Positions 1-64,000 of a stretch of 64,000 nucleotides of DNA are shown here, in pieces. Every line of letters starts with the position of its first letter. Within the stretch, counting starts at the first letter, position 1. A model generated the notes under the pieces. The model worked only from the letters and a program-made list of their open reading frames with translations, was not told the DNA's origin and did no database searches. Origin of the DNA: an uncultured Thermoplasmata archaeon (GTDB taxonomy: Archaea; Thermoplasmatota; Thermoplasmata; RBG-16-68-12). Made by a program: the position numbers and the translations under genes. Location: positions 58,961 through 122,960 of the forward strand of contig CAVYJM010000012.1 in NCBI GenBank assembly GCA_963768855.1, in the 5' to 3' direction.

Positions 1-459
1 AACGCCAAGAAGATCCGTGTGGCCTACCAGGACCCGTGCCGATCCTGCCGCCAGATGCCCGTGGACCCCGTCTACGAGGAGCCGCGGGAACTCATCAAAC
101 GCGTCGACAACGCGGAGCTCGTCGAGCTCAAGACGTTCCGCGCGGACGCCCAGTGCTGCGGCGTCGCGCAGATGATGTACTGCAACGACAAGACGAAGGG
201 CCTGACCCGCAAGCGGATGGACGAGGCCGACGAGGTCGGGGCGGACTACCTGCTGACGGCCTGTCCGAAATGCCTCACGCACTTCGGCTGCCTCCACCAC
301 GAGAACAAGTGGAAGCCCGGCGAGGAGCGCCAGAACTACCGGGTGATGGACATCACCCAGTTCCTCGCGGAGCGCCTCCCCGGCGACTACCCGTCCGGCA
401 GCAACGTCGACGCGAAGCGCAAGGAGCCGCCGCTTCCGGGCCGGAAGGGAGGCTGGTGA
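1..459 (+). CDS. CCG-domain Fe-S oxidoreductase subunit (HdrD/GlcF-like), 5'-truncated by the window
   Basis: Frame is open from base 1. Motifs YQDPCRSCR, QCCG and LLTACPKC are typical of the cysteine-rich CCG domain. Confidence 0.85.
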   Translation, partial: NAKKIRVAYQDPCRSCRQMPVDPVYEEPRELIKRVDNAELVELKTFRADAQCCGVAQMMYCNDKTKGLTRKRMDEADEVGADYLLTACPKCLTHFGCLHHENKWKPGEERQNYRVMDITQFLAERLPGDYPSGSNVDAKRKEPPLPGRKGGW

Positions 460-1070
460 TGGCCGCTCCGGCCGCAACCGCCAACCCACCCCCCGCGACG
501 CCTCCGCAGCCGGCGCCTCCGTCCAAGCCGGCGACACCCGCCCCCGCGGCGCCCCCGGCTCCTTCCGATCCGCTCGTGGCCTACTACCGTTCCGTGCGGC
601 AGATGAACTGGGATCTCGCCAAGCAGCGTTTCAAGGACCTCGGCGTCAAGGCGCGGACCCAGGAGTACATCCGCGGCCGCGGCACGACCGCGATCGTGGA
701 CGACGAGGTCTGCATGGGCTGCATGCACTGCTTCGACAACTGCGCCTTCGAGGCGATCAGCGCGCTCGACCGGAAGTTCTCCCTGCCCGACTACACGTAC
801 ACGTCGCGCAAGGCGACGATCATCGTGGAGAACTGCGTCGGGTGCGAGAAATGCGCGATCGTCTGCCCCGTCGACGCGATCAACATGATCACGAAGTTCG
901 GCTTCGAGAGCCGCGAGGGCAAGGTCGTCGAGATCGAGAAGCCCGCTCCGCCGAAGCCCCTCGCGCCCCCCGCGCCGCCCGCCGCGCCCCCGGCGAAGCC
1001 CGCGGGCCCCCCGCAGGCCCCGCCCAAGCCCGCCCCGCCGCCGACCCCCGCCCCGAAGGGAGGCGCCTAG
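459..1070 (+). CDS. 2x[4Fe-4S] ferredoxin-domain protein with Pro/Ala-rich termini
   Basis: ATG at 459 overlaps the upstream TGA (TGATG). Motifs CMGCMHCFDNC and CVGCEKCAIVCP are present. Confidence 0.85.
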   Translation: MAAPAATANPPPATPPQPAPPSKPATPAPAAPPAPSDPLVAYYRSVRQMNWDLAKQRFKDLGVKARTQEYIRGRGTTAIVDDEVCMGCMHCFDNCAFEAISALDRKFSLPDYTYTSRKATIIVENCVGCEKCAIVCPVDAINMITKFGFESREGKVVEIEKPAPPKPLAPPAPPAAPPAKPAGPPQAPPKPAPPPTPAPKGGA

Positions 1071-1406
1071 GTGGCCTCCGCGGCCGAGGGATCCGGGACG
1101 AGCCCGGTCGTCAAGGCCCGGAAGGCGCCCCGCCTCACGTACAAGCAGGAGATCCAGACGATCCAGAACATGCCGCGGGTCCAGCGCTTCATCGTCGTCA
1201 TGAAGATCGCGGGCGTCTTCCTCGTCGCGATCGGCATTGAGGGGATCGTGACGGCCACGTGGTGGATGGCGGTCCTCTTCATCCCGCTCGGGGTGGTCGT
1301 GTCCATGATGCCCATCAAGATCCGCACGGACCGCTGCATCGCCTGCCGGACGCCTCTGGCGCCGGGGGCGTCGATTTGTCCCGCTTGCGGAGCTCCTCAG
1401 ATGTAG
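1071..1406 (+). CDS. Small 2-TM membrane protein with C-terminal zinc ribbon
   Basis: GTG start directly follows the previous stop. Two hydrophobic segments precede CIAC...CPAC. Confidence 0.75.
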   Translation: MASAAEGSGTSPVVKARKAPRLTYKQEIQTIQNMPRVQRFIVVMKIAGVFLVAIGIEGIVTATWWMAVLFIPLGVVVSMMPIKIRTDRCIACRTPLAPGASICPACGAPQM

Positions 1407-1518
1407 GCGGGGTTCCGCAAACCTTGAAGTACCCGACGGCGATGACCGTCCGCTTCCCGGCGGATATCGCCATCGCCACGACTCGGCCCTACGCCCGTCG
1501 GGAGGAGGGCCGGCCCCC

Positions 1519-2031
1519 TTGACCACTGATACGTCGGACGCCATTCATCTCGCCGAACGGTGGAAGGGACTCGACCTCCGGTTGCTGCCGATCGACGAGG
1601 TGGACGTCCGGATCCTCAGCCGCCTCCGCGAGAACGCACGCCTCTCGAATGTGGAAATCGCCCGCGAGCTGGCGATTTCCGAAGCCACGATTCGCCGGCG
1701 GATCAAGGCCCTCGAGGAGAAGGGGATCATCCAGGGCTACTCCTGCTACCTGAACTACCAGCTCATCGAGAATCCGGTCAAGGCGTACGTGAACCTGGCC
1801 CTGGAGCCTGGGCAGCGCGAGAGCGTCGTCGCGAAGGTGACCGCCCACCCGCGTGCGGTCGCGGTCTACCGCGTCACGGGGGAGCACGACGTGCTGTGCG
1901 TCATGTTCTTCATCGACATGTCCGAGCTCCACGAGTTCCTGGACCGGTACCTGCAGATGCCGGGCATCCGCCACGTGGAGACCCAGATCGTCCTGAGCCC
2001 GTACAAGGGCGTCCCCTGGACCGGCGTTTGA
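1519..2031 (+). CDS. Lrp/AsnC family transcriptional regulator
   Basis: HTH DVRILSRLRENARLSNVEIARELAISEATIRRRIKALEEKGII; RAM domain VYRVTGEHDV. Confidence 0.92.
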   Translation: MTTDTSDAIHLAERWKGLDLRLLPIDEVDVRILSRLRENARLSNVEIARELAISEATIRRRIKALEEKGIIQGYSCYLNYQLIENPVKAYVNLALEPGQRESVVAKVTAHPRAVAVYRVTGEHDVLCVMFFIDMSELHEFLDRYLQMPGIRHVETQIVLSPYKGVPWTGV

Positions 2032-2034
2032 ACC

Positions 2035-3465
2035 TCACGGCCGGACGAGCGGTTCGAGGACGTGCGCGGAGTCGAACCGCAGCTTGATCTCCCGCAGGAA
2101 CCGCATCCGTTCGAGGTAGGCGGGATCCTCATTCCAGAGGTGCGCCAGGCGAGAGACGAGGACCGCTCCGGGGATCTTCTCGACGACCCGCACCACGCCC
2201 TTCGAGAGGTCGTACATGTGCGACCGGTCCTTGGGATGGTCGAAGAAGGGGAACGCGGAGAAGGTGCCGGACGCACGGAGGGTGCCGTAGAATCCGACCT
2301 TCGAGGCGACCTGCTGGCCGAGCGCCTTCAGGCGCGTCGCGAGGTCTCCCGCCGAGGCGGTCGGGAGTCGGACCTCCCCGACGAACAGGCTCCGCTCCGC
2401 GCGCTTCGCTGCCTTGTCGTACTCCGTCGCGGGGACGTCGAACGGGTTCGGGACCTCCGCGGACTTGACCTTGAAGCCGGCCAGCGCCGCGTCGAGCGCC
2501 TTCTCCCGGCCGGGGAGGCCCGAGGCGGTGCCCGCCAGGGCCACTTGGACCGTGAACGGGTCCGGGACGATTCCGGGCCGCAGAACGCCCGCCGCCACGG
2601 CGTCCGTGACGTGGACCCACGGGACGCGCTGTCCCGTCCGGGAGAGCTTGTCGAGTGCCGCGGAGAGCTTCGCCGGGTCATCGAAGGTGTAGGTGAGCGT
2701 CTTGCGGGCGGGAGGCTTCGGCGCCAGCCGCAGGGCCACCTCCACGGGCACGTAGAACTCCGCGGCGAGCGGGAGGGTCGCGTGGAGGACGTCGTATCCG
2801 GTCCCGTTGTTCGAGGCTGCCTCGAACCCGACCCGCGTCCGGTGGCCGTAGGCGGAGATCGTCCGCAGGGCGTTCACGTAGGCGCCGAACTCCCCGTCGA
2901 AGGCGGCGAGGGGCGCGTCCCCCCAGACCGCGTCGCCGATTGCGAAGCCGAGCGGGACGGTCGGCACCACCGGAAGGAGGTGCCCCTTCGCGAGGGCTTC
3001 GTCGTACAGGCGCTTCCAAGGGAGGCCGACCTGCGCGATCGCCGCGTGTCCCTTCTCGGTGAGCTCGAGCCCGGTGTACGCAGAGAAGTCGACCTGCACG
3101 CCGCGTTGCTCGGGGACGAGCCAGTCGAACGTCAGGAGGGTGTGCGGCTTCACCGTGAGTCCGATCTCGCGGTCCTTCCCGACGCCGAGCTGCGTGCGGA
3201 AGTAGTTGTAGTCCGCGGCGTCGAGCCCGAGGTTCAGCGTGCTCTCGGAGCCGTTCAGGACCTGGATCAGCTTCCGCAGGTCCGCGTCGTCCTTGACCTT
3301 GACCGTAACCGCGGGCGTGCGCGTCAGGTCGGCGATGATCTCCCGCGGCAGGACCCGGTCGTTCCGAACGAACAGGGCGTGGATGAGCGCCTCGCGGATC
3401 ATCTCCGAAAGGGCGGGGATCTCCGTGGCGGCCTCGATGTAGTTCCAGTCGCGCAGGAGTCCCAT
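2035..3465 (-). CDS. Divergent FAD-binding oxidoreductase-family subunit (GlcE-like partner)
   Basis: VAO/PCMH-like segments (PAVTVKVKD, AQVGLPWKRL, C-terminal FDSAHVLEP) are visible, but the glycine-rich FAD motif is degenerate. Confidence 0.65.
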   Translation of the reverse strand: MGLLRDWNYIEAATEIPALSEMIREALIHALFVRNDRVLPREIIADLTRTPAVTVKVKDDADLRKLIQVLNGSESTLNLGLDAADYNYFRTQLGVGKDREIGLTVKPHTLLTFDWLVPEQRGVQVDFSAYTGLELTEKGHAAIAQVGLPWKRLYDEALAKGHLLPVVPTVPLGFAIGDAVWGDAPLAAFDGEFGAYVNALRTISAYGHRTRVGFEAASNNGTGYDVLHATLPLAAEFYVPVEVALRLAPKPPARKTLTYTFDDPAKLSAALDKLSRTGQRVPWVHVTDAVAAGVLRPGIVPDPFTVQVALAGTASGLPGREKALDAALAGFKVKSAEVPNPFDVPATEYDKAAKRAERSLFVGEVRLPTASAGDLATRLKALGQQVASKVGFYGTLRASGTFSAFPFFDHPKDRSHMYDLSKGVVRVVEKIPGAVLVSRLAHLWNEDPAYLERMRFLREIKLRFDSAHVLEPLVRP

Positions 3466-3466
3466 C

Positions 3467-4990
3467 CTAATCCGCCTCCTTGCCCCGCTCGTACGATCGC
3501 ACGAACTTGTCCTGGGTCGGCTTGATCCTCCGCAAGAACGCGGCGAGGTCGAGACCGATTCGCATCGCCGGCGGCGGGATGGCCCGGATCCCCGGGAACT
3601 GGTACTTCGTCCACACCTCGATCGTCTTCCCCGGGTTCACCTTCCGCTTCGGGTCGAAGACATCCTTGACGTACGCGGTGTAAAGGGCCGCGCGGCCGTG
3701 CATCGTCCGGAGGTTGAAGACCATGAAGAGGCCGAGCCCCATCGGGTGGCCGCCGAGCTCGAAGGCGGCGTCCCCCATCTTCTTCACGTATCCGAGGGCC
3801 GTGCCGCCGCTGGGCACCGTGTCGTCCATCAGGACGTAGGGCGCGAGGATCACGGAGGTCGCGTCGATGGGGTGCGCCTGGACCGCGCCGTTGAGCTTCA
3901 TCTTGCGGATCAGCTCCCGCGCTGTGTCGCAGGCCTCCGGGAGCTTCGCGAGCGGGACCACGTTGTTCGCGACGATCAGGCCGCGGCTCATCCGCCGCGC
4001 GCTGTACATCCGGAACCGGTGCTCCCAGAGCGCGTCGGGCTCCGCCTGGGGGCGCTTCGTCCCCTGGTTCTTCGGCGCGAGAGCGTCGAGGGTCTTCTCC
4101 TGGTCCGCGACGTCGTCCTTCGGCCCGGCGAGGCACACGAGGACCAGGTCGGCCGGCTCGGGCGTGTCCGTGCGCAGCGCCCTCTCGAACACGAAGTGAT
4201 CCTTGTCGAGCAGGGAGATGTGGTACGCCTGGATCCCTGAGTCGACGACCGCCTGGAGGAAGGTCGCGGCCGCCTTCAGGGTCGGGAAGGCGTACGCGAC
4301 GGGTTTCATCAGATCGGGTTTCGGGTCCAGCCGGAGGGTCGCGGCGGTCAGGACGCCGAGCGTCCCCTCCGCCCCGAAGAAGAGCGGCGTCAGGTCCGCG
4401 AACTGGCCCCCCGCGTCGCGCGCGAGCGCGGTGCGGAGGACCCGGTTGTCCGGCAGGACGACCTCGAGGTCGCGGACGACCTGGCGGAGCGCTCCGTTGC
4501 GGAAGGCGCCGAAGCCGACCACGTCGCTGTTGATCGCGCCTCCCACCGTGCTCGCCATCGCGTTCGTCGGCATGGAGGGGAGGGTGAGTCCGCGCGCCTC
4601 GACGTACTCGGCGACGTCCTGCCAGGTCGCACCCGCCTCGACGGTCACCGTGCGCGCCTGCGGGTCGAAGGCGCGGATCTTGTTCATCTTGCGGAGGTCG
4701 ATCAGGACGCCGCCCCGGTTCGGGACCGATCCGCCGTACCAGCCCGTCCCGCCGCCCCGCGGGACGATCGGGAGGCCCGACTCGTCGCTGAGCTTCACGA
4801 TCGCCGCGACCTCTTCCGTGGTCTGCGGCAGGACGACGAAGTCCGGGTAGAGGCGCCACTGCAGGAGCGCAATCTTGGGGAGGGAGGCGAAGTCGTGGCT
4901 GTAGACCATCCGGTCAAACTCGGTCCGGGAGACGCGCTCGGGACCGAGGGTGTTCACGAGGCGGCGGTATGCGTAATCGGTGTTCGCCAG
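3467..4990 (-). CDS. FAD-binding oxidoreductase (GlcD/D-lactate dehydrogenase family); start probably CTG 4990, alternatively GTG 4957
   Basis: Motifs PDFVVLPQTTEEV, PRGGGTGWYGG, STVGGAIN, FFGAEGTLGV and DPKRKVNPGK. Confidence 0.9.
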   Translation of the reverse strand: MANTDYAYRRLVNTLGPERVSRTEFDRMVYSHDFASLPKIALLQWRLYPDFVVLPQTTEEVAAIVKLSDESGLPIVPRGGGTGWYGGSVPNRGGVLIDLRKMNKIRAFDPQARTVTVEAGATWQDVAEYVEARGLTLPSMPTNAMASTVGGAINSDVVGFGAFRNGALRQVVRDLEVVLPDNRVLRTALARDAGGQFADLTPLFFGAEGTLGVLTAATLRLDPKPDLMKPVAYAFPTLKAAATFLQAVVDSGIQAYHISLLDKDHFVFERALRTDTPEPADLVLVCLAGPKDDVADQEKTLDALAPKNQGTKRPQAEPDALWEHRFRMYSARRMSRGLIVANNVVPLAKLPEACDTARELIRKMKLNGAVQAHPIDATSVILAPYVLMDDTVPSGGTALGYVKKMGDAAFELGGHPMGLGLFMVFNLRTMHGRAALYTAYVKDVFDPKRKVNPGKTIEVWTKYQFPGIRAIPPPAMRIGLDLAAFLRRIKPTQDKFVRSYERGKEAD

Positions 4991-5080
4991 ACTCCCATCT
5001 CCAAGCCGCGGGCGTCCGTAACCCCATGGCCCTGATAAAGGTAACGCGGAAGGACCGCGCGGTACTGGAGAGCCGGGCGT

Positions 5081-5497
5081 TCAGACGTTGAGCGCCTTGA
5101 TCACGAGCTCGCGGAGCCGCTTCGCATCCACCGAGGCATCGTACACGCCGAGGCTCTGCGCGGCGGAGATGACCTGGTTGTCCGGTGCCCCATCAACCGC
5201 ACGCGCGATGTCGAGCTTGACCTGGAGGTCCGACTTCCCCACCGTCGAGATCCCGAGGGAGCTCGCGGCGCGGTCCACCTTGACCCGCGGTTCCTCCTGC
5301 GTGAACTGCTGGTTGATCTCCCGTTCGATTTCCATCCGACCGCGGCGGAACTCCCCCATCGCCCGGCCGAACCCGCGGGCGAGCTCGGGCAGTTTCGACG
5401 GACCGAACAGGAAGAGCGCCGCGACGATGACGAGAAGGATGATCCACTCGATGCCCTCGATCTGCGCGGTGAGGTCGATGAAGGAGAACGCGGACAC
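5081..5497 (-). CDS. tatA: Twin-arginine translocase TatA with C-terminal extension
   Basis: LFLFGPSKLPELARGFGRAMGEFRR; GTG start after a GAGGT Shine-Dalgarno (SD) sequence. Confidence 0.9.
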   Translation of the reverse strand: MSAFSFIDLTAQIEGIEWIILLVIVAALFLFGPSKLPELARGFGRAMGEFRRGRMEIEREINQQFTQEEPRVKVDRAASSLGISTVGKSDLQVKLDIARAVDGAPDNQVISAAQSLGVYDASVDAKRLRELVIKALNV

Positions 5498-5533
5498 GCC
5501 CTGTACCTCGACGCTGACCAACCGGTTCGAGGA

Positions 5534-6397
5534 TTAAGAGCTTTTCGGACGTGTCGACCGCCGTTTCTGCGCCCGCCACGAGAACGCGTAGCCCACCACG
5601 TACAGGAAAAGCATCGGCAGGGCGACGAAGAGCATCGTGACGCCGCTGCCGTCCGGGGTGATCAGGGCGCCGAAGACGAAGATGCCCGCGGTGGCGATGC
5701 GCCAGTGGCGCTTCCAGAAGTCCGCGGACACGATCCCCAGCGCGGACAGCCCGTACATCAGGACGGGGAGCTGGAACGCCAGGCCGAAGGCCAGGCTGAA
5801 GAGGAGGACGAAGTCGATGAAGTTGTCCCCGTACAGGACGAGGAAATTGGCCCCCATGATGTTCTGCACGGAGAAGAGGAGGTTGAACGTGAAGGGCAGC
5901 ACGATGACGAAGCACATCATCACCCCCGCCAGGAACAGGACCACGACGGGCAGGGTGGCCCGCACGAGGAGCCGCTTCTCCGAGGGCCTCAGCGCGGGGG
6001 CGACGAACTGCCCCAGCTCGTACACGATGACCGGCGATCCGATGACGACGGCCAGGAAGAAGGCGACCTTGAACATGACGACGTAAGCGTCCCAGGGTTG
6101 CTGGAAACTGAAGTTCAGCGGGAGCCCGCCGACCCGGTCCGGGACGAGGTAGGTCTTCATCGCCAGGAAGAACCACGTGGCGACGTTCGGGCTCGTCGGG
6201 CCGAGGGCCGGCACGAGCATCGGGATCTGGGTTCCGCCGAGCGACACACTCCCGATGCCCGTCGTGAGGAAGAGGGCAAACAGGATGAGCACGGCGATGA
6301 TGATGACCTTGAGTCGTCGGCGGAGCTCTTCGATGTGGTCCCAGAAGCTCATCTGCCCCTGGTCCTCGAGGTCCTTCTTCGCCGGGCTCGCGCTCAC
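5534..6397 (-). CDS. tatC: Twin-arginine translocase TatC
   Basis: MSFWDHIEELRRRL, FQLPVLM, GALITPDG; TATAAG lies about 29 nt upstream of GTG 6397. Confidence 0.93.
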   Translation of the reverse strand: MSASPAKKDLEDQGQMSFWDHIEELRRRLKVIIIAVLILFALFLTTGIGSVSLGGTQIPMLVPALGPTSPNVATWFFLAMKTYLVPDRVGGLPLNFSFQQPWDAYVVMFKVAFFLAVVIGSPVIVYELGQFVAPALRPSEKRLLVRATLPVVVLFLAGVMMCFVIVLPFTFNLLFSVQNIMGANFLVLYGDNFIDFVLLFSLAFGLAFQLPVLMYGLSALGIVSADFWKRHWRIATAGIFVFGALITPDGSGVTMLFVALPMLFLYVVGYAFSWRAQKRRSTRPKSS

Positions 6398-6455
6398 GTC
6401 CTTCGGCGCGCTCAAGGGGTCGGAGCTTATAGCCGTTTGCGGTGGACGGAGCCCA

Positions 6456-7022
6456 TCAGAAGGAGTACCGGTCCTCGGTCCAGGGGTCCGCCGTGTTGCT
6501 GTAGCCGCGGACCTCCCAGTAGCCCAGCTGGTCCTCTTTGGTGAATGTGATTTGCCGCACCCACTTCGCACTCTTCCAGGCATATCGCTTAGGCACGAGG
6601 AGCCGCACCGGGCCGCCGTGCTCGATGGGGAGCGGGTTCCCGTCCCAGCGGTACGTCATGAGGACGTCGGAATCGTAGAGCACACTCAGCGGATGTGACG
6701 TCGTATAGCCGTCCCCGCAGGTGAAGATCGCGTACTTCGCGGCGGGACGGACGCGGGCCCGCGATGCAAGCTCCCGGACTGTGACGCCATCCCACGTGTT
6801 GTCGAAGGTCGTCCAGCCTGTGACACAGTGGAAGTCCGAGGTCACAGCCGCACTCGGCAGGGCGAGGAACTCCTCGTAGGTCAGGCGCAGCGGTGCATCG
6901 ACCTCACCGTCCACTCGGAAGTCCCAGGTCTTCGGGTCGAACCGCGGGACGACGCCGAGGTCGAGGCGCGGCCACTTCCGGACCGTGTGCTGCCCCGGCG
7001 GGAGCCGCCTCGGATCGGCCAT
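6456..7022 (-). CDS. Sulfite-oxidase-like molybdopterin oxidoreductase (MsrP/YuiH-like, no signal peptide)
   Basis: [47 protein letters not shown] box about 27 nt upstream of ATG 7022. Confidence 0.9.
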
Positions 7023-7046
7023 CTGGGAAATCCAATGGAACCCCCG

Positions 7047-7145
7047 AATATAAATGGTTGCAGACTCCCGTCCGGGGTGGTGCACAAGGCCTGTTTCTAG
7101 GGAGAAACGGGGCCGCTCCTTACCGTGCGCGCCAAAGGTTTAATA
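7047..7145. promoter_or_regulatory. Divergent archaeal TATA boxes (minus strand 7049-7054 for the Mo-enzyme gene; plus strand 7139-7145 for the nuo operon)
   Basis: AT-rich boxes TTTATA and TTTAATA in a GC-rich context, 25-27 nt before leaderless start codons. Confidence 0.6.
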
Positions 7146-7169
7146 GGCTAACCTTTTTTCCTGCGCCGG

Positions 7170-7547
7170 ATGGCACTCCTCGACACCTACGGACCAATCG
7201 TCATTTTCGCCATCGTGGCTATCCTCTTCCCGCTGGGCACCTTCTTCGCGACCCGCCTGTTCCGCCCGACGAACCCGACCCCGCTCAAGGACCTCGTGTA
7301 CGAGTGCGGCGAGGTGCCGGAGGGCGAGGCCCAGATCGAGTTCCACTTCCAGTACTACATGTTCGCCTTGATCTTCCTGGTCTTCGACGTCGCAGCGATC
7401 TTCCTTCTTCTGTGGGCGTTCGCGTGGGGTGGGCTCCTCGATCCGGCCACCCCTCCCATCGCGCGGTATTCCCCGATCATGTTCCTGATCATCATGTTCG
7501 TCGCCACGCAGTACGCGCTGAAGAAGGAAGAGGTCATCCACATATGA
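7170..7547 (+). CDS. nuoA: Complex I-like subunit A
   Basis: YECGE and [13 protein letters not shown]; 3 TM segments. Confidence 0.95.
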
Positions 7548-8080
7548 GCACGGCCCCCGCGCGCGCTCCGGAGATGAACGACCGGCCCGTGGCGGGCATC
7601 GAGGTCGAGGTCCTCGCGGACCTGAAGCGGCAGTTCGGCGCCAAGCTGCTCGAGGCCCGCGTCGTGCGGCCGCTCGTCGTCGAGGTGGCGATCGACCGGG
7701 CGGACCTCGTCGCCGTGTGCCAGCATCTCAAGGAGGCCGCGCACTTCGAGCACCTCGGATGCATCAGCGCGGTGGACTGGAAGGACCACTACGAGAGCGT
7801 CTACCACCTGGAGAACTACTACAACGGGTGCGTCGTCCAGATCAACGCGCGGATCCCGCACGACGACCCGAAGATCGCCACGGTGTGTCCCCTCTGGAAC
7901 GCCGCGAACTACCACGAGCGGGAGGCCTGGGACCTCATGGGCATCGTGTATGTGGGCCACCCGGACCTGAGGCGCATCTTGCTCCCGGACGACTTCAAGT
8001 TCCACCCGCTGCGAAAGGACTTCCCTCAGGAGGTCGACCGGCAGTACATCAGCCGCCGCAAGCTCAAGGGAGGGAAGTGA
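7544..8080 (+). CDS. nuoC: Complex I-like subunit C
   Basis: ATGA overlap with nuoA; [28 protein letters not shown]...HPLRKDF. Confidence 0.95.
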
Positions 8081-9175
8081 GTGCCCGAGTTCTGGATTAA
8101 CATGGGGCCGCAGCACCCCATGACCCACGGGCTCTGGAATATGAAGGTCAAGGTCGACGGGGAGACGATCACGGACGCGAAACCGGAGATCGGATACCTG
8201 CACCGCGGCGTCGAGAAGATCGCGGAGGTGCGGGAGTTCCAGAAGGTCATCGTGCTCACGGACCGCCTGTGCTACGTGTCCTCGATCACCTGGTCCCACG
8301 CGTACTGCCTGGCCGTAGAGAAGATGATGGGCGTGGAGGTGCCTGAACGGGGCCAGTACCTCCGGGTGATCTCCCTGGAGTTGCAGCGGATCGCCTCGCA
8401 CCTGATGTGGCTCGCGGCGTACGGCCCGGACCTCGGCCTGCTGACCGTCCTCCTCTGGTCCCTCCGCGAGCGGGAGCTGTTCCTCGACCTGATCCAGCTC
8501 ATGTCCGGGATGCGCATGAACCAGAACTACCCGCGGATCGGCGGCGTGCGCAACGACATCCCGGACAACTTCGAGGCGATGTGCAAGCGCAGCATCACCC
8601 ACTTCCTCGGGAAGCTGGACAAGGAGTACTCGGCGATGCTCCATGAGTCCAAGATCTTCCACATGCGCACGCAGGGCGTGGGGATGATCTCCGCCGCGGA
8701 GGCGATCAACTGGGGGGTCACGGGTCCGAACCTCCGTGCGTGCGGCGTGAATGTGGACGTGAGGCGCCTGGACCCCTACGAGGTCTACGAGGAGATGGAC
8801 TTCGAGCCCCAGGTCTGGAAGGGACCCGACGCCGGCGACTCGTACTCCCGGTTCATCTGCCGGTTCAACGAGATGCGGGAATCGTGCAAGATCGTCCTCC
8901 AGGCCCTCGCGAAGATGCCGAAGGAGGGTGCCTATCGGACCAAACCGCCGCGCCGCGCGGAGGGCGAGGGCTACGTCCGCACGGAGGATTCCCGCGGCGA
9001 GGCCCTATTTTACGTCCTGGGCGATGGCGACGACCGGCCGTACCGCGTCAAGATCCGCAGCCCGATCTTCTGCACGATGGCCGCGACGCCAATCATGCTC
9101 CGCGGTAACAAGCTCGCGGACAGCGTGGCGATCCTCGGGTCCATCGACGTCTGTGTGGGGGAGATCGACAAGTGA
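8081..9175 (+). CDS. nuoD: Complex I-like subunit D
   Basis: NMGPQHPMTHG, GYLHRGVEK, RIASHL, RVKIRSP. Confidence 0.96.
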   Translation: MPEFWINMGPQHPMTHGLWNMKVKVDGETITDAKPEIGYLHRGVEKIAEVREFQKVIVLTDRLCYVSSITWSHAYCLAVEKMMGVEVPERGQYLRVISLELQRIASHLMWLAAYGPDLGLLTVLLWSLRERELFLDLIQLMSGMRMNQNYPRIGGVRNDIPDNFEAMCKRSITHFLGKLDKEYSAMLHESKIFHMRTQGVGMISAAEAINWGVTGPNLRACGVNVDVRRLDPYEVYEEMDFEPQVWKGPDAGDSYSRFICRFNEMRESCKIVLQALAKMPKEGAYRTKPPRRAEGEGYVRTEDSRGEALFYVLGDGDDRPYRVKIRSPIFCTMAATPIMLRGNKLADSVAILGSIDVCVGEIDK

Positions 9176-10425
9176 GCGCCGCCCTGGTCCCGAGCCTCTT
9201 CGGGTCGTGCTACATCCTCACCGGGGCGATCATCTGGATCGTAGACCAGATTCTGTACGCGATCGGCGCCATCATTCCCCCGATCAACGACCCGCTCCAT
9301 GCGCTCGGTGGATGGCTCGCCTCGCCCGGGGTCCTGACGTTCCTGACGTGGTTCGTCATGGTCCTCGTGATGACGATCTGGGCCGTGCTCCTCAACCTGC
9401 TCACGATGATGTGGGTCGAACGCAAGGTGTACAGCCGGCTCCAGGACCGCTATGGGATCATGATCTCGATCTGGTCCCTTCCCCTGTGGCCCTTCAGCCG
9501 CCGCAAGGACCGGCCGACCCACAAGGGCTGGGGCTACCTGCAGAATGTCGCGGATGGGATGAAGCTCCTCCAGAAGGAGAACCTCGTGCCCGCCACCGCC
9601 GACTCGATGATGTTCAACGCGGCGCCTGCGTGGATCGCGGGGACCACACTCATGGTCTTCGCAGCCCTCCCCTGGTCGAGCGGGCTGTACGTCGCGAACC
9701 TCGATCTGGGCATCCTCTTCATCCTCGCCGCGTTCTCCCTCGCCCCGCTCGGGATTCTGATCGCGGGATGGTCCGCGAACAATAAGTACACCCTCGTCGG
9801 CGGTCTCCGGTCCGCCGCGATGCTCATGGCGTACGAGATCCCCCTTATCCTCGTCGTCATCGCGCTCGTCTTCACGACGGGCTCCCTCGACCCGCAGGTG
9901 CTCGTCGCGCAGCAGGAGCGCGCCCTGGTGATCAACGGGGTGACGACGCCGCTGCCGGCGTGGAACCTGTTCGGGCCGCAGATTCTCGGGTTCCTCGTCT
10001 TCATGGTCGCCATCGTCGCCGAGATGGAACGGATCCCGTTCGACCTCCCTGAAGCGGATGCCGAGCTCGTCGAGGGCTGGACGACGGAGCTCAGCGGGAT
10101 GCGCTTTGGTCTCGTCTTCGGCTTCAAGTGGCTGCGCATGATTGCCGGGGCGGGACTGATCTCGATCCTGTACCTCGGCGGCTGGAGCGGGCCCGTGTTC
10201 TACACCTTCTACATCGGGAACGTACCGATCCCGATCATCCCGGAGGAGGTCTGGTTCATGCTCCGCATCTACCTCCTTGGGATCTTCTTCGTCCTCCTCT
10301 CATGGTCGGTCCCGCGAGTCCGGATCGACCAGATCCTCGACATCGGATGGAAGCGGCTGATTCCCTTCGCCCTCCTCGCAATCATCGTCGCCGCCGCGGC
10401 GCGCGTCTTCGGCTACATGGGGTGA
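9172..10425 (+). CDS. nuoH: Complex I-like subunit H
   Basis: ERKVYSRLQDRYG, LQNVADGMKLLQKE, ERIPFDLPEADAELVEGW. Confidence 0.95.
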   Translation: MSAALVPSLFGSCYILTGAIIWIVDQILYAIGAIIPPINDPLHALGGWLASPGVLTFLTWFVMVLVMTIWAVLLNLLTMMWVERKVYSRLQDRYGIMISIWSLPLWPFSRRKDRPTHKGWGYLQNVADGMKLLQKENLVPATADSMMFNAAPAWIAGTTLMVFAALPWSSGLYVANLDLGILFILAAFSLAPLGILIAGWSANNKYTLVGGLRSAAMLMAYEIPLILVVIALVFTTGSLDPQVLVAQQERALVINGVTTPLPAWNLFGPQILGFLVFMVAIVAEMERIPFDLPEADAELVEGWTTELSGMRFGLVFGFKWLRMIAGAGLISILYLGGWSGPVFYTFYIGNVPIPIIPEEVWFMLRIYLLGIFFVLLSWSVPRVRIDQILDIGWKRLIPFALLAIIVAAAARVFGYMG

Positions 10426-10467
10426 TCCTCGTGAGAAAGTCTGCGAGCGCGGTGCTGGAGGGGTACG

Positions 10468-10749
10468 ATGGCGGTTGACTGGGAGGCCGTCGCCTTCGTC
10501 GTCCTGAGTGGGTTCGAGATCCTCTTCTCGATCCTCCTCGTTACGAGCAAGCGGCTGGTCCGTGCGGCTTTCTGGCTCGCGGCGACCCTGATCACGATCG
10601 GCGGGATCTACCTCCTGTTCCGCGCCGAATTCGTCTTCCTGATCCAAATCCTCGTCTACGCCGGGGCCGTCCCTCTCCTGTTCGCTTTCGGTATCATGCT
10701 CACGCGCCGCAAGATCATGGAGGAGCCGGGTATGGAGGGGAATCAGTGA
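10468..10749 (+). CDS. nuoJ: Complex I-like subunit J, N-terminal part (J1)
   Basis: AEFVFLIQILVYAGAVPLLFAFGIMLT. Confidence 0.9.
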   Translation: MAVDWEAVAFVVLSGFEILFSILLVTSKRLVRAAFWLAATLITIGGIYLLFRAEFVFLIQILVYAGAVPLLFAFGIMLTRRKIMEEPGMEGNQ

Positions 10750-11012
10750 TTACACAGCGACAGGCGCTCGCCGTCGCCGCGGTCGCGGCCCTCTTCCTCG
10801 TCATGGCAGTCTCCTTCGTCGGCGTGCCCTGGCCGACGACACAGCATGAGATTCCGATCGTCAACACGACATCGCCCTCGGGGAACGCCCTTGCGAACAA
10901 TCTCTTCCAATCCTACGCCGTCGCGCTGATCCTGATCGGCATCATCCTCGCCGCCGCGATGGTCGGAGGCGTGTACCTCGCGAAGATGGAAGGAGGGAAG
11001 CTGGGTCCATGA
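10746..11012 (+). CDS. nuoJ: Complex I-like subunit J, C-terminal part (J2)
   Basis: GTGA overlap with J1; LANNLFQSYAVALILIGIILAAAMVGGVYLA. Confidence 0.85.
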   Translation: MITQRQALAVAAVAALFLVMAVSFVGVPWPTTQHEIPIVNTTSPSGNALANNLFQSYAVALILIGIILAAAMVGGVYLAKMEGGKLGP

Positions 11013-11311
11013 TCCCGCTCGAGTGGGAGCTCGTCCTGTCCGCGCTCCTGTTCAGCATCGGCCTCTACGGGGTCCTCGCCCGGAAGAACGCGATCATGGT
11101 CCTCATGTCCCTGGAAATCGTGATCAACGCGGCGCTCCTGAACTTCGTCGCGTTCAGCTCCTACTCGAACGACGCGAGCGGCCAGGTCTTCGCCCTCCTG
11201 GGCATCGCGGTCGCCGCGGCGGACGCCGCGATCGGCCTCGCGATTTTCCTCTCCATCTACCAGACGCACGGGACCGTCGACATGGACCGCGTGAGGTTCT
11301 TGAGGTGGTAG
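11009..11311 (+). CDS. nuoK: Complex I-like subunit K
   Basis: RKNAIMVLMSLEIVINAA, GQVFAL, AAADAAIGLA. Confidence 0.95.
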   Translation: MIPLEWELVLSALLFSIGLYGVLARKNAIMVLMSLEIVINAALLNFVAFSSYSNDASGQVFALLGIAVAAADAAIGLAIFLSIYQTHGTVDMDRVRFLRW

Positions 11312-11312
11312 G

Positions 11313-13433
11313 ACGGCGGACTTCTCCTATGTCTGGATCATCCTACTGGCACCGTTCGTCTCGTTCTTCCTCTCGGGTCTGATCGGCCGCCGGACCCCGC
11401 AGGGCGGCGGGTACATCGCGGTCGGCGGCATCCTCGTCTCCTTCGTCGTCTCCCTCATCCTGTTCGTCCAGGTGCTCCTGGCGGGCGCCCTCGGCGGCAA
11501 CTTCACCCCCGTGACGGTCGACGGCTACGTGTGGCTCCCCGGTTTCAACGCCGCCACCGGGTTCGCGTCCACGAACATCCACATCTCGCTCCTTATCGAC
11601 GATCTGAGCGCGCTGATGCTCGTCCTGGTCTCCTTCCTGTGCCTTCTGATCTTCATCTACTCCCTCGGCTACATGCACGCCGAGGAGGGCAAGCCGCGCT
11701 ACTACGCGGAGGTCAGCCTGTTCTCCATGGGCATGCTGGGGACGGTCAGCGCGGACAACTTCCTCCAGCTCCTGGTCTTCTGGGAGATCATGGGCCTGTG
11801 TTCGTACCTCCTCATCGGCTTCTGGTACCACAAGCCCGAGGCGGCGAAGGCCGCGAAGAAGGCCTTCCTCGTCACCCGCGTGGGCGACGTCCTGTTCCTG
11901 ATTGGAGTCCTCGTCATCTGGAACGTCTTCGGCACCCTGAGCTTCCTGGACATCCAGCAGAAGATCCCGAGCCTTTGGCAGAGCGGCGTGCTGTCGCCCC
12001 AGCTGCTTACGCTCATCCCCCTCCTCCTTTTCGGCGGCGCGGTCGGGAAGTCCGCCCAGTTCCCGCTGCATGCCTGGCTGCCCGATGCGATGGAGGGCCC
12101 CACCACGGTGAGCGCCCTCATCCACGCCGCGACGATGGTCAAGGCGGGCGTCTACCTGACCGCCCGGGCGTTCATCTTCCTGGTCCCTCTCTCGACCGCC
12201 ACGATCCACGTCACGCCACCGTGGACGGCGATCTACGTGATCGCCGGGATCGGCGGCTTCACCGCCATCTTCGCCGCGACGATGGCCGTGGTCAACTATG
12301 ACATCAAGCGCGTCCTCGCGTTCTCGACGATCTCCCAGCTCGCCTACATGTTCCTGGGGCTTGGGGCGGGCGCGTACATCCTGAACGTGAGCCTCGCGCA
12401 GGGCGAGGCGGATTCGGTCGGGTACAGTGCGGCGCTATACCATCTCTTCAACCATGCGTTCTTCAAGGCGCTCCTCTTCCTCTGCGCGGGCAGCGTGATC
12501 CATGCGGTCGGGACGAACGATCTGCGGAAGATGGGTGGCCTCCGGAAGCACATGCCCATCACCTCCTGGACCATGCTCTTCGGCTGCCTCGCGCTCGCGG
12601 GGATCGTCCCGTTCAGCGGGTTCTTCTCGAAGGGGGAGATCCTCTCCGCGACCTTCGAGGCGGGCTCAACCAACTTCCTGTTCCTGGTCCTCTGGATCTT
12701 CGGGACGATCACCGCCTTCCTGACTGCCTTCTACGCGTTCCGTCTGTGGTTCATGACCTTCCGCGGGGAGTACCGCGGCGAAGGCCACCCGCACGAGTCC
12801 CCGCGGACGATGACGGTCCCGCTGATCATCCTCGGCGGCTTCACGCTCATCTCCGGGCTCTCCGCGTACGCGATGGGCGGGTTCGGCAACCTCATCTTCT
12901 TCGACACGCCGCACTCCCAGCTCCCGCTCGTTGGCGTGCCCCTGCTCGACTACGCCCTCGAGGGGATTTCCCTCGGCGCCGCGCTCGCGGGGGTCGCGCT
13001 CGCGTGGGCCGTGTACGACACGAAGCGGATTCCCGCGGAGCGGTTCACCGCCTCCCGCGGCGGCGCGTTCATCCACAAGATGCTTTCGAACCGCTATTGG
13101 ATCGACAACGTCTACGATGCCTTCGGCGCCAAGGCGTACTGGGGCTTCGCGAAGGCGTTCGACTGGTTCGACCGGCGCGTGATCGACGGCATCGTGAACG
13201 CGGTCGGGAGGGGAGGCCTAGCGGCCGCCGCGGGATCGGACTACTTCGACCGCAAGGTCGTCGACGGGGCCGTCAACCTGGTGAGCAAGGAGACCATCCG
13301 CTCCGGGATGCGGCTCCGCCAGAGGCAGACGGGCCAGGTGCAGAGCTACGCGTGGGTCGTCGTGTTCGGGATCGCTCTCGTGATCGCGCTCATCTTCGGG
13401 GTCGGCTGGTACCTCCGGCTGAGGGGGGGATGA
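11313..13433 (+). CDS. nuoL: Complex I-like subunit L; predicted ACG start at 11313
   Basis: GKSAQFPLHAWLPDAMEGPTTVSALIHAATMV and HAFFKALLFL. The frame is open and hydrophobic from 11313, well before the first standard start (GTG 11472). Confidence 0.93.
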   Translation, partial: TADFSYVWIILLAPFVSFFLSGLIGRRTPQGGGYIAVGGILVSFVVSLILFVQVLLAGALGGNFTPVTVDGYVWLPGFNAATGFASTNIHISLLIDDLSALMLVLVSFLCLLIFIYSLGYMHAEEGKPRYYAEVSLFSMGMLGTVSADNFLQLLVFWEIMGLCSYLLIGFWYHKPEAAKAAKKAFLVTRVGDVLFLIGVLVIWNVFGTLSFLDIQQKIPSLWQSGVLSPQLLTLIPLLLFGGAVGKSAQFPLHAWLPDAMEGPTTVSALIHAATMVKAGVYLTARAFIFLVPLSTATIHVTPPWTAIYVIAGIGGFTAIFAATMAVVNYDIKRVLAFSTISQLAYMFLGLGAGAYILNVSLAQGEADSVGYSAALYHLFNHAFFKALLFLCAGSVIHAVGTNDLRKMGGLRKHMPITSWTMLFGCLALAGIVPFSGFFSKGEILSATFEAGSTNFLFLVLWIFGTITAFLTAFYAFRLWFMTFRGEYRGEGHPHESPRTMTVPLIILGGFTLISGLSAYAMGGFGNLIFFDTPHSQLPLVGVPLLDYALEGISLGAALAGVALAWAVYDTKRIPAERFTASRGGAFIHKMLSNRYWIDNVYDAFGAKAYWGFAKAFDWFDRRVIDGIVNAVGRGGLAAAAGSDYFDRKVVDGAVNLVSKETIRSGMRLRQRQTGQVQSYAWVVVFGIALVIALIFGVGWYLRLRGG

Positions 13434-13434
13434 G

Positions 13435-15051
13435 ATGAGCTACTGGCTCACGATCCTCCTGCTCATCCCGTTCATCGGGTTCATCGTCACCTGGGCCGTC
13501 GGCAGGACCCAGCGGATCTCCAAGTGGGTCGCGCTCGCGTTCAGCTTGGCGCAGCTCACTCTGCTCACGCTCATCCTCGTGTCCTTCTGGACGCCGGCCA
13601 GCTCGTGGATCGAGATGCTCCTAGGCCCGAGGATTGCCGACCCCACGAATGGGATCCCGGGAGGCACCCAGTCGGCGTTCTCCTACTTCGAGAAGGCGAA
13701 CTGGGTGCCGCAGATCGGGATGAACTACATCCTGGGGTTCGACGGGCTGAGCGTGCCGCTCGCCTGGCTCACGCCGTTGCTGACCACCCTGGCGATCGTC
13801 TTCCACTGGGACGAGGAGCACCGCCCGCGGGAGTTCTTCGCGCTCCTCCTCTTCCTGGAGATGTCCCTCACGGGGGTCTTCATGGCCCTCGACTTCTTCC
13901 TGTTCTTCATCTTCTGGGAGCTCGTCCTGATCCCGATGTTCTTCCTGATCGGGATCTGGGGCGGGCCGAATCGCCGGTACGCCGCCCTGAAGTTCCTCGT
14001 GTACACCCACGTGGCTAGCGTGATCATGCTCCTCTCCATCTTCGCTCTGTACTGGACGTACAGCGGCACGGCGAACGCGGCCGTCTACGGGACGAGCACG
14101 AACACGTTCGACATGACGGTCTTCCTCGAGGCCGCACGGCGCCACGCCGTGAATGGCGCGCTCGCCTACATCCCCCTTGCCACGCAGATCCCCGTCATGC
14201 TCGGGTTCCTCTTCGGGTTCATCGTCAAGCTTCCCTCCTTCCCGTTTCACACCTGGCTGCCGGACGCCCACGTCGAGGCGCCCACGGGCGGGTCCGTCCT
14301 CCTGGCGGGCGTCCTCCTGAAGATGGGCGGCTACGGGATCTTCCGGATCGACCTGGGGATGTTCCCGGATGCGATGCGGGAACTGTGGTGGGTCCTCGCG
14401 GCGCTCGGCATCATCTCGATGGTCTACGCGGCGTTCGTCTGCCTGCACCAGACCGACCTGAAACGACTCATCGCATACTCGTCCGTGGGCCACATGGGCT
14501 TCGTGACCTTGGGCGCCGCCACGCTGACGACGATCGGCGTGGAGGGTGGCATCTTCCAGATGTTCAACCACGGACTGATCACCGCAGTCCTGTTCATGCT
14601 CGCGGGGTCCGTGAAGCACGCGACGGGCACGCGGGAGATTCCGAAGCTGCAAGGCCTCTCGAAGGTGATGCCCCAGTTCTCGCTCATCCTGATGATTGGG
14701 TTCTTCGCCTCTCTGGGCCTGCCGGGACTGAACTCCTTCTGGTCCGAGTTCATGGTCTTCCTCGGGACGTACAGCTCGCAGTCGATGGGGGCGACGAGGG
14801 CCCTCGTCCTCGTGCCCATGGTCTCGATCGTGGTGACCGCGGCTTATTACGTCTACGCGATGCAGCGGATCCTGTTCGGGGACGCGCCGAAGGAGTTCGA
14901 GCACGTCCACGACCTGATGCCGTGGGAGCGCTTTTCCTACGTCATCCTGGTGCTGCTCATCTTCGCGGTCGGCCTCCTGCCGTTTGCGTTCCTCTCCCTC
15001 ATTCAGGACTATGCGATCCATGGCCTCCCGTGGCTGATGGGGGCGGTGTGA
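13435..15051 (+). CDS. nuoM: Complex I-like subunit M, copy 1
   Basis: FFIFWELVLIPM, HTWLPDAHVEAPTGGS, LLKMGGYG. Confidence 0.95.
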   Translation: MSYWLTILLLIPFIGFIVTWAVGRTQRISKWVALAFSLAQLTLLTLILVSFWTPASSWIEMLLGPRIADPTNGIPGGTQSAFSYFEKANWVPQIGMNYILGFDGLSVPLAWLTPLLTTLAIVFHWDEEHRPREFFALLLFLEMSLTGVFMALDFFLFFIFWELVLIPMFFLIGIWGGPNRRYAALKFLVYTHVASVIMLLSIFALYWTYSGTANAAVYGTSTNTFDMTVFLEAARRHAVNGALAYIPLATQIPVMLGFLFGFIVKLPSFPFHTWLPDAHVEAPTGGSVLLAGVLLKMGGYGIFRIDLGMFPDAMRELWWVLAALGIISMVYAAFVCLHQTDLKRLIAYSSVGHMGFVTLGAATLTTIGVEGGIFQMFNHGLITAVLFMLAGSVKHATGTREIPKLQGLSKVMPQFSLILMIGFFASLGLPGLNSFWSEFMVFLGTYSSQSMGATRALVLVPMVSIVVTAAYYVYAMQRILFGDAPKEFEHVHDLMPWERFSYVILVLLIFAVGLLPFAFLSLIQDYAIHGLPWLMGAV

Positions 15052-15052
15052 G

Positions 15053-16591
15053 ATGGAGATCACATTCCCCCTCCTGACATACATCATCTTCATCCCCCTG
15101 GTGGGCGCCGTCCTGACCTACGCCCTGGGGCTCTCTGTGCGGGTGGCGAAATGGATTGCCCTCGCCTCGAGCCTGGTCACGCTCGCCTTCGGATCGTTGC
15201 TCCTGGCCGGATTCGTGCTCCCGTCCGACGTGGTGCTCAGCCAGCAGACGATCGGCGGGCAGTCGTACTTCGCGGGGGAGCAGCTCGTATGGGTCCCCCA
15301 GCTCAACGTGCACTACATCGTGGGCGCCGACGAGCTGTCCGCGGTCCTCATCTTCCTGAACACGCTCCTGACGCCCCTCGCGCTCGCCTTCAGCTGGGAC
15401 GAGCGCCACCGCGTCCCGGAGTTCTACGCGATGTTCCTCCTCCTGGAGTGCACGGTGAACGGGATCTTCCTCTCCCTCGACCTGTTCCAGTTCATTGTCT
15501 TCTGGGAGGTCCAGCTCGTCCCGATGTACTTCATCATCGCGGTCTGGGGCGGCCCGCGCCGCAAGTACGCGGCGATGAAGTTCTTCATGTACACGTTCCT
15601 CGCCAGTCTCCCGCTCCTCGTGTCCATCTTCGCATTTTACTTCTACAGCGGCACGTTCGACATGCGGCAGATCATCGCGACGAGCCCCATCCCGCCCGGG
15701 ACGATTGGCGACCTGATGTTCGTCGCGATGCTCGTGGCCTTCGGCACGAAGCTGCCGACGTTCCCGCTGCACACCTGGCTCCCGGACGCCCACGTCGAGG
15801 CGCCGACCGGCGGCTCCGTGATCCTGGCGGGGATCCTGCTGAAACTCGGAGGCTACGGGCTCATCCGCTTTAACGTCGAGATGATCCCGAAGGCCGCCGC
15901 GGACATGTGGTGGCTCCTCGCCGCGGTCGGGGTGATCTCGATCCTCTACGGGGCCATCGTGTGCCTCGTCCAGAACGACCTCAAACGGATGGTCGCGTTC
16001 TCGAGCGTGAGCCACATGGGCTTCGTGACGCTCGGGATCGCCGCGGGCGTCTACGGTTTCGCCTACGGCCCCGCGAACCTCCAGGCGGGGGCCGCCCTGG
16101 GTTTCAGCGGCGCGGTCTTCCAGCTCTTCGCCCACGGCCTCGTGTCGGCGGCCCTCTTCATGGTCGCCGGGTCCATCGGCCACAAGATCGGGACCCGGAA
16201 CATCTCGGAGCTCGGCGGCATCGCGAAGGTCGCGCCGCGAACGGCGACGTTCATGATGGTGGCCTTCATGGCCTCCCTGGGACTGCCAGGGCTCGTCGGA
16301 TTCGCCGCGGAGTACGGCGTGTTCGTCGGCGTCTACGCGGCGTTCGGCCTCTGGGTGTTCGTCCCGATCCTGACCGTCGTGTTCACGGCCGCGTACTACA
16401 TCTTCGCGATGCAGCGCAGCCTCTTCGGCCCCCTGAACCCGAAGTGGGAGAAGTATCCTGACATGGAGAAGCACGAGACCCTCCCGCTCTCCGTCCTCGC
16501 CGTGACGTTCGCGATCTTCGGCATCGTCCCGATCGTCATCTACCAGCTCATCACGCCGTGGGCCACGCATCTGCTGGCAGGGCTGTTCTAG
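15053..16591 (+). CDS. nuoM: Complex I-like subunit M, copy 2
   Basis: FIVFWEVQLVPM, HTWLPDAHVEAPTGGS, LLKLGGYG. Confidence 0.95.
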   Translation: MEITFPLLTYIIFIPLVGAVLTYALGLSVRVAKWIALASSLVTLAFGSLLLAGFVLPSDVVLSQQTIGGQSYFAGEQLVWVPQLNVHYIVGADELSAVLIFLNTLLTPLALAFSWDERHRVPEFYAMFLLLECTVNGIFLSLDLFQFIVFWEVQLVPMYFIIAVWGGPRRKYAAMKFFMYTFLASLPLLVSIFAFYFYSGTFDMRQIIATSPIPPGTIGDLMFVAMLVAFGTKLPTFPLHTWLPDAHVEAPTGGSVILAGILLKLGGYGLIRFNVEMIPKAAADMWWLLAAVGVISILYGAIVCLVQNDLKRMVAFSSVSHMGFVTLGIAAGVYGFAYGPANLQAGAALGFSGAVFQLFAHGLVSAALFMVAGSIGHKIGTRNISELGGIAKVAPRTATFMMVAFMASLGLPGLVGFAAEYGVFVGVYAAFGLWVFVPILTVVFTAAYYIFAMQRSLFGPLNPKWEKYPDMEKHETLPLSVLAVTFAIFGIVPIVIYQLITPWATHLLAGLF

Positions 16592-16602
16592 GGGGCGAGA
16601 AG

Positions 16603-18192
16603 ATGGGGAACTATCTGGTCTTCCTGCCCGAGACGATCCTTGTGGTCGTCGGCTTCGCATCGATCGTCCTCGGTTTCGCATGGGGGAAGCGCCCCGTGTA
16701 CCTCTGGGCGATGGCCCTCGCCGGGACCCTCGTCTCCCTCGTGATTACGCTCGACATGATGGGCGTCGGGCTCTCCGGTCTGCTCGGCCTTCAGCTCTGG
16801 CCGGCGCCGATCGGGCTGCAAGGGGACTTCACGGGGGAGCTCAAGCTCCGGGTCGACGCGTTCGCTCTCCTGTTCCACCTGGTCTTCCTGCTGATTGGGT
16901 TCCTGGCCATCCTGGCCTCCCGGGGCTTCATCCACGCAGACGAGCCGCACCAGGGCGAGTACTACGGGCTCATGCTCCTCGCGATCGTCGGCATGATGTT
17001 CACGGCCGCGGCGACCGACCTGTTCGTCCTCTTCCTCGCGTTCGAGACCTCGAGCATGAGCACCTTCGCGCTCGTGGCCTTCCGCAAGAAGGACAAGGAG
17101 TCCACGGAGGCCGCGGTGAAGTTCTTCATCATCGGGGCGATCAGTTCGTCGATCATCCTCTTCGGGATCTCCCTGATCTACGGCGTCTCGGGCTCGACCG
17201 CGATCGGACCTACTCTCGACCTCACGAAGCTCCAGATGGGACTCACGATCTCCGCGAATCCCGGGATGGAGCCGCCCCTCATCGTTGCGCTCGTCCTGCT
17301 CGTCGCGGGCTTCGGCTTCAAGGCCGCGGTGGTCCCCTTCCACATGTGGGCGCCCGACGTGTACCAGGGCTCGCCCACCACGATCAGCACCTTCCTGGCC
17401 GCGGGCTCGAAGATGGTCGGCGTCGTCGCCCTCTTCCGGGTCTTCCTCATCGGGCTCCTGTCGATCCAGATCGACTGGGTGATCGCGATCGCGGTCCTGG
17501 CCATCGCCACGCAGACCGTCGGCAACGTGCTCGCGATCCCGCAGCGGAGCGTGAAGCGCATGCTCGCGTACTCGAGCATCGCCCAGGTGGGGTACATCCT
17601 CATCGCGATCCCGGTCGGGGCCGTCGCGCTGAGCGCGGGCAGCTCGGACCCGGCCGTCTCGGCGGCAGCCATCACCGTGGCGACCGCCGCCCTCATCGGC
17701 GCGGGCTTCCACGTGCTGACGTACGCCGCGATGAAGGGGGGCGCCTTCCTCGTCGTCGCGGGGACCCAGTCGCGCGGCATCGCGGACGACATGGACGCCT
17801 ACCGCGGTCTGAGCCGCCGCATGCCCTTCATGGCCGCTGCGATGACCATCTTCCTGCTGAGCCTAGCGGGCATCCCGCCGCTCGCGGGATTCTTCAGCAA
17901 GTTCTTCCTCTTCTCGAGTGCGATCAGCGCGATGCAGTTCAGCCCGTGGTACGTCGTGCTGGCGATCTCCGGGGTCCTGAACAGCGCGCTCTCCATGTAC
18001 TACTACGCGCGGGTCATCTGGTACATGTACATCCTGGAGCCTGAGGGGGAGGTCGTCAAGATGGAGGCACCGCGGTCGATCTCGGCGGGCGTCTTCATCT
18101 CTTTGGGGATCGTGTTCCTGACCGCTCCGCTCGCGTTCTGGATCCTGAACTTCCTGAACATCGCCGCGCGGTCGTTCTTCGGCTTCCCGTGA
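16603..18192 (+). CDS. nuoN: Complex I-like subunit N
   Basis: EAAVKFFIIGA, FKAAVVPFHMWAPDVYQG, SLAGIPPLAGF. Confidence 0.95.
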   Translation: MGNYLVFLPETILVVVGFASIVLGFAWGKRPVYLWAMALAGTLVSLVITLDMMGVGLSGLLGLQLWPAPIGLQGDFTGELKLRVDAFALLFHLVFLLIGFLAILASRGFIHADEPHQGEYYGLMLLAIVGMMFTAAATDLFVLFLAFETSSMSTFALVAFRKKDKESTEAAVKFFIIGAISSSIILFGISLIYGVSGSTAIGPTLDLTKLQMGLTISANPGMEPPLIVALVLLVAGFGFKAAVVPFHMWAPDVYQGSPTTISTFLAAGSKMVGVVALFRVFLIGLLSIQIDWVIAIAVLAIATQTVGNVLAIPQRSVKRMLAYSSIAQVGYILIAIPVGAVALSAGSSDPAVSAAAITVATAALIGAGFHVLTYAAMKGGAFLVVAGTQSRGIADDMDAYRGLSRRMPFMAAAMTIFLLSLAGIPPLAGFFSKFFLFSSAISAMQFSPWYVVLAISGVLNSALSMYYYARVIWYMYILEPEGEVVKMEAPRSISAGVFISLGIVFLTAPLAFWILNFLNIAARSFFGFP

Positions 18193-18250
18193 GCCGTGCG
18201 GGGACCCCCCGAGAAGGCTTTTACGTCCCGTCGACCCATGCCTGCATCGG

Positions 18251-19378
18251 ATGCCGCCCGAGCCCGAGGCGAGCCGCCACGTGGTCCTCCATGTGGACAT
18301 GGACGCCTTCTACGCCGCAGTGGAGATCCGGGAACACCCGGATCTCGCGGGGAAGCCCGTGGTCGTCGGCGCGGACCCGCGGGACGGCCACACCCGCGGC
18401 GTCGTCCTCACGGCGAGCTACGAGGCGCGCCGGTTCGGCGTGCACTCCGCGATGCCCTGCACCCAGGCGCTCCGCCTCTGCCCCGAGGCCGTGTTCGTCA
18501 TGCCCCACCACGGCCTGTACGGGCGGGTTTCCCAGGAGATCATGGCCACATTGCACCGGTACGCGGACCGCCTCGAGCCCTCGGGGATCGAGGAGGGCTA
18601 CCTCGACCTCACCGCGCGGTCCGGCGGGGATTTCCTCCGCGCAACGGAGGTCGCGAAAGAGGTGAAGGCCGCCATCCGGACGGAGCACCGGCTGAGTTGC
18701 TCGATCGGCATCGCGCCGAGCAAGGCCGTCGCGAAGATCGCCTCGGACTTCCAGAAGCCAGACGGCCTGACGGTCGTCCTGCCGGACCACGTCGTCGAGT
18801 TCCTCGCGCCGATCTCGATTCGCAAGGTGTACGGCGTCGGCCCGAAGACGGCGGAGCGGCTCCGGGAGATGGGGCTCGAGTCGATCGGGGACGTCCAGGC
18901 GATGCCCCGCGAAGACCTCGTGGAAACGCTGGGCGGGTTCGGCGAGTACCTGCACGACGTGGCGTTCGGCCGGGATGCTGGAGAGGTCGTCGAGCCCACC
19001 GGTCCCCCCGAGTCGATCAGCACGGAGACCACGTTCTCGCGGGACCTCGCGAGCTACGAAGAGGTCTGGCCCGAACTGGAGGACCTCGCCCGCTCGCTGC
19101 ACGCCCAGCTCCTCGAGGAGCACTACTCCTACCGGACCGTGTCGCTCAAGGTGAAGTACTCCAATTTCGAGGTCCACACGCGCTCTCGCAGCCTCAAGGT
19201 GTACACCGCCGATCTGGAGCCGATTCTGGTCCTGTGCCAGGTCCTGCTCAAGGAGGTCCTCCTTTCCGAACGCAAGGTGCGGCTCATCGGCGTGCGGCTG
19301 TCGAACCTCACGGAGCACCCGGCGCCTCAGGCCACCCTCGCCCGCTGGTCGCCCGTCGCCGCGGCTAGAGGACCTTGA
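18251..19378 (+). CDS. dinB: Y-family DNA polymerase IV
   Basis: HVDMDAFYAAVE, ASYEARRFGVHSAMP, SGIEEGYLD, YGVGPKT. Confidence 0.95.
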   Translation: MPPEPEASRHVVLHVDMDAFYAAVEIREHPDLAGKPVVVGADPRDGHTRGVVLTASYEARRFGVHSAMPCTQALRLCPEAVFVMPHHGLYGRVSQEIMATLHRYADRLEPSGIEEGYLDLTARSGGDFLRATEVAKEVKAAIRTEHRLSCSIGIAPSKAVAKIASDFQKPDGLTVVLPDHVVEFLAPISIRKVYGVGPKTAERLREMGLESIGDVQAMPREDLVETLGGFGEYLHDVAFGRDAGEVVEPTGPPESISTETTFSRDLASYEEVWPELEDLARSLHAQLLEEHYSYRTVSLKVKYSNFEVHTRSRSLKVYTADLEPILVLCQVLLKEVLLSERKVRLIGVRLSNLTEHPAPQATLARWSPVAAARGP

Positions 19379-20294
19379 CGCTCAGCGCGCTCTGCACGTT
19401 GTCGATCTTGTTCGCCACGGTGAAGAAAGGCGAACCGGCGAAGAGCAGGCCGACCGCGTTCCCCTGGAAGTCCATGATCAGCGCGCCGGAATCCCCGCCG
19501 GCGCTGAAGGAGCCTTTGTCTCCCCGCACGATCATCTGGTCGCTGAAGAGGTACGAGCCCGTCGCGTAGCCGACCCGGAGGGTCGCGCTGACGTCCTGGA
19601 CCACGCCGTTCGTGACCCGCGTGGTCCGGCCGCTCTTCATCACCTTCTCCTCCAGGTCGACCGCCCGCGTGCCGCGCACTCGGCCGATGTTGAGGATGTC
19701 CGGCGAAACGTCGCGCGCGTCGAACGGCAGCGCGAGCGCGGCGTCGACCGTGTTCGTCTCCTGCGTCTCGACCTTGACGAAGGCGTCGAGCCTCGCGATG
19801 ACGTCCTTGTCCTCCTTGCCCCCGTCGAACCGACCGGGCTGGAGGATCGGGTCGCCCTCCACCCCGCGGTTCTCGTTCGCCAAGACGTGGTTGTTGCTGA
19901 GGATGCAGACGTCCTGCCCACGCTTCACGAGGCAGCCGAGGGTCCCGGCCGTGATCGCGTAATGCCCGATCGACAGCCCGCCCATCGCGGGGCGCACCTT
20001 GCGGTGGTAGATTGGGGGGATGGGCCGCCAGATTGAGAACTCCCCCGCCTGCTCGATGTCCGTGGGCACGCCCTCGATCTCGTCGGGGATGACCTCCCCG
20101 TCCTTCACGAGGAGCGGGTGCAGTTTCTCCTTGACATACACCTTGACCGCGACGTCTTCTGTGAGCAGGCCGTGGGTGCGCTTCTTGCCCAGGCCCACGC
20201 CGACGACGTTCGGGTTGAGGTTTGACGTCACGCCCTCCATCTCGACCCCGAGGTACTGGGCCTCGCAGACCTGCCTCGCCTCTTCCGGTTTCAT
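19365..20294 (-). CDS. Trypsin-like (S1 clan, Nal1-like) serine protease with N-terminal prodomain
   Basis: AGTLGC, LSNNHVL (His), VDAALA (Asp), GGDSG (Ser). Confidence 0.85.
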   Translation of the reverse strand: MKPEEARQVCEAQYLGVEMEGVTSNLNPNVVGVGLGKKRTHGLLTEDVAVKVYVKEKLHPLLVKDGEVIPDEIEGVPTDIEQAGEFSIWRPIPPIYHRKVRPAMGGLSIGHYAITAGTLGCLVKRGQDVCILSNNHVLANENRGVEGDPILQPGRFDGGKEDKDVIARLDAFVKVETQETNTVDAALALPFDARDVSPDILNIGRVRGTRAVDLEEKVMKSGRTTRVTNGVVQDVSATLRVGYATGSYLFSDQMIVRGDKGSFSAGGDSGALIMDFQGNAVGLLFAGSPFFTVANKIDNVQSALSVKVL

Positions 20295-20304
20295 CGCATC
20301 CCTC

Positions 20305-20517
20305 CTAGAGCGCCTTGAACGGTCCCGAGACGACGATCTCCACGGGCACGTCCTCGAGGGCGTCGGGCACGGCCTTGCGGACCTTCGGGGTGTCCTTGTC
20401 GACGTACACGCGGATGACCGGCTTCCCTCCGGACCGCCCGATGCCGACGCCGACGACGCCCGGCGTCCTCATCAGTCGGGCTTCGTGGCGATTCTTGACC
20501 TCCTCCACTGAGGCCAT
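20305..20517 (-). CDS. Small protein resembling the prodomain of the adjacent protease
   Basis: ATG 20517 with a TTTATG box upstream. Shares PGVVGVGIG, VYV and PDALEDVPVEI motifs with the protease N-terminus. Confidence 0.75.
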   Translation of the reverse strand: MASVEEVKNRHEARLMRTPGVVGVGIGRSGGKPVIRVYVDKDTPKVRKAVPDALEDVPVEIVVSGPFKAL

Positions 20518-20779
20518 GCAGACGGCATGGAGCGCGTGCGGCATAAACCCACTGAGGGGATGCCGGTATGGGGGAACCGCAGCTCTCCTTCCGCACCTCC
20601 GGTCTGGGGACGAGGTGGGTGCACCCCCGCCACTGCGGGACGGCAAAGGGGCGTCGTTCGCGGCCGCGCTTGGCCGGGTCGTATATACACATCGGAGCCG
20701 TGGTTAGGAACGCTTAAATCGTCGGGACAGGCCATCCCTGCAAAACCTCATCGAGGTCCTTTCCAGGGAGGCGGGGACG

Positions 20780-22006
20780 ATGGCTTTTGATACAGGCGAC
20801 ATCGCCTGGGTGTTGGCGGCGACCGGTCTCGTCATGCTCATGACACCGGCCTTGGGGTTCTTCTACGGCGGTCTGGTCCGAAGGAAGAATCTCGTGTCCA
20901 CGATCGTGCAGTGTATGATTGTCTTCGCGGTCGTGAGCCTCGTTTGGGCCCTGTGGGGCTACAGCCTGGCCTTCGGCCCGAACGTCGGAGGGGTCATCGG
21001 AAACCTCAACAACGCCGTGCTCATCGGAGTCGATGCGAAGACGCCCTCCTTCTACGCCGCGACCATCCCAGCCCTCCTTTACTTTGCGTTCCAACTCAAG
21101 TTCGCGGCGATCACTCCCGCCCTCATCATCGGGGCCTTCGCGGAGCGGATCCGGTTCAAGGCCCTCCTCATCTTCATCGTGCTCTGGGCCACGCTCATCT
21201 ACGCCCCGATCGCGCATTGGGTCTGGGGCGACGGCGGATGGCTGCGGGCCCTGGGCGTGCTCGACTTCGCGGGCGGTCTCGTCGTCCACGTCTCCGCGGG
21301 CCTCTCGGCGGTGGCTGCGGCGTTGGTCATCGGCCGGCGCAAGGACCTGGATGGGAACCACAACCCCCGGCCCAACAACATCCCCTTCGTGATTCTTGGT
21401 GCAGCGATCCTGTGGTTCGGTTGGTTCGGGTTCAACGGCGGGAGCGCGCTCCGGGCGGACGATGTGGCGGTCAACGCGCTCGTGGTGACGAACCTGTCGG
21501 CCTCCGCATCCGCGGTCAGCTGGATGCTCGTCGACTGGATCTGGAAGGGGAAGCCCTCGGCCGTCGGCATCTCAATCGGAGCGGTCGCCGGGATGGTGGC
21601 CATCACGCCCGCGGCCGGATTCGTCGGACCCGCCGCCAGCTTGGTGATCGGAGTCGGGGCTGGGATCGCTTCGAACCTCGTCTCGAACTGGCGCGCTCGA
21701 ACCCACCTGGACGACTCCCTGGATGTCTTCGCCTGTCACGGGATGGGCGCCATCTGGGGGATGATTGCCACGGGGATCTTCGCCGATGTCGCGATCAATT
21801 CGGCCGGGGGGAACGGGATCCTCAATGGGAACTTCGGACTCATTGGAGTCCAGGCGCTTGGAGTGGCCGTCGTCGCGGCGTTCTCGTTCTTCGGGTCGTT
21901 CGGCCTCCTGAAGCTGATCAACCTCTTCACCCCGGTGCGCGTCAGCCCTGCGGAAGAGGAGGCAGGCCTCGACCTGAGCCAGCACGGCGAGGAAGCCTAC
22001 ACTTGA
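20780..22006 (+). CDS. amtB: Ammonium transporter
   Basis: LGFFYGGLVR, FQLKFAAIT, DFAGGLVVH, WFGWFGFNGGS, DDSLDVFACHG. Confidence 0.96.
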   Translation: MAFDTGDIAWVLAATGLVMLMTPALGFFYGGLVRRKNLVSTIVQCMIVFAVVSLVWALWGYSLAFGPNVGGVIGNLNNAVLIGVDAKTPSFYAATIPALLYFAFQLKFAAITPALIIGAFAERIRFKALLIFIVLWATLIYAPIAHWVWGDGGWLRALGVLDFAGGLVVHVSAGLSAVAAALVIGRRKDLDGNHNPRPNNIPFVILGAAILWFGWFGFNGGSALRADDVAVNALVVTNLSASASAVSWMLVDWIWKGKPSAVGISIGAVAGMVAITPAAGFVGPAASLVIGVGAGIASNLVSNWRARTHLDDSLDVFACHGMGAIWGMIATGIFADVAINSAGGNGILNGNFGLIGVQALGVAVVAAFSFFGSFGLLKLINLFTPVRVSPAEEEAGLDLSQHGEEAYT

Positions 22007-22229
22007 AGGGCGTGCAGAAGGACACAAGGATGAGGGCCCGCGAGATCAGCGCGGCCCAGCCGTGAAACCGAATACGGCCTCCGGCCAAGCCGTGGAGGCG
22101 GCGGCACCAGATCGTCGGGACCGGCACCTACGGCACTGCCGCGGGTGCCCCATCGCCCCCGGGTGAGGGGCGGGGAGGACGCATGGGTGCCCCTGGACCC
22201 AGCGCCTCGTCAGATTGTGCGAGGGCACT

Positions 22230-23624
22230 TCACGGCGGCGGGGGTCGGATGTAGCCGTCCTGCATCAGGGTGCGGGTCAGGTCATGGGCCCGCTTGATCT
22301 GAGCGTACGCGGTGTCGTGCAGGTCTTGGCGGGTGCGCTTCACGCGGGCGATACCCTGCTCCTGGGCCTTCATCGCGACCGCGACGGCCTCGCTCACGAA
22401 GACCTCGAGGTCGTCCATCGTCGGCACGATGTGCTCCTCGTCGAGCCCACGCTCCTCCTGGAAGCGCGCGAGCTCCGTTGCCGCGGCGATGCACATCTCG
22501 TCCGTGATCGTCTTCGCGCGCACGTCCAGGGTGCCGCGGAAGATCCCGGGGAAGCCGAGGCTGTTGTTGACTTGGTTCGGGAAGTCGCTGCGGCCCGTCG
22601 CGATGACGCGCGCTCCGGCCTCCTGGGCCTCCCAGGGCCAGATTTCCGGCACCGGGTTCGCGATGGCGAAGATGATCGAGTCGTCCGCCATGCCCGCGAC
22701 CCATTCCTTCTTGATTGTGCCGGGCCCGGGCTTGGACGCCGCGATGACGACGTCGGCACCCTTCATGCCCTCCGGGATGCCTCCGTGCCGGTCCTCGATG
22801 TTCGTGGTCTGGGCGAGCTCCCACTTCTCGACGTACTCCTTGGCCTGCGCCTCGAGGTCCTTGCGGTGCTTGCAGATGATGCCTTTCGAGTCGACGAGGA
22901 TGAGGTTCTTCGCGCTCGCGCCGGCGTCGAGGAGGACCTTCGCGGTCCGGATGTTCGACGCCCCGGAGCCCACGAGGGTGATCGTGGCCTCGGACATCTT
23001 CTTCCCGACGACCTTGAGGGCGTTGATCACGCCCGCGGTGTTGATCGTCGCGGTCCCTTGCTGGTCGTCGTGCCAGACCGCGATCTCGCACTCCTTGCGG
23101 AGGCGCTGCAGGATGTAGAAGCACTTGGGCTGGGAGATGTCCTCGAGGTTGATCCCGCCGAAGTTGGGCGTGATCAGCTTGACCGTCTCGATGATCTTCT
23201 CCGGGTCCTTCGTCGCGAGCGGGATGGGGACTGCGTCGATGCCACCCAGGTACTTGAACAGGAGTCCCTTGCCCTCCATGACCGGGAGACCCGCCTCCGG
23301 GCCGATGTCGCCGAGGCCGAGGACCCGCGTCCCGTCCGTCACGACGGCCACGTTGTTCCACTTGTTCGTCAAGGACCAGACCTTGAGCGGATCCGCCTTG
23401 ATCTCCAGACACGGCTGCGCCACGCCGGGGGTGTACCAGATTCCGAAGTCGCTCAGGCTCCGGACGGGCACGCGCGGCACGACCTCGATCTTGCCTTGGT
23501 AGAAGGGATGATACTTCGCGCTGAGTTCCTTGGGCAGGTTCGCCTTCTTGAGGTTTTCCTCGACTTCCTGCGGGGTCGGGGCCTTGATAGCCTTTCCGGC
23601 CGGTCGCTTCTTCTGTGCGAGCAT
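22230..23624 (-). CDS. NAD(P)-dependent malic enzyme (short form, no PTA domain)
   Basis: YTPGVA, VTDGTRVLGLGDIG, INLEDI, HDDQQGTA, ATGRSDFPNQVNN. Confidence 0.95.
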   Translation of the reverse strand: MLAQKKRPAGKAIKAPTPQEVEENLKKANLPKELSAKYHPFYQGKIEVVPRVPVRSLSDFGIWYTPGVAQPCLEIKADPLKVWSLTNKWNNVAVVTDGTRVLGLGDIGPEAGLPVMEGKGLLFKYLGGIDAVPIPLATKDPEKIIETVKLITPNFGGINLEDISQPKCFYILQRLRKECEIAVWHDDQQGTATINTAGVINALKVVGKKMSEATITLVGSGASNIRTAKVLLDAGASAKNLILVDSKGIICKHRKDLEAQAKEYVEKWELAQTTNIEDRHGGIPEGMKGADVVIAASKPGPGTIKKEWVAGMADDSIIFAIANPVPEIWPWEAQEAGARVIATGRSDFPNQVNNSLGFPGIFRGTLDVRAKTITDEMCIAAATELARFQEERGLDEEHIVPTMDDLEVFVSEAVAVAMKAQEQGIARVKRTRQDLHDTAYAQIKRAHDLTRTLMQDGYIRPPPP

Positions 23625-23798
23625 GATCTCACCCGAGAACGATATTGCGCGACACCCCTGGGACGCCGTTTAAACCTTTCTCCCGGAACGTATGTTCCAT
23701 GGGTACGGAATCGTCACGTAACGAAGACGCGGGAGGCCCCTTCACGATCCGCGCCGTCGGGGCCCAGGTTTATCCGAGGCGGCGTTCGTGGAAGGCGT

Positions 23799-24533
23799 GT
23801 GCTCACCACGGTAGTCGATCGAACGCATCGCGCGGACGTCGCGGCTGTTCGTTCCACGTTTCAGGATGTCGAGCGCAGGCTCGCGGAGCACGACTTGCGG
23901 GTCGCGTGGCCCGTCGCGGTCGAGGTCGTCTCGATGCCGATTATGGGCGCCACGAAGTCCGTCAAGGGCCACCACACCCTCTTCGCCTCGCTCGACGCCG
24001 TACGCTCCAATGCGCTCGACGGGCTCCTCGCGCACGAGATGGGCCACATGATCCGGACCGAGGCCCGCCACCCCTCTCACGATCCCGTGATCTACGAGGC
24101 GATGGGCAAGGCGGTGCACGTTCCCCGCGCGGGGCTGCACGCCCTCGGGGAGGCCTTCAACCACGTCCAGGACATCTACGCTGACGATCTTGCGTTCCTA
24201 TCCGGCTTCGAGGACCGCGCGCACGAGTTCTTCCGAGTGTGGATCGAGGGCAACTCCCGAAGGCGGAGCAAGGACCGCTGGCAGAACGTGAGTCACAGCG
24301 TGACGAACGGCTTTGCCCTCGGGAACCTCCGGCGTCACGGGTTACTGGAGCCGGACGATCCGCTCTGGCTCCCGGCCCACAGTTACGACCAGCGGTCCGG
24401 TTTCAAGGCCGTCGACGGATTCGCGGAGTACTTCGCGACCCTCCCCCCGGATCCGACACCCCCGGCCTTCGTGGAGCGCGTGAAGTTCCTGGCGGATTCC
24501 ATGTCGCGGACCGCCGACTCGCGCAGCCTTTAA
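23799..24533 (+). CDS. HExxH zinc-metallopeptidase-like protein of unknown function
   Basis: GTG 23799 with a TTTATC box upstream; LLAHEMGH motif and a distal NHVQDIYAD. Confidence 0.7.
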   Translation: MLTTVVDRTHRADVAAVRSTFQDVERRLAEHDLRVAWPVAVEVVSMPIMGATKSVKGHHTLFASLDAVRSNALDGLLAHEMGHMIRTEARHPSHDPVIYEAMGKAVHVPRAGLHALGEAFNHVQDIYADDLAFLSGFEDRAHEFFRVWIEGNSRRRSKDRWQNVSHSVTNGFALGNLRRHGLLEPDDPLWLPAHSYDQRSGFKAVDGFAEYFATLPPDPTPPAFVERVKFLADSMSRTADSRSL

Positions 24534-24574
24534 TAGGAAGGGGAAGGTGAACCCGCGTCACGCGAGGTGACCGT

Positions 24575-25462
24575 GTGCCCGAGGAGCTAGACACGACCCA
24601 GGTCCCGCCCCACATCATGGCGGCCATGCGCGAGCGCATGAAGATGGCGCAGCGCATGGGGAAGATCAAGCACAAGATCGTGGTCATGTCCGGGAAGGGC
24701 GGCGTTGGAAAATCGACCTGTGCAGCGAACTTGGCGTGTGTTCTCGCGACAGAAGGCAGAGTCGGCCTCGTCGACGCCGACGTCACGGGCCCGGACATCG
24801 CCATGATCATGGGCGTCGAGGACGCCGAGGTCGTCTCGAAGCAGGTCGGCAGTGAGACCCTCATGGAGCCCGTCGTCGGACCCAAAGGCGTCAAGGTCAT
24901 CTCGATGGCCCACCTGATCGACCGCGACACGGCGGTCGTATGGCGCGGGCCGCTCAAGATCAAGGCGCTCAAACAAATGCTCTCGGACGTGAACTGGGGA
25001 GAGCTCGACTACCTGGTCATCGACCTGCCGCCGGGGACGAGCGACGAGCCGCTGAGCATCGCGCAGGAGATTCCCGACGCGGACGGAGCCGTCGTCGTCA
25101 CGACGCCGCAGGAGGTCTCCCTCCTAGACGTCCGCAAGAGCATCAGCTTCGCGAAGGCCGTCAACCTCCCGATCCTCGGGGTCGTCGAGAACATGAGCGG
25201 CCTCGTGTGCCCGCACTGCGGCAAGGAGATCGATGTGTTCAAGATCGGCGGCGGCGAGGCGGCCGCGAAGGAGCTCGGCCTCCCCTTCCTGGGGCGGATC
25301 CCGCTCGATCCTCGGATCGTCGTGGGCGGGGATGCCGGGAAGCCGTTCGTCCTCGAGCATCCTGATTCGCCGGCGGCGAAGGCTTTCCAGTCCGTGGTCG
25401 CAAGCCTGACGGCGCAGCTCAAGGAGCCCAAGCCGCGTCCGAGCGGCCCGCTCGCGAAGTGA
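24575..25462 (+). CDS. apbC: Mrp/NBP35 (ApbC) Fe-S cluster carrier ATPase
   Basis: SGKGGVGKS, VWRGP, IDLPPGTSD, ENMSGLVCPHC. Confidence 0.94.
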   Translation: MPEELDTTQVPPHIMAAMRERMKMAQRMGKIKHKIVVMSGKGGVGKSTCAANLACVLATEGRVGLVDADVTGPDIAMIMGVEDAEVVSKQVGSETLMEPVVGPKGVKVISMAHLIDRDTAVVWRGPLKIKALKQMLSDVNWGELDYLVIDLPPGTSDEPLSIAQEIPDADGAVVVTTPQEVSLLDVRKSISFAKAVNLPILGVVENMSGLVCPHCGKEIDVFKIGGGEAAAKELGLPFLGRIPLDPRIVVGGDAGKPFVLEHPDSPAAKAFQSVVASLTAQLKEPKPRPSGPLAK

Positions 25463-25885
25463 TCAGGTCCAGCGCTTGAGGACGGCCTCAATCTGGGGAC
25501 GCGGGAGCGCGCCCACGATCCCGTCCACGAGCTTCCCGTCCTTGAACACGAGCATCGTGGGGATCGACATGACCCCGTACCGCTCCGAGGTCCGGGCGTT
25601 CTCGTCCACGTTCAGCTTCCCGAGTCGCATCTTGCCCGCCTGGTCCTTCGCGATCGCCTCGAGGGTCGGGGAGACGCGCAGGCACGGGCCGCACCACGCG
25701 GCCCAGAAGTCGACGAGGATCACTCCGGCCTTCCGGACTTCTGCATCGAACGTCGCGTCCGTCAGGAGGACGGGCTTGCCCCCCGCGGGGGTGGGCGCGG
25801 CGACCCCGGGGGTCTTCGCGCCGCCCATGAGCTCCTGCAGCCGCCGTGCGCGAATCGCCTCGAGTTCCGCGTCAGGTTCGGCCAT
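25463..25885 (-). CDS. trxA: Thioredoxin
   Basis: DFWAAWCGPC and MSIPT. Confidence 0.94.
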   Translation of the reverse strand: MAEPDAELEAIRARRLQELMGGAKTPGVAAPTPAGGKPVLLTDATFDAEVRKAGVILVDFWAAWCGPCLRVSPTLEAIAKDQAGKMRLGKLNVDENARTSERYGVMSIPTMLVFKDGKLVDGIVGALPRPQIEAVLKRWT

Positions 25886-25932
25886 GATGAATCGAGCCGG
25901 GCCGCGGAATAAAAGGGTTTGGTTCGCACGGC

Positions 25933-27237
25933 CTAAGCGGTGACCCGCGCGAAGTCCGGGAGCTCGGGCGCCATGGGTCCGAGGAGGGCAACCTCTCGCC
26001 GGATCATGGAGAACTCTCGCTGCTGGAACGCGGAGGGATCCATCGGGATCAGGAGGATCGCGTCATGCAGGGCGACGATCTCGTTGAGGTCGTGGAGCAG
26101 CGCGAGGACGGAGCTGAAGTCGTTGTGCGCGATGAGGTACTCGAACCCGTCAAGGAGGACGACCGCGCTCTCTCCGACGGAGATGAAGTGCTCAATGGCC
26201 AGGGCGACCTTCTCGGGCGGTGAGGGCCGCACGGAGTTCTTCTCCGTGGCCACGCGGCTGAGCCACAGGATCGGCGTCTTCTCAAGGCCGTAGTCCTGCA
26301 TGATCGTCTTGGGAGACCGGCGGCTGATGCACAGCCCCTGCGCCCCGTGCGTCACGAGGTCCCGGAAGATCTCGAAGCTCTGGGCCCCGTCTCGCTCGAG
26401 GATCGCATACGTCCGCGCGCGCTCGAGCTGGTAGGTCGGCGTGGTCTGGGACTGGGTCTCCGCCGCGGGGACGATGAGCTCCTGGAGGAACGACTTCTCG
26501 CGGATGGCGAACGCGATGAGCCCGATCAGGGCCATCTCGACCACGAAGCCGGGCGCCCGCAGGTCGATCCCGTAGTTGGGCAGGACGATCTCGAACAGCA
26601 GCTCCCCGATTGCGAAGCCGCTGATCCCGAGGATGATCAGGTACGTGTCCCGCCGCACCTCAGGTCCCGCGTTCGTGCGCCGCATGTGCGTGATGAAGCG
26701 ATAGGGGGCGTAGAGCGTCAGCGTCGCGACCGCCACGCCGTTGACGAAGAGGAAGTAGGGTTCGAAGCGGATCGTGATCAGCGGGTAGCTGGTCAGGTCG
26801 ACCGTCTCCGGAGAAATGTAGATGGCCACAACGGCGAGGACCATGATGAAGACATAGAAGACGTAGGAGTTCGGGAACTCATCCGTCATGTACCTCATGA
26901 AGTCCCGGCGGGTCGTGATCTCCGGCGTCGTCGCGACGACGATGAACGCCCCGATCGTGATGCTGAACGCGTAGTCGAAGGTCGCCTGGACCTTCTTGGA
27001 GAGCAGGATGCTGTTCGTCAGAGCGTTTGGATCGGCGATGCTCGGCTGGGTCAGATAGATCGAGATGAGTGTGTTCGAGATCACCGCGCACATCAGGAGG
27101 AACGTCGCGAAGAGCAGGACGTGCTTCTGGAAGTCCTTGTGCGTCTTCTGCCGCAGGATTGCGATTACGACGAGCAGGGAGAGGAAGAGAGCGCTGATCG
27201 CGCTCAGGTACCCGACGATGTTGGGCTCACCGGCCAG
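25933..27237 (-). CDS. Multi-TM protein with C-terminal DUF835 domain; predicted CTG start
   Basis: About 7 TM segments followed by GLCISRRSP, PILWLS and VLLDGFEYL. The frame extends to CTG 27237 after GGAGGT. Confidence 0.8.
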   Translation of the reverse strand: MAGEPNIVGYLSAISALFLSLLVVIAILRQKTHKDFQKHVLLFATFLLMCAVISNTLISIYLTQPSIADPNALTNSILLSKKVQATFDYAFSITIGAFIVVATTPEITTRRDFMRYMTDEFPNSYVFYVFIMVLAVVAIYISPETVDLTSYPLITIRFEPYFLFVNGVAVATLTLYAPYRFITHMRRTNAGPEVRRDTYLIILGISGFAIGELLFEIVLPNYGIDLRAPGFVVEMALIGLIAFAIREKSFLQELIVPAAETQSQTTPTYQLERARTYAILERDGAQSFEIFRDLVTHGAQGLCISRRSPKTIMQDYGLEKTPILWLSRVATEKNSVRPSPPEKVALAIEHFISVGESAVVLLDGFEYLIAHNDFSSVLALLHDLNEIVALHDAILLIPMDPSAFQQREFSMIRREVALLGPMAPELPDFARVTA

Positions 27238-27419
27238 AGGGTTACCTCCTCGATGTCTTCGACGCGTTCCCGGTGGGGTCCCTTGCTATTTAAGCGGTCT
27301 TCGCTTGTTATCAGTCGAGATTCCAGCCCCGCCATCCTAGCGTTCTCATGATTGAGAATCGGAATGGATAACCTCACGGTGGTCCTTCATACCCTTGAAC
27401 TCCAAGGCCGGTAGAGGTT

Positions 27420-28721
27420 GTGGCCTTGACGGTCCAAGCCTATCAGGTTCTTGGGATCAACCGCGAGGATGTGGAGCTTCTCTCGCACACGGTCCTTCGG
27501 CTCGGCGGCTACGCCGAAGGTCTCTTCGACTTCCATGACTTCGGGTTCGAGAAGTCGATCCTGCGGCAGCACGTGTCGAACGTCTATGAGATGCTCCTTC
27601 ACATGAAGGAGCGCTCCACGAGCTTCGGCCTCCCGCTGCGGCCGCCGAATCTCCCGCCGAGCGCTTTCTGGGAGGACCAGGGAGAAACCTGGAACTACCT
27701 GCAGACCCTCCGCTTCGCAGCCGGCTCGATCATGATGTCGGAGGACTACCGGCGCTATATGACCGCGGACAACCTGTACAACGCAATGACCGCGAAAGTC
27801 CTCCACAAGTGTATGATCGGCATCCTCGACGACCTGATCGACAAGGGCACCTACTCGTACCTCGAGGCCAAGGACCTACATCACGTGGTCCTCAGCTCCA
27901 TGGTGGACCCGGACTTCGACGAGACGGTCTACGTGAAGCGACTCATCTCGATGCTGAAGCAGGAGCACGTCCCGCTGTTCGACCTGATGAACAGCATCAC
28001 GAAAGGATTCAACGCTCTCTGGAATCACTCCCCTCACGGGGCCGACTACTTCTACCAGATGGAGGTCCTCGACGAGCGCGTGGCGCTCGGTCAGGCCCTC
28101 ACGATGTTCCAGAAGGAGCCGAACTTCAGTATCAACAAGATGCACAAGGTCGCCAGCGCGTTCTACGAGCCCCAGGGTGACATGACCTGGTGGGAGAAGC
28201 TCGGAGCTCACGTCTCCGCGACGGTCCGGTACAACTTCATCGACATGGCCTTTGCGGACCGTGTGTACGACCTCAAGCGGCTCGAGAACTTCCTCGCCGG
28301 ATGGTACTACTACGATACCGCGATCATCCTCATGGACCACGTCACGAGCATCCACCAGGACCTCCGCAACGGGATCGGGAACCTCTCCCTGATCGCGATG
28401 CGGACGAAGGAGCTCGAGAGCACCTCGAGCCTCCGCGCCTACAACCCCGCGCTCACCGTCGAGGACTACGACGGGCACCTGCGCCGGATTGCCGCCCTGA
28501 CTTCGAAGGCCCTCGAGCTCGTGGATCACGACTTCCACGACGAGAATCTGTTCTACCCCTTCCTCACGATCATGATGCCCGTCGTCATGATGGCGGACTG
28601 GATCGGGAAGCGGGACGACATGATCCACACGTTCCTGGACGCCATCGCGCCCGCGATCCGGCGGGTGTCCGCGGTCGCCGCCGAGGTCCCCGAGATCGCG
28701 TCGACCCGCCAGCCTGCGTAG
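27420..28721 (+). CDS. Putative class I isoprenoid/terpene synthase-fold protein
   Basis: DDLID at 27828-27842 and an NSE/DTE-like DHVTSIHQD at 28335-28361; adjacent to a prenyltransferase gene. Confidence 0.55.
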   Translation: MALTVQAYQVLGINREDVELLSHTVLRLGGYAEGLFDFHDFGFEKSILRQHVSNVYEMLLHMKERSTSFGLPLRPPNLPPSAFWEDQGETWNYLQTLRFAAGSIMMSEDYRRYMTADNLYNAMTAKVLHKCMIGILDDLIDKGTYSYLEAKDLHHVVLSSMVDPDFDETVYVKRLISMLKQEHVPLFDLMNSITKGFNALWNHSPHGADYFYQMEVLDERVALGQALTMFQKEPNFSINKMHKVASAFYEPQGDMTWWEKLGAHVSATVRYNFIDMAFADRVYDLKRLENFLAGWYYYDTAIILMDHVTSIHQDLRNGIGNLSLIAMRTKELESTSSLRAYNPALTVEDYDGHLRRIAALTSKALELVDHDFHDENLFYPFLTIMMPVVMMADWIGKRDDMIHTFLDAIAPAIRRVSAVAAEVPEIASTRQPA

Positions 28722-28856
28722 TCCCACGACTTGGAGGTACCGCCCCTCCCGGTAGGGACACGTAGGTCCCGGACGACTAGGTACCGTCGCGTTAATAAAC
28801 CGTTATATATGCCCCAATCCTAGTCGAAATTGCACGCGCGTGGGGAGTGGGGCCCG

Positions 28857-29828
28857 ATGACGATCTCGTGGGATTTCGGCGTTCTCAAGGAATTGGCCTT
28901 GGTGGAACAGAAGATCCGCGAGAGCGTCGTCTCCGAGGAGCCGCTCCTCACGGACATCGCGACCTATGTGATCGCGGCGGGAGGCAAGCGGATCCGGCCC
29001 ACGGTCACGATCCTCTCCTTCAAATCCCTCGGCGGAAAGGACATCCAGCAAGCCGTCGACTTGGCCGCAGCCCTCGAGCTGATTCATTCGGCCACCCTCA
29101 TCCACGACGACATCAACGACGGCGGGGAGATGCGCCGCGGCCGCCCCGCGGCGTACAAGAAGTACGGCCTCCAGAACGCGCTCGTGACGGGGGACTTCCT
29201 GTTCGTCAAGGCGTTCGGCATCGGAGGCAAGTTCGACTCGGACATCGTCGAGCTGACCGCGAACGCCTGCGCTGCGCTCGCCGAGGGCGAGATCCGCCAG
29301 AAGCGCCACGCCTTCGACACCGCGGTCACGCGGGACGAGTACGTCGACATCATCCGCCGCAAGACCGCGCTCCCGATCATGGCCGGCGCGAAGATCGCCG
29401 GCCTCCTCGCGGGAGCCCGGCTCGAGGACGTTGAGGCGGTGGGCGACTACGGGCTCTATCTCGGCATCGCCTTCCAGATCGTCGACGACATCCTCGACGT
29501 GATCGGGGACGACGCACGCCTCGGCAAGCCCGCCGGGACGGACATCAAGGAGGGCAACGTCACCCTCCCGGCGATCCACGCACTGAACGACGGCCTCCGG
29601 GTCGACAAGGTCGAGCTCGGCCGCATCCTCCGCAAGACGCACAAGGAAAACGGGGAGCTCGAGAGCGCGCTGACCATGCTGCGCACCTCGGGAGCGGTGG
29701 ACCGGGCGTGGTCCGACGCGCGCCACTACGGCGACTTGGCGAAGCAGGCGACCGCGCTGCTCCCTCCGAGCGAGGCGAAGGTCAACATGCTCCGCCTCGT
29801 GGACTTCGTCCTGACGCGGGACACGTGA
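28857..29828 (+). CDS. Trans-polyprenyl diphosphate synthase, probably long-chain
   Basis: GGKRIRP, ATLIHDDINDG..RRG, FQIVDDILD, GKPAGTDIKEG. Confidence 0.93.
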   Translation: MTISWDFGVLKELALVEQKIRESVVSEEPLLTDIATYVIAAGGKRIRPTVTILSFKSLGGKDIQQAVDLAAALELIHSATLIHDDINDGGEMRRGRPAAYKKYGLQNALVTGDFLFVKAFGIGGKFDSDIVELTANACAALAEGEIRQKRHAFDTAVTRDEYVDIIRRKTALPIMAGAKIAGLLAGARLEDVEAVGDYGLYLGIAFQIVDDILDVIGDDARLGKPAGTDIKEGNVTLPAIHALNDGLRVDKVELGRILRKTHKENGELESALTMLRTSGAVDRAWSDARHYGDLAKQATALLPPSEAKVNMLRLVDFVLTRDT

Positions 29829-29829
29829 G

Positions 29830-30930
29830 GTGGCCGTCGTGGCCTACGACGCGATCGTGGTGGGCTCGGGCCCTGCCGGCGGCTCCGCCGCGCGATATGC
29901 CGCGCGCCGCGGGCTCAAGGTCCTCCTGCTCGACAAGCGCAAGGAGATCGGCGTGCCGGTCCAGTGCGGCGAGTACGTCGCCTCGGACGAGGAGGTCCGC
30001 GTGATCTTCCCCACGGTCACGGACCTGGAGGACCTCATGGAGGTCCCCCACCGCGTGAAGCAGCTCGACACCCCGATCATCCGAATCTGGTCTCCGCACG
30101 GGCGTGCGTACGACCTCCCGTTCAAGGGCTACACGGTCCGGCGGGACAAGATGGACCAGGGGATCGCCGACCAGGCGGTCGAGGAAGGCGCTGAGCTGCT
30201 CAAGGAGACCCTGGTCACCCGCGTCCAGGGGACGCAGGTCCACACGAACCGCGGCGTCTTCGAGGGAAAGGTGATCATCGGATGCGACGGACCGAGGTCC
30301 ACGGTGGCGCAGAGCGCCGGCCTTCCCTGGCCCGTTTCCGCACCGGCGATGAGCGCGACCGCGGAGGGTGACTTCAGCGACGCGACGGAGATGTTCTTCG
30401 GAAACCTCGCACCGGGCGGCTACGCGTGGATCATCCCGAAGGCACACTGCGCGAACGTCGGCCTCGGCACCTGGGAGCAGTTCCATGGGAACCTCCGCGT
30501 GCTCTATGACAAGTTCCTCGACGGCCGCGGGATCCGCGGGGGGAAGGCGACGGGAGGCTACGTCCCCGTCCTAGGCCCGATCGACCGGACGGTCGCGGGG
30601 AATGTCCTCCTCGCGGGCGATGCGGCGGGCATGGTCATGGCCACGAACGGTGGCGGCATCAACGTCTCCATGCTGGCGGGGCGCATCGCCGGCATGACGG
30701 CGGCAGACCACGTCCTCGGCGGCGTCCCGCTGGAGGAGTACGAGCGCCGCTGGCGCGCCGCGCTGTACCCGCCCCTCGCGGAAGGCGTCCGAATTAAGCA
30801 CCTTGCGGACCGGTTCTTCGGGAGCGACCGCCTCCTCGAGGCGTCGATGATCCTGCTGGGCCGCAGGCGGATGGGCCGCGCGATTCGGTGCCAGCATCTC
30901 TTCCGCCCTGGCGTCGCCAAAGCCTTATAG
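29830..30930 (+). CDS. Geranylgeranyl reductase-family flavoprotein
   Basis: VVGSGPAGG, GVPVQCGE, PGGYAWIIPK, LLAGDAAG...NGGGI. Confidence 0.9.
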   Translation: MAVVAYDAIVVGSGPAGGSAARYAARRGLKVLLLDKRKEIGVPVQCGEYVASDEEVRVIFPTVTDLEDLMEVPHRVKQLDTPIIRIWSPHGRAYDLPFKGYTVRRDKMDQGIADQAVEEGAELLKETLVTRVQGTQVHTNRGVFEGKVIIGCDGPRSTVAQSAGLPWPVSAPAMSATAEGDFSDATEMFFGNLAPGGYAWIIPKAHCANVGLGTWEQFHGNLRVLYDKFLDGRGIRGGKATGGYVPVLGPIDRTVAGNVLLAGDAAGMVMATNGGGINVSMLAGRIAGMTAADHVLGGVPLEEYERRWRAALYPPLAEGVRIKHLADRFFGSDRLLEASMILLGRRRMGRAIRCQHLFRPGVAKAL

Positions 30931-30955
30931 ACCCGCTACCTTCGGCAACGGAATC

Positions 30956-32180
30956 ATGGAGTTCCAGTTTCTCGGCGGAGCCTCCGAGGTCGGCCGCCTG
31001 GGCATGGTCCTGAAGACCGGGCCGACGTCGACCCTGTTCGACTACGGGTTGCTGCCCGAAGGATCCGCCCCAGTATCCAATCCCCGCCCCTCCCGTCGAC
31101 GGGATGTTCGTGAGCCACGCCCACCTGGACCACACGGGTATGATCCCGTGGATCACCCGCCGTCAGGATGTCGACGTCGTCCTGACCCCGCCCACTGCGG
31201 ACGTCGCGGACCTGCTCCTCCAGGACAGCCTCAAGATCGCGGACGCGGAGGGCTTCGACGCCCCCTTCAACGACCAGGACCTGCGCACGGCGCGCCGTCG
31301 GTTCCGCACGATCGACTTCGGCGACAATGTGGACATGGGCGAGCTGGAGGTCACCGCCCACCCGGCCGGCCACATCCCCGGCGCCACGATGTACGAGGTC
31401 AACGGGAACCAGACGATGCTCTTCACGGGCGACCTTCACACCCTGACGACGGACCTCGTATGGGGGGCGAAGCCGGTGAAGTGCGACACCCTGTTCGTCG
31501 AATCCACGTACGCCGGACGCCAGCACCCCGAGCGGCTCAAGTCGGAGCACGCGTTCCTCAAGAAGGTCGAGCAGGTCGTGAACCGGGGCGGGATCGCGCT
31601 CGTCCCCTCGTTTGCGGTCGGCCGCACGCAGGACATCATCCTCGCCCTGGCCAAGGCCCGCCACGAGGTCTGGCTGGACGGGATGGGGAAGAAGGTGAAC
31701 TCGATCTACCTCGATCATCCGGAGTACGTCCGGTCCGCGAAGCAGCTCCGCCAGGCGATGCACAAGGTCAACGTCGTCGATGGTCCGAGGACGCGGCAGC
31801 TCGCCGTCCGGGGGGAGGTCATTGTCTGCACGAGCGGGATGCTCGACGGCGGACCGGTGCTCCACTACCTCGACGCGATCCGCGACGACCCGAAGAGCGC
31901 GATCCTGCTCACCGGATACCAGGTCGAAGGGACGAACGGGCGGCAGCTCGTGGACAACGGCTCGATCGAGATGTACGGGGTGAACGTCGACATCAAGATC
32001 GAGTGGCAGAAGTTCGACTTCTCCGCGCATGCGGGCCACGACGAGCTCGTCCGGTTCATCGAGGCCTGCGACCCGAGCCGGGTCGTCCTGATGCACGGCG
32101 ACCAGCGCGAGCTGCTCGCGGAGGCGCTCGAAGGACGCGAGGTCCTCCTTCCCATGGAAGGCAACTGGTACTCCCTGTAG
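30956..32180 (+). CDS. MBL-fold beta-CASP ribonuclease interrupted by a one-base frameshift near 31055
   Basis: N-terminus FLGGASEVGR...LFDYG lies in one frame. SHAHLDH, AGHIPG, ESTY, FAVGRTQ and FSAHAGH lie in the +1 frame. Confidence 0.88.
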
Positions 32181-32205
32181 GCAGGGCCCGGCTTGCGACG
32201 CCTCT

Positions 32206-33387
32206 CTAGAAGGTGAGGATCCCGAGGAGTCCGCCGCCGACGACAACCCCGCATGCGGCCCAGAAGGCGATCTGCTCGGCGCGGCGGAACGGCTGGCCCC
32301 GCATCGTCGCCCGGTCGGACACGAGCTTCCCGAGGAAGTAGAGGGACGGGATGATGATGATCGTGAAGGACACCATCAGCTCGAGGATCAGGGGCACGTA
32401 GCTCGTCGTCAGGGCTACGAGGAGCAAGGCCGGAGAGCTCTCGCCGACGTAGATGGCGAGGAAGGACCGCCGGGAAGACGTTCCGACCGCTTCCATGACT
32501 CCCCACGCCGACCCCATCGAGACCACGACGAGCGCAAGGAACCCGGCCGCGATGAACCCGATGCCCACCAGGGTTGCGGCGTATGGGCTCACGAGTGCGA
32601 GCACGTCGGAGATGGACTGGACTCCCACCGCGCCGCCGAGCGCCGGGAGTTGCATCCCGACGACGACGATCGCCGCCATCACGATCTCCGACACAATCGC
32701 GCTCCCGAGCGTGGTCCACCGCTCCCGGCGCACGGTTCCCGTCTTGGGTCCCCTGCGTGAATCCGCCCCGGAATGGAAGTAGAGCATCCAGGGCATGACG
32801 ACCGCCCCGATGCTCGCCGCCGCCAGATAGCGGAACGACGGGTCCCCGTACGGCTGCAGGGGTGAGAGGCCCTCCCGGGCCACCTGGGCCAGGTCGATAT
32901 GGAACAGGAGGACGGAGGCGGTGAGGCTGAGGACGAGCGCGAAGCTGATGGGGAGGAGGAAGACCTCCGCCTGGCGGTAGGTGCGACCGACGACGATTGC
33001 CAGGTGAACGACGTAGGCCACGAGCAGACCCGCGAGGATCGGGAGTCCCAGGAGGGCTAGGCCGATCGCGATCCCGGCGTACTCCGCCACGTACTCCAGG
33101 AAGTCGGTCACCGCCATGGGGAGCGCGGCCACCAGCGCAGTCCGACGGCCATAGCGGCGGCCGATGGCTTCCCCGAGGCCGACCTGTCCTACGGTCCCCA
33201 GGCGGCCCGCCGCGTCCTGGATGATGAAGAGGGGGATCGTCAGGGCGAGCATGACAAAGATGAGGTGGTATCCCCAGGACGCTCCCGCCTGGAGGCCGGT
33301 GATGATGCTCGCGACGTCGACGTCGGCGATCATCACGAGCCAAGCCGGGCCGAGCCCGGCAATCGTCTCCCGCACGTGGAGGTTCAT
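32206..33387 (-). CDS. NRAMP/MntH-family divalent metal transporter
   Basis: GPAWLVMIADVDVASI, AGASWGY, IGAVVMPWMLY. Confidence 0.88.
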   Translation of the reverse strand: MNLHVRETIAGLGPAWLVMIADVDVASIITGLQAGASWGYHLIFVMLALTIPLFIIQDAAGRLGTVGQVGLGEAIGRRYGRRTALVAALPMAVTDFLEYVAEYAGIAIGLALLGLPILAGLLVAYVVHLAIVVGRTYRQAEVFLLPISFALVLSLTASVLLFHIDLAQVAREGLSPLQPYGDPSFRYLAAASIGAVVMPWMLYFHSGADSRRGPKTGTVRRERWTTLGSAIVSEIVMAAIVVVGMQLPALGGAVGVQSISDVLALVSPYAATLVGIGFIAAGFLALVVVSMGSAWGVMEAVGTSSRRSFLAIYVGESSPALLLVALTTSYVPLILELMVSFTIIIIPSLYFLGKLVSDRATMRGQPFRRAEQIAFWAACGVVVGGGLLGILTF

Positions 33388-33488
33388 CGTTTCGGTCGGC
33401 CGAAATCGTTCCGGGGGCTCCTGAAGGCTCGGTACATAGAGTAAGGGTTCCCCGGTGCGGGGAAGCTATCTCCGGAGGTTCGGGGCCC

Positions 33489-34697
33489 CTAAATCCCGAC
33501 GTTTTTCGCAATCATCGGCCGGAGCGCCTTCCCCACGTACTTCAGGATGCGCGGGTCCTTCCGGATCAGCGCCCACCCGATCTTGGAGGGGAAGTCGATG
33601 TCCGCGGTGGTCTCGATCAACCGCAGGATCTCTGGATCGTCGAAGATCTCGAAGAGCTCCTCGAACTGGGCGTCCGTGAGCCTCTCGAAGCTCTCGTGGA
33701 TGGCCAGGTCCTTCCGTAGCTCCTTGCCGATGGATTTCGTCCAGGCCTTGTGGTAGCGGTGCATCATCCGAGACGAGTAGTCACCCTTCTCCAGCGCCTG
33801 GATCGCCGTCTCCGCCGCGAGACTCGCGCAGTGTAGGCTCGTGAAGATCCCCCCACCGCTCGTGGCCTTGGCCTGGCACGCGGCATCGCCCACGACCAAC
33901 ACGTTGTCTGCATACGTGCGGCGCGGGAACCCGATCGGGATGCCCCCGACGATGTAGAGGATCGGCTGCGCGCCCTTCGTGTACTGCTGGACCTCGGGTC
34001 GCTTCAGCATCTTCTCGAGGTAGGCGTAGGCGTTCCCCTCGCCGACGCAAAGCCCCACGCGGGCCGTGTCCCCGCTCGGGATGATCCAGCCGAAGAACCC
34101 CGGCGCGATCTCGTTGCCCACGAAGAGCTTCACGAACCCCGGGTCGCCCCGGACGCCCGCCAGCTCGACCTCGAAGCCCGGGAGGATCCGCTTCGGGCGG
34201 AGGATATGGAACCACTTCGCGACGTTGGAGCGGACGCCGTCGCAGCCGATGAGGATCTTGGCCCGAATCCGGGCCGAATGCCCGTCCCGGTCCACGAGGA
34301 CCTCGACCCCGCCGTCCTTGCGGGTCGCAGCCTGGGCCTGGGTCCCGAGGAAGGTGTGGGCCCCCGCCCGGACCGCCTCCGTCACGATGGCCCGGTCGAA
34401 CATGGCGCGGTCCACGACGACCGCCTCGGTCTCATGCCCGTCGATCCGGAGGCAGCGGCCCTTCGGCGAGAAGATCTCGGCTCCGTGGATCTCGCCGAGG
34501 ATCGTCTCCTTGCACTTGACGTAGTCGAACACTCGAGGCGTCACGAGGCCGCCGCACTGGATCGGCTCCCCGATCTCGCGGTGCTCCTCGATCAGCGCGA
34601 CCGTGAACCCCCTGCGGGCGATGTGCTCCGCCGCGAGCCCGCCGGCCGGTCCGGCGCCCACGATGACCACGTCGAAGGAATCCGCGGCCGTCGGCAC
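33489..34697 (-). CDS. Geranylgeranyl reductase-family flavoprotein (DGGGPL reductase-like)
   Basis: VGAGPAGG, GEPIQCGG, APGFFGWIIP, VGDAACQAKATSGGGI. Confidence 0.9.
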   Translation of the reverse strand: MPTAADSFDVVIVGAGPAGGLAAEHIARRGFTVALIEEHREIGEPIQCGGLVTPRVFDYVKCKETILGEIHGAEIFSPKGRCLRIDGHETEAVVVDRAMFDRAIVTEAVRAGAHTFLGTQAQAATRKDGGVEVLVDRDGHSARIRAKILIGCDGVRSNVAKWFHILRPKRILPGFEVELAGVRGDPGFVKLFVGNEIAPGFFGWIIPSGDTARVGLCVGEGNAYAYLEKMLKRPEVQQYTKGAQPILYIVGGIPIGFPRRTYADNVLVVGDAACQAKATSGGGIFTSLHCASLAAETAIQALEKGDYSSRMMHRYHKAWTKSIGKELRKDLAIHESFERLTDAQFEELFEIFDDPEILRLIETTADIDFPSKIGWALIRKDPRILKYVGKALRPMIAKNVGI

Positions 34698-34703
34698 GGC
34701 GCG

Positions 34704-35447
34704 TCACTCCTTCAGGTTCATGATGATTTCGAGGAAGTTCTCCAGGTGCTTGGAGAGGGACGCGTTGTCCGTGTACCCGCAGGCAGAGAGGTCGGGCGAC
34801 GCGATCAGCGCGCTCGACCCGTCCACGATCACATCGGTCGCGATGAGTCCCTTCCGGTAGACGACCGCGGCGCCTTCGGGGATCTTCTGGCCGGGTTCCG
34901 TGATGATCGTGAACCGGATGCCCCGGTTCACCGCGTGCTCGATCTTCTTGCCCAGGCTCTCCCGGATCTCGGAGAAGGTCGGCGTAGAGACCATGAACGT
35001 TTCCGCGGATTTGTCGAGCAGCTCCCCGATCTTCTCGAGGACGCGCTCCTTGCCGCCGATCGTGTACACGAGCTGCGGCTCCCCCTTGTCGCGGAGGACC
35101 TCGTGGAGCAGGTCGAGCTTCGTGAACGTGTCCTCCAGGTGGTCCATGACCCGGCTCTTCACTTTGCCCGGCGCCTCCGGCTTGAAGATCGTCGGTCGCC
35201 CGCGCGTGGAGATGGCGAAGCCCTTCGAGCACAGGCTTTGGAGGACCTTGTACGCGGATGTCCGCGGGATCTTGGCGGTCTCCGCGATCGTCTCGGCGCT
35301 CCCGTACCCGTGGGCCACGAGAGCGATGTACCCCCGTGCCTCGTAGCTCGAGAGACCGATGGACTCGAGGGTCTTCGTCGCGCGCTCGAACTCGACCTCG
35401 AGGTTGAACCCCGACTCGAGGAGTTTCGAGACTTCGGGGGGCATCAC
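34704..35447 (-). CDS. TrmB family transcriptional regulator
   Basis: LESIGLSSYEARGYIAL and IPRTSAYKVLQSL wHTH, plus a C-terminal effector domain. Confidence 0.9.
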   Translation of the reverse strand: MMPPEVSKLLESGFNLEVEFERATKTLESIGLSSYEARGYIALVAHGYGSAETIAETAKIPRTSAYKVLQSLCSKGFAISTRGRPTIFKPEAPGKVKSRVMDHLEDTFTKLDLLHEVLRDKGEPQLVYTIGGKERVLEKIGELLDKSAETFMVSTPTFSEIRESLGKKIEHAVNRGIRFTIITEPGQKIPEGAAVVYRKGLIATDVIVDGSSALIASPDLSACGYTDNASLSKHLENFLEIIMNLKE

Positions 35448-35551
35448 GCGTCGTGGATATCGGGTGGGCCGTTTAACCCTTTTCTCCGGAGGAGGAGCCG
35501 ACTCCGGTGAAGCTTACAGAAGGATTTATGCCCCGGAGTCCGCTTCCGCGC

Positions 35552-38014
35552 ATGAGGATGCGCTCTCCCAAGCCCGCGGCTCTGGCCCTTCTCCTTGCCC
35601 TGCTTCTCTTCTGGTCGATCCTTCCTCCGGCCGCGGGCCAAGGCGGCTCGATGACGGTGAGCGCGGACTACGAGCTCTTCGGGACGACGGTCCTCAACGG
35701 CGGCGGCCACGTGACCTGGACGCTGACGGGCGACGTGGCCCGGCAGCTCCGCACGGACCTCGTGCGGCTGTTCGACGAGTACCCCCAGATCCCGCGTGAC
35801 TTCGTGTTCGGCGGCGACCCGACGAACGGGAACCACGACGGGGTCCTCCAAGAGCCCGAGGGACGGGCGTACACGGACCGCGTCGAGAACGTCCTGGAGG
35901 GCGCCTACCCGAACGCCCAGACGGGCGGGACCCAGATCGGGTATTTCTTGCTGGACCGCGCGGACCTGCTCGACAAGGACCTCGCGAACGGGTTCAACAC
36001 GAGCACGACCGGGATCGTCGGCTCGAACGCGAACTCGACCGCGGACCTACAGATCCGGTTCATCTTCAACGGGGGATCGAACACCGGGGACGTGTCGATG
36101 TCCCTCCCGACCCAGGCGTATGCCCAGGCGCTCTTCCGCGTCTTCTCGATCGAGGCGGTCCAGGCGGGCTCCTGGCCCGTGACCACCGCGGACCTCGGGA
36201 CCCCGGGCTGGCACCAGGTCTACCGGGATTCGCACCTCGCCCTCTGGCCCGGGAACACGAGCTCGTGCACCTCGGGGACCGTTCCCACGTGCGACCAGAG
36301 CCCTCGGTACGACAACGGAACGAGCCTGGACGCGGAGGCCGTGATGGACCCGGCCCTCCATGCCCAGGGGATCCCGCTCGACCTGCGGTTTGCGACGAGC
36401 GCGTGGCTCACGTTCAACTACACGGGCCAGGTCGCGGGCATCGGCGACGCCCTGCGGTTCCAGGTCGCCCCCGAGGCCGCGAACCTCACCTGGACCACTC
36501 TCCAGAACGGCACGTACTCCGAGCCCCAGAACACCTTTCAGGGGGACTGGCTCGACGAGAGCCTGAACCTCTCCGCGTATTTGGGCCAGAAGGTCCGCCT
36601 CCGCCTCAACTTCACCTCGGACCCGTCCGGCTCGGGCCCCGGGTTCTTCGTCGGAGGCTTCGCGATCCACGCGCCGTCCACGTACCGGGGTCCGGTCGTG
36701 GAGTCGGACGCGCACTACCTCATCGGGACGCTCAGCTTCTCGAACTTCAACGTTCCCTCCGGGAGTCCTACTCTCATCCGCACGCCCGGCGGAGAGATCC
36801 TCTGGTACTCGAGCGGCTACGACACAGCGAACCCGGCGCCCGACACGGTGCGCTACGCCGCGTTCGACGTGATGGAGAACCCGCAGGTCCTGTTCGCGGT
36901 GATGTGCGTCGCGGCGTACTTCATCTCCCGCCTCCAGGAGCTCGCGTACGACGACTATCGCGAGGCCCACCCCAGCGTGTACCGCCCCGCGGTCCACAAG
37001 GTCAAGTGGCTTCACTGGATCGGCCGCGCCGCGATCCTCGTCCTCATCCTCTTCTACTTCGTCCCGACCGCCTTCTTCGTGATCGGGCTGCGCGTGTACT
37101 TCAACGGCCCCGCGTACTTCTTCATGGCCCTGACCTTCGCCCTCGCCATCGGGTTTGGGACCCGCGCGTACTACCAGCAGATGCTCGAGGCGGCCCCGCC
37201 CCCCACCGGCACGGAGGAGGTCGAGGCGGAGCCCGCCATCTCCGAGGAGCCCGAGGAGCCTGAGGCGGCGCCCGAGGCGATCGCGCACTGCACCCACTGC
37301 CTGCGGACGGTCCACGAAGGCGAGAAGACGTACGCGTGCACCTGTGGCGCAATCTACCATCTGGGGTGCGCGAGTGGGCTCATGCGCTGCTCGAACTGCC
37401 GCAAGCCGATCGGCGGGCTCGAGAAGGTGGGCGACAAGCGTTCCGTATCGATGCGATGCTCCTCCTGTGGCGAGGTGCAGACCGTGCCGGAGGGCGAGGA
37501 CGCCCGGACGCTGACCTGCGCGTCCTGCGGCGGGAGCCTGCGCAGCCTCGATGCGGGCAAGCGGTACCTCCTCGTGGCCAGCAACCCCGCAATCGCGTTC
37601 CACTGGCTCGCGGACCTTGCGAAGGGAGGCAAGCCCGCGCTCGTCCTCACGCCCTCCGCGCCGGACCGGCTTCGGCTCGAGTTCGACCTGAAGGACGCGA
37701 AGTTCGTCCAGGTCTCGGCCCAGGGGGCGGGCGCGATCGATCCCAGGAAGCTCGACTCCGCGGGGCTCAAGGTGATCCTGCCCCTCGCGCGTTCCGGCAA
37801 GGGAGGCATCCTCCTCTACGACGGCCTGGACCAGATGGTCGCGGCGTCCTCGATGGGCGAGGTCATCCGCTTCCTCCGCAAGGCGAACGACATGGCGTTC
37901 GTGCACCAGATCACGGTGATCGCCCGGGTGGGCCCCGGCATCCTCGCGGAGGTCGAGATCGAGCGGCTCGCCGCGGAGTTCGACGAGGTGCTCGACCTCT
38001 CCGCGCGGCTATGA
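35552..38014 (+). CDS. Membrane-anchored receptor-like protein: signal peptide, extracellular domain, TM helices, Zn fingers, DUF835
   Basis: Hydrophobic signal peptide, about 3 TM segments, a C4HC3 finger, a CSSC/CASC ribbon and GILLYDGLDQM. The start is uncertain (35528, 35552 or 35558). Confidence 0.8.
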   Translation: MRMRSPKPAALALLLALLLFWSILPPAAGQGGSMTVSADYELFGTTVLNGGGHVTWTLTGDVARQLRTDLVRLFDEYPQIPRDFVFGGDPTNGNHDGVLQEPEGRAYTDRVENVLEGAYPNAQTGGTQIGYFLLDRADLLDKDLANGFNTSTTGIVGSNANSTADLQIRFIFNGGSNTGDVSMSLPTQAYAQALFRVFSIEAVQAGSWPVTTADLGTPGWHQVYRDSHLALWPGNTSSCTSGTVPTCDQSPRYDNGTSLDAEAVMDPALHAQGIPLDLRFATSAWLTFNYTGQVAGIGDALRFQVAPEAANLTWTTLQNGTYSEPQNTFQGDWLDESLNLSAYLGQKVRLRLNFTSDPSGSGPGFFVGGFAIHAPSTYRGPVVESDAHYLIGTLSFSNFNVPSGSPTLIRTPGGEILWYSSGYDTANPAPDTVRYAAFDVMENPQVLFAVMCVAAYFISRLQELAYDDYREAHPSVYRPAVHKVKWLHWIGRAAILVLILFYFVPTAFFVIGLRVYFNGPAYFFMALTFALAIGFGTRAYYQQMLEAAPPPTGTEEVEAEPAISEEPEEPEAAPEAIAHCTHCLRTVHEGEKTYACTCGAIYHLGCASGLMRCSNCRKPIGGLEKVGDKRSVSMRCSSCGEVQTVPEGEDARTLTCASCGGSLRSLDAGKRYLLVASNPAIAFHWLADLAKGGKPALVLTPSAPDRLRLEFDLKDAKFVQVSAQGAGAIDPRKLDSAGLKVILPLARSGKGGILLYDGLDQMVAASSMGEVIRFLRKANDMAFVHQITVIARVGPGILAEVEIERLAAEFDEVLDLSARL

Positions 38015-38584
38015 GTCGTCCTCAGGCGGCCCGGACCAGCGCGGCCCCAGGTCGTGCTCGACGTCAAGATGGTCCAGGATGCGGGCGACGACGAAGTCGA
38101 CCAGGTCCCCGAGCTCCTTGGGCCGGCCGTAGAAACCCGGCGACGCCGGGAGCACGACCACGCCGAGACGCGCGAGCTTGAGCATGTTCTCCAACGCGAT
38201 CGCGCTGAGCGGGGTCTCCCGCGGGACGAGGATGAGGGTCCGGCGCTCCTTCACGGCGACGGCCGCGGCCCGTGTGACCAGGTTGTCCGCGATCCCGGCC
38301 GCGATCTTCGCGACGGTGGTCCCGCTGCAGGGGACCACGACCAGAGCGGCGAACGGATGGCTTCCCGATGCGGGAGCCGCGGAGAGGTCGTCCCCGCGGT
38401 AGACCTTCCTGGCCCCCTTTGCGAACTCCTTGGGCTCGAGGCCCGTCTCGAACTTGATGACCGCCTCGGCGTCTTTCGACAGGATGACGTCCGCGCGGTC
38501 CCCGAGCACCTCGATCAGCCTCCTCGCGTAGGCGGCTCCTGAGGCGCCGGATACCGCAACGAGGATTGGATCGGGCGGGGTCAT
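38009..38584 (-). CDS. ubiX: Flavin prenyltransferase
   Basis: VAVSGASGAAYA, APASGS, PCSGTTVAKIAAGIADNLVTRAA, RETPL. Confidence 0.95.
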   Translation of the reverse strand: MTPPDPILVAVSGASGAAYARRLIEVLGDRADVILSKDAEAVIKFETGLEPKEFAKGARKVYRGDDLSAAPASGSHPFAALVVVPCSGTTVAKIAAGIADNLVTRAAAVAVKERRTLILVPRETPLSAIALENMLKLARLGVVVLPASPGFYGRPKELGDLVDFVVARILDHLDVEHDLGPRWSGPPEDDS

Positions 38585-38683
38585 CCGCACGCGCACGCGG
38601 CCGCGGCTAGATGAAGGTTCCGAGGTGCCGCATCGATCCGACCCCGGCCAAAACTATATGGCCTGTCCAGAGGTCGCGGGGGC

Positions 38684-39199
38684 GTGGCCCGCGTCCGGGA
38701 GGCGACCGTCCAGGACCTGGACGTCCTGGTGCGGCATCGGCGGAAGATGTTCGAGGAGATCTCGGATGCGAGCCCTGCCGAGCTCGACGCGGTGGACCGG
38801 GCGTACCGCCAGTGGGCGAGGGCTCGCCTGCGGTCCGGCCGGTATGTCGCGTTCCTCGTCGAGGCACGGGGCGGGTCCATCCCCGCGAGCGGCGCCCTGT
38901 GGCTCATGCCCCTTCCCCCGCGGCCTTGGACGACGGGCGACCGGGCGCCCTACCTCATGTCCATGTACACGGAGCGGGAGGACCGCGGGAAGGGCTACGC
39001 GACCCTCGTGGTGCGGGCCGCCGTCCGCTGGGCGAAGGCGCGAGGGTTCCGGGTCGTGATCCTGCATTCCTCGGACGAGGGCAAGGGGATCTACGAGAAA
39101 GCCGGGTTCCGCCCGACGTCCGAGATGCGCCTGCGGTTCGACCGCCCCCGGCCCACGAAACGCGTTCGACCCCGGGCCGCTTCCCGACCGCATCGATGA
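38684..39199 (+). CDS. GNAT N-acetyltransferase
   Basis: MYTEREDRGKGYA and GIYEKAGF. Confidence 0.88.
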   Translation: MARVREATVQDLDVLVRHRRKMFEEISDASPAELDAVDRAYRQWARARLRSGRYVAFLVEARGGSIPASGALWLMPLPPRPWTTGDRAPYLMSMYTEREDRGKGYATLVVRAAVRWAKARGFRVVILHSSDEGKGIYEKAGFRPTSEMRLRFDRPRPTKRVRPRAASRPHR

Positions 39200-39289
39200 G
39201 CCGCGTCTCTGGAGACGTCTCCTCCCGAGCACGCAAGCCTTCAAATACGACTTCGATTTATGAAGGCGCCACTTCACCGAGTGTTCACC

Positions 39290-39754
39290 ATGACCACGGT
39301 CTACGACGTACCCCCCGGGCTCCTGATCGAGCGGCTCAAAGACCAGCTCGAGAAAGAGGCCAAGATCAAGCCGCCGGAGTGGGCCAAGTTCGCCCGCACG
39401 GGCGTCCACACGGAGAAGGCCCCCGTCCAGCCCGACTGGTGGTACCGCCGCGTGGCCGCGGTCCTCCGCAAGGTCTACCTCCACGGGCCCGTGGGCTCGG
39501 CACGCCTGGCCGCGGAGTTCGGCGGGCGCCACGCCGACGGGAGCGCTCCCGCCCACCCCCGCCGCGGATCGCGCTCCGTCGCCCGCGAGGCGATGCAGCA
39601 GCTCGAGTCCCTCGGATACCTCTCCAAGGCGGAGAAGAAGGGCCGGTCCATAACCCCGGCGGGTCGGAAACTTCTCGACCATCTCGCCCACGAGGTCCTC
39701 CTCGAGCTGGCGAAGTCCAATCCCGAGCTCACGAAGTATGCCGGAGGCACCTAG
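39290..39754 (+). CDS. rps19e: 30S ribosomal protein S19e
   Basis: MTTVYDVP, PPEWAKFARTG, WWYRRVAAVLRKVY. Confidence 0.97.
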   Translation: MTTVYDVPPGLLIERLKDQLEKEAKIKPPEWAKFARTGVHTEKAPVQPDWWYRRVAAVLRKVYLHGPVGSARLAAEFGGRHADGSAPAHPRRGSRSVAREAMQQLESLGYLSKAEKKGRSITPAGRKLLDHLAHEVLLELAKSNPELTKYAGGT

Positions 39755-39758
39755 GCCG

Positions 39759-40094
39759 ATGTCGATGGACGACGAGGAGCTGGATGCGATCCGCCGCCGC
39801 AAGCTCATGGAGATGCAGCAGATGCAGGACCAGGCCGTCGCCCAGCAACAGATGCGGGAGCAGGCCCAGGCCCAGCGGCAGCAGGTCCTCCGCCAGATCC
39901 TCACCCCCGAGGCCCGCGAGCGGCTCGGGCGGATCGAGCTCGCCTATCCCGACCTCGCCGACAGCATCGAGAACCAGCTCATCGCGCTTGCCCAGAGCGG
40001 GCGGGTCCAGCGAGCGATCGACGACGCCACCTTGAAACAGATCCTTGAGCGCGTGATGCCGAAGAAGCGCGAGATCAAGATCGAGAGGCGTTGA
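39759..40094 (+). CDS. PDCD5-like DNA-binding protein
   Basis: [12 protein letters not shown] and [13 protein letters not shown]; conserved position after rps19e. Confidence 0.92.
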
Positions 40095-40096
40095 CC

Positions 40097-40252
40097 ATGG
40101 CGAAGAACAAGCCGTACGCGAAGAAGCTGCGGCTCCTCCGGCGCGTGAAGTCGAACCGCCGCGTGCCCGCGTGGGTCATGCAGCGGACGAAGCGAGAGTT
40201 CACGCGGCACCCGAAGAAGCGCAGCTGGCGCCGCAACAAACTGAAGATGTGA
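40097..40252 (+). CDS. rpl39e: 50S ribosomal protein L39e (absent from the ORF track; 51 aa)
   Basis: Hand translation gives [51 protein letters not shown]. Confidence 0.95.
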
Positions 40253-40256
40253 GGCC

Positions 40257-40520
40257 ATGGCCGGAGAAGAAGAGGAACGGATTCTGGTGATCCCGCTGCG
40301 GGCGGCATGGGCCGCCTCGCGGACGGACCGCGCGCCCCGAGCGATCAAGGCGATTCGCGAGTACGTGAAGCGGCACATGAAGCCGGACCGGATCTTCATC
40401 GACGACGTGCTGAACGAGTACATCTGGGCCCGCGGCCGCCAGCACCCGCCCCGATCCGTGCGCGTCAAGGCGATCAAGTTCGAAGACGGTTCCGCCGTCG
40501 TCTCCCTGCCGGAGGACTGA
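40257..40520 (+). CDS. rpl31e: 50S ribosomal protein L31e
   Basis: RAPRAIKAIREYVKRHM and LNEYIWARG. Confidence 0.96.
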   Translation: MAGEEEERILVIPLRAAWAASRTDRAPRAIKAIREYVKRHMKPDRIFIDDVLNEYIWARGRQHPPRSVRVKAIKFEDGSAVVSLPED

Positions 40521-40529
40521 GGGACCCGA

Positions 40530-41183
40530 TTGCTGCGCCGCCTCGAGGTCAACGGCAACCCGTACATCGGCGTCTTCTGCGCGGCCAACGAGGAGCTCCT
40601 GCTCCTGGACCGGGCGGTCCCCCGGAGCGCGGTGCGGTTCATCAGCGAGGCGCTCGGGGTCCGCGCGATCCAGACGAATGTCGCCCACTCCTCGGTCATC
40701 GGAAGCCTCGTCGCGATGAACTCGAACGGCATCCTCGCGTCGCCCTTCATCGAGGAGGGCGAGATCGAGGCGATCGGAGGGCCGGTCTACCCGCTGCCGC
40801 ACCGCCTGAGCGCCGTTGGGAACAACGTCCTCTGCAACGACCGGGGGGCAGTCGTCCATCCGGGCTACGACGACGATGCGGTCCAGTTCATCTCCGAGGC
40901 CCTCGGCGTCCCCGCGGCGCGCGGAACCGTGGCCGGCGTGAAGACGGTCGGCGCGGTGGCCGTTGCGACGAACAAAGGCGTCCTGTGCCATCCGCACGCC
41001 CGCCCCGCGGAGATGGAGATCCTCCACAAGACCCTCGGGGTCCCCGTCGCGATCACGACCGCCAACTACGGGTCCGCGCTCGTCGGCGCGTGCATGGTGG
41101 CGAACTCGAAAGGCGCCGTGGTCGGAGCCAAGACGACCCCCATCGAACTCGGCCGGATCGAAGAAGGCCTGGGCTACTATTGA
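40530..41183 (+). CDS. eif6: Translation initiation factor aIF6
   Basis: NPYIGVF, VIGSLVAMNSNG, GACMVANSKG, TTPIELGRIEE. Confidence 0.95.
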   Translation: MLRRLEVNGNPYIGVFCAANEELLLLDRAVPRSAVRFISEALGVRAIQTNVAHSSVIGSLVAMNSNGILASPFIEEGEIEAIGGPVYPLPHRLSAVGNNVLCNDRGAVVHPGYDDDAVQFISEALGVPAARGTVAGVKTVGAVAVATNKGVLCHPHARPAEMEILHKTLGVPVAITTANYGSALVGACMVANSKGAVVGAKTTPIELGRIEEGLGYY

Positions 41184-41242
41184 CCCGTCGGTCGTCCCAT
41201 AATCACTAATCATCACAGAAGTTTGAAATATCATCGGGCGGC

Positions 41243-42355
41243 ATGGGTATGCGTCCCATGAAGACCTTGGTCTTGTGCGTGGACCGGGATGACGACATCG
41301 GTGTCAAGACGGGAATCAAGGGACCGGTCGTCGGCCGGGAGGACAATCTCTCGACGGCGATGAAGCTCGGACTCGCGGACCCGGAGGACTCCGACGTCAA
41401 CGCGATGCTCTCCGCGGTCAACATGTACGACGGCCTGCTCAAGGAAGGAGCCGACGTCGAGGTCGCAACGATCTGCGGGGACGTCCGAGTCGGCGCGGCC
41501 TCGGACATCATCCTGACGCAGCAGCTCGACCGGGTGCTCGAGGAGGCCCGGCCGGATCGCGTGTTCCTCGTCTCAGACGGGGCGGAGGACGAGGCCTTTG
41601 CACCGATTCTGAGCTCCCGGATCCGCATCGACCACGTGCGCCGCGTCTACGTCCGGCAGACACCCGGCGCCGAATCCCTGTACTATGTGTTTGCGAAGCA
41701 GATGCGCAACCCGAAGGTCCGCCGCAAGGTCATCGCGCCCCTCGGCCTCGTCCTGTTCCTCTTCGGGCTCATCGATTTCTTCGTCCCCTACGCGGCCCCC
41801 GCCCTCGTCCTGATCTTCGCAGGGGTCTACCTCATCCTGATCTCCCTCCCGTTCAACAGCCTGCGCGACGTGACCGGGGCGATCGGCGACTACTATGAGG
41901 GCGTCCGGAGCAACGTGGCCTCAGGCGACCTCTCCATCTTCTTCACCGTGGCTGCGGGCTTCCTAATCATCGTCGGCATCGCATCCGGCCTCGATCTCGT
42001 GCGGCAGACCGCCCCGGAGCTCCTCTTACAGGTCCTGTCCTTCATCCTCGGAGCGCTCTGGTGGTGCATCCTCGCGGTCCTCGTCTTCGAGGGGGGCAAG
42101 ACCCTGACGGCCTACTTCAAGCACGGCCGCGTGCCGCGCCACGTGATCGCCGTCGCGGGCACCTTCGTCGCCCTGGGCCTCATCGTGCTCGCCTCGGTCC
42201 AGGGCCTCCAATTCATCGTGGGCGCATCCACGTCCCTCCTGTCCCTTGTGCTCATCTATCTGAGCATCTCCCTCGCCGTTCTCCTCGTCGTGGCCACGGG
42301 CCTGTCCTACCGAACACGCGGGGAGCGGCCCGTCGAAGACGGCTGGCGGCACTGA
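41243..42355 (+). CDS. DUF373 family membrane protein
   Basis: LVLCVDRDDDIG, GLADPEDSDVN, VSDGAEDE. Confidence 0.88.
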   Translation: MGMRPMKTLVLCVDRDDDIGVKTGIKGPVVGREDNLSTAMKLGLADPEDSDVNAMLSAVNMYDGLLKEGADVEVATICGDVRVGAASDIILTQQLDRVLEEARPDRVFLVSDGAEDEAFAPILSSRIRIDHVRRVYVRQTPGAESLYYVFAKQMRNPKVRRKVIAPLGLVLFLFGLIDFFVPYAAPALVLIFAGVYLILISLPFNSLRDVTGAIGDYYEGVRSNVASGDLSIFFTVAAGFLIIVGIASGLDLVRQTAPELLLQVLSFILGALWWCILAVLVFEGGKTLTAYFKHGRVPRHVIAVAGTFVALGLIVLASVQGLQFIVGASTSLLSLVLIYLSISLAVLLVVATGLSYRTRGERPVEDGWRH

Positions 42356-42372
42356 GCGGCCGGGGTCTCGGG

Positions 42373-43020
42373 ATGGACTTCGAGTACTGGGAGCCCTACT
42401 ACGTGCAGATCGTGGAGGACTTGGGCCTCTCCCGCGACGACGACGAGGCGGTCGCCGCGGAGCTCGATCGCCTCCTGGGCGGCACCCGAGTCATGCCGAC
42501 CGAGCTGCGGACTCTCTTCCGTGGAAAGACCGTGACGGTCGCGGGAAATGGGGCCTCGCTGGGGTCCGAGCTCAACGCCGACGAGAGTGTCCTCGTGACT
42601 GCGGACGAGGCGACGTCCGTGGCGCTCCGGAAGGGTCTGCGCCCCGCGGTCCTCGTCTCGGACCTCGATGGCGACGTCGCGGACCAGGTGAAGGCGAATG
42701 CGCAGGGCACCGTCGCCGTAATCCTCGGGCACGGGGACAACCGCTCCGCGGTGCGCTCGTGGGCGCCGCGGTTCACCGGTCGCACCGTCGCGACGACCCA
42801 GTCGCGGCCCTCCGGGCGGCTCTACGACTTCGGCGGGTTCACGGACGGCGACCGCGCGGTCTATCTCGCGGACCACTTCGGCGCGGAAGAGATTCGCCTC
42901 GTCGGCTGGGACTTCGAGCACCCTAGCGCGAAGGATGACGATCCTAAGCGCAAGCAGCGCAAGCTCGACTGGGCGTACATCCTGATTCAGAACCTGGGCC
43001 GGCCCGAACTCGAGCTGTGA
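42373..43020 (+). CDS. mptE: 6-hydroxymethyl-7,8-dihydropterin pyrophosphokinase (DUF115)
   Basis: WEPYY..I, VSDLDGD, HGDN, FGGFTDGDRAV, KLDWA. Confidence 0.88.
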   Translation: MDFEYWEPYYVQIVEDLGLSRDDDEAVAAELDRLLGGTRVMPTELRTLFRGKTVTVAGNGASLGSELNADESVLVTADEATSVALRKGLRPAVLVSDLDGDVADQVKANAQGTVAVILGHGDNRSAVRSWAPRFTGRTVATTQSRPSGRLYDFGGFTDGDRAVYLADHFGAEEIRLVGWDFEHPSAKDDDPKRKQRKLDWAYILIQNLGRPELEL

Positions 43021-44463
43021 TCAGAACTTGGGCTGGGCTTTCAGGAAACGCCAGCTCAGGATGGGGTCGCGGGCCGCTTGGACCTCGTCCACACGGGAGA
43101 CCGCGGTGTTGTGCGGGGCCGAGTGGAGGAGCTCCGGGTCCTCCTTCGTGATCTGGATGAGCACGTCCGCGAACGCGTCCAGGGTCGCCCGCGTCTCCGT
43201 CTCGGTGGGCTCGATCATGAGGGCCTCCTCGACCAAGTGCGGGAAGTAGACGGTGGGCGGATGGTAGCCGTAGTCCATGAGCCGCTTCGCGACGTCCGTG
43301 GTCTTGACCCCCTTCGCAAGGAGCTTCGCGCCGCTCGCGACGAACTCGTGCTTCCGCAACCCGCTGAAGGGCACGTCGAGGGCGCCCTCCAGGCGATGCT
43401 TCACGTAGTTCGCGTTGAGGACCGCGCGCTCCGAGACGCGGGTCAGCCCATCGCCTCCTTGTCGGAGGATGTACGCGTACGCGCGGACGAGGAGCGCGAA
43501 GTTGCCGTACCATGCGCGGACCATGCCGATCGACTTGGGCCGGTGATAGTCCAGGTGGTAGGTCGAGCCGTCGAACGTGACGACCGGGACGGGCAGGAAA
43601 GGTTCGAGCGGCTTCTTGACGCCGACCGGACCCGCCCCGGGTCCGCCCCCTCCGTGCGGCGTCGTGAAGGTCTTGTGGAGGTTGAAGTGGACGATGTCGA
43701 AGTTCATGAGGCCCGGGGACGTCTTGCCCATGATCGCGTTCAGGTTCGCGCCGTCGTAGTAGAGGAGCCCGCCATCCTGGTGGACGATGTCTGCGACGTC
43801 CATGATGTGGTCCTCGAAGATCCCGAGGGTGTTCGGGTTCGTGATCATGAAGGCGAGCGTCTTGTCGCTCACCGCGCTCTTCAACGCGTTCAGGTCGACG
43901 CGGCCGTCCTCGGAAGGAATCTCGATGATGTCGAAGCCCGCCATCCCGGCGCTCGCGAAGTTCGTGCCGTGCGCCGTGTCCGGCACGATGATCTCGTGGC
44001 GGTGCTCGCCTTTGTCGTGGTTGTAGGCCTGCGCGAGGAGGAGGCCCGTGAACTCGCCCTGGGCGCCCGCCGCGGGCTGCAGGGTGACGGCGTCCATCCC
44101 CGCGATCGTAGCGAGGGCCTGCTTGAGCTCGTACAGGAGGCGGAGCGCCCCCTGGACCGTGGACTCGTCCTGGTCCGGATGGACCCGGGTCACGGTCGGG
44201 AGGGACGCGAGCTCCTCGGCGTACTTCGGGTTGAACTTCATCGTGCACGAGCCGAGCGGGTAGAACCCCGTGTCGATCGAGAAATTCATCTGCGACAGCC
44301 TCGTGTAGTGCCGGACGACCTCGTGCTCCGGAATGTTCGGCAGGTTGAGCCGGTCCCGCCGGAGGGCCGGCGGGACGAGGCCCTCTAGGTCGATCGGCTC
44401 GGCTTCCTCGGAGGCTTGCTCGAAGAGGAGCGGCTCGTCGTAGTATGCCTGGCGGAACTTCAT
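43021..44463 (-). CDS. gcvPB: Glycine dehydrogenase subunit 2
   Basis: VVRHYTRLSQ, YPLGSCTMKFNP, QPAAGAQGE, HFNLHKTF.TPHGGGGPG. Confidence 0.96.
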   Translation of the reverse strand: MKFRQAYYDEPLLFEQASEEAEPIDLEGLVPPALRRDRLNLPNIPEHEVVRHYTRLSQMNFSIDTGFYPLGSCTMKFNPKYAEELASLPTVTRVHPDQDESTVQGALRLLYELKQALATIAGMDAVTLQPAAGAQGEFTGLLLAQAYNHDKGEHRHEIIVPDTAHGTNFASAGMAGFDIIEIPSEDGRVDLNALKSAVSDKTLAFMITNPNTLGIFEDHIMDVADIVHQDGGLLYYDGANLNAIMGKTSPGLMNFDIVHFNLHKTFTTPHGGGGPGAGPVGVKKPLEPFLPVPVVTFDGSTYHLDYHRPKSIGMVRAWYGNFALLVRAYAYILRQGGDGLTRVSERAVLNANYVKHRLEGALDVPFSGLRKHEFVASGAKLLAKGVKTTDVAKRLMDYGYHPPTVYFPHLVEEALMIEPTETETRATLDAFADVLIQITKEDPELLHSAPHNTAVSRVDEVQAARDPILSWRFLKAQPKF

Positions 44464-45782
44464 CGGATCGACCTCAGGGTCTCGACCAGTCGGTCCAGGT
44501 CCTGCCTCGTGTGGCGTTCCGTGACGGCGAAGAGGGCGAAGTCCCGCAGTTCCTTCAGGTGGCGGGCATGCTGCATGCCGCCATGCATCCCTCTCTCCAG
44601 GAGAGCGTGGTGGACCGCCTCGTAGCCTCCCTGGTAGCGCAGGGTGAACTCGTTGAAGTGCGCTCCCTTGAAGAGGGGTGCCTCGAACCCGGGGATCGCG
44701 CGGATCGCGGCGGCGAGGTCCTTCGCCTTGCGCATGCAGTCCACCGCGACGCGGCGCAGCCCGTTCGACCCCATGACGGCCATGTACGCGGCCGAGGCGA
44801 CCGCCATGAGGGACTCGTTCGTGCAGATGTTGCTCATCGCCTTCTCGCGGCGGATGTGCTGCTCCCTCGTCTGGAGGGTCATGCAGAACGCACGGTGGCC
44901 GTCCGCATCCTTCGTCAGCCCGATCACGCGTCCGGGCATCTTGCGGACGTGCTCCTGCCGGCACGCGAAGATGCCGAGGAGCGGTCCGCCGAAGTTGACC
45001 GCGTTGCCGAGCGCCTGTCCCTCGCCGATCACGATGTCCGCGCCGAAGTCTGCGGGCTTCTTCACGACCGCCTGGGCGATCGGGTTGATGCCGACGACGA
45101 GAGGCGCGTCCGTGGCGGCGCGGATCTCGGCGAGCTGCTCCTCGAAGCGTCCGAAGAAGTTCGGGTTCTCGACGTAGACACCGCACACGTCCTCCGTGTG
45201 GTGCTTCTTGAGGTGGTCGACGTCCAGCATCCCGGTCTCCGGGTCGTACTCGACCTCCTTGATGAGGAGGCCACCGCCCCACGTGTAGTTCTGCAGGACG
45301 CTCCGGCGATGCCACCGGAGCGCGCGGGGCACCAGGAAAATCTTCCCGCCGTGGATGCGTCGCGTCATCCGCGCGGCCTCGCCCAGGGCGGTCGACGCGT
45401 CATACATGGACGTGTTCGCCGCGTCCATGCCCGTGAGCTCGCAGATCAGGCTCTGGTACTCCCAGAGCGTCTGGAGGATCCCCTGGCTCACCTCGGGTTG
45501 GTATGGCGTGTAGGCCGTGTAGAACTCGGCTCGGGAGGTGATCGCGCGCACGCTCGCAGGGACGAAGTGGTCGTAGAGGCCGGCGCCGAGGAAGGTCGGC
45601 ATGTCGGCCATCGTCCGGTTCGCGGAGAGCATCTCCGTGATCCGCGAGACGACCTCTTGTTCCGATAGACCGGGCGGGAGGGCGAGCCCTTTCATCCGGA
45701 CCGCGGCGGGGATGTCCGAGAACAGGTCGTCGACGCCCCGCAGCCCCATCGTGCGGAGCATGTCCGCCTCGTCGGAAGCCAT
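44460..45782 (-). CDS. gcvPA: Glycine dehydrogenase subunit 1
   Basis: YTAYTPYQPEVSQG, ANTSMYD, LQTREQHIRREKAMSNICTN. Confidence 0.96.
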   Translation of the reverse strand: MASDEADMLRTMGLRGVDDLFSDIPAAVRMKGLALPPGLSEQEVVSRITEMLSANRTMADMPTFLGAGLYDHFVPASVRAITSRAEFYTAYTPYQPEVSQGILQTLWEYQSLICELTGMDAANTSMYDASTALGEAARMTRRIHGGKIFLVPRALRWHRRSVLQNYTWGGGLLIKEVEYDPETGMLDVDHLKKHHTEDVCGVYVENPNFFGRFEEQLAEIRAATDAPLVVGINPIAQAVVKKPADFGADIVIGEGQALGNAVNFGGPLLGIFACRQEHVRKMPGRVIGLTKDADGHRAFCMTLQTREQHIRREKAMSNICTNESLMAVASAAYMAVMGSNGLRRVAVDCMRKAKDLAAAIRAIPGFEAPLFKGAHFNEFTLRYQGGYEAVHHALLERGMHGGMQHARHLKELRDFALFAVTERHTRQDLDRLVETLRSIR

Positions 45783-45915
45783 CCGGGCCCGTGCAGAAAG
45801 GATGGCGCCTTTAAAGCTTTGGAAAAGGGGAGCCGACCGGGACGCCTCGAGGACGCGTCATTCGGGGTAGGCGCCCGTTCCATGCGGCCGCTCGAGTGTC
45901 CGTGGATCGGGCGTG

Positions 45916-46332
45916 TCACGCGGCATCGGGGACGACGGCTACGGCATCGATCTCAACGAGGAACTCGTCGCGGACCAGGCGGGACACCTCGATGGCCGAG
46001 CTGGCGGGCGGCTCGATCCTGTTCACGAACTGGTCCCGGACCTGTCGTACCACCTGGATCCGGGAGATGTCACGCAGGTAGTACGTGAGCTTGACGACGG
46101 ATGAGAAGTCCGCGCCGGCCACCTCGAGGGCCGCCTTGAGGTTCAAGAAGACCTGATGGGTCTGGGCCCGGAGATCGCCCTTGCCGACGAGGTTCCCGAC
46201 CGGATCAAGGGCCACTTGACCCGAGACATAGATCGTCCTTCCCCGTGTGGCCTCGGCGACATGGGAGTACCCCGCGGACGCAGGCAAGGTTGGCGGGCTG
46301 ACAAACCGGACGTTTCGTTCGAGGCTGGGCAT
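45916..46332 (-). CDS. RidA/YjgF family protein
   Basis: GYSHV, IYVSGQVA, PPASS, LVEIDAVA. The start may be 46392. Confidence 0.88.
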   Translation of the reverse strand: MPSLERNVRFVSPPTLPASAGYSHVAEATRGRTIYVSGQVALDPVGNLVGKGDLRAQTHQVFLNLKAALEVAGADFSSVVKLTYYLRDISRIQVVRQVRDQFVNRIEPPASSAIEVSRLVRDEFLVEIDAVAVVPDAA

Positions 46333-46434
46333 GGCTTCCCTCGGGCGATGAAGGCTCGGCCGGGTAGTTGGTCTTTCCTGTCCTTCGGACACGGGGGAGG
46401 AGGGGCAAGTCCATGCGGATTGCGGCAGGGGCCG

Positions 46435-46644
46435 CTACGCGCCACCGGAGACGACGGAGAGGATTCGCAGGCGTTCCGCATCGACGAGCGGTTCATCCAA
46501 GGGAATCGGGGAGTCTCCCCGCACGACCAAGTCCGCGTCGGGTGCAAGGCCGAGGCGACGGAGCAAATCGAATCCAGTGGCCGTCTCAGGAAGATCGACG
46601 GACTCGGTCTTCCGTCCCTGGACGAGCTCCGCGGTGACCCGCAT
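46435..46644 (-). CDS. SAMP/MoaD/ThiS-like ubiquitin-fold protein ending SGG-A
   Basis: 69 aa with a C-terminal RILSVVSGGA; CGCTTAAGG box about 27 nt upstream. Confidence 0.82.
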   Translation of the reverse strand: MRVTAELVQGRKTESVDLPETATGFDLLRRLGLAPDADLVVRGDSPIPLDEPLVDAERLRILSVVSGGA

Positions 46645-46742
46645 CGAAGAGCGGGAACACCTGACCGGACCTTAAGCGCTCTCTCAACGCGAGACTCGAT
46701 ACGGAACGCTTAAGGGAACCCTGCTCTTCCAGTCCATGGGTT

Positions 46743-46826
46743 GCCCAGGTCGCCAAGCCCGGTATGGCGGCGGTCTCGAAAACCGCTGGCCGCAAGGCCC
46801 CGCAGGTTCAAATCCTGCCCTGGGCG
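46743..46826 (+). tRNA. tRNA-Ser (anticodon CGA), no encoded CCA
   Basis: Acceptor GCCCAGG/CCTGGGC; anticodon arm GCGGT-CT CGA AA-ACCGC; variable arm GGCC-GCAA-GGCC; T arm GCAGG-TTCAAAT-CCTGC. CTTAAG box about 30 nt upstream. Confidence 0.97.
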
Positions 46827-46859
46827 CTCTTATGGAGGGCCGAGTGCGTATTTTCTCAG

Positions 46860-47870
46860 TTATGGCTCAACCCGAACCACGGTCCGCGCCTCGCGGGCCT
46901 CGCGGAGGATGCGGAGGCTGTCTTGGCGCTTCATCCGACCGTAGTGCTTCAGGACGGTCTCCAGTTTCGTGTGGCCCGTGGCGTCCATCACGGCCTCCGC
47001 GGCGGCCCTCTCCCTGTAGCCTCGGGCGACGAGGGCGTCGATGCTCTGTTGTACGAAAGTGCTCCTGAAGGTCTTCAGGCCACGGAACTCGACCCCCGAG
47101 GTCTCCTGAAGTTGCTTCTTCAACTTGCGGAGCATCGCGGCGCTCCAGTAGTTCAGGGTCCCGTCCCTCCAGCGCATTGGGATGAGGGCCTCGTGGCGTT
47201 GTCCACCGAGGAACGCCCCGCGCTCGGCGAGGAAGTCGAGGATGGCGCCGCGGGCGGCGTTGTCGATGGGCACCTCGCGCTGTCGCCCGTAGGACCCCTC
47301 GCCCTTTGGGTGCGCCACGAGGATGCTCATCTTGCCCAAGTCGATGTCCGTGACGCGGGCCTGTCGAATCTCGCTCGGGCGCAATCCAGTCGCGGGCAGG
47401 ATGACCACGAGGAACCGCGCCACGGAGCCCCACCACCCCTCCATCGCCTCGGCCCCACGCCCCAGCAGGGCCAACTCGTCATCGCTGAGCGTCCTGATGT
47501 CCTTCTGGGGCGCCGTAGGTCGCCTGTAGAGCCTGCGTTGCTTGGCCACATCGATACAGGGGTTACCGAGCCACCCGAGGAACGCCGCGAGCACATCGAG
47601 GCGCTTATTGATGGTCTCGACATCCAGCCCGAGGCCGCTCCTCGTCGGCGCCTGCTTCCATTCCTGTAGGAGAACGCAGAGTTCGGGCCACGAGAGCTTC
47701 TCGGGTTGCGTGGTGCCGAGCCTCCCCGCCCGCCTCAGCCTCCAGAGGTCGCGGCCGATTTTGCGGAGGTCGCGCCCGTATCGGTCGAGCGTCGAGGGCC
47801 TGTAGTAGGCCAGGATTTCTGGCACTTCGAGAAACCGCCTCACCGCGGTCAGGAAGGGCTGGCGCGACAC
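46860..47870 (-). CDS. Tyrosine recombinase/integrase (start may be further upstream, e.g. TTG 47945)
   Basis: TGLRPSEI (Arg), HPKG (Lys), LKTFR (KxxR), TGHTKLETVLKHY (His, Tyr). Confidence 0.92.
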   Translation of the reverse strand: MSRQPFLTAVRRFLEVPEILAYYRPSTLDRYGRDLRKIGRDLWRLRRAGRLGTTQPEKLSWPELCVLLQEWKQAPTRSGLGLDVETINKRLDVLAAFLGWLGNPCIDVAKQRRLYRRPTAPQKDIRTLSDDELALLGRGAEAMEGWWGSVARFLVVILPATGLRPSEIRQARVTDIDLGKMSILVAHPKGEGSYGRQREVPIDNAARGAILDFLAERGAFLGGQRHEALIPMRWRDGTLNYWSAAMLRKLKKQLQETSGVEFRGLKTFRSTFVQQSIDALVARGYRERAAAEAVMDATGHTKLETVLKHYGRMKRQDSLRILREAREARTVVRVEP

Positions 47871-48815
47871 GGCGCGTGGCCTTCCCCTTCGACGCGGCGG
47901 CGGTCTCTCGGCTCCTGTCCCGTGGGTGTTTCCTTCGGCTTCCAAAGTCGAAGCACGGGGGTTTTCTCCTAGAGACAAGCGAAGTGTCCCGTCTTCGCTC
48001 GCCTTCGGAGAATCTATCGGCCTGCGAGAAGTTAATGCCTTCGGCCTCGGGCGACGGCGCCCGCGACGGCGGCCTAGCGAGAACAACGGCGTGGCGGTAC
48101 GGCTCCCGTGGCCGCCCGCCTCGCGTCATACAGACCCTTGCCCTCGTCGCGGCCGTGGACCGGCCGTGGCTCGCCGAGTATTGCCATCAATCCTTCTAGG
48201 CGAAGATCCCCTATAAACAATCGGGTCACGGCGCTCTTCGATCGGTGCGCCCCTCCGTGGGGCCCTCCGGTTATGACCGCAGATGCTAGAGAGGCTGAGC
48301 AGCATCCCGACCGTGGCTCGACCTGTCACGGCAGCCCGGAAATCTTTTTTATGCAGTTTCACGATAAAAGTGCTCTCCTGAGGAGCCGATTAGGACGCCT
48401 CTCCGGGCCTCTCTGCGTCGAGAACGGCTCTAATGCGTTCTAATGCGTTCCCAGAGGCCTTCCCGGGGCGCTTTCGGGAGGTTGGTCCCGGGTGAGGACA
48501 CCCGCGCTGCGAGCCCCCCATCTTGCGGTCCTCGGCGATGGTCCGCTCAGGGACGCGTCCTCCGGAGGGTCGGGTGCTATCAGTGTCAGTGATGACAGTG
48601 TCGCCGGAGCCCTTATGCGTCGGTACATCAATAGTATCGTGAGACGTCTGCGAAGCGAGCCCGGGGACGCCGCGAACGTCTCAACAGCCCGCCCGGGTGG
48701 CTTCCGTTTCTGGATCTGAAACAGGACGTCAATCTCGCGCTAGACCGATATCAGACCGAGTTCGGACACGTATCCGGGCAAGTAGAAGCCTGAGAGGTCC
48801 TCCTGAGGTGATGCA

Positions 48816-49151
48816 ATGTCCGTATACCCTCCCCAGAACAGCAAGCGTCCGCGGGGCTTCAGCCCGTCCGCGTGGCGGCGTTATGAGCGCCTACGTGCCG
48901 AACTCGAGGCCAAGGACCTGCGGGAGAACGGGCCTTGGTGGGAGCGCCAGCACTCGCCGCCACCACCGCCCGACCTTGCCGCAGCGAGGGAGGCCGACAG
49001 GGTCGAGCGCGCGCTCGCGGGCGGCGATATCGTCGCGATCGAGACGGATGGAAACGGCGTCGGCGTGGCGGTCATCGAGGGGCCGGAAGGCGAGCTCATC
49101 CGGGCCCGCGTGAAGATGGGGCTCCACGGTCAGGCGGGTGAGGGACCATGA
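48816..49151 (+). CDS. Hypothetical mobile-element protein
   Basis: ATG after a GAGGTG SD; ATGA coupling to the next ORF. Confidence 0.65.
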   Translation: MSVYPPQNSKRPRGFSPSAWRRYERLRAELEAKDLRENGPWWERQHSPPPPPDLAAAREADRVERALAGGDIVAIETDGNGVGVAVIEGPEGELIRARVKMGLHGQAGEGP

Positions 49152-49345
49152 GCGATCCCTTGAGGCTCTGGAAGCCAGTCCCGAGCGCAATCGTCGACGA
49201 GCCGCTCAACGCCGACGTGGAGTGGGCGCTGGTCGATCTCACGACCGGGAAGGTGGTCGTCCGGGTTACGGATGCCGAGATGGAGGCTCGATGCCCTGAG
49301 TGCGGCCTGCTCCACGGCGGCGGGGACTCCGACCGGGATGACTGA
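49148..49345 (+). CDS. Small hypothetical protein with CPECG motif
   Basis: ATGA overlap and GAGGG SD; RCPECGLLH could bind zinc. Confidence 0.6.
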   Translation: MSDPLRLWKPVPSAIVDEPLNADVEWALVDLTTGKVVVRVTDAEMEARCPECGLLHGGGDSDRDD

Positions 49346-49529
49346 GCAAGCCTGCCGTCCAGCTGGGTGAAGGGTCGTCCCCTCTGGCCCCGGCCCGGTG
49401 GATCTCTCCGCCCTTCATTCGGAAGGGGGTCCGAGGCCGGCTACCGGCTTCCCAGTGGACGGAACCGGAGGCGCGATCTACCTATCCGCTCACTAAGATT
49501 GATAAGTCGATTCCTGCGCATCCTTGGTG

Positions 49530-50105
49530 ATGGAGCGACGAAGACCCTCTGCTACGTTGCCTCGCCGCGTGCCCGAGGCCCCGCACAGTTCCGGGGTCGT
49601 CATCGAATGGCACGGAAGGGACATCACCCAGGGTCGGGCGCGGTCCGAGCCTCGCCCCATCGCCTACCCCGATTGGATTGGACGGTGCCGTATGCTACAG
49701 CCCGGGTGTCGGAGGTTCTACCTACGGTGGCGTAAGGACAAGGCGCCCGTTTGCCCAAATCCTCGCTGTCGACGGAGACTCTACACACTCCGCAAACTCC
49801 GTCGGGAGGGGCGGTTGACCAAAGAGGAGTTCCGGTTCGAGGTGTCCGCCTTGGAGTTCGACTTCGTCGACCCCGTCCCGTGGCAGCAACGGGCGGCCGA
49901 GTATGCGGCCCTCAAGGCACGGCTGGGATGGTGCGAGGTCAAAGCCCCAGGATGCCGAGGCGTCGCGGTCGGTTGGAGGAAGGACCGCGTCCCGGCTCAG
50001 ACGGGCAACGGCCGAGCGCCGATAGCCTGCGGGAACGAGGCCTGCTGGCGCCGCGCCGCGGCTCTGGCGCACCGAGAACGAAGGAGGTCACGGACACGCC
50101 CTTGA
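49530..50105 (+). CDS. Basic protein with two tandem Cys4 repeats
   Basis: C-x5-GC-x6-WRKD...C-x4-C occurs twice. Confidence 0.65.
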   Translation: MERRRPSATLPRRVPEAPHSSGVVIEWHGRDITQGRARSEPRPIAYPDWIGRCRMLQPGCRRFYLRWRKDKAPVCPNPRCRRRLYTLRKLRREGRLTKEEFRFEVSALEFDFVDPVPWQQRAAEYAALKARLGWCEVKAPGCRGVAVGWRKDRVPAQTGNGRAPIACGNEACWRRAAALAHRERRRSRTRP

Positions 50106-50237
50106 CGCGTGCCGAACCCGAAGAGGGTCTTAGTGGAGTCCTACGAGGAATGCCAGTTATCCTGGAGGCCTGCCTCGGGGCCGTGGAAGATGCCCTGTCG
50201 CCGCAAGTTGGAGCCTCATCGGGGTGGTGAGGGAAGA

Positions 50238-50390
50238 ATGTCCGAGTGCACCCATATCCAGCCCTGTTTCTGCGGCCGTCCCCGAATCCGTCGGCGTCGG
50301 CGGTTCAGGTCGGGGAGACGTCTGAGGATGCCGTTCCAGCGGATTCGGCGCCCCAGTGTTCGCCAGGGGCGGCGTCCTAGGTCGGAATAG
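50238..50390 (+). CDS. Small Arg-rich ORF (50 aa, 18 Arg)
   Basis: ATG after GAGGG; sequence MSECTHIQPCFCGRPRIRRRRRF...; could be spurious. Confidence 0.35.
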   Translation: MSECTHIQPCFCGRPRIRRRRRFRSGRRLRMPFQRIRRPSVRQGRRPRSE

Positions 50391-50922
50391 TGGCGGATCT
50401 GGCTGTCGGGTGCCTGCCTCCAGCCATTTCTCGTTCTGCATTGTAGATTCAAGCGTCCGTGCTGTTGACAGACCCGCGCAAAGAACCAACGTGAGAACTG
50501 TTCCTTCATCGGACAGCTAACGGTACAGTTTCCTCGCGGTCCGGGATGCACGATTTGGCGCCGTTTCTGACGTCTGTCGTGACGATCGGTGGAGACTGTT
50601 CCCCCAAGTGGGTGCGATGCGTTGGGCGGACTAGCCCATTTCGCCCAAATCCGCCCATGACGGGCAATAGACGATTCGGCGCTCGCGTCCGGCCACCGGA
50701 CGGTGGCCGGACAGTCAGACGACGATAAGCGTGGGGAGGGTGCCCCCGCCCCGTCGCCCCCTCGGGAACCGCCTCAAGCCACACTTTCCTGCATCGAATC
50801 CAGCTCGCCCGCTATAGTTCCCGATTGGGTTACTTCCGACCGAAAAGTACTACTTGCCTGACGGTCCGTGTCGCGTTTCGGGCAAGCTCGAATCCGGCGA
50901 TCCATCGGAGGGCTGACTTCAG

Positions 50923-51978
50923 TTGGTGGCGAAGAGGACTTCAAGCGTTCTTTACCGGAGTGGCGGAGGGAGGGTACTCCTCTGCCCGAACCGCTCAAAA
51001 GTTGTAATGCCGACGTACTTTCCTGCTATCTCAGGAACAGGCACGAACGCACTCCCCCAGGATCTAGTCAGCTTGGTCGCGACCAGCTCCTACCCCCGGA
51101 TTCTCGTTTCAGCCTTCGACTTGACGGCTCTGCAGGTTGATCACCAGAGGAAGGCGATACACGACTTGGTCCAGTTCAGGAAGAGCGGCGGAGTGGTGCT
51201 GCTCGATAGCGGTGCTTTTGAGAGCTTCTGGCTCCGGGGGGACAAATGGACCTTCAAAACATACTCAGAAGCAGTCCGCCGGTTTCCCTCGGACTTCTAC
51301 TGCTCGTTTGACCAATATCACGTCCGAGGTCGGCCACGCAAGCCAGTTGGGATGCGTCTCGTCCAGGTGGCCGACTCCTCTGCAAAGATAAGGCCCGATG
51401 CAACCTGCCTCTTCATTGCCCGTGGGCCAACACCGAGCCGCCTCGTGACCGCTGTCAAGAGCCTGATCGATCGCCGCTCGGTTCCAGTGGAAGCGATAGC
51501 TGTCCCTGAGCGTGAATGCGGGCCAAATCTTCTCGCGAGGTCGAAGACCGTGGCTCAGGTGAGGTCTGTCTTGTCAGAGAGATCGGAAGGAATCATTCTA
51601 CATCTGCTCGGATGTGGCCACCCCAAGTCACTCGCGATCTACGCCTACTGCGGTGCCGACTCATTCGACAGCCAAGATTGGTCGCAACTGGCGGTCGATC
51701 GGAACACGCTTGAATTTGTTGACATAGCGCACCTTGAGCTCGTTCATTGCAAGTGTGGCGTCTGCAGCCGCATAAAGGTTGACAACTACCAGAGAACTCT
51801 CCTCCACAATCTCCTGTTCTATCAGGATTTCGCGATACAGCTACAGCGTATGATTCGGGAGAACACAATGCGAGACTTCTTGATGGCGAGGTTGGGGGAA
51901 CCGTTTCTGAAGAAGCTCGAGACGGCGGTTAGCATATCAGCTCCCTCTTCTCTAGTTTCCACAAATGTCGGAAATTGA
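50923..51978 (+). CDS. tRNA-guanine transglycosylase-fold protein (Cap10-like)
   Basis: MPTYFPAIS, VLLDSGAFE, CSFD, HLLGCG, GADSFDS and a C-terminal HCKCGVC...LLHNL zinc site; no PUA domain. Confidence 0.85.
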   Translation: MVAKRTSSVLYRSGGGRVLLCPNRSKVVMPTYFPAISGTGTNALPQDLVSLVATSSYPRILVSAFDLTALQVDHQRKAIHDLVQFRKSGGVVLLDSGAFESFWLRGDKWTFKTYSEAVRRFPSDFYCSFDQYHVRGRPRKPVGMRLVQVADSSAKIRPDATCLFIARGPTPSRLVTAVKSLIDRRSVPVEAIAVPERECGPNLLARSKTVAQVRSVLSERSEGIILHLLGCGHPKSLAIYAYCGADSFDSQDWSQLAVDRNTLEFVDIAHLELVHCKCGVCSRIKVDNYQRTLLHNLLFYQDFAIQLQRMIRENTMRDFLMARLGEPFLKKLETAVSISAPSSLVSTNVGN

Positions 51979-51984
51979 GGTGGA

Positions 51985-52698
51985 TTGGCCATGAGTTGGG
52001 CGAGCCCAGCATTTGTTCCGACCTCTGTGTTGCTCAGCTATTCAACTTTGAACGATGAGCAGCAGTGCCAAGAGTCGTGGACGACTATGAGCGAGCATCG
52101 ACTCTGGCGGGAACTCACACTATGCATTCTCTCTTCGAACACCCTCTTTGAGACCGCCGCCTCCGCGACCAAGTGTCTAGAGAAACGCGGCTTGCTGCGT
52201 AGGCTTAGACAGGAGCCAGACCCGAGGGTCGCTCGTACCGTCTATCGGGTTCTGGCTTCACCGCTCTTCCTGCCCACCTGTCAAGATGGCCGATTGCGGC
52301 GTTATCGATTTCCTCGAACGAAGAGTGACCAGCTCTTGGGGGCCGCCCGATTGGTCTATGTCGATCCCGATTGCGACGGGCTAAGGGAGATCCTTTCCCG
52401 CATGAGCTCTGGAGAAGAAGCTAGGGAGTACTTCCGATCGCATGTGCCCGGCATGGGAATGAAGGAGGCGTCTCACTTCCTCCGGAATGTGGGTTTTGCA
52501 ACCGACTTGGCAATCATCGATGTTCACATGAAGCGCTTCCTCCAGAGCATCGCAGCCATTCCGGACGAGATTCTCACAAGTACGAGGAGGAGGGACTACT
52601 TGAGACTCGAAGAATTGGTACGAGATATTGCAGAGGCAAACGACCTCTCCCTTCCTCTTTTCGACCTTGCAGTGTGGGAGTGTTTCAGGTTGGGATAG
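51985..52698 (+). CDS. HhH N-glycosylase/DNA lyase, 8-oxoG glycosylase type (Cap11-like)
   Basis: ELTLCILSS, RFPRTK, GMGMKEASHFLRNVG, AIIDVH. Confidence 0.88.
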   Translation: MAMSWASPAFVPTSVLLSYSTLNDEQQCQESWTTMSEHRLWRELTLCILSSNTLFETAASATKCLEKRGLLRRLRQEPDPRVARTVYRVLASPLFLPTCQDGRLRRYRFPRTKSDQLLGAARLVYVDPDCDGLREILSRMSSGEEAREYFRSHVPGMGMKEASHFLRNVGFATDLAIIDVHMKRFLQSIAAIPDEILTSTRRRDYLRLEELVRDIAEANDLSLPLFDLAVWECFRLG

Positions 52699-52702
52699 TC
52701 GC

Positions 52703-53371
52703 ATGACAATCGTTGCACTCGCTTCGGGCGGTCTCGATTCCTCAGTGATGATGGGGCTTATGAAACTCGAGGGAATTGATGTTCTGCCAGTGCACGTTGA
52801 CTACGGGCAACGCAGTGAAGCACAGGAATGGAAGGCGTGTCAAGCTTTCTGCACGACAGTAGGACTGAAGGACCCAGTGAGATTCGAGTTGCCTGCCCTT
52901 GGTCAGATTCCGAGTGGCCTGACCAACCCTCGAATTGATGTCAATTACGCCTTTTTCCCAACGAGGAATCTTCTGCTGCTCACGATCGGCGCAGCTTTCG
53001 CGTATTCGAAGAATGTCGATACGGTCGCGATAGGATTGATTGGGAACGCTGTGTTCCCAGATCAGACAGAGAGCTTCAGGAAGCAAGCTGAATCTGCAAT
53101 CGCGACAAGTGTTGCAAGAAATCTGAAGGTTGTGGCCCCCCTGCTCCTTCTGGACAAGGGGGAAGTCATGAGGCTGGCCCGAGCGGCGGCGTTGCCAATC
53201 GACCTGACCTACTCTTGTCACGTTGGAAACGTGGAACCTTGCGGCGTGTGCGCTGCTTGCCGCGAAAGGAAGGCCGCCCAAGCAGTTCCGGAATCCAGGG
53301 ATCTCAGCAAGCAGACTAGGGAGGCGCGGATACAACTCGGCACCGCGATCCGAGGTGGTCATAGTGGGTAG
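52703..53371 (+). CDS. QueC-like ATP pyrophosphatase (Cap9-like)
   Basis: SGGLDS, YGQR, PTRNLLL, FPDQ, TYSCH...PCGVCAACRER. Confidence 0.92.
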   Translation: MTIVALASGGLDSSVMMGLMKLEGIDVLPVHVDYGQRSEAQEWKACQAFCTTVGLKDPVRFELPALGQIPSGLTNPRIDVNYAFFPTRNLLLLTIGAAFAYSKNVDTVAIGLIGNAVFPDQTESFRKQAESAIATSVARNLKVVAPLLLLDKGEVMRLARAAALPIDLTYSCHVGNVEPCGVCAACRERKAAQAVPESRDLSKQTREARIQLGTAIRGGHSG

Positions 53372-53855
53372 CAGTGGGCATGTCGCTGCTTTTGGTCGGT
53401 CGGTCTCTGCATCTCATCGGATGTTCCGAACTGGAATCGATGAAGCTGAGCAGGCAACGCGAGGGCCGCCCAAGGTGAGAAATGTCTTCATAAGTTTTCA
53501 CGTCGGGGACGAGGCGCAAGTCAATCTTCTTCGATCACAATCGAAGAACGAGGACTTCGGCATGGAGTTCAGGGACTACTCCGTCAAAGAACCGTTTGAC
53601 GAAGCGTGGAAGCGCAACTGTGCTGATCGGATTGGACAGACATCCGTGACCATCTGCATGATCAGTCCCGACACCGCAAGTAGGGAGGCAGTCAATTGGG
53701 AACTCGAAGAGAGCTACCGACAGGGACATCAGGTGGTCGGCGTGCGGATATATCGCGATCGGAGCGACCCCGTGCCCGAACCGATTCTCCAGCACAACAG
53801 TCGAGTAATCTACTGGGATCGAGATGAGTTGAACAGATATGTCAAACACCAATGA
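53364..53855 (+). CDS. TIR domain protein (DUF1863/ThsB-like) with N-terminal extension starting (M)GSSG
   Basis: NVFISFH, DYSVKEP, TICMIS, VNWELEES (catalytic Glu at 53700), VVGVRI. GTG 53364 follows a GAGGTG SD and overlaps the QueC-like stop. Confidence 0.88.
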   Translation: MGSSGHVAAFGRSVSASHRMFRTGIDEAEQATRGPPKVRNVFISFHVGDEAQVNLLRSQSKNEDFGMEFRDYSVKEPFDEAWKRNCADRIGQTSVTICMISPDTASREAVNWELEESYRQGHQVVGVRIYRDRSDPVPEPILQHNSRVIYWDRDELNRYVKHQ

Positions 53856-54402
53856 ACCGGGTGGGGGTGTCTCAGTGAAGCCTCGCGACGAGTCAGATAA
53901 CCTGTTCCAGATTCCGAAGTCGCTCTATGGACCTCTTTATGAAGGGCACCTTCTCGAACAGTACAAGATCGCTGTTCAGATGGCCGACAATGTCAGCGGC
54001 CGGAGAATTACTGCGAACGAATTCTTCCTTGGCGTGAACTCTGTACTTGCCTCTCTGGCAGGTGCCGCAGTTGCTTTCGGAGGTTCTGCCCAGGGTGGAC
54101 TTCGTAGCGTGTCCGTCTCCCTAAGCGTAGTCGGCATCATATTCTCAGCAGTTTGGATCCTGACCCTGTCGACATACAGAGAGTTGAATCGTGCCAAATT
54201 CGAGGTCATTAACCGACTAGAACGGCATCTGCCCGCGGCACCATTCCTCGCAGAGTGGGAGTCGATAAGTCCAGCCCCATCCCGGGGGAAGGTCAAGCCT
54301 ACCCGGTACAGGGGTCTGACATCAGTCGAATCACTCGTTCCCGTAGGATTTGTTCTGCTATACGTGATCCTTCTGGTTGGAATCCTCCTAGGGGCGCTGT
54401 AG
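53839..54402 (+). CDS. Small 3-TM membrane protein, putative pore-forming effector
   Basis: EQYK...RR..AN.FF..N, W...Y..LN.AKF.VI..LE..LP, EW and a C-terminal TM. Overlaps the TIR stop. Confidence 0.8.
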   Translation: MSNTNEPGGGVSVKPRDESDNLFQIPKSLYGPLYEGHLLEQYKIAVQMADNVSGRRITANEFFLGVNSVLASLAGAAVAFGGSAQGGLRSVSVSLSVVGIIFSAVWILTLSTYRELNRAKFEVINRLERHLPAAPFLAEWESISPAPSRGKVKPTRYRGLTSVESLVPVGFVLLYVILLVGILLGAL

Positions 54403-54716
54403 ATTCACCACGGCATCGAAATTCGTACCTCGAGGGCTTGATGCCACGGAGGGACGCTCGGACAGTGCGGGGGCGAGATGATCACGCTGACGGGGGCGGA
54501 GACCCAAGCCTTCCTGCGCCTTTCTGCGCTCGGCCGAGGCAGCGGGCCGTGTGGAGCGCTTCGAGACGTGAGGCCCCCCACCCTGTCACGGGACCCTACC
54601 GCATGTACGGCCCGCGCCCAGACACTGAGCAAACGAACGGGCGCTCTCGGGCAGGTGTAAGAGGGGGCTAAAACAAGCAGCTGGGAAATGACGCATCCAT
54701 GGCGTTGAGAAACAGC

Positions 54717-55127
54717 CTAGCCTACACCGACTATTTGTGCTGTGTAGTTGTGTGTCTGGCAATCATTGACCTCGAACTGCCCCGTCTTTTGCTCTGATTG
54801 ACCCGCCTGCACGAGGAAGTCAGACTGCCCTACCTGTGCCCCATCAGACAGGAAGGCTACTGTGGCGTGTCCGTTTGTCATGCCACTGTTCCTCAGGATG
54901 AACGTCGCCTTTACCATTTGGTGATGGCCGCCGGTCGGGAAAATCCACCAGTAGTCGGTCTGGCAAGCCCCGGTGGTGAACTGCGGCACCGTCGTCTTCT
55001 CAATCTTGGGGCCGATAATCGGGGTGACCACGTTGGCGGTGAAGTAACCGGCTAGGTCGAGCGCAGTCAGCCCAAAGACAACAGTCACACCTATGGCAAC
55101 CACAAAGACGATTTTGACGTCGGCCAT
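54717..55127 (-). CDS. N-terminally anchored extracellular protein with a beta-rich (Ig-like) domain
   Basis: Hydrophobic N-terminus, two Cys and the pattern LRNSG..G.A.V. Confidence 0.65.
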   Translation of the reverse strand: MADVKIVFVVAIGVTVVFGLTALDLAGYFTANVVTPIIGPKIEKTTVPQFTTGACQTDYWWIFPTGGHHQMVKATFILRNSGMTNGHATVAFLSDGAQVGQSDFLVQAGQSEQKTGQFEVNDCQTHNYTAQIVGVG

Positions 55128-55227
55128 ATTCGGAACCCGTCCCTTCAGCTATGTGTGCTCTAGTTATGCTCTCGGCGGGGTGGGTGAAAGTGCTCGCCTG
55201 GCGCGTCATGGCTGTGGACCGTGAAGT

Positions 55228-55261
55228 GAAGGTGCCCGCCCTTGCGGGCGGGCGTGAGGGG
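55228..55261 (+). repeat. 34-bp palindromic direct repeat, copy 1
   Basis: GAAGGTGCCCGCCCTTGCGGGCGGGCGTGAGGGG; 33 of 34 bases identical to copy 2. Confidence 0.9.
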
Positions 55262-55295
55262 GTGGCTCTATAGAGCTGCAGGTAGATTGGTCACC

Positions 55296-55949
55296 ATGTC
55301 AGTCAGGGACTCAAATGACATCCTCACTGATGTCGAGGCTTCACTGCGAACCACATGGGACGTGGAAGGCTCGGGGTTCACGGATGCGGACTGGAAGGCG
55401 CTTTACTTTGACGCGATAGCGGGCCCGTGCTTTGATCGAGGCTACAGCGTCGCGTGCACTCTAACCAAGAGGCGCGACCATGAGCCCCCGATCGCCAAGA
55501 CGCCCGCCTTTGACAAGCACCGAGAAATGTTCGCCCTGAAGGAGCAAGCCTTGGACGTCCTCGCGATTGACCCCGCGCATTTGAAGCCGGTTCTCGGGGC
55601 AGAAGTTGAGTGGTCCGCGAACCGGAACCATCACACTAAGGAGAACGACGAAGTGACACGCAAGGTGTGGGGTAACGCAGTTCCTGCGGAAGGGTAGCTT
55701 GCCGAGGTCTTGTATGACCTGGGTCGACTGCTTGCAGTCAATCCCCCTCACATGGTTCTCGTCACATACCCGCCTAGAAAGGAAGGGCCGGCCCCGGTCA
55801 GTGAGCAAGTGCGGGCCATGTATGAACGAGCTTCTCATGGACGAGCGATGGGCACTTTGCTGCTCATGGTAGACAACGATCAGGGACAGCCTTATTTTGA
55901 GACCTTTTCCCCGCAAACTCTCGGCAAAGAAGGAATCATGACGGGCTGA
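55296..55949 (+). pseudogene. PD-(D/E)xK-like nuclease gene split by an in-frame TAG (55695-55697)
   Basis: LDVLAID...AEVEWS precedes the TAG and YDLGRLLAVNP.HMVLVT follows it in the same frame. Confidence 0.6.
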
Positions 55950-56001
55950 AGGGGGCACAGGCGGTGACCTGATGATTAACACCCGTGCGAGAGAGAAGAG
56001 C

Positions 56002-56035
56002 GAAGGTGCCCGCCCTTGCGGGCGGGCATGAGGGG
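56002..56035 (+). repeat. 34-bp palindromic direct repeat, copy 2
   Basis: GAAGGTGCCCGCCCTTGCGGGCGGGCATGAGGGG; 9-bp stem TGCCCGCCC/GGGCGGGCA with a TTGC loop. Confidence 0.9.
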
Positions 56036-56519
56036 AACCAAGCCAAGACCAGACTGCGTACCTGGGGCGGGGGTCTACCCGACCATCACACCTGAGTGAA
56101 ACACCCCGATCGGGATTCGAACCGGAGGGGAAAGGGCCGCCCCGTAGGGCGGCATGCGGGGACAGACTGGGAGACGACGGTCCTACGCCGAGGCACTAAA
56201 CCCGCTGAATATCGCCTCCGGCCGCATGGAGTAGTTATGAATCCGGACGGATTTGAACCGGGTCCGAAGACAGGGGAGCTGGGCGATAATGTTTCCAAAA
56301 GGGGACGGCGAACCCCCACCAGGTTCGAAGTCATATGGATTCGAACCTTCCGCGACGCAACCCGGAATCTCGCTGTGATGAATGAGTGAAGTCATCCGAA
56401 TGCTGGACCCTCTGTTTCCACGCCTCAAGCCTGGCGCTGCGGTCAGCTGTCCCGCCCCACAATCAGGCGGGCCGCGACCGCAAAGTAGGATACGAGCCGC
56501 GTCCATCTGACCCGCGCTG

Positions 56520-56834
56520 ATGCCCCAACGGAAGCTCGTTGCGACGCGAGTGGTCATGGAGGATTACGTCGAGCCCGCCATGGCCTATTACGAAGAAGTC
56601 CTCGGCCGGATCGCTCCATACTTCTTCGCGCCCAACCTCGCCCGGCTCGTCGCGAAGACGCTTGAACGCTGGCACTACGACGGCTCCGTAGTCTTCTCGA
56701 AGGTAGACCCGGAGCTCCAAGTGCGAGCAGAGTCCCTCTGGACCGAGATGATCCAAGCAGTCGCGCGAATGCCGGATCGTTATCCAAACACTGCGCAAAA
56801 GAACGATGGTGAGACACACGAGAGCAGCGATTAG
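56520..56834 (+). CDS. Hypothetical protein (possibly a gene fragment)
   Basis: Host-like codon usage and natural composition; no recognisable motif. Confidence 0.5.
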   Translation: MPQRKLVATRVVMEDYVEPAMAYYEEVLGRIAPYFFAPNLARLVAKTLERWHYDGSVVFSKVDPELQVRAESLWTEMIQAVARMPDRYPNTAQKNDGETHESSD

Positions 56835-56910
56835 TCCGCGCAATCTTCCTTGTGTCGGGCGGGCTCATCCTGGCCGTGTGGACAAGGACCGGCGGCTCGA
56901 GGCGCCATGG

Positions 56911-57798
56911 ATGACCCACGCTTCCATGCTCGTGATCGTCCTTTTCTGGGGTCTGGCGTTCGTCGCAATCAAGGCCGCCGACGAACACATGTCTTGGATC
57001 ACCCTCACGTTCCTACAGTTCTTCCTGGTAGATTTGCTTCTCGTGGGATACTTTGCCGTGCATAAAGCCGACCGTGTTCTTCCAGCGAGGAAGGACTGGC
57101 TTCCCCTTCTCGGCCTCGGATTTCTCGGCTTTACGGGAAACTACTTTCTCGTCAATCTGGCGGAATCAAACCCTGACGTCACCGCCGGTACGGCCGCAAT
57201 CATCATCGCCTCCGATCCTGCGTTCATCGCCCTCTTCGCGATTCCGGCGTTGAACGAAAAACTCACGCGCCTCAGGTCCGTGGGAATCGGCCTCGCTCTT
57301 GGGGGTCTTGCAGTGATGATCTTCTTCGCCCATCCAGGGGGCAGGTTCAGCTTTGTGTTCTCCACGGGTGCCCTGGAGGTCGTCCCGCCCGCTGCCTTCA
57401 CGGCTTTGTACCTCGTCCTCGGTCGGAAGTACCTGCAACGATACCGCCCCTTCGTCTTCGTCGCGTACACAATCATGCTGGGCACACTCCTCGCCTTCCC
57501 TGTCGTGGTCGCAAGCTGGCCGACCTTCGTCAATGACATACGAACGATGGGTTGGGAGGGTTTCCTTCCCGTCCTCTTCCTCGCTGTCTGCCCAACATTC
57601 ATCGCCTATGGCCTCTGGTTTCGCGCGATTGAGCGTATGCCTGCGGCAGCCGCTGGGGCGTACATCTATCTAAGCACTCTCATTGGAGTCGTAGGCGGGA
57701 TGGTGCTCTTGGGGGAACCACTAACGGAAGCGATGGTGGTGGGCGGCGCCATGGTCATCGGCGGAGTCGTCCTCGCCCAGCAGCACAGGAAACGTTGA
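56911..57798 (+). CDS. EamA/DMT family transporter
   Basis: VLFWGLAFVAIK, about 10 TM segments in two repeats, LNEKL, LLGEPL. Confidence 0.9.
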   Translation: MTHASMLVIVLFWGLAFVAIKAADEHMSWITLTFLQFFLVDLLLVGYFAVHKADRVLPARKDWLPLLGLGFLGFTGNYFLVNLAESNPDVTAGTAAIIIASDPAFIALFAIPALNEKLTRLRSVGIGLALGGLAVMIFFAHPGGRFSFVFSTGALEVVPPAAFTALYLVLGRKYLQRYRPFVFVAYTIMLGTLLAFPVVVASWPTFVNDIRTMGWEGFLPVLFLAVCPTFIAYGLWFRAIERMPAAAAGAYIYLSTLIGVVGGMVLLGEPLTEAMVVGGAMVIGGVVLAQQHRKR

Positions 57799-58207
57799 GA
57801 CGGCGTCGCGTTCAGTGGAACCCACGTGTGAGGTGTGCCGCTGCGACCGGTCGCGCGGGTTTGGAGGGCAGGAATGTCGTCGTCATGCTCTACACAGAGT
57901 GTATTGCTCCCACGACCACGGGTTTCTCTGCCCAAATCTCTGCCCTTTGAGTCACCACCCCTTGGCTCTGGTTCCCCGTCATCAGCACTCTGGGAGTCTG
58001 GCCACTAGGCACCATGGCGTTGCGGGCGTCGGCGAAAGAAAGGTGCTGCACTCGCGAGGTAATGCGACTAAGGGTGAGCGAATAGCGCTCGCATTCTGAC
58101 CCTGGTTTCGCCAGAGATTGAAGACCTCAGGCCTCCACGAGCCTGAGGACAAGCCATCACAGCAAATCTTTATTCCGTAGTTCTCCTCCCTGTCCACTAG
58201 TGGTCCT

Positions 58208-58609
58208 ATGAAATCTGTGCCCAACCTCAAGAACCATCCCAAACCCGGGGGTCCCTACTCGCATTGTGTCGCCGCAAACGGCTTCGTGTTTATTAGCGGA
58301 CAGACACCCATCGCTACAGGAAGCAAGCCGGGAGCGTGGGTCGCGACAGACATTCGTGGACAAACACGCCAGTGCCTGCGGCAGATCGAGTCTATACTGA
58401 AGGAGCTCGGGCTACCGCTGGCATCCGTTGTCAAGACTACCATTTTCCTCGGAAACCCCAGTGATCCTGCAGCAATGAACGAAGCGTACGCCGAGTTCTT
58501 TCCAACATATCCTCCGGCGAGATCTACAGCGAGGCTCGGTGTCAAGCTTCCGGGGTTGCTGCTTAGCATAGACGCCATAGCAGTGACCAGCGCCCGCGGA
58601 ACGGACTAG
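58208..58609 (+). CDS. RidA/YjgF family protein (second copy)
   Basis: GPYSH, FISGQTP, QTRQCL, VVKTTIFL, PPARS. Confidence 0.9.
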   Translation: MKSVPNLKNHPKPGGPYSHCVAANGFVFISGQTPIATGSKPGAWVATDIRGQTRQCLRQIESILKELGLPLASVVKTTIFLGNPSDPAAMNEAYAEFFPTYPPARSTARLGVKLPGLLLSIDAIAVTSARGTD

Positions 58610-58973
58610 TCTCGCAGGCGTCGACATCCAAACCAGAAGGATGCCGTGCCCTCCTTCCCCCTCCGGGATCCGGTGTGTCGGTCGATATCTATCGGTAAGC
58701 GGGAGTTGCAGGTCAGCTGGGCACGTCCTGATGACTCAAGAGCGGTCTCTTATTCCCTGTGCAACCGCCTCGCGCCCTGCTCCTCGGGCTGTGGACGACA
58801 TAGGATTGCCGGGTTCTCTTCTCGGCTAGCTGGTACCTTCCCGCCTCTATTTGAGGTCGCAATGGCTGCTCGAGTGAGTGGCGTACCTGTTCACCATCGA
58901 AAGGTGTAGGGTCGATGTCGTCCCAGACAAGCCGTCGCAGGGGGTGGAGATAGTGCTATGAAATGGAGAGTGA

Positions 58974-60185
58974 ATGCGTCCCGCCGTGGCCATCAACCAC
59001 CGAGTGCTTGTGGCTAGCTCGATTTACCATTTCACGAACGACGGGGCTGTGACGGTCCTCGCCGGCCAGTTGGCAATCTTGCAGGTTGCCTTCCAACTGA
59101 GTCCCTTCGAGACAGGAGTGCTTGTTGGCACTGCCCTGCTCGTAAGCGCAGTCGCTCAACTCGTCATTGGTGTGCTGTCCGATCGATTGAATCCGTTCAA
59201 GACCCTGCCGTTTGGTCTGGCAATTCTCGGGTTTGCGTCGTTGCTGGTTTCGATGTCGACTGGCTTCGTGACATTGCTTGTGACCGTGGCCGCAGCACGG
59301 ATCGGGGCGAGTTTCTACCACCCTGTGGGACTCGCTTGGATTGGCCGGACATTCAGGAACGGGTCAATCGATCGCCCGATGGGAATTCAGTCATCGTTAG
59401 GAGACGCTGGCGTCATCCTGGGCCTTGCCACTGGCGCCGCTCTCGGCGTCCGATTCGGTTGGGGAACTCCGTTCATCCTTTGGGGAACAGTCAACCTCGT
59501 GGTCGCAGGTTGCGGGGTTGCCTTGGCTCCGCACGCCGAGCGGCCATCGTCGCGTGGTCTTCGTTTGCAGTGGAGCGAAGCCCGCAACGCGTTCAGTGCT
59601 CTGCGAGTCTGGCTCCTCCCAACCGCGGCGGGCTATGCGTGTTACAGCATTGTGGCGTATTTCGGTCCGATTCTTCTTCATGCAAAGTTCGGCCTCAGTG
59701 TAACCGCAGCGGGCATCGCAATCGCGCTTTGGATTCTCGCTGGTGCTGTCGGTTCGTTCTTCTTTGGGAAAATGAGTCGCTATCTCGGGCGATACAGAAT
59801 CGTTACTACCTCCTTTGCGCTAGTGGGGCTAGCCAGCGTTGCGGCGGCACTCTTGGAGAACGTGGCCCTTGTGCTGGCCGCACTCTGGGGCCTCGGATCG
59901 ACTGTCTTTCTAACATTCCCAGGAGTGTTCTCATTTGCTTCTGAGTCAGGTCAGAGGCAAGTACAAGGAACCACCTTTGGACTCGTCTTCTTCGTTCAAC
60001 TTGTCGGAGGCGCAATAGGTTCGTTTGTCGCAGGAGTACTTGGGGAATACTTCATGGCCGTCGGGAGCCTCCAATTCACGATTCCTTTCTTGGTCTCCGC
60101 CGGTTTCGGTTTAGGTGGATGCGTATACTTGGGCCTAGTAAGGAAGCGCATCAGCGTCTATCCCTCTGGAAGTGAGAGTACTTGA
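58974..60185 (+). CDS. MFS transporter
   Basis: HFTNDG, GVLSDR, GASFYHPVG; about 12 TM segments. Confidence 0.9.
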   Translation: MRPAVAINHRVLVASSIYHFTNDGAVTVLAGQLAILQVAFQLSPFETGVLVGTALLVSAVAQLVIGVLSDRLNPFKTLPFGLAILGFASLLVSMSTGFVTLLVTVAAARIGASFYHPVGLAWIGRTFRNGSIDRPMGIQSSLGDAGVILGLATGAALGVRFGWGTPFILWGTVNLVVAGCGVALAPHAERPSSRGLRLQWSEARNAFSALRVWLLPTAAGYACYSIVAYFGPILLHAKFGLSVTAAGIAIALWILAGAVGSFFFGKMSRYLGRYRIVTTSFALVGLASVAAALLENVALVLAALWGLGSTVFLTFPGVFSFASESGQRQVQGTTFGLVFFVQLVGGAIGSFVAGVLGEYFMAVGSLQFTIPFLVSAGFGLGGCVYLGLVRKRISVYPSGSEST

Positions 60186-60365
60186 ACTTGGCCATCAGCG
60201 CCTCGGCTACTGTCGAGGCCGCGCACGCTTCCCCCGCAGCTTCGGAGTTCAACCCGGTTACTGTCCTATCTGAGCGAATGCCAACTATGGAGAGGACCCG
60301 GCCATCGTCGGGGAAACCAGCAAGCCTAGGTCGGCCATGACCGTACCGTAAAGGGGGGCCAGCAC

Positions 60366-61760
60366 ACGTCGGTTTTGATACGAAATGGGATGGTTGCAAC
60401 ACCCACTTCGCTCTTCGAGGCAGATATCCTGGCCGAGGGGGGAAGAATAGTAAAGATAGCCAAGACAGGAATCCGGGAGAACGCCGACACAACAGTTGAC
60501 GCAACCGACAAGATAGTCGCTCCGGGGATTATTGACTCGCATACACACCTCGAGTTGAGGTTCGCGGGAGCGGGGACGAAGGACAGCTTCGAATCAGGGA
60601 CAAGGGCCGCGGCATTTGGGGGGGTGACGACTCTCATCAATTACGCAATTCCAGCTCCAGATGAGCGTTGCCTACCCCGAATAGACCGTGATCTGGAGTC
60701 GGCCCGAAGACAAGCGTGGATTGATTTCGGAATCCACGGGGTCATTACTGAACCGGTCCCGGATCCTATCGAGGAACTGAAGAAATATGTCAGCGCAGGA
60801 GTGCCCAGTTTCAAACTGTTTACGACGTACCGGGGCGCAGGCCTCATGTCTGACGATGCGACGTTGCATCGCGTCTTCTCGCTTCTCGGGCAGGTGAACG
60901 GGTTGCCAGGAGTGCACGCCGAGAACGATGCGATTGTTGAAAGGCGTACTCAGGAGCTCATCCGAAGGGGCCGAATCGGATCTGAGTTCTTTCCAGAAAG
61001 CCGTCCAGACTTCAGCGAGGAAGAGGCGGTCTCGCGGGCTGCTTTTTTTGCAATGCTCTGCGACTCGCCCCTGTACATCGCGCACCTTTCGACGCGACGT
61101 GCACTTGCGGTGGTTCGAGCGCAACGGGCGACGCAGCGGCGATTGTTCGTGGAGACCTGTCCCCACTACCTCACGCTAACCGACGAGAAGTATCGTGGTC
61201 CGAGCGGCATCCAGTACATGATGAGCCCTCCTCTCCGCCACACCAGCGATCGGACAGCGTTGTGGCAGGGCTTGCTCCGCGGGGACATCGATTTCATCTC
61301 GAGCGACCATGTGGCGTTCGACCGCGACCAGAAGGATCCTGGACAGGGGGACTTCTCGAAAGCACGCCATGGAATTGCGGGAATTGAGCTGCTTCCAGCC
61401 ATCATGTACTCCGAAGGCGTCATCCGACGGGACATGTCCCCCCAGAGTTTTGTGCGCTTGACTAGCTACAATCCCGCGCAGATTTTCGGGCTCTACCCTC
61501 AAAAAGGGAATATCGCGGTAGGCGCCGACGCCGATTTGGTAGTGATTGATCCACGCAAGGAAGTGACAGTCCGCTCATCTGAGCTGCACATGAATGTCGA
61601 CTACTCCGTTTACGAAGGAATGTTGCTGCAAGGGGTACCGACTGCCACTGTCAGCAGGGGGGAACTCATTGTCGAGGATGGACAACTGTACGGCAGTCCA
61701 GGGCGGGGCAAGTTCCAGGATAGGAGGCTGACGCGCAGCTTGACGCTCGACAGCTTGTGA
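60366..61760 (+). CDS. hydA: Dihydropyrimidinase/D-hydantoinase; predicted ACG start (TTG 60375 alternative)
   Basis: PGIIDSHTH, AAAFGGVTT, SFKLF, VHAEN, IAHLS, ETCPHYL, SSDH. Confidence 0.92.
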   Translation, partial: TSVLIRNGMVATPTSLFEADILAEGGRIVKIAKTGIRENADTTVDATDKIVAPGIIDSHTHLELRFAGAGTKDSFESGTRAAAFGGVTTLINYAIPAPDERCLPRIDRDLESARRQAWIDFGIHGVITEPVPDPIEELKKYVSAGVPSFKLFTTYRGAGLMSDDATLHRVFSLLGQVNGLPGVHAENDAIVERRTQELIRRGRIGSEFFPESRPDFSEEEAVSRAAFFAMLCDSPLYIAHLSTRRALAVVRAQRATQRRLFVETCPHYLTLTDEKYRGPSGIQYMMSPPLRHTSDRTALWQGLLRGDIDFISSDHVAFDRDQKDPGQGDFSKARHGIAGIELLPAIMYSEGVIRRDMSPQSFVRLTSYNPAQIFGLYPQKGNIAVGADADLVVIDPRKEVTVRSSELHMNVDYSVYEGMLLQGVPTATVSRGELIVEDGQLYGSPGRGKFQDRRLTRSLTLDSL

Positions 61761-61767
61761 TGATGTC

Positions 61768-62211
61768 ATGACGCGAATACTGCTGGAGGCATCCAAGGGA
61801 GGCACGCTGGAGATTCTTCCTGATGGAGACGCCAATCGCTTTTACCTCCTCCTAGCGACGGCTCCCCCGCACTCGGTTCACTTGTTGCATGTGTTCTGGT
61901 CGGGGGAGGCCCTTTTTTTCCTTCATGATTTCCACACACCGCCGACTCACGAGGAAATGACAGAAAAGCTCGAACCCGGCAGCGTTGCGTGGGTCCCCAA
62001 CTTGGGAGAAGTAGTTATCGCCTACGGCACTGCGGCGCCCCGCGACCAGCATGGCAAAATAACAGTGGCGAGGCTGGGTAGAATACCAGAGGTCACCGTC
62101 CTGCGTGAAGTTGGACGCCGAGTGTGGCTGCATGGCGCCGAAGAAGCTAGACTCGTGGTGACGCCGAGCGAGCCGGCCATGAACGGGAAAAAGCATTTGT
62201 ACCAAACCTAG
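61768..62211 (+). CDS. Cyclophilin-like fold protein (DUF3830-like)
   Basis: LLHVFWSGEA and T...EPGSVAW pattern. Confidence 0.65.
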   Translation: MTRILLEASKGGTLEILPDGDANRFYLLLATAPPHSVHLLHVFWSGEALFFLHDFHTPPTHEEMTEKLEPGSVAWVPNLGEVVIAYGTAAPRDQHGKITVARLGRIPEVTVLREVGRRVWLHGAEEARLVVTPSEPAMNGKKHLYQT

Positions 62212-62223
62212 TTCGCTTGCTCC

Positions 62224-63333
62224 ATGGACGGGCGCCAGTTCCTGACGGTCGAGGATCTCCACAGGGTTGTAACGGGGGCTACGATAATCGGTTCAGGCGG
62301 CGGTGGCCCGTCCGCAAGCGGAGAGCTCGTCGTGGAGGCCGTTGGCAAGGTTGCGAGCCGGGTGCCGCTCTGGTCTCTAGGCGAGGTGCCTGATGAGGCT
62401 GTCGTCGCCGCGGTGTGCGGTTTTGGATCTCCCGAGGTCCTTCTCAAGAAGGTCAGTGTCATACAAAACGTGCTCGCATTGGAGACGCTTGAACGGGCAA
62501 TCGGGAAGAAAGTCGACTACCTCATCCCTTACGAATCTGGCGGGTACAACAGTCTAGTTCCATTCCACGTCGCCGCGTCGAAGGGGCTTCCCGTGTTGGA
62601 CTGCGACGGCACCGGAAGAGCCGTTTGCGAGTGGTACATCTCAATGTTCGAGGTCCACCGAATCCCCATGTGTCCTTTCGCTCTTGCCGACGACCAAGGC
62701 CACTCCGCCGTGATCTATGCTGACAACACAGTTGATGCAGATAAGTACGGGCGCGCCATTCTGCGTGAATTCGGCTTGTCGGCCGGCACGGCGGAGCACG
62801 TGATGTCTGGGGCAAAAGCACGATCCGCAATGGTTCCAGGGATGATCTCCATGGAGCACGAGCTAGGCGCCGCGATGGAAGCCGCCATGGCTAGAGGGCA
62901 TGATTCACTTGACGTCGTCCTCGAGAAGACAGGCGGCTTCCTGCTTGTGGAAGGAAAGGTGACGGCAAAAGAGCTGCGCACCTCGCCGGTTGGGTCAGAC
63001 TACGGTCGAATTGAAGTGAAGGGAAACGGCAAAGGTGGGCGAGGGGTCTTGCAGGTCTACTACAAGAACGAAAGCATCCTCGCCCGATGGCCCGATGGAA
63101 CGCCTGCAGCGATGCTTCCTGACCTCATTTCCTATCTCGACCGCGAAGGTAGACCGATGACAAACGCCGACTTGAAGGAAGGGATGGATATCCGGGTGTT
63201 GGGTATCCCGATCCACCCAAAGTGTCGCGCACCGGAAGCGCTGCCGCTGTATCGAAAGGTCTTGAAGGAGACTCTCGACTTCGAGAGTACCTACGTCAGC
63301 GTTGAGCGTCTTCAGGGCCAATCTGGGGCGTGA
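62224..63333 (+). CDS. DUF917 family protein
   Basis: GATIIGSGGGG, ESGGYNS, PVLDCDGTGRA, NESILA, PDLI. Confidence 0.88.
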   Translation: MDGRQFLTVEDLHRVVTGATIIGSGGGGPSASGELVVEAVGKVASRVPLWSLGEVPDEAVVAAVCGFGSPEVLLKKVSVIQNVLALETLERAIGKKVDYLIPYESGGYNSLVPFHVAASKGLPVLDCDGTGRAVCEWYISMFEVHRIPMCPFALADDQGHSAVIYADNTVDADKYGRAILREFGLSAGTAEHVMSGAKARSAMVPGMISMEHELGAAMEAAMARGHDSLDVVLEKTGGFLLVEGKVTAKELRTSPVGSDYGRIEVKGNGKGGRGVLQVYYKNESILARWPDGTPAAMLPDLISYLDREGRPMTNADLKEGMDIRVLGIPIHPKCRAPEALPLYRKVLKETLDFESTYVSVERLQGQSGA

Positions 63334-64000
63334 GGTCTGCAAGGTGAAGTAGGAGTTTCGCCATCCTTGAGATGCCGCTAGAGTAATCGGAAACGCGCAT
63401 GTTCTCCCGCGGGCCATGCATATTGCAGTCATCAGCCGCCGCAGGTATCCAATAAGTTGGCAGATCCAGTATCTCATGGAACAGGTAGTCCGGGCCGCTC
63501 CCTTCATGCCAGGGAAAAACGACGATGCCGCTTTCATCCGTCCGTTCCAGGGCTTCGATGATCAGCTTCGTTGTGCGCAGGCTGGGTCCTGTCTGTGATG
63601 GCGGAAATGCCGTAGCTTTCCGAATTTGGATGTCTTTGAAACCGGTAGCAACCGCATACTCACGAAGGAGTGACAGAATTGCGTCCGGCTTCTGGTTCGG
63701 CAACAGGCGAAAGTCCACTCGAGCAGCAGCCCTATTCGGAAGAACCGTCTTGAAGCCTGGGCCATGGTAGCCCGACTCCAGTCCGGCGACATTGCACGTC
63801 GTTCGACCCAGCAGGTTCCTGTAGTAGTTCTGCTCTGTGACGCCGGGACGGAGATGCTCCAGCTCTGTCGCTTCGAATTCAGGTGTCGGGAGCTGGTCTA
63901 TCAAGCGACTCGACTCATCATCAGCTATGACGTCGGCATCGAATCCGGGAACCTTGCATGTTCCATCGGAACCTCGAAGCGTAGTGAGGAAAGTGACGAG
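63296..64000 (-). CDS. M20/M25/M40 metallo-hydrolase, 5' part outside the window
   Basis: Frame is open to base 64000; KTVLP..AAARVDFRLLPNQ and HGPRENM. Confidence 0.85.
   Translation of the reverse strand, partial: LVTFLTTLRGSDGTCKVPGFDADVIADDESSRLIDQLPTPEFEATELEHLRPGVTEQNYYRNLLGRTTCNVAGLESGYHGPGFKTVLPNRAAARVDFRLLPNQKPDAILSLLREYAVATGFKDIQIRKATAFPPSQTGPSLRTTKLIIEALERTDESGIVVFPWHEGSGPDYLFHEILDLPTYWIPAAADDCNMHGPRENMRVSDYSSGISRMAKLLLHLADLTPQIGPEDAQR

What the first reader, a model, noticed from the sequence alone, without database searches (positions are those of the whole stretch)
50923..54402. Type IV CBASS ancillary trio (TGT, glycosylase, QueC) coupled to a TIR plus membrane effector instead of a CD-NTase
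Seen: five co-oriented genes, spaced 4-6 nt apart or overlapping, in lower-GC cargo beside a tRNA-linked integrase. The order is TGT-like, OGG-like glycosylase, QueC-like, TIR, 3-TM protein. Established: the TGT/QueC/N-glycosylase trio (Cap10/Cap9/Cap11) defines type IV CBASS, where it serves a cGAS/DncV-like nucleotidyltransferase. DUF1863-type TIRs make the signal in Thoeris, and the Thoeris types I know lack this trio. No nucleotidyltransferase ORF (GS...DxD) is visible within the operon or in the flanking 48-56 kb. Inference: an archaeal hybrid antiviral system in which the Cap9/10/11 module controls a TIR signalling enzyme that activates a membrane effector.
Basis: partly seen in the sequence, partly recalled or inferred. 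Interest (0 to 1): 0.95.

Follow-up and report, generated by a model that had tools for sequence, protein, structure and literature searches.

The report
TIR defence operon with deazaguanine-tagging helpers
This archaeal five-gene cluster is most likely an antiviral system in which a TIR signalling enzyme and a small membrane protein are controlled by the three QueC/TGT/OGG-like helper genes known from type IV CBASS; it is real and widely conserved, but a 2025 preprint had already noted the layout, and nobody has tested it.

Summary
Five co-oriented, tightly packed genes encode a Cap10-like TGT, a Cap11-like OGG glycosylase, a Cap9-like QueC, a ThsB-type TIR and a 3-TM protein of Pfam family 8xMP. 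The operon is 55% GC in a 66% GC genome. No CD-NTase was found in the flanks or in the genome.

The same gene set recurs in 18 other distinct loci from Thermoplasmata, Bathyarchaeia, Nitrososphaeria and a Brocadia bacterium. The 8xMP gene changes place and strand between them.

The TIR starts at GTG 53364, giving MGSSGH. Most of 116 homologues begin M-(G/S)-G-G, the motif on which Cap9 attaches 7-amido-7-deazaguanine in type IV CBASS. The QueC and TGT proteins cluster with CBASS Cap9 and Cap10, not with housekeeping enzymes. A complex prediction supports TIR binding to the TGT-like protein (0.62 versus 0.00 in controls).

My reading is a Thoeris-type system whose TIR is regulated by N-terminal deazaguanylation and signals to a membrane effector.

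It is not new. Yirmiya et al. (bioRxiv, December 2025, Fig. 6G and S10B) reported Thoeris operons with cap9/10/11 from sequence alone, and this scan has met the system on other genomes. The 8xMP effector and the size of the archaeal clade are the modest additions.

The parts
46743..46827 (+). tRNA-Ser (CGA), a possible integration target; context only
   Evidence: ARAGORN. No duplicated 3' end was found downstream.
46860..48086 (-). Tyrosine recombinase/integrase, 2.8 kb upstream of the operon; context only
   Evidence: PF00589, E 6e-10. This stretch has genome-typical GC of 65%.
50923..51978 (+). Cap10-like TGT-fold protein, 351 aa, with no tRNA-binding C-terminal domains
   Evidence: Family hits: PF01702 and PADLOC PDLC00913. 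PDB hits to Cap10 9ntn and arcTGT 1iq8. NCBIfam arcTGT scores 45.6 bits against a cut-off of 350.

Residues invariant in the family: D95/S96/G97, D130, H227, D249 and the Zn site C276/C278/C281/H295. H227 and D249 align with the Cap10 catalytic pair H226/D248.

The tree places it with CBASS Cap10 and apart from arcTGT. The TTG 50923 start fits the homologue N-termini.
51985..52698 (+). Cap11-like OGG (Ogg2-type HhH-GPD glycosylase); ATG at 51991
   Evidence: PF22175 E 8e-33. NCBIfam N-glycosylase/DNA lyase scores 122.8 bits, below the equivalog cut-off of 183. Best PDB hits are archaeal Ogg 3fhg, 3fhf and 3knt. K158 and D177, in GxGxK(E/Q)AS...(I/L)D.H, are invariant in 16 system copies.
52703..53371 (+). 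Cap9-like QueC (PP-loop ATPase), 222 aa
   Evidence: PF06508 and PADLOC PDLC00911. Best PDB hit is Cap9 9nto (7.7e-17), ahead of QueC 2pg3 (2e-13). TIGR00364 scores 106 bits against a cut-off of 150.

Conserved residues: SGGLDS 8-13, R88/N89, D120 and Zn cysteines C172/C180/C183/C186.

In the tree, housekeeping QueCs split off at 96/96 and the TIR-linked copies group with CBASS Cap9.
53364..53855 (+). ThsB-type TIR, 163 aa: Gly/Ser tail (M)GSSGH, helix about 14-31, TIR domain 39-161, catalytic W112-E113 (codon 53700)
   Evidence: PF08937 and PADLOC ThsB models. PDB hits to ThsB 6lhy and 9b7d.

Homologues of about 160 aa cover 98-100% of this start. GAGGTG lies 5 nt before the GTG, which overlaps the QueC stop.

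W112/E113 are invariant.
53839..54402 (+). 8xMP (RipA-family) membrane protein, 187 aa, 3 TM; presumed effector
   Evidence: PF24838, 125 bits. Three hydrophobic segments. AF2 model has pLDDT 85.6.

Invariant residues: Q41, Y42, R56, N60, W106, K120, E128, P132, E139, E164, P168.

It is always next to the TIR, though place and strand vary. The start overlaps the TIR stop by 17 nt.

Best explanation
This is a Thoeris-type (TIR-signalling) antiviral operon that carries the ancillary module of type IV CBASS in place of a bare two-gene core.

Proposed mechanism:
1. Removal of Met1 exposes Gly2 of the TIR.
2. The Cap9-like QueC uses ATP to activate 7-carboxy-7-deazaguanine, made by the host's own archaeosine pathway. 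It couples this base to the free N-terminal amine of the TIR (deazaguanylation, NDG).
3. The Cap10-like TGT-fold protein binds the tagged tail and the following helix. It either holds the TIR in a primed or restrained state or passes it on to an unknown target.
4. The Cap11-like OGG glycosylase acts as a negative regulator or reset.
5. On infection the TIR (catalytic Glu113) converts NAD+ into a cyclic-ADPR-type signal.
6. The signal binds the oligomeric 3-TM 8xMP protein, which breaches or depolarises the membrane and aborts the infection.

What is shown here: the gene content, conservation of the operon, conservation of the tail motif and catalytic residues, kinship of the helpers with Cap9/Cap10, and a supported TIR-TGT interface prediction.

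What is inferred by analogy with type IV CBASS and Thoeris: the chemistry, the identity of the signal, the effector's action and the antiviral phenotype.
For: 1. Family assignments for all five proteins.

2. The full TGT-OGG-QueC-TIR-8xMP set occurs in 18 further distinct loci. They come from Thermoplasmata, Bathyarchaeia, Nitrososphaerales/Nitrosopumilus/Nitrosotenuis and a Ca. Brocadia MAG. The 8xMP gene lies upstream, downstream on the same strand, or downstream on the opposite strand. This argues for functional linkage rather than inherited synteny.

3. The TIR tail. Of 116 homologues with the N-terminal extension, 83 begin M-[G/S/A]-G-[G/S]. Another 22 show the motif just inside a probably mis-called start. 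This matches the M(G/S)G(G/S)GG site where Cap9 attaches NDG to Gly2 of the CD-NTase (Wassarman et al.). Real type IV CBASS cyclases from the same phylum begin MGGSGGGG.

4. The tail tracks the helper genes. All loci with a TGT-like neighbour have the 35-40 aa extension. Seven loci without one (Chloroflexota, Bacteroidota) have TIRs that start 3 residues before strand A.

5. Catalytic residues are intact:
- QueC: SGGLDS, R88/N89, D120 and the Zn cysteines.
- TGT: H227/D249, aligning with the Cap10 catalytic pair H226/D248.
- OGG: K158/D177.
- TIR: W112-E113.

6. Trees. Housekeeping QueCs are separated at 96/96 from TIR-linked QueC plus CBASS Cap9. arcTGTs are separated at 99 from TIR-linked TGT plus CBASS Cap10, which join at 93 (quick tree).

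7. Complex prediction of TGT-like with TIR: ipSAE 0.62 against a best control of 0.00. That mark was reached by 58 of 80 solved complexes and 2 of 110 mismatched pairs. The runs agree in at least 70% of contacts and the partner pLDDT is at least 71. The interface uses TIR helix 14-35. A Cap10-CdnD complex is solved, so the pass may partly reflect likeness to that structure.

8. TIR-8xMP pairs also exist without any helper genes (L040, L042, L043, L038). That is what is expected if TIR plus 8xMP is the signalling core.

9. No CD-NTase in the window or the genome.

10. Yirmiya et al. independently describe cap9/10/11-associated Thoeris operons and an AF3-predicted ThsB-Cap10/Cap9 interaction.
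Against: - Nothing here is experimental. No Cap9/10/11-linked Thoeris has been tested at the bench.
- The window's tail is MGSSGH, with Ser rather than the usual Gly at position 3.
- The Gly tail itself (residues 1-13) is not among the confident contacts of the predicted complex. The model has no NDG ligand.
- The helpers are distant from canonical CBASS Cap9/Cap10. PADLOC scores are 60.6 bits (TGT) and 108 bits (QueC), against 204-368 and 271 bits for real CBASS copies from the same phylum. The family profile hits arcTGT slightly better than Cap10.
- The trees rest on only 2-3 CBASS sequences with long branches. The TGT tree is the quick version.
- 8xMP has no recognisable ligand-binding domain and no solved or fold-level relative. 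Its effector role rests on adjacency alone.
- Yirmiya et al. themselves warn that in unverified types the TIR might be an NAD+-depleting effector.
Confidence: 0.72

Rival explanations
1. The same helper-controlled TIR system, but the TIR is itself the killing enzyme by depleting NAD+. On this reading 8xMP is an anchor, sensor or second toxin rather than a signal receptor.
For: Many prokaryotic TIRs are NADase effectors. The authors of the Thoeris survey state this caveat for all unverified types. 8xMP shows no known nucleotide-binding domain.
Against: The TIR matches ThsB models specifically. A close relative in Table S1 of the survey sits in a TIR cluster labelled type IV Thoeris, which are signal-producing ThsBs. 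The tail motif puts the TIR in the position of the signal-producing CD-NTase, not of a CBASS effector. TIR and 8xMP form a strict pair with or without helpers, as sensor-effector pairs do.
Confidence: 0.13
2. A 7-deazaguanine nucleic-acid modification cassette (archaeosine-, Dpd- or phage-type DNA modification) that merely lies next to an unrelated TIR and membrane gene.
For: QueC, TGT and, in sister loci, a QueF-II-type gene are classic 7-deazaguanine pathway families. The TGT-like protein keeps the catalytic Asp and the Zn site and is as close to arcTGT as to Cap10 by profile.
Against: - The genome has separate housekeeping QueC and arcTGT genes. The operon's copies fall outside them in both trees and far below the NCBIfam equivalog cut-offs.
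- The TGT-like protein lacks the C-terminal tRNA-binding domains: 351 aa against about 580-760 aa ORFs for arcTGT.
- No QueD/QueE/FolE or Dpd partner genes are present, and there is no PADLOC Dpd or Qat hit.
- The link to a Gly-tailed TIR is conserved across phyla.
Confidence: 0.04
3. A type IV CBASS whose CD-NTase is encoded elsewhere or was lost, with the TIR acting as its NADase effector.
For: TIR domains are known CBASS effectors. Real type IV CBASS exists in this phylum.
Against: No SMODS-family gene anywhere in the 93.6%-complete genome. None of the 18 sister loci has a cyclase between or beside the genes. The TIR has no cyclic-nucleotide sensor domain, and it carries the N-terminal motif of the modified enzyme itself.
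Confidence: 0.02

Closest known systems
[quoted passage not shown] 6G and S10B)
   Same: TIR plus effector plus cap9/cap10/cap11 in one operon, with no CD-NTase. There is a predicted TIR-Cap10 interaction there (AF3 ipTM 0.79) and here (ipSAE 0.62 against 0.00).
   Different: The preprint gives two sentences and one modelled bacterial example (a Pseudomonadales bacterium). There are no experiments, and the text I could read does not mention the tail motif or name the effector. This locus is archaeal and uses an 8xMP effector. It belongs to a clade of more than 500 90%-identity clusters. I could not see the figure, so the effector there may or may not be the same.
Type IV CBASS (CD-NTase + effector + Cap9/Cap10 with or without Cap11; mechanism in Wassarman et al., 10.1101/2025.04.06.647259)
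   Same: QueC-like, TGT-like and OGG-like helpers that cluster with Cap9/Cap10. The M-(G/S)-G-G N-terminal tail is on the signalling enzyme. The catalytic residues of Cap9 and Cap10 are kept.
   Different: The signalling enzyme is a ThsB-type TIR, not a CD-NTase, and none is in the genome. The helpers are a distinct sub-clade, with PADLOC scores 3-6 times lower than real CBASS copies. The QueC keeps a canonical-QueC-like segment of about 12 residues that CBASS Cap9 lacks. The TGT-like protein keeps the Zn site.
Thoeris types I-XI (ThsB + ThsA/C/D/E/F/G/H/I/J/K/L)
   Same: A ThsB-family TIR with the catalytic Glu next to a dedicated effector gene. Membrane effectors that form ring oligomers are known, such as type V ThsF/DUF2270 (3 TM), type VII SLATT and type II Macro-TM. 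The TIR is close to a sequence filed in the type IV Thoeris TIR cluster.
   Different: The effector is Pfam 8xMP, which is not one of the eleven verified effector families and is not related by sequence to DUF2270. The helper module is absent from types I-XI. The signal molecule is unknown.
Three-gene archaeal variant: divergent TGT-fold protein + MGGG-tailed TIR + 8xMP (L017, L027-L036)
   Same: The same TIR and 8xMP families and the same Gly-rich tail.
   Different: It has no QueC-like or OGG-like gene within 7 kb. Its TGT-fold protein is recognisable only by profile-profile comparison (hhalign 94.8%, E 5e-8).

Membership tests
Thoeris operons with cap9/cap10/cap11 (Yirmiya 2025) | ThsB-type TIR and an effector gene in one operon with QueC-like, TGT-like and OGG-like genes | tested here: met
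   Junctions range from +6/+12 nt to -17 nt.
Thoeris operons with cap9/cap10/cap11 (Yirmiya 2025) | TIR predicted to contact Cap10/Cap9 as the CD-NTase does | tested here: met
   TGT-like with TIR: ipSAE 0.62 against a best control of 0.00. Runs agree in at least 70% of contacts and partner pLDDT is at least 71. This is a prediction only. The Cap9-like pair was not tested.
Thoeris (TIR immune signalling) | ThsB-family TIR with the catalytic glutamate | tested here: met
   PF08937 E 1.9e-16 and PADLOC ThsB models. W112-E113 invariant in 39 sequences.
Thoeris (TIR immune signalling) | TIR makes a signalling molecule on infection that activates the neighbouring effector | not testable with these tools
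   Only conserved adjacency of TIR and 8xMP is shown.
Type IV CBASS | A CD-NTase (cGAS/DncV-like nucleotidyltransferase) as the signalling enzyme | tested here: not met
   No cyclase hit in the operon or flanks. SMODS is absent from the 93.6%-complete genome. The method detects real examples, since cyclases were found in L075 and L076.
Type IV CBASS | Cap9 (QueC-like) and Cap10 (TGT-like) ancillary proteins of the Cap lineage | tested here: met
   Best PDB hit of the QueC is Cap9. Trees group the proteins with CBASS Cap9/Cap10 and away from housekeeping enzymes. CBASS sampling is thin, at 2-3 sequences.
Type IV CBASS | N-terminal M(G/S)G(G/S)GG extension on the modified enzyme | tested here: met
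   The motif is present on the TIR instead of a cyclase: MGSSGH here. 83 of 116 homologues start M-[GSA]-G-[GS], and 22 more carry it internally. The motif is defined.
Type IV CBASS | NDG (7-amido-7-deazaguanine) actually attached to Gly2 | not testable with these tools
   This needs mass spectrometry.
Housekeeping archaeosine/queuosine enzymes (QueC, arcTGT) | Scores above the NCBIfam equivalog cut-offs, and arcTGT C-terminal domains present | tested here: not met
   QueC TIGR00364 scores 106 against 150. arcTGT TIGR00432 scores 45.6 against 350. The protein is 351 aa against about 580-760 aa ORFs for arcTGT. Separate housekeeping copies exist in the genome.
Dpd / QatABCD (other QueC- or TGT-containing defence systems) | DpdA/DpdB-K or QatA/B/D partner genes | tested here: not met
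   The PADLOC scan of the operon and its neighbours gives only the CBASS-type TGT and QueC models and ThsB. No partner genes appear among the flanking ORFs.
8xMP (PF24838, 'octameric membrane protein', RipA family by automatic name) | Match above the Pfam gathering score over the whole domain | tested here: met
   125.2 bits against 30, profile positions 1-135 of 136. The Atlas neighbours are 8xMP clusters. The oligomeric state was not tested.

The most novel reading that the evidence does not exclude
The step after tagging is unknown even for type IV CBASS. The evidence does not exclude a covalent route in this TIR clade. The Cap10-like protein keeps the transglycosylase Asp/His pair and the Zn site. 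It could use base exchange to graft the NDG-tagged TIR onto a guanine position of a nucleic acid, host or viral, as the activating or localising step. The OGG-like glycosylase would then cut it off again. The activated TIR would gate a previously uncharacterised class of signal-operated pore (8xMP). That would be a protein-nucleic acid conjugation switch for immune signalling, and the first function for the 8xMP family in defence.
Probability: 0.15. Interest if true: 0.85.

Novelty: new variant of a known kind. Interest (0 to 1): 0.42.

Why it matters
The finding gives a second, independent family of immune signalling enzymes (TIR as well as CD-NTase) that carries the same Gly-rich tail and the same QueC/TGT/OGG helpers. 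This would show that protein deazaguanylation is a portable regulatory module rather than a CBASS peculiarity.

The archaeal clade found here is large and compact. It also comes in graded forms:
- all three helpers;
- helpers plus QueF;
- a TGT-like protein only;
- no helpers.

These natural deletion variants could be used to work out what each helper does. The clade also offers a candidate function, a Thoeris effector, for the uncharacterised 8xMP membrane family.

The value of this particular locus is limited. The layout is already in the literature and this scan has met it repeatedly.

Tried and rejected
- **Literature on '8xMP' and 'RipA octameric membrane protein'**: nothing relevant found. 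The name comes only from Pfam and an automatic Atlas label.
- **Fold searches for 8xMP:** Foldseek against the PDB gave no match with E <= 0.001. The Atlas search returned only other 8xMP clusters. A PDB sequence search found nothing. A relationship of 8xMP to DUF2270/ThsF or SLATT was looked for. Pfam at E <= 10 gave only a non-significant DUF4231 hit in one homologue, and the Atlas feature search listed SLATT as a second-tier neighbour. This is left as a lead.
- **att site or island borders:** no repeat of the tRNA-Ser 3' end was found.
- **Flanking ORFs at 48.1-50.9 kb and 54.3-56.6 kb:** no Pfam, PADLOC or PHROG hits.
- **Viral contigs:** no relative of the TIR in IMG/VR.
- **QueF-like gene:** sought in the window's genome because sister loci have one, and not found by tblastn.
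- **Phylum survey:** among 401 sampled genomes of the window's phylum, only the window's own genome has this TGT type, 432 bits against at most 71. The other 8xMP hits there are weak and not next to this TIR family.
- **Table S1 of the Yirmiya preprint:** searched for this TIR family and for 8xMP. The stored copy is cut, and only one close TIR was found, labelled type IV Thoeris. I therefore cannot say whether 8xMP is among their 29 putative effector types.
- **TGT tree:** the careful search did not finish in time, so the quick tree is reported.

Full report
**1. What is in the sequence**

Window 50923-54402 holds five + strand genes. Pfam and PADLOC assign them as follows.
- A TGT-fold protein: PF01702, and the PADLOC CBASS 'TGT' model at E 3.6e-17.
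- An Ogg-HhH glycosylase: PF22175, E 8e-33.
- A QueC: PF06508, and the PADLOC CBASS 'QueC' model at E 1.5e-31.
- A ThsB-type TIR: PF08937, E 1.9e-16.
- A member of Pfam 8xMP: PF24838, 125 bits against a cut-off of 30.

The 8xMP protein has three hydrophobic segments.

Homologue alignments move three starts.
- QueC begins at ATG 52703.
- The TIR begins at GTG 53364. GAGGTG lies 5 nt upstream, and the GTG overlaps the QueC stop.
- 8xMP begins at ATG 53839, overlapping the TIR stop by 17 nt.

The copy of this TIR in the protein collection is only 97 aa, from an internal Met (P0023). It therefore lacks both the tail and half the domain.

The operon is 55.1% GC against 66.2% for the first 46.7 kb of the window. 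The integrase beside tRNA-Ser lies 2.8 kb upstream in DNA of normal GC. I found no att repeat. 'Mobile cargo' is therefore plausible but its borders are unknown.

The flanking ORFs have no Pfam, PADLOC or PHROG match.

No CD-NTase is present in the flanks. SMODS finds nothing in the whole genome of 24 contigs, which is 93.6% complete.

**2. It is a conserved system**

The TIR has 535 relatives at E <= 1e-3. Nearly all are about 160 aa and cover the whole protein from GTG 53364.

Look-ups of encoding contigs and a scan of one genome per species, annotated with HMMs built from the operon's proteins, gave three layouts.
- The complete TGT-OGG-QueC-TIR-8xMP set appears in 18 further distinct loci. 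These are Thermoplasmata (L008-L010, the window's nearest relatives in both trees), Bathyarchaeia, Nitrososphaerales/Nitrosopumilus/Nitrosotenuis, an unnamed archaeon and one Ca. Brocadia bacterium.
- The four enzyme genes keep their order. The 8xMP gene sits upstream (L002), downstream on the opposite strand (L005, L006, L011, L012), or downstream on the same strand (the window and the rest).
- Six of these loci add a QueF-II-type gene (TIGR03139, 117 bits against a cut-off of 86.9). The window's genome has none.

**3. The helpers belong to the Cap9/Cap10 lineage**

*Sequence searches.*
- The QueC's best solved relative is Cap9 (9nto, 7.7e-17), ahead of canonical QueC.
- The TGT-like protein hits Cap10 (9ntn) and arcTGT about equally.
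- Both proteins fall far below the NCBIfam equivalog cut-offs.
- The genome has its own housekeeping QueC and arcTGT genes elsewhere.

*Outgroups.* A survey of 401 genomes of the window's phylum found this TGT type only in the window's genome, at 432 bits against at most 71 for arcTGTs. The same survey turned up two real type IV CBASS loci, L075 and L076. PADLOC scores their cyclases at 398 and 218 bits, and the cyclases begin MGGSGGGG. These loci served as outgroups.

*Trees.*
- In the QueC tree, six housekeeping QueCs split off at 96/96. The TIR-linked QueCs group with CBASS Cap9.
- In the TGT tree (quick search, SH-aLRT only), ten arcTGTs split off at 99. The TIR-linked proteins join CBASS Cap10 at 93.

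*Caveats.* There are only 2-3 CBASS sequences, and their branches are long. No QatC or Dpd sequences were included.

*A distinct sub-clade.* PADLOC scores for the window's helpers are 3-6 times lower than for the real CBASS copies. The QueC keeps a canonical-QueC-like segment that Cap9 lacks. The TGT-like protein keeps the Zn site.

**4. The TIR carries the deazaguanylation tail**

Wassarman et al. showed that Cap9 attaches 7-amido-7-deazaguanine to Gly2 of the CD-NTase. All type IV cyclases have an N-terminal extension beginning M(G/S)G(G/S)GG. Cap10 binds the tagged tail through residues D73/S74/D122/K154 and has the catalytic pair D248/H226.

The window's TIR has the matching anatomy.
- It begins (M)GSSGH. 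An AF2 model gives a disordered tail at 1-13, a helix at 14-31 and a TIR domain at 39-161.
- Of 116 homologues with the extension, 83 begin M-[G/S/A]-G-[G/S], and 22 more show the motif just inside a longer called start.
- The extension tracks the helper genes. Every locus with a TGT-like neighbour has it. Seven loci without one (Chloroflexota, Bacteroidota) have TIRs that start three residues before strand A.

Catalytic residues are kept in every protein.
- QueC: SGGLDS, R88/N89, D120 and four Zn cysteines.
- TGT-like: D95/S96, D130, and H227/D249 aligned to Cap10 H226/D248.
- OGG: K158/D177, invariant in 16 copies.
- TIR: W112-E113, invariant.

A controlled complex prediction of the TGT-like protein with the TIR scored ipSAE 0.62 against 0.00 for the best of three controls.
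- That mark was reached by 58 of 80 solved complexes and 2 of 110 mismatched pairs.
- The runs agree in at least 70% of contacts and the partner pLDDT is at least 71.
- The interface uses TIR helix 14-35 and the C-terminal part of the TGT-like protein.
- A Cap10-CdnD complex is solved, so part of this pass may be likeness to it.

**5. The effector**

TIR and 8xMP are neighbours in every layout, including helper-free pairs (L040, L042, L043, L038). This fits a signal-producer and receptor core.

The AF2 model (pLDDT 85.6) is a long helical hairpin plus a C-terminal TM helix. Invariant polar residues cluster in the cytoplasmic helices: Q41, Y42, R56, N60, K120, E128, E139.

No solved or fold-level relative was found. 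The protein is unrelated by sequence to the 3-TM type V effector DUF2270.

Its role as a signal-gated pore is inferred from adjacency and from the precedent of membrane effectors in Thoeris types II, V and VII.

A close relative of this TIR in the preprint's Table S1 sits in a cluster labelled type IV Thoeris, whose TIRs make N7-cADPR. This is only a lead to the identity of the signal.

**6. Comparison with what is known**

Yirmiya et al. [quoted passage not shown] They model a Pseudomonadales ThsB with Cap10 (ipTM 0.79) and Cap9 (0.62).

They report no experiment on these operons. They warn that in unverified types the TIR could be an NADase effector.

Earlier follow-ups in this scan reached the same verdict on other genomes, and one described the three-gene variant in section 7. 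I reached my conclusions from my own tests before reading them.

- conservation of the tail motif on the TIRs;
- the 8xMP effector;
- the size and range of the archaeal clade;
- the graded variants.

**7. Variants noticed**

Eleven loci have only a 270-350 aa protein upstream of an MGGG-tailed TIR and 8xMP. They come from Bathyarchaeia, Woesearchaeota, Micrarchaeota, Methanosarcina, Methanolobus, Methanogenium and Methanoregula.

Ten of the eleven upstream proteins were scanned against Pfam (L035 was left out). Only one gave a hit to the TGT family, and that was weak. By profile-profile comparison the group is a very divergent TGT fold (hhalign 94.8%, E 5e-8).

No QueC-like or OGG-like gene lies within 7 kb of these loci. 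How such tails would be tagged is unexplained.

**8. Verdict**

- Observation: confirmed.
- Interpretation: supported in substance, but the arrangement was already noted in the literature.
- The system fails membership of type IV CBASS because it has no CD-NTase. It works like type IV CBASS at the regulatory level and like Thoeris at the signalling level.
- Novelty: a new variant of a known kind, being archaeal, with an 8xMP effector and a distinct helper sub-clade.
- Interest: moderate.

Noticed in passing
L002:2432-2833, L005:3939-4355, L006:4028-4414, L011:71-469, L012:4132-4515, L019:3861-4238: Six sister loci carry a QueF-II-type (preQ1 synthase-like) gene directly upstream of the TGT-like gene. 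TIGR03139 scores 117 bits, above the cut-off of 86.9. The window's genome has no such gene. A nitrile reductase homologue in a protein-deazaguanylation operon is unexplained.
   Followed up: partly
L017, L027-L036 (e.g. L034:5897-7867, Methanosarcina hadiensis): Three-gene variant: a very divergent TGT-fold protein (hhalign 94.8% to the Cap10-like family), an MGGG-tailed TIR and 8xMP. No QueC-like or OGG-like gene lies within 7 kb. The Methanosarcina genome has a Cap9-like QueC elsewhere (L082) that clusters with CBASS Cap9.
   Followed up: partly
L040, L042, L043 (Chloroflexota); L038 (Flavobacteriia): Helper-free TIR plus 8xMP pairs in bacteria. Their TIRs lack the N-terminal extension. This looks like the bare two-gene core of the system.
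   Followed up: partly
L075 (G217:C94) and L076 (G304:C4): Real type IV CBASS loci in genomes of the window's phylum: QueC, TGT and a cyclase whose product begins MGGSGGGG. They were used as outgroups for the trees.
   Followed up: partly
window 53364-53855 / protein P0023: The copy of this TIR in the protein collection is only 97 aa and starts at an internal Met (MEFRDYS...). That call loses the Gly tail and the first half of the TIR domain. A gene call that skips the GTG start would make this system hard to recognise.
   Followed up: yes
L019:7501-8014 (Ca. Brocadia MAG): The 8xMP gene of the only bacterial full-set locus is split into two overlapping ORFs of 101 and 79 aa. This may be a frameshift or an assembly error.
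   Followed up: no
window 55225-55261 and 55999-56035: Two 37-nt direct repeats, 95% identical, each a GC-rich hairpin (GCCCGCCC-TTGC-GGGCGGGC), lie 774 nt apart. The ORFs between them have no Pfam, PADLOC or PHROG match.
   Followed up: partly
window 48100-50900: This 2.8 kb stretch between the integrase and the operon has genome-typical GC (65%). It contains many overlapping ORFs but not one family match. What it encodes is unknown.
   Followed up: partly
Table S1 of bioRxiv 10.64898/2025.12.03.692087: A TIR very like this family (…FISFHIDDEAQVNLLRHQ…SVKEPFDEKWK…) is filed there in cluster 2635319349 under 'Caspase - Type IV'. This hints that the TIR lineage is shared with type IV Thoeris, whose signal is N7-cADPR.
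   Followed up: no

Follow-up and report, generated by a model that had tools for sequence, protein, structure and literature searches.

Type IV CBASS cyclases share a universal N-terminal extension beginning M(G/S)G(G/S)GG, and the cyclase CdnD carries 7-amido-7-deazaguanine (NDG) on G2 after removal of the initiator methionine; both a G2D substitution and deletion of the motif abolish defence (Wassarman et al., Science 389:1347, 2025). Cap9 modifies G2 of the CD-NTase and Cap10 binds the modified N-terminus, in a complex that depends on NDG (Wassarman et al.; 9NTN, 9NTO). Between them, the Cap10 residues D73/S74, D122, H226 and D248 read NDG and supply the putative nucleophile (Wassarman et al., Science 389:1347, 2025). 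QatB has the N-terminus MGTS, and its G2D substitution abolishes defence as well (Gao, Wassarman and Kranzusch, Nat Commun 2026, PMC13279940). These papers uphold what the first-pass annotation of the DNA studied here had stated, namely the action of Cap9 on CD-NTase G2, the binding of the modified enzyme by Cap10 and the MGTS start of QatB. The type IV CBASS cyclases are so far the one enzyme family with demonstrated protein deazaguanylation; for QatB it has been argued.

Thoeris operons with cap9, cap10 and cap11 genes were described by Yirmiya et al. (bioRxiv 10.64898/2025.12.03.692087), together with AF3 models of TIR-Cap9 and TIR-Cap10 pairs; their Pseudomonadales example gave an ipTM of 0.62 with Cap9 and 0.79 with Cap10. 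The text of that preprint makes no mention of an N-terminal motif, we found no other primary literature linking Cap9, Cap10 and TIR, and a QueC-family review preprint (PMC13082051) does not mention TIR.

Here we describe an operon from an uncultured Thermoplasmata archaeon (GCA_963768855.1, contig CAVYJM010000012.1). All positions are those of the window, that is, the whole stretch of 64,000 nucleotides that was analysed. To judge by its genes, the operon appears to follow the working principle of type IV CBASS without belonging to it, a TIR protein standing in place of the CD-NTase.

Gene content and genomic setting of the operon

Five co-oriented genes encode Cap10/TGT-like, Cap11/OGG-like, Cap9/QueC-like, TIR and 8xMP proteins. 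The partners of the TIR gene and two features upstream of the operon are as follows.

46743-46827, + strand: tRNA-Ser, upstream of the operon
46860-48086, - strand: tyrosine recombinase, upstream of the operon
50923..51978, + strand: Cap10/TGT-like protein, predicted reader or transferase of the modified tail (PF01702 4.5e-9; PADLOC TGT 3.6e-17)
51991..52698, + strand: Cap11/OGG-like HhH glycosylase (PF22175 8.4e-33; NCBIfam N-glycosylase/DNA lyase 1.3e-35), ATG start with GAGGTG 8 nt 5' of it
52703..53371, + strand: Cap9/QueC-like PP-loop enzyme, predicted writer (PF06508 4.5e-35; PADLOC QueC)
53839..54402, + strand: 8xMP-family membrane protein, putative effector (PF24838 2e-36), with a 17-nt overlap with the 3' end of the TIR gene

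A family profile of the Cap10-like protein matched arcTGT (1IQ8) at 6e-16 and Cap10 (9NTN) at 2.9e-13. In the underlying alignment, built without L006, whose Cap10 showed an in-frame stop at the coordinates used, the register of the DSG motif was set by hand, HMMER having mis-registered it. The invariant residues D95-S96-G97, D130, H227 and D249 of the Cap10-like family then correspond to D73/S74, D122, H226 and D248 of Cap10, and the protein also keeps an arcTGT-type Zn site. The Cap9-like family profile, from an alignment without L009 (an in-frame stop in its Cap9, likewise), matched QueC (2PG3) at 2e-28 and Cap9 (9NTO) at 1.5e-27. Being equal, these PDB profile scores were dropped as a means of telling Cap9 from housekeeping QueC, and the number of paralogues and the NCBIfam cut-off were used instead. 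The Cap9-like protein reaches 106 bits against the NCBIfam QueC model, under its 150-bit cut-off, and the host genome has two further, better-scoring QueC paralogues (one of them adjoining QueD) as well as a true arcTGT. From these genes, the operon copy is a specialised third QueC paralogue of the genome, and the precursor CDG is plausibly available in the host. The Cap9-like family retains the SGGxDS PP-loop, the Zn cysteines and an F-P-D motif (F/Y-x-D), the counterpart of Y115/D117 in Cap9.

The 8xMP gene follows the TIR gene in most related loci and is replaced by a caspase-like gene in two of them (L023 and L028). Assignment of this membrane protein to SLATT was rejected, a loose Pfam scan having given no SLATT match, and a literature search on the 8xMP family (PF24838) found nothing relevant. 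As in the Thoeris-type operons, cap9, cap10 and cap11 lie in one operon with the TIR gene; no CD-NTase was found among the five operon genes and ten scanned neighbours. Beyond 51 kb, GC content drops from some 66% to some 55%, which, together with the tRNA-Ser and the tyrosine recombinase, is as expected for an integrated island.

The N-terminal tail of the TIR protein and its distribution among relatives

Numbered from the GTG codon at 53364 (see below), the TIR protein has three parts.

53367..53402, + strand: flexible tail, residues 2-13 (GSSGHVAAFGRS), with pLDDT <50 at residues 2-18 in the AF2 model
53403..53456, + strand: residues 14-31, a helix predicted by DSSP from the AF2 model, in which F21 and E27 are conserved
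53478..53855, + strand: ThsB-like TIR core, residues 39-163, and stop codon (PF08937 ThsB_TIR 1.9e-16; PADLOC ThsB)

The AF2 model, built from a 50-sequence alignment (mean pLDDT 73), is disordered at residues 2-13 and helical at 14-31 and takes on the TIR fold from residue 39 on, so the folded domain is preceded by an unstructured tail, as in an NDG substrate. The best Foldseek matches of the core are a B. cereus TIR (8FZ9) and ThsB (6LHY, 9B7D, 8WCF). W112-E113 is invariant across 50 TIR sequences, and E113 is presumably the catalytic Glu of the TIR motif; the domain is ThsB-like with a catalytic-type W-E motif, as in Thoeris.

A protein search with the TIR returned 535 relatives, mostly of 160-163 aa. 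The as-called set was limited to relatives with 30-50 residues between the recorded N-terminus and the first TIR strand, 98 in all. At position 2 it has G in 69 sequences, S in 22 and A in 7, and positions 3-4 are about 80% Gly. Another 18 relatives with longer calls hold an internal M/L/V-GGG at the aligned place; when they are added (n=116), position 2 is G in 85 (73%), S in 23 (20%) and A in 8 (7%), with Gly at 83% in position 3 and 79% in position 4. Because the internal starts of the 18 longer calls were chosen by the motif, the 98 as-called values are the unbiased ones. The family consensus, M-[G/S/A]-G-G-[S/T/G], includes a Ser alternative and does not require a strict Gly2; its comparison with the published M(G/S)G(G/S)GG deazaguanylation site supports a close match. 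The N-terminal M-(G/S)-G-(G/S) of an NDG substrate is present by sequence, Met removal being assumed, and Gly2 is the predicted NDG acceptor once the methionine is removed. The start in the window, (M)GSSG within GSSGH, is a rare variant with Ser instead of Gly at position 3 (a GSS start occurs in 2 of 109 relatives).

The first-pass annotation had proposed an N-terminal deazaguanylation site on the TIR protein, with a free N-terminal Gly. The start, the small N-terminal residue, the fit to the motif and the linkage to Cap9, Cap10 and Cap11 all agree with this proposal, in which the modification is a prediction, but a strict Gly2 does not hold: the glycine majority at position 2 leaves room for Ser and Ala, and the motif is M-[G/S/A]-G-G.

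Behind the tip, the residues F21 and E27 reach at least 90% conservation in A1. By analogy, the helix at 14-31 may correspond to helix alpha1 of CdnD, the one docking on Cap9 and Cap10. For the CdnD tail, the comparison covered a low-complexity peptide of 14 residues; the TIRs of Nitrosotenuis share its first six, GGSGGS, which is no evidence of homology between the two tails.

A scan of species-representative genomes gave 39 loci, which were sorted into three classes by tblastn with the five proteins of the window. Class (a) has the order Cap10-Cap11-Cap9-TIR-8xMP (L001-L006, L009, L011-L018 and L050, with L007 partial) and is found in Thermoplasmata, Bathyarchaeia, Nitrososphaerota and one Brocadia (L012); the five-gene order thus recurs in at least 16 other loci/genomes, almost all archaeal. 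All TIRs of this class have an M-[G/S/A/T]-G-G tail and the conserved helix motif around F21. Class (b) consists of 11 loci (L010, L019-L024, L026-L029, of which L027 is from Methanosarcina) with no Cap9 or Cap11 within 6 kb. Directly upstream of their MGGG-start TIR lies a conserved protein of 270-330 aa, which has no match in Pfam or NCBIfam and lacks the Zn motif, and which proved to be a remote TGT/Cap10 relative (hhalign 82.7%, E 9.5e-6, 188 columns). The body of the class (b) tail is basic (RGxR) and has no helix motif. The genomes of this class hold housekeeping QueC only, and a Micrarchaeota genome among them lacks any QueC. In class (c), all bacterial, the locus is a TIR gene by itself or a TIR-8xMP pair; the protein starts with a short MAxK, and both tail and partners are missing. 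The tail-less relatives (L025, L030-L039) are without Cap9-, Cap10- and Cap11-type partners.

A tree of TIR cores places the tailed proteins in a single group within the tail-less ones, and class (b) is a clade (100/96) within class (a); as the tree is rooted at the midpoint only, the direction of change is not proven. In these loci the presence of the tail tracks that of a TGT-like partner, since it is absent from TIR-8xMP loci without partners and present in classes (a) and (b). Given class (b), with its MGGG start, divergent TGT-like partner and no QueC, the motif tracks the TGT-like reader at least as well as the QueC-like writer. With 11 such loci, one of them in a QueC-less genome, the conserved motif alone does not imply a need for a dedicated QueC writer.

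The same 11 loci, the QueC-less genome and the nesting of the QueC-less clade in a Cap9-bearing one are what could be cited for a tail that is a non-covalent docking peptide for the TGT-like partner, with its M-G-G-G tip fitting into the Cap10 pocket unmodified or carrying a modification other than NDG, and with Cap9 and Cap11 serving otherwise, for example in making or removing a free deazaguanine ligand. We regard this as unlikely. The Cap10-CdnD complex of type IV CBASS needs the NDG made by Cap9, and the operon in the window has a Cap9 with an intact PP-loop and CDG-binding residues. The different tail body of the QueC-less clade means that this clade may work differently, and housekeeping QueC could provide the activity in most class (b) genomes.

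It is very unlikely that the QueC/TGT/OGG trio acts on nucleic acid or nucleotides (for instance in dpd-like deazaguanine insertion or repair) and is merely co-located with the TIR-8xMP pair, the Gly-rich N-terminus being a linker. All three proteins do come from nucleobase or nucleic-acid enzyme families, and the Cap10-like protein, with its arcTGT-type Zn site, scores arcTGT as well as Cap10. However, the tail occurs only where a TGT-like partner exists and is missing from the tail-less TIR-8xMP pairs; the motif is exactly N-terminal, with forced starts, which would be superfluous for a linker; across phyla, the genes stand in a single operon and overlap or adjoin one another; and the published precedent for such a trio is protein modification.

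Start site of the TIR gene

A tail tip at Gly2 depends on the position of the start codon, for which the following features were identified.

53352..53357, + strand: Shine-Dalgarno-like GAGGTG, 6 nt 5' of the TIR start
53364..53366, + strand: TIR start codon GTG, with ATG at the homologous position in the closest relative (L050)

The spacer between the two reads gtcata. The stop codon of the QueC-like ORF is TAG at 53369-53371, and the two genes overlap by 8 nt (GTGGGTAG), within the junction sequence ccGAGGTGgtcataGTGggtagcagtgggcat. The frame from 53364 reads (M)GSSGHVAAFGRSVSASHRMFRTGIDEAEQATRGPPKV, continues with RNVFISFH, the first TIR strand, and ends at 53855 after 163 aa. The placing of GAGGTG 6 nt before a GTG that overlaps the QueC-like stop, and of the extension (M)GSSGHVAAFGRSVSASHRMFRTGIDEAEQATRGPPKV ahead of the TIR strand, was given as such in the first-pass annotation and is borne out here; the extension, put at 37 aa there, measures 37-38 residues and is matched in more than 100 relatives. 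Two points are absent from the first-pass annotation: upstream, the frame runs open as far as TTG 53223, and the GAGGTG itself contains a further in-frame GTG, at 53355. An identical hexamer stands 8 nt 5' of the ATG of the Cap11-like gene (51991) in the same operon. For the pattern GAGGTG-N4-9-DTG the window has 13 matches where 8.3 are expected, which is no significant enrichment and makes the hexamer local support only.

It is homology that raises this Shine-Dalgarno and start pair above chance. From residue 2 onward, the tail runs collinear with over 100 relatives, which are 160-163 aa long, and in seven loci (L014-L018, L023, L029) a stop codon 0-2 codons 5' of the M-G-G start forces the start. 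The closest relative (75% identical) has its TIR start 2 nt beyond the QueC stop TAG, and the codons ATG-GGA-GGA-AGC-GGC there give MGGSG. Three Thermoplasmata relatives have a TIR start overlapping the QueC stop, as in the window, and other members use GTG or TTG at the homologous position (the first letter is V or L in 29 of 116). Given these forced starts, the ATG in the closest relative, the overlaps with the QueC stop and the GTG/TTG starts, GTG 53364 is very probably the start of the TIR gene. The public call for this gene is 97 aa long, from M67 (P0029), and a relative (P0080) is called at 123 aa; both lack the first TIR strand and are truncations, plainly so for P0029. Automated surveys will miss the motif because public gene calls truncate the tail in this way.

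A start downstream (ATG 53421 or GTG 53475) or upstream (GTG 53355 or TTG 53223), which would leave Gly2 away from the N-terminus, could appeal to the open frame from 53223, the in-frame GTG 53355 and the 97-aa public call, yet it is barely credible beside the conservation of residues 2-37 in line with more than 100 relatives beginning at the same point, the upstream stops that force the start in several loci, the ATG of the closest relative, the 103-nt gap that a start at 53475 would open where other operon junctions are 4-12 nt or overlapping, and the absence of the first TIR strand from the 97-aa call.

Proposed deazaguanylation of the TIR protein and comparison with known systems

From the start codon, the conserved motif, the operon linkage, the fold and the host deazaguanine pathway, all of which are observed, we infer a sequence of modification, holding by Cap10, signal and effector action. 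After Met removal, the TIR protein would present Gly2 at the tip of a flexible tail of about 12 residues, followed by the helix and the ThsB-type TIR domain. The Cap9-like enzyme would adenylate 7-carboxy-7-deazaguanine, as in type IV CBASS, and the alpha-amine of Gly2 would attack the adenylated intermediate to yield an N-terminal NDG. The tagged tail could then be held in the nucleobase pocket of the TGT-like Cap10, keeping the TIR primed or silent, and upon infection the Cap10-like protein might transfer the TIR to some target. The OGG-like Cap11 would be a negative regulator. Once active, the TIR would convert NAD+ into a signal that triggers the neighbouring 8xMP membrane protein, which in turn would kill the cell or arrest it.

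We consider this explanation as a whole, regulation of the TIR through Gly2, the Cap9-like and the Cap10-like protein, to be probable. Our confidence is no higher chiefly because the MGGG tip is conserved also without a dedicated writer. Further observations speak against it: GSSGH in the window departs from the consensus at position 3, the Cap9-like protein is as close by sequence to housekeeping QueC as to Cap9, and, judged on this one sequence, the upstream in-frame GTG 53355 is a possible start. Removal of the methionine and a lack of N-acetylation in this archaeon are assumed.

Prediction of a Cap9-like/TIR complex from alignments gave a median ipSAE of 0.55, against 0.00 for the best control, with runs that agree in at least 71% of contacts and a partner pLDDT of at least 68. 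Of 80 solved complexes, 58 reach the ipSAE mark applied, as do 2 of 110 mismatched pairs, and values up to 0.60 cover only 7 of the 80 solved complexes but both mismatches. The model thus lends weak support to such a complex, and its pass may partly reflect memory, the Cap9-CdnD complex being already solved. As no interface contacts were returned, entry of Gly2 into the Cap9-like active site cannot be claimed.

A wider idea, which we put forward tentatively and hold to be somewhat doubtful, is that the M-(G/S)-G-G tail with its helix might be a portable tag-acceptor module carried by unrelated immune enzymes (CD-NTase, TIR and QatB), with an additional stage in archaea in which a stripped-down TGT-like reader goes with the same MGGG tail and no dedicated QueC writer. 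If so, either an unmodified or differently modified N-terminus is recognised, or the tag is supplied by another cell or pathway.

The first-pass annotation had also claimed a new substrate class for nucleobase-protein conjugation. A TIR with the acceptor motif does seem to be at hand, but it is not new, cap9/10/11 Thoeris operons having appeared in the December 2025 preprint; the architecture itself is already known (Yirmiya et al.). New here are the residue-level tail statistics, the forced starts, the contrast between tailed and tail-less loci, the mostly archaeal range and the deazaguanine genes of the host. They describe a TIR family of more than 100 members with the same acceptor motif, lost exactly where the partner genes are absent. 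The model-based suggestion of the preprint gains a residue-level prediction (Gly2, +176.04 Da, G2D), and the idea is extended to archaea.

The known systems differ in how far the likeness goes. Cap2/Cap3 in type II CBASS and Thoeris also prime a signalling enzyme via covalent modification of a terminal glycine, but there the modification is C-terminal, with E1/E2-like chemistry and unrelated enzymes. The QatB-QatC pair of QatABCD likewise combines a QueC-family enzyme with a partner whose long N-terminus is unstructured and has an essential Met-Gly motif (MGTS). Unlike the present operon, it has no TGT-like or OGG-like partner, and QatB is helical, is not a signalling enzyme and is modified only putatively.

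Type IV CBASS shares the Cap9/Cap10/Cap11 trio and a substrate with an M(G/S)GG extension followed by a helix, and the Cap10 pocket and catalytic residues and the Cap9 PP-loop are conserved in the partners found in the window. Its signalling enzyme, however, is a cGAS/DncV-like nucleotidyltransferase, whereas here it is a TIR (NAD+-consuming), and the archaeal Cap9-like protein keeps a QueC loop that Rhizobiales Cap9 lacks. The Zn site of the archaeal Cap10-like protein lies outside the region aligned to 9NTN, which ends at residue 259.

The Thoeris operons of Yirmiya et al. have a ThsB-type TIR, an effector and cap9/cap10/cap11 in one operon, with a TIR that is predicted to bind Cap9 and Cap10 in the manner of the CD-NTase; for the TIR of the window, such a complex with Cap9 has weak support. 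Their example is bacterial, whereas the clade to which the operon in the window belongs is almost wholly archaeal, with a putative 8xMP membrane effector; both are known from genes and models. The operon is best filed among these Cap9/10/11-associated Thoeris-type systems.

Setting and gene boundaries of the operon

A tyrosine recombinase immediately adjoins tRNA-Ser(CGA) (window 46743-48086), and GC content falls from ~66% to ~55% from ~51 kb to the window end (51000-64000), which together suggest that the operon is carried by an integrated element, the far boundary of which lies outside the window. GAGGTG, the hexamer found before the TIR, also lies within window 51977-51993, where it overlaps the stop of the Cap10-like gene (TGA 51976-51978) and lies 8 nt 5' of the Cap11-like ATG, suggesting SD-led translational coupling along the operon.

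The Gly/Ser-rich N-terminal tail is missed by the public calls of both the window TIR (P0029, 53562-53855) and a Thermoplasmata relative (P0080, locus L003). Both are truncated: the former has 97 aa, begins at M67 and additionally lacks the first beta strand; the latter has 123 aa and begins at 'MFISFH'. Among the relatives, translations of the L006 Cap10-like and L009 Cap9-like genes, with coordinates derived in this analysis, contain one in-frame stop each; this could be due to a pseudogene, a frameshift or a coordinate error.

Deazaguanine genes of the host genome

Besides the operon's own QueC-like gene, the host genome (G000) encodes two QueC paralogues and a full-length arcTGT, at these positions:

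C6:267597-268238
C11:78724-80190
C6:541659-542618

A QueD/PTPS gene adjoins one of the two paralogues (the match there crosses one TGA). The host seems to have an archaeosine/preQ0 pathway beside the operon's QueC-like gene.

Three-gene archaeal systems

Systems at L010, L019-L024 and L026-L029 (for example, L027:4897-6867) comprise three genes, which encode a Pfam-less protein of 270-330 aa, a TIR with an MGGG tail and an 8xMP protein. The Pfam-less protein is remotely related to TGT/Cap10 but lacks the Zn motif, and the tail body of the TIRs is basic (MGGGxRGxR), with the helix motif missing. No QueC-like or OGG-like gene was found in the vicinity of these loci, and QueC is absent from the whole Micrarchaeota genome that holds one such system. 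At two loci, a caspase-like gene follows the TIR in the usual 8xMP place, which suggests effector swapping:

L023:6956-7903, Peptidase_C14
L028:6909-7868, Peptidase_C14

A second TIR gene is also present at L023.

TIR start and the CdnD peptide

The Nitrosotenuis TIRs (L015-L018) start at 5995 with MGGSGGS. Their six post-Met residues, a low-complexity match and therefore no evidence for common descent, are identical to the first six in GGSGGSFGSGFDPR, the peptide of type IV CBASS CdnD (Rhizobiales), a demonstrated carrier of N-terminal 7-amido-7-deazaguanine (Wassarman et al., Science 389:1347, 2025).
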